A stretch of DNA of 64,000 nucleotides, taken from the NCBI RefSeq assembly GCF_035594765.1, contig NW_026943826.1, positions 12,379,325 to 12,443,324 on the forward strand. The letters are read 5' to 3'. Origin of the DNA: Anolis carolinensis (taxonomy: Eukaryota). Shown piece by piece: positions 1 through 64,000 of the stretch. Positions within the stretch are counted from its first letter, which is position 1; each line of letters opens with the position of its first letter. Both the position numbers and the translations under genes were made by a program. The notes below the pieces were generated by a model. It did no database searches. It was given only the letters and a program-made list of their open reading frames with translations, and was not told the DNA's origin.

Positions 1-35100: not shown

Positions 35101-38100
35101 GGTGACATCTGGATGCCCTCCTGCAAGACCTGAATGTTCTTACGCACCACCAAAGACCCACATTTCGGCCTCTACTCGTCCACATCTCTCCCACCACCAC
35201 GGGTGACATCTGGATGCCCTCCTGCAAGACCTGAATGTTCTTACGCACCACCAAAGACCCACATTTCGGCCTCTACTCGTCCAGATCTCTCCCACCACCA
35301 CGGGTGACATCTGGATGCCCTCCTGCAAGACCTGAATGTTCTTACGCACCACCAAAGACCCACATTTCGGCCTCTACTCATCCAGATCTCTCCCACCACC
35401 ACGGGTGACATCTGGATGCCCTCCTGCAAGACCTGGATGTTCTTACACACCACCAAAGACCCACATTTCGGCCTCTACTCATCCAGATCTCTCCCACCAC
35501 CACGGGTGACATCTGGATGCCCTCCTGCAAGACCTGGATGTTCTTACACACCACCAAAGACCCACATTTCGGCCTCTACTCATCCAGATCTCTCCCACCA
35601 CCACGGGTGACATCTGGATGCCCTCCTGCAAGACCTGGATGTTCTTACACACCACCAAAGACCCACATTTCGGCCTCTACTCGTCCAGATCTCTCCTACC
35701 ACCACGGGTGACATCTGGATGCCCTCCTGCAAGACCTGGATGTTCTTACACACCACCAAAGACCCACATTTCGGCCTCTACTCGTCCAGATCTCTTCTAC
35801 CACCACGGGTGACATCTGGATGCCCTCCTGCAAGACCTGGATGTTCTTACACACCACCAAAGACCCACATTTTGGCCTTTACTCGTCCAGATCTCTCCCA
35901 CCACCACGGGTGACATCTGGATGCCCTCCTGCAAGACCTGAATGTTCTTACGCACCACCAAAGACCCACATTTCGGCCTCTACTCATCCAGATCTCTCCT
36001 ACCACCACGGGTGACATCTGGATGCCCTCCTGCAAGACCTGGATGTTCTTACACACCACCAAAGACCCACATTTCGGCCTCTACTCATCCAGATCTCTCC
36101 CACCACCACGGGTGACATCTGGATGCCCTCCTGCAAGACCTGGATGTTCTTACACACCACCAAAGACCCACATTTCGGCCTCTACTCATCCAGATCTCTC
36201 CCACCACCACGGGTGACATCTGGATGCCCTCCTGCAAGACCTGGATGTTCTTACACACCACCAAAGACCCACATTTCGGCCTCTACTCGTCCAGATCTCT
36301 CCCACCACCACGGGTGACATCTGGATGCCCTCCTGCAAGACCTGAATGTTCTTACGCACCACCAAAGACCCACATTTCGGCCTCTACTCGTCCAGATCTC
36401 TCCTACCACCACGGGTGACATCTGGATGCCCTCCTGCAAGACCTGGATGTTCTTACACACCACCAAAGACCCACATTTTGGCCTTTACTCATCCAGATCT
36501 CTCCTACCACCACGGGTGACATCTGGATGCCCTCCTGCAAGACCTGGATGTTCTTACACACCACCAAAGACCCACATTTCGGCCTCTACTCGTCCAGATC
36601 TCTCCTACCACCACGGGTGACATCTGGATGCCCTCCTGCAAGACCTGGATGTTCTTACACACCACCAAAGACCCACATTTCGGCCTCTACTCGTCCAGAT
36701 CTCTTCTACCACCACGGGTGACATCTGGATGCCCTCCTGCAAGACCTGGATGTTCTTACACACCACCAAAGACCCACATTTTGGCCTTTACTCATCCAGA
36801 TCTCTCCTACCACCACGGGTGACATCTGGATGCCCTCCTGCAAGACCTGAATGTTCTTACACACCACCAAAGACCCACATTTCGGCCTCTATTCATCCAG
36901 ATCTCTCCCACCACCACGGGTGACATCTGGATGCCCTCCTGCAAGACCTGGATGTTCTTACACACCACCAAAGACCCACATTTCGGCCTCTACTCGTCCA
37001 GATCTCTCCCACCACCACGGGTGACATCTGGATGCCCTCCTGCAAGACCTGAATGTTCTTACGCACCACCAAAGACCCACATTTCGGCCTCTACTCGTCC
37101 AGATCTCTCCTACCACCACGGGTGACATCTGGATGCCCTCCTGCAAGACCTGGATGTTCTTACACACCACCAAAGACCCACATTTTGGCCTTTACTCATC
37201 CAGATCTCTCCTACCACCACGGGTGACATCTGGATGCCCTCCTGCAAGACCTGGATGTTCTTACACACCACCAAAGACCCACATTTCGGCCTCTACTCGT
37301 CCAGATCTCTCCTACCACCACGGGTGACATCCGGATGCCCTCCTGCAAGACCTGGATGTTCTTACACACCACCAAAGACCCACATTTCGGCCTCTACTCG
37401 TCCAGATCTCTCCTACCACCACGGGTGACATCTGGATGCCCTCCTGCAAGACCTGGATGTTCTTACGCACCACCAAAGACCCACATTTCGGCCTCTACTC
37501 GTCCAGATCTCTCCTACCACCACGGGTGACATCTGGATGCCCTCCTGCAAGACCTGGATGTTCTTACACACCACCAAAGACCCACATTTTGGCCTCTACT
37601 CGTCCAGATCTCTCCTACCACCATGGGTGACATCCGGATGCCCCTCAGCAAAACCCGGATGCTCCCGTTTCTTGTTCTTACACACCACCAAAGAATCGAA
37701 AACTCTGAAGGTTTTTGGGCTAATCGAATGAAAGAGGGACATGGGCTGTGGTGCAACTGGTTAGTAGCCAGCAGCAATAAATCTACTGACCGAGAGATCA
37801 TCAATTCGAAACCAGCCTGGGTCAGGGTAAGCTTCTGACCATAAATAGTCCAGCTTGCTGTTGACCTATTCAGCCTGAAAGACAGTTGCACCTGTCGAGT
37901 AGTAAGTTTAGGTACCGCTTTATGAGCGGAGGCTAATTTAACTGATTTACGACACCATAAAAATTGAAAGAATGAGGAAGTACTCCATCAAGGGCTCGGT
38001 GTTTGACCTCACTTGCTCAATGCTATGGGATCCCATGTGTTGTCGTTTAGACAGAGGAGGTTCAAGAGCTTGTAAAAGTTCCTTACTTTGGCCTCGAAGA

Positions 38101-41100
38101 AGCTTTTGGCCCCTTTGACCCCTTCCGTGGAGACGTCGATCTCCGACAGCCGGGCCAAGGCGTGCAAGCCACTGTCTTCTTCCAACTCCCCGGCTGCGGC
38201 TTTGCGGAAGATCAGGAGAAACTGAACGAGAAGGAAGAGGAGAGGATGCAACACAGAGTAACTACTAAAGGTCTCCAAGCACATAACAACCCGCCTCTTA
38301 GGATTCCGCATCCGTCCTACCTCTCGGAAGGAGAGCTTCCCGTCAAAGTCTTCGTCCACCTCCTTGATCATGTTCTTCAACCCCAGGTGCGTCTGGGGAG
38401 CCCCCAGTTTCTCCATCATCAGCTTCAGCTCCATCAGGTCAATGAAGCCGTCTCGCCCTGCGTCGTACCTACAAATACAACCTAGAGTTAAGTTTCAACT
38501 AAAGTGAAGAAGACCACGTTCAGAAAAGCCAGGGAAAGTGGCCTCTCGATCAACCAACCACGCATGAGTCAGAGGCCTGGGGTCTACATCCGTGTTGGCT
38601 CAACAACCCAACCCTTGGCCCACTCTAGTTGACCTAACTATCCAACCACTGGTCTACTTGTAATGACAACTATCCAACCACTCTTGTGGACTCAGCTATC
38701 AAACCATTGGCCCACTCTAGTTGACTCAACTATCTAACCATTGGTCTACTTATATTGACTCAACTATCCAACCATTGGCCCACTCTTGTTGACCCAACCA
38801 TCCAACTATTGATCCACTATACTTGACTCAGCTATCCAACTACTGGTCTACTCACATTGCCTTAACTACTCTACTATTGGATCACTCTAGTTGGCTCAAC
38901 TATCCAACCACTTTAGTTGACTCAGCTATCCAACTACTGGTCTTCTCATATTGACTCAACCATCCTACTACTGGCCTACTCTAGTTGACTCAACTATCCA
39001 AACACTTTCATTGACTCAGCTATCCAACCGTTGATCTACTCACATTCACTCAACTACCCAATCACTCCTATTGACTCAACTATCCAACCATTTATCTTCT
39101 CATATTGACTCAACTATCCTACTACTGGCCTACTCTAGTTGACTCAACTATCCAACCACTCAAGTTGACTCAGCTATCCAACCGTTGATCTACTCACATT
39201 GACTCAACTACTCAGTCACTACTATTGACTCAACTATCCAATTATTGATCTTCTCATATTGACTCAAATATGCTACTACTGGCCTACTCTAGTTGACTCA
39301 ATTATCCAACCATTTTAATTGACTCAGTTATCCAACCACTGGTCTACTCATATTGATTCAACTACCCAACCACTGGCACACTCTAGTTGACTCAACTATC
39401 CAACCACTCAAGTTGACTCAGCTATCCAACCGTTGATCTACTCACATTGACTCAACTACTCAGTCACTACTATTGACTCAACTATCCAATTATTGATCTT
39501 CTCATATTGACTCAAATATGCTACTACTGGCCTACTCTAGTTGACTCAATTATCCAACCATTTTAATTGACTCAGTTATCCAACCACTGGTCTACTCATA
39601 TTGATTCAACTACCCAACCACTGGCACACTCTAGTTGACTCAACTATCCAACCACTGGCCTACTTTAGTTATCCCAACCATCCAACTTTGTCCCACAGTG
39701 TACTCTCAAGATGTCAACAATGCTAAGGCCGCTGAATTGTGAGTCAACGCTCAGTTGATTCTCAGAGTGGTGAAATTTCACTCCGCTCCTTCTCAGTGTA
39801 CACAAACGGCCCGCCTTGGGCTTACAGAATTATCAGTGCGGAATAATAAGACTTAATTGGCGTTTCCTGCAACGAGAACAAACACACAGCCCGGGCTGAT
39901 CCGGAGCGAGCCGGACCCACCAAGGAACGTATTTGTTTTTCTACTCCTGAAAGACGTGGTGTGGTTATAGATTAACTTTTGAGACAGAGCAGAACGGCGG
40001 TGTCTCAATGCCATGGGATCCTCGCCGTTGTAGTTTGGCCGAGGAGGCGGAAAAGAAACTACAACTCCCAGGAGTACGAAATCCCATCCCCGGAATAGTC
40101 TTAAGGATTTTTCATACAAGTAACCCAGTTCCTTGAAAATAGCACAATGGGGGACTTTAGCCGAGGAAGGTAAATGGGTAATCGTGTTACGTAATGGGAT
40201 TTGTAGCGTGTGACTGGCTCCGAAGCACACTTTCCTAAACAAAATAAGGTTGTTTAGCTCTGTAAAGAATGAAATGGGCCCCGGGGAGGTTTTATGCCTC
40301 TTCCTAAGAAATCGGAAGCCTTGATGTCGACATAAATCTATTTGCGGTCGATTGCGGTCCAAAGCTTTTGGCAGACAGGGATCCACCGAATGCCAGGGAA
40401 ATCAAGACGGAGAGGCGTTCTTAGGAAACTTATCATACCGTATTGAACTGCTAAGGCTCCGTGGGATGTGTAGTTTCCCAAGGACCCCAAAAGTGGTGCA
40501 AAGCCTTGTGTGTAGACGGGCCTGCTAAGCAGTAAGTGGGCAGGCGCCTTCCCGTCTTATTCCGATCGGTGACTAATCCCTCCCGCCCACGGCAAACGAG
40601 GATCCAGATTAATCTTCCGATTCTCCTCCGAAAAGCCGATTAGGGTGCTCAGATCCTCAAGGAGAGCCGAGAAGTTGATAATAATAATAACAGCATTATT
40701 GATTACTAGCTATGCCTGGCCACGTGTTGCTGTGGCTAAGACTTAATTTTTCTTTTCTTTTTGTTGTATGAACGTAGAGGCGTGGATGAGAGGTTGTGCT
40801 GTCAATTTTCGAGGTTGTGGGGCGTTTAGTTTAGTTGTTTTGTCCGGTGCCGTGATACCATTACCCTTTTATATATATAGATTGATTGATGACATTGATA
40901 ATACAATATTATAAATAATCATCCATGGCTCACAACCTCTGAGGATGCCTGCCATAGATGTGGGCGAAACGTCAGGAGAGAATGCTTCTGGAACATGGCC
41001 ACACAGCCCGAAAGACATACAACAACCCAACCGTAGCATTATTGATTATTGACAATGTTGATACTTAATATTAATATTAACAATCATAAAGGTAAAGGTT

Positions 41101-43958
41101 TCCCCTGACGTTAAGTCCAGTCATGTCTGACTCTGGGAGTTAGGGTTAACAATCATAGCATTATTGATTATTGATGGTATTGATCATATAATATTAATTA
41201 TTGATTATTGATAAAATAATATTAATTATAGCATCATTGATCATTGATGATATTGATAATATAATATTGATATGAATAGCATTATTGATTATTGATGATA
41301 TTGACAATATATTAATATTAATAACAGCATTATTGATTATTGACTATATTTATAATCTTATAAATAACACCATTATTTATTATTGATGATATTGATAATA
41401 TATTAATATTATTAATAGCATTATTGATTATTGGTGATATTGATAATATAATATTGATATGAATAGCATTATTGATTACTGACGATATTGACAATATATT
41501 AATATTATTAATAGCATTATTGATTATTGATGATACTGATCATATAATAATATTATTAATAGCATTATTGATTATTGATGATACTGATCATATAATGTTA
41601 TTGATAATAGCATTATTGATTATTGACAATATTCATCATATAATAATATTATTATTAATAGCATTATTGATTATTGATTATACTGAACATATATACTAAT
41701 AGTAGCATTATTGATCCCGGATGAGGATGACACTGTATTCTGATCCTCACCTGCCCTCTGCCCATGCTCAGGTGCCACCTCCCCTTTCCCTAACATAGTA
41801 GCACTGTTAAATAATAGCATTATTGATTATTGATTACATTGATCATATGATATTAATATTACTAATAGTAGCATTATTGATCACGGACGGTGATGACATT
41901 GTATTCTGATCCTTGCCTGCCCTCTGCCCATGCTCAGGAGCCACCTTCCCTTTCCCTAATAGCATTATTGATTATTGATGATATTGATCATATCATATTA
42001 ATATTACTAATAGTAGCATTATTGATCCTGGATGAGGATGACACTGTATTCTGATCCTCGCCTGCCCTCTGCCCATGCTCAGGAGCCACCTCCTCTTTCC
42101 CTAACATAGTAGCACTATTGACTAATAGCATTATTGATTATTGATATTGATAATATATTAATATTATTGATTATTGATATTGATAATATATTATTATTAT
42201 TGATGATATTGATCATATAATATTAATATTACTAATAGTAGCATTATTGATCCCGGACAATGACGGCATTGTATTAGGATCCTCGCCTGCCCTCTTCCCA
42301 TGCTCAGGAGCCACCTTCCCTTTCCCTAATAGCATTATTGATTATTGATGATATTGATCATATAATATTATTATAGATAACAATTACATTATTGATCCCA
42401 GATGAGGATGATGTTGCATTATGATGGCGGATGAAGATGATGTTGCCTTATGATCACTGTCTGCCCTCTGCCTATGCTCAGGAGCCCCCTTCCCTTTCCC
42501 TAATAGCATTATTGATGATTGATTATATTGATCATATCATATTAATATTACGAATAGTAGCATTATTGATCCCGGACGGTGACGGCATTGTATTCTGATC
42601 CTCGCCTGCCCTCTGCCCATGCTCAGGTGCCACCTTACTTTTCTCTAATAGCATTATTGATTATATTGATCATATAGTATTAATATTACTAATAGTAGCA
42701 TTATTGATCCCGGACGGTGACGGCATTGTATCCTGATTCTCACCTGCCCTCTGCCCATGCTCAGGAACCACATTCCCTTTCCCTAATAGCATTATTGATT
42801 ATTGATTATATTGATCATATAATATCAATATTACTAATAGTAGCATTACTGATCCCGGATGAGGATGATGTTGCATTATGATCGCGGATGAAGATGATGT
42901 TGCCTTATGATCACTGTCTGCCCTCTGCCCATGCTCAGGAGCCACCTCCCCGTTCCCTAATATAGTAGCACTTTTGACTAATAGCATTATGGATTATTGA
43001 TTACATTGATCATATCATATTAATATTACGAATAGTAGCATTATTGATTATATTGATCATATCATATTAATATTACGAATAGTAGCATTATTGATCCCGG
43101 ACGGTGACGGCATTGTATTCTGATCCTCGCCTGCCCTCTGCCCATGCTCAGGTGCCACCTTACTTTTCCCTAATAGCATTATTGATTATATTGATTATAT
43201 TGATCATATAATATCAATATTACTAATAGTAGCATTATTGATCCCGGATGAGGATGATGTTGCATTATGATCGCGGATGAAGATGATGTTGCCTTATGAT
43301 CACTGTCTGCCCTCTGCCCATGCTCAGGAGCCACCTCCCCGTTCCCTAATATAGTAGCACTTTTGACTAATAGCATTATTGATCATTGATTACATTGATC
43401 ATATCATATTAATATTACGAATAGTAGCATTATTGATCCCGGATGGTGACGGCATTGTATCCTGATCCTCGCCTGCCCTCTGCCCATGCTCAGGAGCCAC
43501 CTCCCCGTTCCCTAATATAGTAGCACTTTTGACTAGTAGCATTATTGATTATTGATTATATTGATCATATCATATTAATATTACGAATAGTAGCATTTTT
43601 GATCCCGGATGGTGACGGCATTGTATCCTGATCCTCGCCTGCCCTCTGCCCATGCTCAGAGGCCCCCTTTCCCCTGATGGTGGTGGTGGTTTGCAGGGAC
43701 TCACTGCTTGAAGAGCCTCTCCATGTCCTTGATCTGCTTGCGGGAGAATTCCCGGAATTCGGTGTGTGGGCTGAAGACCCGGTGGGGGGACCCGGGGGTG
43801 GGGGGGGACTCGGAGGCCAGCTCGGCCCTTCTCTGCAGCTTGGCCCCCAGCTCGCTCTCCTCCTCCTCCTCCTCCAGGCATCCTCCTCCTCCTCCTCCTC
43901 CTTCATCTCCAACACGGAGTCGGCGGCTCAGCTTCCCGGCCAGCTCCTCCGTCGCCAT
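32150..43958 (-). CDS. EFHD2: EF-hand domain family member D2 (swiprosin-1), 223 aa, 4 exons
   Basis: Exons 43958-43705, 38468-38321, 38221-38087, 32284-32150: MATEELAGKLSRRL, EFSRKQIKDME, YDAGRDGFIDLMELKLMMEKLGAPQTHLGLK, SRFEEEIKAEQEE, KAAFKELQSAFKQ*; putative polyA signal 30119-30124. Confidence 0.95.
32327..37695. repeat. Homogeneous 101-bp tandem array (~53 copies) in EFHD2 intron 3
   Basis: Exact 101-bp periodicity seen in sequence and in the ORF track; few variant positions. Confidence 0.97.
37743..37960 (+). mobile_element. Sauria SINE-like element
   Basis: tRNA-like head, homologous to 549-742. Confidence 0.7.
38620..39690. repeat. Degenerate minisatellite GTTGACTCAACTATCCAACCAC in EFHD2 intron 1
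   Basis: ~26-34-bp units, most carrying TGACTCA; a ~228-bp block is duplicated (39140-39370 / 39388-39640). Confidence 0.85.
40706..40881 (-). mobile_element. Minimal (~176-bp) non-autonomous Helitron
   Basis: Minus strand TCTATATATATAAAAGGGTAATG...GCCACAGCAACACGTGGCCAGGCATAGCTAG|T; homologous to 6437-6883. Confidence 0.75.
40931..41028 (+). mobile_element. Penelope-like element terminal fragment
   Basis: CTCTGAGGATGCCTGCCATAGATG..GGCGAAACGTCAGGAGAGAATGCTTCTGGAACATGGCC; copies at ~59100-59180 (-) and ~60770-60851 (+). Confidence 0.55.
41150..43680. repeat. Composite minisatellite (ATTATTGAT-rich spacers + GATCCTCGCCTGCCCTCTGCCCATGCTCAGG core) in EFHD2 intron 1
   Basis: About 12 copies of the GC-rich core with AT-rich spacers. 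Confidence 0.85.
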
Positions 43959-44040
43959 CCCTGCTGAGGAAGGAAGGAAGGAAGGAAAGAAAGGAAGGAA
44001 AGGATGAAGGAGGGATGAAGGAGGGAGGGAGCCAAGCCTG

Positions 44041-44090
44041 GCCCCGCCCACAACCCTGACGTCACGCGCCTCCCCCCCCCTCCCGCCCCG
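44041..44090 (-). promoter_or_regulatory. EFHD2 proximal promoter: GC boxes and full CRE
   Basis: GCCCCGCCC 44041-44049, TGACGTCA 44057-44064, ~85-105 bp upstream of ATG. Confidence 0.55.
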
Positions 44091-44179
44091 ACCTCAATTG
44101 TCGGGTTTGTCCTCTCCTTGTTTTTGCGACTTCTCTTTTCCACTCTCCTGACAAGAAAATGAAAAACCAAGACCCAAGT

Positions 44180-45850
44180 GTTTGGGCTCCCTGGAAAGAG
44201 GAAGCGATTGCCTTTCTTACAGTCTATGTGATCTTTACTCTCGAGCAAGTCTAAAGGAGTCAATGCGGGTCCCAAGCTGTGCCCCCCCCTCCCATCAATG
44301 TATATCCATCTTTGCCTTCCTGTTACTCAGTCATAATGAAGTCCATAGACATGAGTTTGGTCTCAATGGAAAGAGGAAGCGATTATCTTTCTTCCTGTCT
44401 GTGTGACTTTTACTTTTGAGGAACTCTAAAGGAGTCAATGCGGGTCCAAAGCTGTGCCCCCCTCCCATCAATGCAAAGAGGAAGCTGTAGAAGTATATCC
44501 ATCTTTGGTTTCCTGTTGCTCGGTCATAAAGAGGTCCAGAGACATGGGTTTGGTCTCAATGGAAAGAGGAAGCGATGGGCTTTCTTACAGTCTATGTGAT
44601 ATTTACTCTCGAGGAAGCCTAAAGGGGTCAATGCGGATCCAAATCTGTGCCCCCCTCCCATCAATCAAAGAGGAAGCTGTAGAAGTATATCCGTCTTTGG
44701 CTTCCTGCTGCTCAGTCATAAAGAAGTCCAGAGACATGGGTTTGGTCTCAATGGAAAGAGGAAGTGATTGCCTTTCTTCCCATCTATGTCACTTTTACTC
44801 TTGAGACTACCCATAAGGATGTATTGGGTCCAAAGCTCTCCCCCCCCCCCCGCCATTCAGTGCAATTTTATTAGGTCCATCTTTGGCTGACTGCTGTTTA
44901 GTCATAATGATGTCCATAGACATGGGTTTGGTCTCAATGGAAAGAGGAAGCGATTGGCTTTCTTACTATCTATGTTACTTTTACTCTCGAGACAATCCAT
45001 AAGGATGTATTGGATCCAAAGCCCCCCACCCCCACCCCGCCATTCAGTGCAGTGTTGTTAAGTCCATCTTTGGCTGACTATTGTTTAGTCATAATAATGT
45101 CCATAGACATGGGTTTGGTCTCAATGGAAAGAGGAAGCGATTGTCTTTCTTACTCTCTATGTCACTTTTACTCTCGAGGAAGTCTAAAGGACACAATGCG
45201 GGTCCAAAGCTGTGCCCCCCACCCATCAATGCAAAGAGGAAGCTGTAGAAGTATATACATCTTTGGCTTCCTGTTGCTCAGTCATAAATACGTCCATAGA
45301 CATGGGTTTGGTCTCAGTGGAAAGAGGAAGCGATTGCCTTTCTTACCATCTATGTCACTTTTACTCTCGAGACAACCCATAAGGATGTATTGGGTCCAAA
45401 GCCCCCCCCCCCCGCCATTCTGTGCTATGTTATTAGGTCCATCTTACGCTGACTGTTGTTTACTCATAATGATGACCATAGACATGGGTTTGGTCTCAAT
45501 AGAAAGATGAAACGATTGCCTTTCTTACCATCTATGTCACTTTTACTCTCGAGGAAACCCATAAGGATGTATTGGATCCAAAGCCCTCCCCCCCCCGCCA
45601 TTCAGTGCAATGTTATTAGGTCCATCTTTGGCTGACTGTTGTTTAGTCATAATGATGTCCATAGACATGAGTTTGGTCTCAATGGAACGAGGAGGCGATG
45701 GGCTTTCTTACTCTCTATGTCACTTTTATTCTCGAGGAAACCCATAAGGATGAATTGGGTCCAAAGCCCTCCCCCCCGCCATTCAGTGCAATGTTATTAG
45801 GTCCATCTTTGGCTGACTATTGTTTAGTTAATAATGTCCATAGACATGGG
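44180..45850. repeat. ~180-190-bp tandem repeat between EFHD2 and CELA2
   Basis: GACATGGGTTTGGTCTCAATGGAAAGAGGAAGCGATTG repeated about 9 times. Confidence 0.85.
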
Positions 45851-46334
45851 AGAAGGAGGCTGGACTAGATGTCCTTTGGGGGTCCCTCCCGACCCTGGGA
45901 TTCTCCCAATTCTTTGGGTCTCCATCCATCCATCCATCCATCTGTGAAATCCCATAATCCCCTGTGTGTGCCAATGCCCAGAGCGGCGGGATTACGACCG
46001 ACCGGCCTGGTGGAGCGGGGTCACCGAGGACACACAAGGCCGCGTGCCAAGTGTGTGAGCTGGGCTTTGGAAAGATATTCCCTGGATGGCCATCTGTCGG
46101 GGGGGCTTTGATGGTGCTTTCCCGGCAGGACGGCAGGGGCCTGGGCTAGATGGCCTTCAGGGGCCCCTTGGCAAGGACAGCCGAGCCATTTGTTATTTCC
46201 GTCCCTGGGAACAAACAGATGGGCAACACGTTCCCAGTTTCTCTCGGCATCAGTCAGTCGAAAGGTCAGGCTTTGTCCTGGAACGAACCCTCTCTGTTCC
46301 CTTCTTTCTCCCTTCTCCGGAGAATTTTGAGCTA

Positions 46335-47370
46335 CATACACACATATACGTATACACACATATATATACATATTTATACCCACATATTCACATATATGCA
46401 CGCATATTTATACACACATATACACAGACATACACAAACCTATAAACACATATACATATACCGGTATGTATACGCACATATTTATANNNNNNNNNNNNNN
46501 NNNNNNNNNNNNNNNNNNNNNNNNNNNNNNNNNNNNNNNNNNNNNNNNNNNNNNNNNNNNNNNNNNNNNNNNNNNNNNNNNNNNNNNNNNNNNNNNNNNN
46601 NNNNNNNNNNNNNNNNNNNNNNNNNNATATATGTACACAAAGATATACACACATGCACACATATATACACACACATATACACAGACATATACACACATAT
46701 ACATACACAAATATGTATACACATATTTATACACACACATAAGACACATACACACATATATGTACACAAACATATACACACATGCACACATATATACACA
46801 CACATATACACAGACATATACACACATATACATACACAAATATGTATACACATATTTATACACACACATACATAGACACGTACACACACATATATGTGCA
46901 CAAACATATACACACATGCACACATATATATGCACATATACACAGACACATANNNNNNNNNNNNNNNNNNNNNNNNNNNNNNNNNNNNNNNNNNNNNNNN
47001 NNNNNNNNNNNNNNNNNNNNNNNNNNNNNNNNNNNNNNNNNNNNNNNNNNNNNNNNNNNNNNNNNNNNNNNNNNNNNNNNNNNNNNNNNNNNNNNNNNNN
47101 NNNNNNNNNNNNNNNNNNNNNNNNNNNNNNNNNNNNNNNNNNNNNNNNNNNNNNNNNNNNNNNNCACACATATATGTACACAAACATATACACACACACA
47201 TAAACATATACACACATATATGTATACACACATATTTATACACAGACACATACATATAATATACACACACGTGTGTATATGTGTATGTATGTATATGTAT
47301 ATGTGTGTGGGCTTTGAAAAGTTGTGTGTTGTGTGTATGTGTGCATATAAATATATGTGTATGTGTATGA
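46335..47370. repeat. (CA/TA)n-rich microsatellite with gaps
   Basis: ACACATAT repeats around N runs. Confidence 0.9.
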
Positions 47371-47488
47371 CCCACACAAGGAGCCCCCTGTAGGGATCCC
47401 AGGGCAAGGCCAATCCCTTGCTTGCTATCAGGCTCCGTGTTGCCTTCCCGTGCTCTGAGCTTGGCACGGATCCCTCCGGGCTCCCCAG

Positions 47489-47593
47489 GTGAGAAACGGC
47501 ACACCTGGCGGGGATTCGGACCTTGAGGGAGGGGGCCAGCGAGGCCGTATCTGCCCCCCGTCGGGCACCCGATCAGCTCTCCACGGATATAAG
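47489..47593 (+). promoter_or_regulatory. Putative CELA2 acinar promoter: PTF1-type E-box/TC-box plus TATA
   Basis: Minus strand CAGGTG-N5-TTTCTCAC (47489-47507); TATAAG at 47588; CAAGGCCA (NR5A2-like) at 47405-47412. Confidence 0.5.
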
Positions 47594-47641
47594 AGCTCCG
47601 TTCGGAACCCAACTTTCTCATTGCACACATCACGCACAACC

Positions 47642-48845
47642 ATGATCGGCGTCCTCCTGACAGTCCTGGCGCTGGCCTCTGCGGGTAAATAATGGGTCCC
47701 ATAATAATAATAGTAAATTGTGGGAAATGGAGTCCCAAACACCTGGGCCCGATCCACAGGCTCCCATCGGACTCTCTTCTCTTTCTCGCAGCCTTCGGTT
47801 GCGGCGTCCCGGCCTACACACCCAACGTTTCCAGAGTCGTCGGAGGAGACAACGCTCGGCAAAACAGCTGGCCCTGGCAGGTAACAGTCATTCGCTGGAC
47901 CCCACAATCCAATAATCCCAAGTTGCAAAAAATTGGGAATTTGCGTTGTAATTCTTTACCGACATGATGTCGGTAAACACGAAATTGCACCATTGCGAAA
48001 TTTTTCGAGATTTACGTTTTTTGCCCAACCAGGTGTCCCTCCAGTATTCCTCCAGCGGGTCGTGGCGCCACACGTGTGGAGGGACCCTCATTGCCGACAA
48101 CTGGGTCATGACGGCTGCCCATTGCATCAGGTAATGAGGATGATGATGATGATGTGTCCGCTGATAATTTCTGATGGCGAAAATAATGATGATCATAATA
48201 ATGCGGAATTATTCGTGACTTTTTCCTCCAGTTCGTCCCGCACCTATCGGGTCTACCTCGGGAAATACAACCTCGCAGCCAGTGAATCCGGGTCGGTTGC
48301 CGTTTCCCCTGAAAAAATCATCGTTCACGCCAAGTGGGACTCCAGCAGCGTTTCCAAAGGGTAACCTATGCTATACACAACATATAGATAGATAGGTCAG
48401 TAGGTCAGTGGATGGAAGGAGGAATGGATGGATAGATAGAAACAGAGAGAGAGAGAGATTGAGTGATCAGATAGACAGAGAAGTAGACTGGTAGATAGGA
48501 TACATCGATTAGCTCTTTCTTAGATAGATAAGGAGATCGGATAGACAGATAAATAGACTGGTAGATAGGATACATCGATTAGCCCTTTCTTAGATAGATA
48601 AGGAGATCGGATAGACAGATAAATAGACTGGTAGGTAGGATACATCGATTAGCTCTTTCTTAGATAGATAAGGAGATCGGATAGACAGATAAATAGACTT
48701 GTAGATAGGCTACATCGATTAGCCCTTTCTTAGATAGACAGACAGACGGACAGACAGATAGATAGATAGATAATCGATAATCAGGAGATCAGATAGACAG
48801 ATAAATAGACTGGTAGATAGGATACATCAATTAGCCATTTCTTAC

Positions 48846-48878
<33 letters not shown>

Positions 48879-48940
48879 TAGATAAGGAGATCAGATAGAT
48901 AAATAGACTGGTAGATAAGATACATCAATTAGCCCTTTCT

Positions 48941-48991
<51 letters not shown>

Positions 48992-50193
48992 GGAGATCGG
49001 ATAGACAGATAAATAGACTGGTAGATAGGATACATCGATTAGCTCTTTCTTAGATAGATAAGGAGATCGGATAGATAGATAAATAGACTGGTAGATAGGA
49101 TACATCGATTAGCCCTTTCTTCTCTGTGCCTGTATCCACAAACAGGAACGATATCGCCCTTATCAAGCTCTCTAAAGCGGTCACCTTGAGTGACAAGATC
49201 CAGCCGGCCTGCCTCCCGAAAGCCAACAGCATTTTGGCCCAAAACACGGTCTGCTACGTCACCGGATGGGGCCGGCTGCAGAGTGAGTCTCCTCGGTCCC
49301 CGGAAATCGGGTGGTCTTGGTCCTGTGTACGATTAGGACACGGTCGGGAGGCGTTGGCGGGCTCTCACCTCTCGTTGGCTTTGGGTTCTTGCAGCGAACG
49401 GGGCCTTGCCGGACATCCTGCAGCAGGGCCGCCTCTTGGTGGTGGACCACGCCACGTGCACCCAGTCCAGCTGGTGGGGCAGCACCGTCAAGTCCAGCAT
49501 GGTCTGCGCCGGAGGAGACGGAAAGATCTCCAGCTGCAACGTGAGTCCCGTCCTGATGCCTCTCTTGTTGTCCTATCTAGGGATCTCTAGGTCTTCCAGG
49601 TCAACTCCAGTTGTTGTGACAGAGTCTTGGTCACACAGTTAGCAGAGATTTCATATCTCAGCCTCTGAAATTATATAGTAAATATAGTATATATAGTAGC
49701 TCGCCATCTTGGATAAGGACACTTGAGTTCTAGCTTTGATCCAAACTCCTTTGGAGGTTGATTCGTCAGTCGTTGCTACATACAGTCGTCGTGACAGAGT
49801 CTTGGTCTCACAGTTAGCAGAGATTTCATACTTCTCGTCCTTGTTTAGTAGCTCACACCTGAGCTCTGGCTTTCATCCAAACTCCTTTGGAGGTTTATTT
49901 TTCATTTCCGTAACCACTATCCCTTTATGTAGGGCGATTCCGGGGGTCCCCTTAACTGCCAGACCTCCAGCGGGAAGTGGGAGGTCCACGGCGTGGTCAG
50001 CTTCGGGTCCGCGCTGGGCTGCAACTATTACCGCAAGCCCTCCGTCTTCACCCGGGTCTCCGCTTTCAACGACTGGATCGACAAGGTGAGCGACGACAGG
50101 CACTGGGGTCGTACAGGTGGGGCATAAATACATGTCAATATCATGTCAATCCTCACCCTTCTTTCCCCGCTTCAGGTGATGGCATCGTATTGA
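47642..50193 (+). CDS. CELA2A: Chymotrypsin-like elastase 2 (CELA2A-like), 270 aa, 8 exons
   Basis: Exons 47642-47684, 47792-47880, 48033-48130, 48232-48360, 49146-49282, 49395-49540, 49933-50085, 50176-50193; R|[60 protein letters not shown]; AATAAA at 50261. Confidence 0.88.
48460..49120. repeat. ~60-bp GATA-rich tandem repeat in CELA2 intron 4
   Basis: TAGACTGGTAGATAGGATACATCGATTAGC.CTTTCTTAGATAGATAAGGAGATCGG units. Confidence 0.85.
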
Positions 50194-50787
50194 AGTGACA
50201 CGTGTGGACACCTACCAGAAATCCCATCCAACCGACGGTGGGAATGGAACAAAACCCTGTAATAAACATGTTAATAACAATGCAAACATTTCCCAACTCC
50301 CCAGGGTGTATATTTTGGGTTTTGTGGGTTTCATTAGGCTTTTATTGTCCATCATCTTCATCCAGGATTTTCCACATCTCTACACAACCCATTTGAGATT
50401 GTTGTTAGACTACAAAACCCAGCATTCTTCTTCACTGCCTACCTGGATTGCCTATCCCAACACTAGGATGATTTCTCTTGGGATGGGCCCAGCGTTGAAA
50501 CGGAAAGTCCGATTGCACAGAAACACGACCGATATTGCATAGAAATATAGAACATTTAATTGGAAACAATTCAGTTGGAAAATAAATATGAAAAAGGTAT
50601 CACTCTTGACTCCCAACTAAAACTTCCATTCCGTTTTAGTATGTATACACTACACTTACATTTATGGCAGAAGGGGGGGATCTTTGGGAAATTAGACCCA
50701 AATAAAGTGAAGGGTTATGGGCCCAGGAAGAGCAACACTACTGCAATTTGGTACTGAAAACAATGAATTTAAAGGGGGTGGGGGGAA

Positions 50788-51572
50788 GCAGTCATGACCA
50801 CTACAGTGGATTCTATAATTTTCTGGTAGAGTTGCAGTCATGAACGCTACAGTGGATTCTATAATTTGCTGGTAAAATTGCAGTCATGATGACTATAGTA
50901 GATTCTATAATTTGCTTGTAGACTTGCAGTCACGACCGCAGTAGTGGATTCTATATTTTGCTGGTAGATTTGCAGTCATGACCACAACAATGGATTCTAT
51001 AATTTGCTGGTAGACTTGCAGTCACGACCGCAGTAGTGGATTCTATATTTTGCTGGTAGATTTGCAGTCATGACCACAACAATGGATTCTATAATTTGCT
51101 GGTAGACTTGCAGTCACGACCGCAGTAGTGGATTCTATATTTTGCTGGTAGATTTGCAGTCATGACCACAACAATGGATTCTATAATTTGCTGGTAGACT
51201 TGCAGTCACGACCGCAGTAGTGGATTCTATATTTTGCTGGTAGACTTGCAGTCATGACTACAGTGGATTCTATACTTTGCTGGTAGAGTTGCAGTCATGA
51301 TCACTACAGTAGATTCTATAATTTGCTTGTATATTTGCAGTCACGACCGCAGTAGTGAATTCTATAATTTGCTTGTAGATTTGCAGTCACGGCCACTGTT
51401 GTGGATTCTATAATTTGCTTGTAGATTTGCAGTCACGACCGCTACAGTGGATTCTCTAATTTGCTTGTAGACTTGCAGTCACGACTGCTACAATGGATTC
51501 TCTAATTTGCTTGTAGATTTACAGTCACGACTGCTACAATGGATTCTATAATTTGCTGGTAGAGTTGCAGTC
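50788..51572. repeat. 46-bp tandem repeat (~17 copies) in CASP9 3' UTR
   Basis: GCAGTCA.GAC......GTGGATTCTATAATTTGCTGGTAGA.TT unit, locally a 92-bp dimer. Confidence 0.88.
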
Positions 51573-51620
51573 TATTCTTCGGTAGGGCAGGATTTCCCCT
51601 CTCCAATATGGAAGGCCCGT

Positions 51621-52919
51621 TCATCGGACCATGAAGAAGAACCGCTTCCGGAGGAAGTTGAAACAGCCGGGCATTTGCTTGAAGGTCCCTTTGGCCGAGA
51701 CAGCATTGGCAACCTGGGTCAAAAGAAAGAGCGATGATGGTGATGTCCACGGATGCATTCATTCCGTGTAGTCCTTAGGACCCCATACATATATATATAT
51801 ACATATAATTCTGGGACCAAACTCTAGGATCCCATAGCATTTAGACCTCACCCATCCTTGTTTTGGGTGGAGAGCGGTTTAGGACTTTCTACCACTTACT
51901 CGGAGAAGCATATCGAGCAGGTCTTCCGAACGGACAAACTGCTCCAGGACTTGGTCCAGGCTTTCGATGTACCAGGAGCCGGTCAGCTTATCCCTCCAGG
52001 ACACGAACCCTAAAAGAAGAGAGATACTATATATATATATATATATATATATATGTGCATACAAAAGGATCTGGAAGTCTTAGGAAACCACAAGTTGAGT
52101 CGAGAGTGTGATGCTACGGCGAAAAAGGTGAATGTGATCCTACGTTGCATTCATCAGAACATAGTATCTGAGGATGGCGTTTGGGGTCCCTTCCAACCCT
52201 AGGATTCTATTATATTCCTGTGAGCTATATATTCCATCTATCTATGGCTGGATAGCCATCTGTCGAGAGGGATTGGATTGTGTCTTCCTTCATGGCAGAA
52301 TAATGGGATCGGNNNNNNNNNNNNNNNNNNNNNNNNNNNNNNNNNNNNNNNNNNNNNNNNNNNNNNNNNNNNNNNNNNNNNNNNNNNNNNNNNNNNNNNN
52401 NNNNNNNNNNNNNNNNNNNNNNNNNNNNNNNNNNNNNNNNNNNNNNNNNNNNNNNNNNNNNNNNNNNNNNNNNNNNNNNNNNNNNNNNNNNNNNNNNNNN
52501 NNNNNNNNNNNNNNNNNNNNNNNNNNNNNAATCATATCTAATGACTGGATGGCCATCTGTCGGGAGGGATCGGATGGTGTAGAATAATTGTGTCAGACTG
52601 GGTGGCTTCTAGGGTCCCTTCCAACTCTAGGATTCTATGATATACCTGTCTATATATATATATATATATATCACAGTCATATCTATGGCTGAATGGCCAT
52701 CTGTCAGGAGGGATCGGACTCACCTGGAAACGTGGAATAAGACACCAAGATGTCGCTGGGGGTCGGCAAACTCGCAATGGCGTCCGGTTCGTCGGTATTG
52801 CCCGGTTGGGTTTGGAAAGCTATCGCGTCGGATTCAATGCTGGCCGGATTATAAAAGGGTGGGTCCAGATCCACTTGGAAGCCTCGGTCCTTCTCCTCTG
52901 GAAAGAGACAGATAGACAC

Positions 52920-52958
<39 letters not shown>

Positions 52959-55900
52959 TGGTTGAACGTCAGGAGGAACATCATGATGCTCGGCCAGATA
53001 CCTCCTCCGCAGGCCTGGATGAAGAAGATCTTGGGCTTCCCCCTGAGGCTGGGGCAATGGGACCCGTCAAAGAGGCTGACCATCTTCTCCACCGCAAGAC
53101 GGCGGCCGTCCGTGCCGAAAATGCCGCCCGGGAACTGGACGTGGCTGGTCTGGAACGGACACAAGACGGAAACCAGAAGCCACAGCTCAACACATGGATA
53201 ATAAAGTCATATATGAGGACCATGAAGGCATCTAGAAGGTCTCCAACATTGGGACGGGAACACATTGGTGGCTTTCCTACCTGGCAGCCGTGAGAAAGGA
53301 TGACCACAAGGCAGCAGTCCATTGAGCTGTGGTCACGCCTGGCCAGGCTCTGCAACTCCTCCGCAATGGCCTAGAGAGGATGGACAATGTGTGTTCAGTA
53401 GGGTAGGACACTATCAAGGATGATAGCGGCGGCATCAACAACGTCATCAATGTCATCGTTGACACTATAACCAATGACATTACCTACATCATCAACATCA
53501 TCATTGAAGTCATCAACAACATTATCTACATCAATGTCAACGAGATGATCAACATCATCAACAACATTATCTACATCAGCGTCAACAAGATCGTCAACAT
53601 CGACGTCATCGAGAACATTATCTACATCAATGTTAACAAGATTATCAATGTCAACGTCAACGAGATAATCAACATCAACATCGACAACATTATCTACATC
53701 AACGTCAACGAGATTATCAACGTCAATGTCAACAAGACCATCAACATCAACGTCATCAACAACATTATCTACATCAGTGTTAACAAGAAGATCAACATCA
53801 TCAACAACATTATCTACATCAGCGTCAACAAGATTGTCAATATCGACGTCATTGACAACTTTATCTACATCAATGTCAACAAGATTATCAACATCAATGT
53901 CAACGAGATCATCAACATTGACGTCATCGACAACATTATCTACATCGACGTCAACAAGATCGTCAACATCCATGTCATCGACAACATTATCTACATCAAT
54001 GTCAACAAGATTATCAGTGTCAATGTCAACAAGACCATCAACATTGACGTCATCGACAACATTATCTACATCAATGTCAATGAGATGATCAACATTGACG
54101 TCATCAACATTATCTACATTAACGTCAACAAGATCATCAATATTGATGTCATCGACAACATTATCTACATCAGTGTCAACAAGATTATCAACATCAGTGT
54201 CAACAGGACCATCAGCATTGATGTCATCGACATTATCTACATCAGTGCCAACAAGATTATCAACGTCAATGTCAACAAGACCATCAACATCGACGTCATC
54301 GACAACATTATCTACATCAGTGTCAACAAGATTATCAACGTCAATGTCAACAAGACCATCAACATCGACATCATCGACAACATTATCTACATCAATGTCA
54401 ATGAGATGATCAACATTGACGTCATCAACATTATCTACATTAACGTCAACAAGATCATCAATATTGGTGTCATCGACAACATTATCTACATCAGTGTCAA
54501 CAAGATTATCAACATCAGTGTCAACAGGACCATCAGCATTGATGTCATCGACATTATCTACATCAGTGTCAACAAGATTATCAACGTCAATGTCAACAAG
54601 ACCATCAACATCGACGTCATCGACAACATTATCTACATCGACGTCAACGAGATGATCAACATTGATGTCATCGACGACATCTACATCAACAAGATGATCA
54701 ACATCGATGTCATCAACATTATCTACATCGACGTCAACAAGATGATCAACATCAACGTCATCAACGACATTATCTACATCAATGTCGACGAGATGATCAA
54801 CATCAATATATATACTATTGTTGTGGGCCAGAGAACAGCCTGAACCCATAACCCGTCACAGTGTGGGTCCTTCGATTTGGCGCCCAACCTGGGACCGTGT
54901 TTTACGCCGAACCAGGTGTGTGCTCACCTGAGCCGGGAGATCCCGCCGGGTCAAGACCTCGAAGCGCAAGGACTTGAAGCGCTTCTCCATCCGCTCGCAA
55001 TCCAGGTCGGATCCGGAGCGCCGGCCGAGTTGGGAGGCCTCGCTGAAGTTGACGTTGTTGATGATGAGGCAGTAGCCACACGGGTCATGTGTGAGGACAT
55101 AGGCCTGGATATAACAACAACAACAACAAATTAGTATTACATAATATATATATATTATAATATATATTCTTAGTATTATCAATATATATTATATAATAAT
55201 ACATAAATATATATGATGTTTATAATACTTACATATAATATTTATATAAAATATTTACATAAATATATATAATATTTACGATCCATTTATGGGGGGAAAG
55301 AAAAACACTAACTGTTTCCGAATTCCTCCGGGATTTCTCTCCGCCGGAGCCTAGAGATGACAACAAAGTGTAAAATAAACATACACATATATGAATTATA
55401 TTATTTGTCAATAAATAATATTTATATCCATGTTGTTTGTTTATTATTTATAGTATAGCTCTTTCGATTGAGACCCAAAGCAGCTCACAACGTAGTTCGA
55501 AATTGTTAGACTATTAGCATTAAAATATAATATATTATATATATAATATTATTAAATTTAATATAATAATATTATATAATACATTCAGCAAATGAACTTG
55601 ATTTCTTTTTACCGTGAATTGGTGTAATTTCTGGCCTTGGTTCTTGTGGTCTTTCTGCCACTGGAAACAAATTAAAAAGTATTATTTGCATTTAAGCTGA
55701 GAGATAATTTTATCATCTAAGGCGAGATATAAGTCATCATCACTGTAATAATAATAATGATAATACAATATTAAAAATATTTAAAGTATTATAACTCTCG
55801 CTCATAAATAGTAAAATATTGACGTATTTGTTTCAGTGTCGACAGAGCTTCCGACGTATCTACCTGTGTCCGTACGGATGGGGACGGGTCTGATGTGGTC

Positions 55901-56183
55901 CGAAAGACTCTCGGGCACTTGATTGGCTCCCCGACCCAGCAGATCGGCAAGAGCGCCTTGACCCGTTTCCTGGAGGCAGTGCACGAAAACCGGCAAAGCC
56001 CGCTTGCCCCGCGTCTCCAGGTCAATGCACAGTTGTCGCGCCTGCGCACTCCGCGCACCGGACCCCTGCGAAAGGAGACAACACAACTGAAGGTGCGTCT
56101 ACACTGGAGGGCAAATGCGGTTTGGCAACAACCGGGACAGGAGGTTTCGTGGGAGACAAGACATTCCTAGGGAGGAGTCCTCT

Positions 56184-56219
<36 letters not shown>

Positions 56220-58702
56220 ATGATTGAGCCTCGTGGCTCTGTTTCTGACAGGCGTGGGCGTAAGACTCCTCGAGAGTCGGATACTCTCGAGGAGCGAGAG
56301 AGAAAAAGACTGCGAGACATATTTGCAGCACCCTCTGACGAAGAGTCTTTCGAAGGGTTCACGGAGAGAATGGAGGAAGGGCTGGTTAGCTCAGAGGAGG
56401 ATGAGATGGATTGGACTCGGGTAAGGGAGGAATTGGGGGCCACTGGCCATGATGGGGCAGAAGATGAATGGGGACCTTCAGGATTAGACCCATGGCGTAG
56501 CTGGAGGGATGGGACGGGATCCACAGCTGGAGATGCTGTTGGGCGTAGTCAGAGGTGTTCCAGCTCTGACGAGGAAAGTGATGAGGAAACGCCCGGGTTA
56601 AGGAGGGCAGCTGACAGTGATGAAGATTTGTAACTGGCATAAAATGGGGCTTGGGAGCAATTGCAAATTGCGTCGGGCAAGGTAATCTGGGCAAACGCTT
56701 GGGATTCGTGTGTGTGTGTGGGACGCTTCCCTGAAGACTTGTGTACTTTCCTGTGCTGAGACGTAAGTTGATTGGAATCCAGGGTCAGACGGCGGGAGGG
56801 ATTGTGTGGGCATTTGTTTGTGCAAACCTGTGCTTACTCTTATTAGCTTGACCTTCCGTCGTCTTCTTGACGGACGCCATCTCCTGCTTTGAGAACTCGG
56901 ACTGAACTGACCACGGCTTGTCTTCCCCCCTTCTTGGACTTGGAAAAACTACAAACGTCTGCTTCTGGCTTTGATCTACGGAACGGAACTGGTCTACTCT
57001 ACTGCTAAAATCCCTGGCTGATTGTTCGTGTTGGAATCCTGTCTGCTGTGTGTGTGTGTGGGAGCGACGCAAGTTACTCTAAACACAGTGTTGGCAGCAG
57101 AGAGGAATCTGCTGCCAATTAGTTGCATTCTTTATCCTTTGTTCCTTGGCTTTCGTTTTGTTTATACCCAGGCTGAAGAAAGCAGTTTGTTTTTACCCGG
57201 ATTAAACTCCGGTTTAATCCGGTTTATCTTTTGAACATTTACTTTTGCCCCTTTTTTGCTCCTAAAGGCAAAAATTGCCTGGCCCTTGTGTTTTACGGGC
57301 GTTTTTGAGTTCTGTAATCTAATAAACTCTGTTACTTTGAATCTNNNNNNNNNNNNNNNNNNNNNNNNNNNNNNNNNNNNNNNNNNNNNNNNNNNNNNNN
57401 NNNNNNNNNNNNNNNNNNNNNNNNNNNNNNNNNNNNNNNNNNNNNNNNNNNNNNNNNNNNNNNNNNNNNNNNNNNNNNNNNACATATACNNNNNNNNNNN
57501 NNNNNNNNNNNNNNNNNNNNNNNNNNNNNNNNNNNNNNNNNNNNNNNNNNNNNNNNNNNNNNNNNNNNNNNNNNNNNNNNNNNNNNNNNNNNNNNNNNNN
57601 NNNNNNNNNNNNNNNNNNNNNNNNNNNNNNNNNNNNNNNNNNNNNNNNNNNNNNNNNNNNNNNNNNNNATATACATACATAAAATGTATNNNNNNNNNNN
57701 NNNNNNNNNNNNNNNNNNNNNNNNNNNNNNNNNNNNNNNNNNNNNNNNNNNNNNNNNNNNNNNNNNNNNNNNNNNNNNNNNNNNNNNNNNNNNNNNNNNN
57801 NNNNNNNNNNNNNNNNNNNNNNNNNNNNNNNNNNNNNNNNNNNNNNNNNNNNNNNNNNNNNNNNNNNNNNNNNNNNNNNNNNNNNNNNNNNNNNNNNNAT
57901 ATATATACATATAATATATTGGGTGGGATATATAAATGTATATATACACACACACACATATATGTTATGTATTAGATGGCATATATAAACATATATACAC
58001 ACACATATATAATGTATTAGATGGCATATATAAATATATATGCATACACATATAATGTATTAGATGACATATATACACATAATGTATTAGATGATACACA
58101 CACACACATATAATGTATTAGATGACATACNNNNNNNNNNNNNNNNNNNNNNNNNNNNNNNNNNNNNNNNNNNNNNNNNNNNNNNNNNNNNNNNNNNNNN
58201 NNNNNNNNNNNNNNNNNNNNNNNNNNNNNNNNNNNNNNNNNNNNNNNNNNNNNNNNNNNNNNNNNNNNNNNNNNNNNNNNNNNNNNNNNNNNNNNNTATG
58301 TATAGTAATGGATGGCCTATATAGAGAGAGAGATAGATCTATTTTCATAGAAATATATTATTATATATTTATATATAATATATAATAATTATATATATAT
58401 ATAATTATTATATATTTATATTTTGCCTCTCTTCTCAGTATCTTCATAGAAATATATTATTATATATTTATTATATATTTATATATAATATATAATAATT
58501 ATATATATTTATATGTAATTATATATTGATCTTTGGCCCTCTCTTCTCAAGGCCTTGAAAGGCAGTGGACCTGGATCTCCTCGATCATGTCCTGGGAGAA
58601 GATCCCCTCCTGCAGCAGGAGGTCCCAAAGGGGATCCACTCGCAGCTCCTTCACCAGCCGGACCCGGTTCCTTCGAAGCAAAGCCCGGTGGGACTCCTCC
58701 AT
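51621..58702 (-). CDS. CASP9: Caspase-9, 403 aa, 10 exons
   Basis: Exons 58702-58571, 56065-55864, 55660-55613, 55350-55313, 55104-54928, 53370-53281, 53149-53002, 52897-52724, 52009-51900, 51713-51621. CARD ([21 protein letters not shown]), ILSHG, QACGG active site, [12 protein letters not shown]; head-to-head with DNAJC16. Confidence 0.95.
53420..54810. repeat. Triplet-periodic low-complexity repeat (ATCAACATCGAC-type) in CASP9 intron
   Basis: Units such as GACAACATTATCTACATCAATGTCAACAAGAT; produces long D/V/N and I/N ORFs on both strands. Confidence 0.85.
56216..57484 (+). mobile_element. Probable solo LTR (Gypsy/ERV-type) in (TA)n within CASP9 intron 1; 3' end partly in gap
   Basis: Abrupt start TGTTATG after (TA)n; TATA-like CATAAAA 56638; AATAAA 57321; ACA followed by TA repeat at 57482-57484 after the gap. 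Confidence 0.65.
56220..56633 (+). CDS. LTR-encoded acidic 137-aa ORF with FxGF (LEDGF-IBD/TND-binding-type) motif
   Basis: Intact ORF MIEPRG...[18 protein letters not shown]...DSDEDL*; expression not shown. Confidence 0.45.
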   Translation: MIEPRGSVSDRRGRKTPRESDTLEERERKRLRDIFAAPSDEESFEGFTERMEEGLVSSEEDEMDWTRVREELGATGHDGAEDEWGPSGLDPWRSWRDGTGSTAGDAVGRSQRCSSSDEESDEETPGLRRAADSDEDL

Positions 58703-58990
58703 GGCGGGAAAACGAGGAAAACAGGCTTCTTCCGGGTAGGAAAACCCCTTCGCGTGACGTCACATGCCCATATAAGGTCATCGCTTGGAGCAATGTTTCT
58801 GACGCATGCGCGCGTTAAGCCTCCTTGTGGTTGAACCGCCCGGCTCTCCACGCATGCGCAGTTCTTTCCCCCCGCCGGTCAGAGACGAGAGGCGGGGCTT
58901 AGCCTCGCCGGAAGACAGCGTCTCTATGGTGACGGCGGCCGGAACCGGAAGCGGGGCCTGAAGGGACAAGAGAGGCGAGCTGAGGGTGGG
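58703..58990. promoter_or_regulatory. CpG-rich bidirectional CASP9/DNAJC16 promoter
   Basis: CRE TGACGTCA 58755-58762, CArG CCATATAAGG 58768-58777, two NRF1-like CGCATGCGC (58803, 58851), X-box-like GTCTCTATGGTGAC 58920-58933, ETS CCGGAA/CCGGAAG; possible DNAJC16 non-coding exon donor ~58985. Confidence 0.7.
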
Positions 58991-60188
58991 TATTGCCAAC
59001 GTTTCTCGAAGTTTCTCGAATTATTTTTATATTCAAATGTATATTACTTTTATATTTGGTAGATAATGTATATTTTTAGTGGGTTGCGGTGAGCTTTCCG
59101 GGCTGCCCGGCCGCCATGTTCCAGAAGCACTCTCTCCTGACGTTACGCCTGCTTCCGTGGCAGGCAGCCTCAGAGGTTGTGGGGTGGGTTGGAATAACAT
59201 CCTGGGTCAATCAGGGCCAGCTAACACCTCCCAACAGAGGATTATTATTATCCTTTTAATATTGTTATCATTTTACGTTGTTATTATGTTTATATATTAT
59301 TATATATTATATTATTCTTATCCTGCATTATTATTATTCTTTTATTATTTTCATGCATTATTATTATTATCATCCTTTTACATTATTATTATTCTCCTTT
59401 TAATATATTATTATTATCATGCATTATTATTTTATTATTATCATCCTTTACATTATTGATATTAATATCATCATCCTTTGAATATATTATTCTTATCCTA
59501 CATTATTATTATTATTTTACATTAGCATCATCATCCTTTGAACATATTATTCTGCACTATTATTATTATTATTATTATCCTTTTAATTTTGTTATCATTT
59601 TACATTGTTATTATGTTTTCACATTATTAGTATCATCATCATCCTTTGAATATATTATTCTTATCCTACATTATTATTATTATTATTATTATTATTTTAC
59701 ATTAGTATCATCATCATCCTTTGAACATATTATTCTGCACTATTATTATTATCCATTTAATATTGTTATCATTTTACATTATTATTATGTTTTCACATTA
59801 TTAGTATCATAATCATCCTCAGCATTATATTCTTCTCCTGCATTATTATTATCATCCTTTTACATTATTATTTTTATTGTTATCCTTTGAATATATTATT
59901 ATTTTCATGCATTATTATTATTATTACCCTTTTAATATATTCTGCATTATTATTATCATCCTTTTATATTATTATTTTTATTGTTATCCTTTGAATATAG
60001 TATTATTTTCATGCATTATTATTATTATTACCCTTTTAATATATTCTTATCCTGCATTATTATTCTCCTTTTAATATATTATTTTCAAGCATTATTATTA
60101 TTATTATTATTATTGCCCTTTTAATATATTATTATCCTGCATTATTATTCTCCTTTTAATATATTATTATTTTCATGTATTATTATTA

Positions 60189-60511
60189 CAGTAGAGTCTC
60201 ACTTATCCAACACTCGCTTATCCAACGTTCTGGATTATCCAACGCATTTTTGTAGTCAATGTTTTCAATACATCGTGATATTTTGGTGCTAAATTCGTAA
60301 ATACAGTAATTACTACATAGTATTACTGCGTATTGAACTACCCTTTCTGTCAAATTTGTTGTATAACATGATGTTTTGGTGCTTAATTTGTAAAATCATA
60401 ACCTAATTTAATGTTTAATAGGCTTTTCCTTAATCCCTCCTTATTATCCAACATATTCGCTTATCCAACGTTCTGCCGGCCCGTTTACGTTGGATAAGCG
60501 AGACTCTACTG
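60189..60511. mobile_element. Tc1/mariner (pogo/Tigger-like) MITE
   Basis: TIRs CAGTAGAGTCTC.CTTATCCAAC / GTTGGATAAGCGAGACTCTACTG with TA on both flanks. Confidence 0.88.
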
Positions 60512-60949
60512 TATCAGCATCCTTTTACATTATTATTATTATCCTTTTAATATATTATTATTATTATTATTATTATCCCTGTTACATAGTGGTATTTTTA
60601 TGATAAATGTTTTCTATTGTGGAATGATATTTTAAATTGTAAGTCGCTCGGAGCACTCTGGTGGAGAGCGACTAATTAAGAAATAAAGTGAAGTGAAGTA
60701 TTATTATTATCATTCCTACTAAGCATGGGCTGGATCTGTCGGGAGAGATTATTATTATTATTATTACCAGAGGATATTGCCTGCCATAGATACAGGTGAA
60801 ACGTCAGGAGAGAATGCTTCTGGAACATGGCCAAAAGACTCACAGCAACCCTATAATAATATAATATAATTAATAATAATAATAGTAGTAGTAGTAGTAT
60901 AACCTGCCTCTCCTGACCCCTCTCTACCGTGTTTTCTGTAGGAATCACG

Positions 60950-61116
60950 ATGGAAATGAAACGTCTGAGCGTCTGGCTGGTGGTGCTGCTCTTCCTCGTC
61001 CTGTCCCTCCAAATCTTGTTGGCCATTGATTTCGACCCATACCGGGTCCTGGGGGTCAGCCGGACGGCCAGCCAGGCCGAGATCAAGAAGGCCTACAAGA
61101 AGCTCGCCCGGGAATG
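60950..61116 (+). CDS. DNAJC16: DnaJ homolog subfamily C member 16, first coding exon (gene continues beyond window)
   Basis: Acceptor at 60940-60941, [56 protein letters not shown], donor TG|GTGAG; synteny with CASP9. Confidence 0.9.
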
Positions 61117-61195
61117 GTGAGCCAATGGGGAGAAGGGGGTCGAAACCTTCTAATTTCTGTCTTAATCAAGGGAATCATAATAATAATAATAATAA

Positions 61196-62620
61196 TCTAT
61201 ATATATAAAATGATAAAGTTGTTTGCGCAGTGACTATAACAACAAAACTAAACATCCCAGAAATACGAAATTTGGCAACACAATGTAAAAGGCTTGCCTC
61301 CAGGTTACAACAACACAACCACACCACAAAACCACAATCCAGACCCACAAAACTCACAACAACGCATCATGCGATAACAACACAACTAAACGCCCCAGAA
61401 ATACAAAACTTGGCAACACAATGCAAAAGCCTTGCCCCCCAGTTGTAACAACACAACCACACCACAAAATCACACAGGACCCACAAAACTCACAACGCAT
61501 CGTGACTATAACAACACAACTAAACGCCCCAGAAATACGAAACTTGGCAACACAACGCAAAAGTTCCCTCCAGGTTGTAACAACACAACCACACCACAAA
61601 ACCACAATCCGGACCCACAAAACTCACAACAATGCATCGTGACTATAACAACACAACTAAACGCCCCAGAAATACGAAACTTGGCAACACAACGCAAAAG
61701 TTCCCTCCCGGTTGTAACAACACAACCACACCACAAAACCACAATCCGGACCCACAAAACTCACAACAATGCATCGTGACTATAACAACACAACTAAACG
61801 CCCCAGAAATACGAAACTTGGCACACAACTAAACGCCCCAGAAATATAAAACTTGACAACACAACGCAAAAGCCTTGCCTCCCGGTTGTAACAACACAAC
61901 CACACCACAAAACCACAATCCAGACCCACAAAACTCACAACAATGCATCGTGACTATAACAACACAACTAAATGCCCCAGAAATACAAAACTTGGCAACA
62001 CAACACAAAAGCCTTGCCTCTCAGTTGTAACAACATAACCACACCACAAAATCTGGACCCACAAAACTCACAACAACGCATTGTGACTATAACAAATACA
62101 AAATTTGACAACACAACTCATCCACCTCCCCAATCCCTACATTCACACTTGGCCTCCAAAAAAACAATTACAATAATAACAATGACAACAACAACAATAA
62201 GAATCAACACCATCACAGGCAAGAAACAGCCAGGCACTGAGGCTGAGAGGCCAGTCAGTGCTACACTGGGCCTCCAAAAAACAATACAGTAGCATCCAAC
62301 TTATCCAACCTTCATGACCACAACAACAACAATAATAATAAACACCTACACAGGCAAAACAAAAGAAAGACTATTGTACCACAATAAAAATATAAACCGC
62401 ACTCAGCAGAATCAGACATTACAACTAACAACAAACCAAAGACAACAGGGATCTCAAGCAATTATCAATCAACACAAAAATTGAAGAAGGTAACAGACTT
62501 CAAATACTACGACTAATGTGAGTATAAAGAAGGTGGAGGTCACAGCATCAATACAACCTAATGTAGACTGACCAACACCACCAGACTCAGCCACAGCAAC
62601 ACGTGGCCGGGCACAGCTAG
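61196..62620 (+). mobile_element. Non-autonomous Helitron expanded by ~137-bp internal tandem repeats
   Basis: A|TCTATATATATAAAA start; GCCACAGCAACACGTGGCCGGGCACAGCTAG|T end; internal CAACACAACTAAACGCCCCAGAAATACGAAACTTGG repeats. Confidence 0.8.
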
Positions 62621-62639
62621 TAATAATAATAATAATAAT

Positions 62640-63065
62640 AAAACTTTATTTATACCCCGCCACCATCTCCCCAACGGGGACTCGGGGCGGCTTACATGGG
62701 GCCATGCCCAGACACCATACAATATAACAAAATAAAACAACATATCATAACACAATATAACAGTGCAAAAATAATCATATACATTACAGCACAAATCAGA
62801 GAAAACAGTAAAAAACAGGGCGGGCCACATGAACACTTAATTAAAAACTCGGGAGAGAGAGGCATACGAATAAAGGGAACAGGGATATAAAATGGTGGAG
62901 CAGTCTAAAGGATAGAATCCAAGGGGAATAACCAAAGAGGTATATCACATTTACTCCCCAAAGGCACATCGGAAAAGCCATGTTTTTAGATCTTTCTTAA
63001 AGGCTAACAAGGTGGGGGCTTGCCTGATCTCAGTGGGCAGTGAATTCCACAGTCGGGGGGTCATA
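62640..63065 (-). mobile_element. L2 LINE 3' fragment
   Basis: PRLWNSLPTEIRQAPTLLAFKKDLKTWLF (L2 ORF2 C-terminus) followed by 3' UTR and (TTA)n tail. Confidence 0.8.
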
Positions 63066-63068
63066 GAA

Positions 63069-63123
<55 letters not shown>

Positions 63124-63226
63124 TAGAGTTGGAAGAGATCCCAAAGGACATCCGGTTTAACCTTCTTCCACTAGGCAGGAAAAGCACCAACTCTATATTA
63201 TTATTATTATTATTATTATTTTATTA

Positions 63227-63640
63227 TGACACAGCAAACAAGATAGACATGCTGAATTTCGTATCACAAAATCACAATAATCATAATAATAAGTGTCTAG
63301 GAGTCTGTGTCTAGGGAAGTGTCTAGGAGTCTGTGATGTATTTTCAGATGATGCATGCAGATCCCAGTAGGGTGGCCTTTTGCATTTATTATTATTATTA
63401 TTTTATTATGACACAGCAAACAAGATAGACATGCTGAATTTCGTATCACAAAATCACAAGTCGAACACTTCCCAAGTGTCTAGGACTCTGTGATGTATTT
63501 TCGGATGATGCATGCAGATCCCTGTCGGGTGGCCTTTTGCAGTTGGCAGATCGTAATGTTATCAATGTCTATTGTTTCCAAATGCCAGCTGAGATCTTTT
63601 GGAAACAATAGACATTGACAAAATTACGATCTGCCAACTC
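63227..63640 (-). mobile_element. R4/Dong-clade 3' fragments (two partial copies)
   Basis: Same sequence as 23822-23996, within (TAA)n tracts. Confidence 0.7.
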
Positions 63641-63643
63641 GTA

Positions 63644-63697
<54 letters not shown>

Positions 63698-63821
63698 AAA
63701 GGCATATTATTATTAGTAGTAGTAGTAGTAGTATTACAAGGGCTGGATGGCCATCTGTCAGGGGTGCTTTGATTGTGCTTAGACTAAATGGCCTTTGGGA
63801 TGTCTTCCATCTCTAGGATTC

Positions 63822-63870
<49 letters not shown>

Positions 63871-64000
63871 TATGCTTTTCTGGTTCTGGTTTTAATGCGA
63901 CAGGATCTTGGTAGTTCTAGTTCCAAAGGGACGGAATATCAGGAGTTCTGGTTTTAATGTGATGGGATCTTGGGAGTTCTAGTTCTAATGTGATGGGATC

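What the first reader, a model, noticed from the sequence alone, without database searches (positions are those of the whole stretch)
56216..56633. LTR-encoded peptide carrying a LEDGF/TND-binding motif resembling CDCA7L/JPO2: candidate retrotransposon chromatin-tethering module
Seen: a probable LTR starts TG at 56216 and an intact 137-aa acidic ORF begins 4 bp later, with the frame also open across the LTR boundary; it contains [18 protein letters not shown] (DIF...EGF at 56316-56360) followed by Ser/acidic CK2-like tracts ([21 protein letters not shown]). Established: acidic F-x-G-F motifs (IBM/TIM) in JPO2/CDCA7L, POGZ, MLL1, IWS1 and ASK bind the LEDGF/p75 integrase-binding domain and related TFIIS N-terminal domains, the pocket HIV integrase uses; from memory the JPO2 motif reads DIFNAPSDDEEFVGF, nearly identical. 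Inference: in the full-length element this is either the C-terminal tail of pol/integrase running into the 3' LTR U3 or a small accessory protein, mimicking or captured from a host motif to target integration to transcribed chromatin (analogous to Ty5-Sir4 or MLV-BET). Its position inside an expressed gene fits but is a single case.
Basis: partly seen in the sequence, partly recalled or inferred. Interest (0 to 1): 0.9.

Follow-up and report, generated by a model that had tools for sequence, protein, structure and literature searches.

The report
Integrase tail with LEDGF-binding-like motif
A solo LTR in a lizard caspase-9 intron preserves the LTR-encoded end of a Gypsy integrase: a disordered acidic tail whose most strongly conserved stretch closely copies the peptide that the host protein JPO2 uses to dock on the chromatin reader LEDGF, which suggests, without proof yet, that this retrotransposon chooses its insertion sites the way HIV does.

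Summary
TGTT at 56216 opens an LTR and a 137-codon ORF runs 56220-56633. In full-length Anolis carolinensis copies the 1201-aa pol reads in frame through the polypurine tract into the 3' LTR and ends at this ORF's stop, so the peptide is the integrase C-terminal tail. The window copy is a solo LTR, antisense in CASP9 intron 1, and is a relic rather than a gene.

- **Selection:** the tail is under purifying selection (dN/dS 0.10-0.24). It is strongest on residues 22-50 (pN/pS 0.10 at pS 0.60). FxGF is kept in 23 of 23 distinct pol tails.
- **Resemblance:** the only PDB match is the LEDGF IBD-JPO2 M1 fusion 6EMO (12 of 20 identical, same spacing, E about 1).
- **Fold:** AlphaFold gives one helix, then an acidic linker and FxGF in disorder, which is the layout of a TND-interacting motif.
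- **Relatives:** the family sits inside chromodomain-bearing lizard chromoviruses but has lost the chromodomain. Podarcis relatives keep similar motifs behind theirs.

First-stage readers of this scan noted the same idea on other DNA of this genome (s1-517342, s1-517344, s1-519617).

The parts
56187..56215 (.). (TA)n microsatellite flanking the LTR start; host intron, not part of the element
56216..57345 (+). Solo LTR of a Ty3/gypsy family. It starts TGTT. About the last 25 nt and the target-site duplication lie in the N-masked stretch and were left unread.
   Evidence: Aligns end to end with both 1141-bp LTRs of the full-length copy in L001. No gag or pol anywhere in the window.
56220..56633 (+). 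137-codon ORF: the LTR-encoded C-terminal tail of the family's integrase
56286..56324 (+). Residues 23-35, predicted amphipathic helix ending in L31, I34, F35 (the hydrophobic anchor of a TIM)
   Evidence: AlphaFold2 helix 23-36, pLDDT about 80 in an otherwise disordered model
56325..56348 (+). Residues 36-43, eight-residue acidic linker with Ser39 in an S-D-E-E (CK2-type) context
   Evidence: same length as the linker of JPO2 M1
56349..56360 (+). Residues 44-47, FEGF (the FxGF element)
   Evidence: F-x-G-F in 23 of 23 distinct pol tails; invariant F44, G46, F47 even against the 31%-identical P0007
56487..56558 (+). Residues 90-113, second strongly conserved block (Trp-rich, then G/S/A-rich); function unknown
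   Evidence: pN/pS 0.11; W92, W95, R96, D97, C113 invariant
56635..56694 (+). Conserved non-coding block just after the stop, with a TATA-like CATAAAAT at 56638-56645. Candidate core promoter, which would make nearly all of U3 coding (inference).
   Evidence: 80% of columns invariant in four diverged LTRs, against 12-45% further on
57321..57326 (+). AATAAA near the LTR end; candidate polyadenylation signal (inference)
55934..56068 (-). Context: CARD-coding exon of a CASP9-like gene on the opposite strand; the LTR lies in the intron next to it
   Evidence: Pfam CARD 5e-6, and Peptidase_C14 for the exon at 54856-55182

Best explanation
The ORF is the end of a retrotransposon integrase, and that end is encoded by the LTR.

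Shown:
- In this Anolis Ty3/gypsy family, pol (PR-RT-RNaseH-IN-SH3) does not stop before the 3' LTR. It reads through the polypurine tract and 418 nt into the LTR.
- Every LTR therefore carries the 137 codons, including the solo LTR in this window, which is an inert relic.
- The family descends from chromodomain-bearing lizard chromoviruses and has lost the chromodomain.

Inferred:
- The tail is an intrinsically disordered, acidic, probably CK2-phosphorylated region.
- Its functional core is a short helix, an eight-residue acidic linker and FxGF. This is a TND-interacting / IBD-binding motif almost superimposable on motif M1 of JPO2/CDCA7L.
- The most likely mechanism is that the motif docks integrase, and with it the intasome, onto the TFIIS-N-type domain (IBD) of the H3K36me2/3 readers LEDGF/PSIP1 or HRP2/HDGFL2. 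Insertions would then be tethered to transcribed gene bodies. This would replace chromodomain-based targeting and converge on the lentiviral strategy by mimicking a host ligand.
For: Anatomy:
- L001 holds a full-length copy with 1141-bp LTRs 99.7% identical and a 5-bp duplication ATGTG.
- gag is at 6381-7181 and a 1201-aa pol at 7181-10786, whose last 137 codons lie in the 3' LTR.
- A second copy in L003 does the same. Twenty-three distinct pol proteins end in this tail.

Selection:
- dN/dS between LTR copies is 0.10-0.24 with dS up to 0.85; binomial p is 1e-8 to 1e-9.
- The motif segment has the lowest pN/pS (0.10) and the highest pS (0.60).
- The coding part of the LTR has no indels, while the rest has many.

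Motif:
- The sole PDB match, by sequence and by profile, is 6emo_A, the LEDGF IBD-JPO2 M1 fusion. It is 12/20 identical with the same Phe-to-Phe spacing.
- AlphaFold predicts helix 23-36 in a disordered chain.
- These are the features that define TIMs, and FxGF is reported as essential for LEDGF/HRP2 partners (PMC9987994).

Recurrence:
- P0007, only 31% identical, keeps the helix, linker and FxGF, and adds two further FxGF-like motifs (TFEGF, TFVEF).
- In two Podarcis chromovirus clusters, 17 of 17 members with tails keep two such motifs each.

Position:
- The integrase C-terminus is where the chromodomain sits in the nearest relatives.
Against:
- The PDB match is weak on its own (E 1.6 and 0.66).
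- Other TNDs (TFIIS, IWS1, Elongin A, PPP1R10, MED26) or an unrelated partner could be the target.
- A second block (residues 90-113) is as conserved as the motif and is unexplained.
- Three insertion sites were looked at. One is in a gene intron, and no other gene was listed within 10 kb of the two in L001 and L003. That shows no bias either way.
- Transcription was not demonstrated: the four runs laid were contigs only guessed to be RNA.
Confidence: 0.5

Rival explanations
1. The tail carries a real, selected short linear motif, but its partner is not LEDGF/HRP2. It could be another TFIIS-N-type domain of the elongation machinery or an unrelated acidic-peptide reader. Its role could be nuclear import, coupling to RNA polymerase II, particle assembly or integrase stability rather than target choice.
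For: Purifying selection shows function, not partner. TIMs as a class serve several TNDs (PMC9987994). The Trp-rich block 90-113 and the WTRV block are equally conserved and belong to no known motif. In the Podarcis relatives the first motif has Leu or Met in place of the first Phe.
Against: FxGF is the feature reported as specific and essential for the LEDGF/HRP2 subclass. The closest solved peptide is a LEDGF ligand, with identical spacing.
Confidence: 0.25
2. The ORF is also, or instead, a separate small LTR-encoded accessory protein. It would start at the conserved ATG four bases into the LTR and be made from a subgenomic, spliced or read-through RNA.
For: The ATG is invariant in all copies. 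Stand-alone 137-aa models exist in databases (P0001). The 5' LTR copy of L001 is open too.
Against: The frame is continuous with pol in every full-length protein seen. The ATG falls within the conserved LTR terminus TGTTATG, so it may be kept for that reason. If the TATA-like box after the stop is the promoter, the ORF in a 5' or solo LTR lies upstream of the transcription start. The 5' LTR copy in L003 has lost FxGF while its 3' copy keeps it.
Confidence: 0.07
3. The conservation reflects cis-acting DNA or RNA constraints of U3 (enhancers, integrase-binding terminus), and the JPO2-like string is coincidence.
For: The ORF overlaps what should be U3. Synonymous change is low in some stretches (pS 0.21-0.24 for residues 1-21 and 51-72). 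The PDB E-value is about 1.
Against: In the motif segment synonymous sites are nearly saturated (pS 0.60) while the protein is kept (pN 0.06). The pattern, not the nucleotides, recurs in families 31-40% identical. The shuffle frequency is 0.02-0.04%.
Confidence: 0.06
4. The motif was captured from the host CDCA7L gene rather than evolved by convergence. This concerns origin and is compatible with the best explanation.
For: Among solved IBD ligands only JPO2 M1 is matched, at 12 of 20 residues.
Against: An exhaustive HMMER search of 1.84 billion representatives found no CDCA7L-like protein, so there is no similarity beyond the motif. Related families carry the same pattern with different residues, as expected for a motif evolving under pattern constraint. 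The Anolis CDCA7L sequence could not be obtained here.
Confidence: 0.15

Closest known systems
JPO2/CDCA7L motif M1 bound to the LEDGF/p75 integrase-binding domain (PDB 6EMO)
   Same: Helix ending D-I-F, eight-residue acidic linker with A-P-S-D, then F-x-G-F. Twelve of 20 residues are identical, in a disordered context with CK2-type serines.
   Different: It sits at the C-terminus of a retrotransposon integrase, not the N-terminus of a zinc-finger host protein. There is no other similarity to CDCA7L, and binding is untested.
HIV-1 integrase and LEDGF/p75
   Same: An integrase would be tethered to H3K36me-marked gene bodies through the same domain of the same host reader.
   Different: HIV uses the folded catalytic-core dimer interface. 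Here a linear host-ligand mimic in a disordered tail would do the job.
Gammaretroviral (MLV) integrase C-terminal tail and BET proteins; Ty5 integrase targeting domain and Sir4; Ty1 integrase tail and AC40
   Same: A short peptide at the integrase C-terminus binds a host chromatin or transcription factor and sets target choice. Ty5's peptide is phospho-regulated, as TIMs are.
   Different: The host partner and motif class differ. Here the peptide is encoded inside the LTR.
Chromovirus integrase chromodomain (e.g. MAGGY, Tf1, plant chromoviruses)
   Same: Same position in the polyprotein, and the same clade of elements by pol phylogeny.
   Different: The chromodomain is absent in this family (Pfam). 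The Podarcis relatives have both a chromodomain and FxGF-type motifs.
POGZ, a pogo-transposase-derived host protein that binds LEDGF through an IBM
   Same: A transposase-related protein with an IBD-binding motif near its C-terminus.
   Different: It is a domesticated DNA-transposon gene, not an active retroelement.

Membership tests
Ty3/gypsy (Metaviridae) LTR retrotransposon | Direct LTRs with TG...CA ends and a short target-site duplication | tested here: met
   L001: 1141-bp LTRs, 99.7% identical, TGTT...ACA, ATGTG on both sides. The window copy shows the start only, because its end is masked.
Ty3/gypsy (Metaviridae) LTR retrotransposon | gag, then pol, with the order protease, RT, RNase H, integrase | tested here: met
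   Pfam on L001 gag and pol
Chromovirus (chromodomain-bearing Ty3/gypsy) | Chromodomain at the integrase C-terminus | tested here: not met
   No PF00385 at E up to 0.01 in the L001 pol, while P0005, P0063, P0066 and P0074 have it
Chromovirus (chromodomain-bearing Ty3/gypsy) | Phylogenetic position of pol within the clade | tested here: met
   Quick ML tree on RT to SH3: sister to Podarcis P0005 (SH-aLRT 96), inside a squamate clade of chromodomain bearers (98). This points to chromodomain loss.
TND-interacting motif / IBD-binding motif (LEDGF-HRP2 subclass) | Short alpha-helix presenting Phe/Val/Leu/Ile | tested here: met
   Predicted helix 23-36 with L31, I34, F35. This is a prediction, not a structure.
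TND-interacting motif / IBD-binding motif (LEDGF-HRP2 subclass) | Flexible acidic linker of 8-16 residues with Ser/Thr | tested here: met
   Eight residues, four acidic, two Ser; definition from PMC9987994
TND-interacting motif / IBD-binding motif (LEDGF-HRP2 subclass) | FxGF | tested here: met
   FEGF; F-x-G-F in 23 of 23 tails
TND-interacting motif / IBD-binding motif (LEDGF-HRP2 subclass) | Physical, FxGF-dependent binding to a TND/IBD; enhancement by CK2 phosphorylation | not testable with these tools
   No IBD or TND sequence could be obtained.
CDCA7L/JPO2 homologue or captured fragment | Similarity beyond the motif, or the C-terminal zinc-finger domain | tested here: not met
   Pfam gave nothing. 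The exhaustive HMMER search found only element tails. The PDB construct ends at the motif, so flanks could not be compared.
LTR-encoded accessory gene (as MMTV sag, or nef overlapping U3) | Own initiation and own mRNA, separate from pol | tested here: inconclusive
   The ORF is continuous with pol in all full-length copies. No RNA data of sufficient quality.

The most novel reading that the evidence does not exclude
A squamate clade of chromoviruses writes its integration-targeting module into the LTR. The U3-encoded integrase tail carries interchangeable mimics of host chromatin ligands: a JPO2-type motif for LEDGF/HRP2 in this family and in Podarcis relatives, and an HMGN-like RRSAR(L/I) string in sister families. 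Target choice could then be swapped by LTR recombination. This family would have given up the chromodomain for LEDGF-type tethering, independently reaching the lentiviral solution.
Probability: 0.35. Interest if true: 0.9.

Novelty: new variant of a known kind. Interest (0 to 1): 0.8.

Why it matters
Host-factor tethering by an integrase tail is known for MLV, Ty1 and Ty5, and LEDGF tethering is known for lentiviruses. I found no report of a retrotransposon using a mimic of a cellular TND/IBD ligand (literature searches).

If the motif binds, three things follow:
- It would show convergent use of LEDGF/HRP2 outside retroviruses.
- It would give a natural experiment on target choice, because sister families carry a chromodomain, an HMGN-like string, or FxGF motifs.
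- It would show that target specificity can be encoded in U3, where coding, promoter and integrase-recognition constraints overlap.

It would also offer a compact, portable peptide for directing integration to transcribed chromatin.

Tried and rejected
- **Pfam:** found nothing on the tail or on the sister-family tails. My first Pfam call failed because of a one-base coordinate slip.
- **ESM Atlas:** the feature search gave no usable hit.
- **PDB searches:** P0007 alone gave only chance hits. The P0063 tail gave none, so the HMGN-like string stays a resemblance only.
- **P0007 locus:** not on record.
- **Papers:** the two primary papers on IBMs/TIMs are not held, so the motif definition rests on the review PMC9987994.
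- **Reads:** all four runs were Logan contigs only guessed to be RNA. They show that the LTR family is very abundant and that 8 of the 12 listed family-wide differences in the ORF are at third codon positions. They do not show transcription, ends or strand.
- **Host exon at this locus:** rejected. The sequence is a repeated LTR with no gag or pol nearby, on the strand opposite to CASP9.
- **P0008 ('OGFRL1 isoform'):** this is only a mis-named RT fragment.
- **Masked stretch:** the N-masked stretch after 57345 was left unread, so the LTR end and duplication in the window are not determined.

Full report
**What is in the window**

The sequence at 56216 reads TGTT directly after a (TA)n run. ATG follows at 56220 and the frame stays open for 137 codons to TAA at 56631-56633. 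The upstream extension of the frame to 56115 comes only from translating the microsatellite and intron.

On the opposite strand, 55802-56086 encodes a CARD and 54856-55182 a caspase domain. The element therefore lies antisense in the first intron of a CASP9-like gene. From 57346 the sequence is N-masked and was left so. The last 25 or so bases of the LTR and any target duplication cannot be read.

**It is an LTR, and the ORF is the end of pol**

A protein search found a 192-aa Anolis carolinensis model with an integrase SH3 domain joined to the first half of the peptide. Its locus, L001, holds a complete element:
- two 1141-bp LTRs 99.7% identical, with TGTT...ACA ends and a five-base duplication;
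- gag, 266 aa;
- a 1201-aa pol in the -1 frame.

Pol carries protease, RT, RNase H, zinc-binding and catalytic integrase domains and a Tf2-type SH3 domain. It then runs through the purine-rich tract straight into the 3' LTR and stops 418 nt inside it. A second copy in L003 does the same, although its pol is broken upstream.

The window holds no gag or pol. Its copy is therefore a solo LTR, and the ORF here is a young relic, not a gene.

**Conservation**

Two UniRef clusters of Anolis 'Gypsy integrase-like' proteins (46 and 75 members) gave 23 distinct full tails. They are 70-96% identical to the window's, all exactly 137 residues, and all have F-x-G-F.

Between six LTR copies, Nei-Gojobori dN/dS is 0.10-0.24 with dS up to 0.85. 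Non-synonymous changes are far fewer than neutrality predicts (p about 1e-8).

By segment:
- Residues 22-50, which hold the motif, combine the highest synonymous divergence (pS 0.60) with the lowest pN/pS (0.10). The constraint there acts on the protein, not the DNA.
- Residues 90-113 are similarly constrained (0.11).
- Residues 1-21 and 73-89 are loose (about 0.6).

The coding part of the LTR has no gap columns among four diverged LTRs. A 60-nt block after the stop, with a TATA-like box, is also conserved, and the remainder is riddled with indels. Within one L003 element, the untranslated 5' LTR copy has lost FxGF while the 3' copy keeps it.

**The motif**

Searching all PDB chain sequences returned a single match, both with the tail and with a profile of 20 tails. 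The match is 6emo_A, the LEDGF/p75 IBD fused to JPO2 motif M1, aligned over residues 29-48 with 12 of 20 identities and the same eight-residue gap between the two Phe anchors. The E-values (1.6 and 0.66) are not significant alone.

AlphaFold2 on the alignment gives a mostly disordered chain (mean pLDDT 59) with one confident helix at 23-36, ending just before the linker. The review PMC9987994 defines TND-interacting motifs as a helix with hydrophobic anchors, an acidic linker of 8-16 residues often phosphorylated by CK2, and an FxGF. It reports FxGF as essential for all known LEDGF and HRP2 partners. All three sequence features are present.

The tail has only three Phe, and all three lie in the motif. 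The composite pattern arises in 0.02-0.04% of shuffles.

**Relatives**

An exhaustive HMMER search found the tail only in Anolis. One hit, P0007, is 31% identical. It keeps the helix, linker and FxGF and has two further FxGF-like motifs.

A search with integrase plus tail showed that nearly all relatives at about 50% identity carry a chromodomain. These come from frogs, Podarcis and other Anolis families. This family does not carry one.

A tree built on RT to SH3, with tails excluded, places it as sister to a Podarcis chromovirus, inside a squamate clade of chromodomain bearers. The chromodomain was therefore lost.

Only this squamate clade has long tails after the SH3 or chromodomain. More than 50 other chromoviruses end about 95-110 residues after the SH3 motif.

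In two Podarcis muralis clusters, all 17 members that retain a tail have two helix-acidic-linker motifs behind the chromodomain, one ending (L/M)EGF and one ending F(R/W)GF. Sister families instead carry RRSAR(L/I) near the end of the tail. Earlier notes of this scan liken that string to HMGN. I saw the string, but Pfam and PDB searches gave no support.

**Reading**

The anatomy and the selection are shown. The mechanism is inferred from the motif's form, its position where targeting modules of other integrases sit, and its recurrence. That mechanism is docking of integrase on the IBD of LEDGF/HRP2 and hence insertion into H3K36me-marked gene bodies.

I put the mechanism at about one in two. 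About one in four goes to a different partner for a real motif.

No binding, expression or insertion-bias test could be done. The sequencing runs available were contigs of uncertain type, and no IBD sequence could be obtained for a complex prediction. Literature searches found no earlier report of such a motif in a retrotransposon.

First-stage notes on other DNA of the same genome make the same suggestion. They are not independent evidence.

Noticed in passing
window 32224-37700 (approx.): Long tandem array of a 101-bp unit, at least 53 overlapping 300-nt registers at 96-97% identity: a satellite block between the CTRC-like and taste-receptor-like genes.
   Followed up: no
window 53395-54849: About 1.4 kb of imperfect short repeats that stay open in both strands (Val/Asp-rich on one, Ile/Asn-rich on the other). 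Probably a minisatellite in a CASP9 intron, not a gene.
   Followed up: no
window 56487-56558 and tails of P0003-P0035: A second block of the tail (Trp-rich, then Gly/Ser/Ala-rich, ending in Cys) is as strongly conserved as the FxGF motif and matches nothing known. It could be a second interaction motif or overlap a U3 control element.
   Followed up: partly
P0005, P0063, P0068 (Podarcis and Anolis chromovirus pols), C-terminal 20-30 residues: Sister families end their long tails with RRSARL or RRSARI followed by basic residues, kept in 5 of 5 P0005-cluster members with tails. Earlier scan notes call it HMGN-like. Pfam and PDB searches found nothing.
   Followed up: partly
L003 10525-11562 and 11622-17751: A solo LTR of a diverged subfamily (73% identical) lies 60 bp from a full-length, frame-broken copy of the same family in the opposite orientation: neighbouring or nested insertions.
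   Followed up: no
P0006 and P0008 (A. carolinensis RefSeq models): Annotation artefacts. P0006 fuses a LINE-like ORF fragment to the LTR ORF. P0008, named opioid growth factor receptor-like 1 isoform X4, is an RT fragment of this element.
   Followed up: partly
window 56682-56690 and the same place in L001/L003 LTRs: A conserved CAAG|GTAAT just after the TATA-like block resembles a 5' splice site. It could matter for subgenomic RNAs of the element.
   Followed up: no
window 57197-57256: A conserved island in the otherwise variable part of the LTR contains an inverted repeat (CCGGATTAAAC...GTTTAATCCGG), a possible RNA hairpin in R.
   Followed up: no
   Followed up: no
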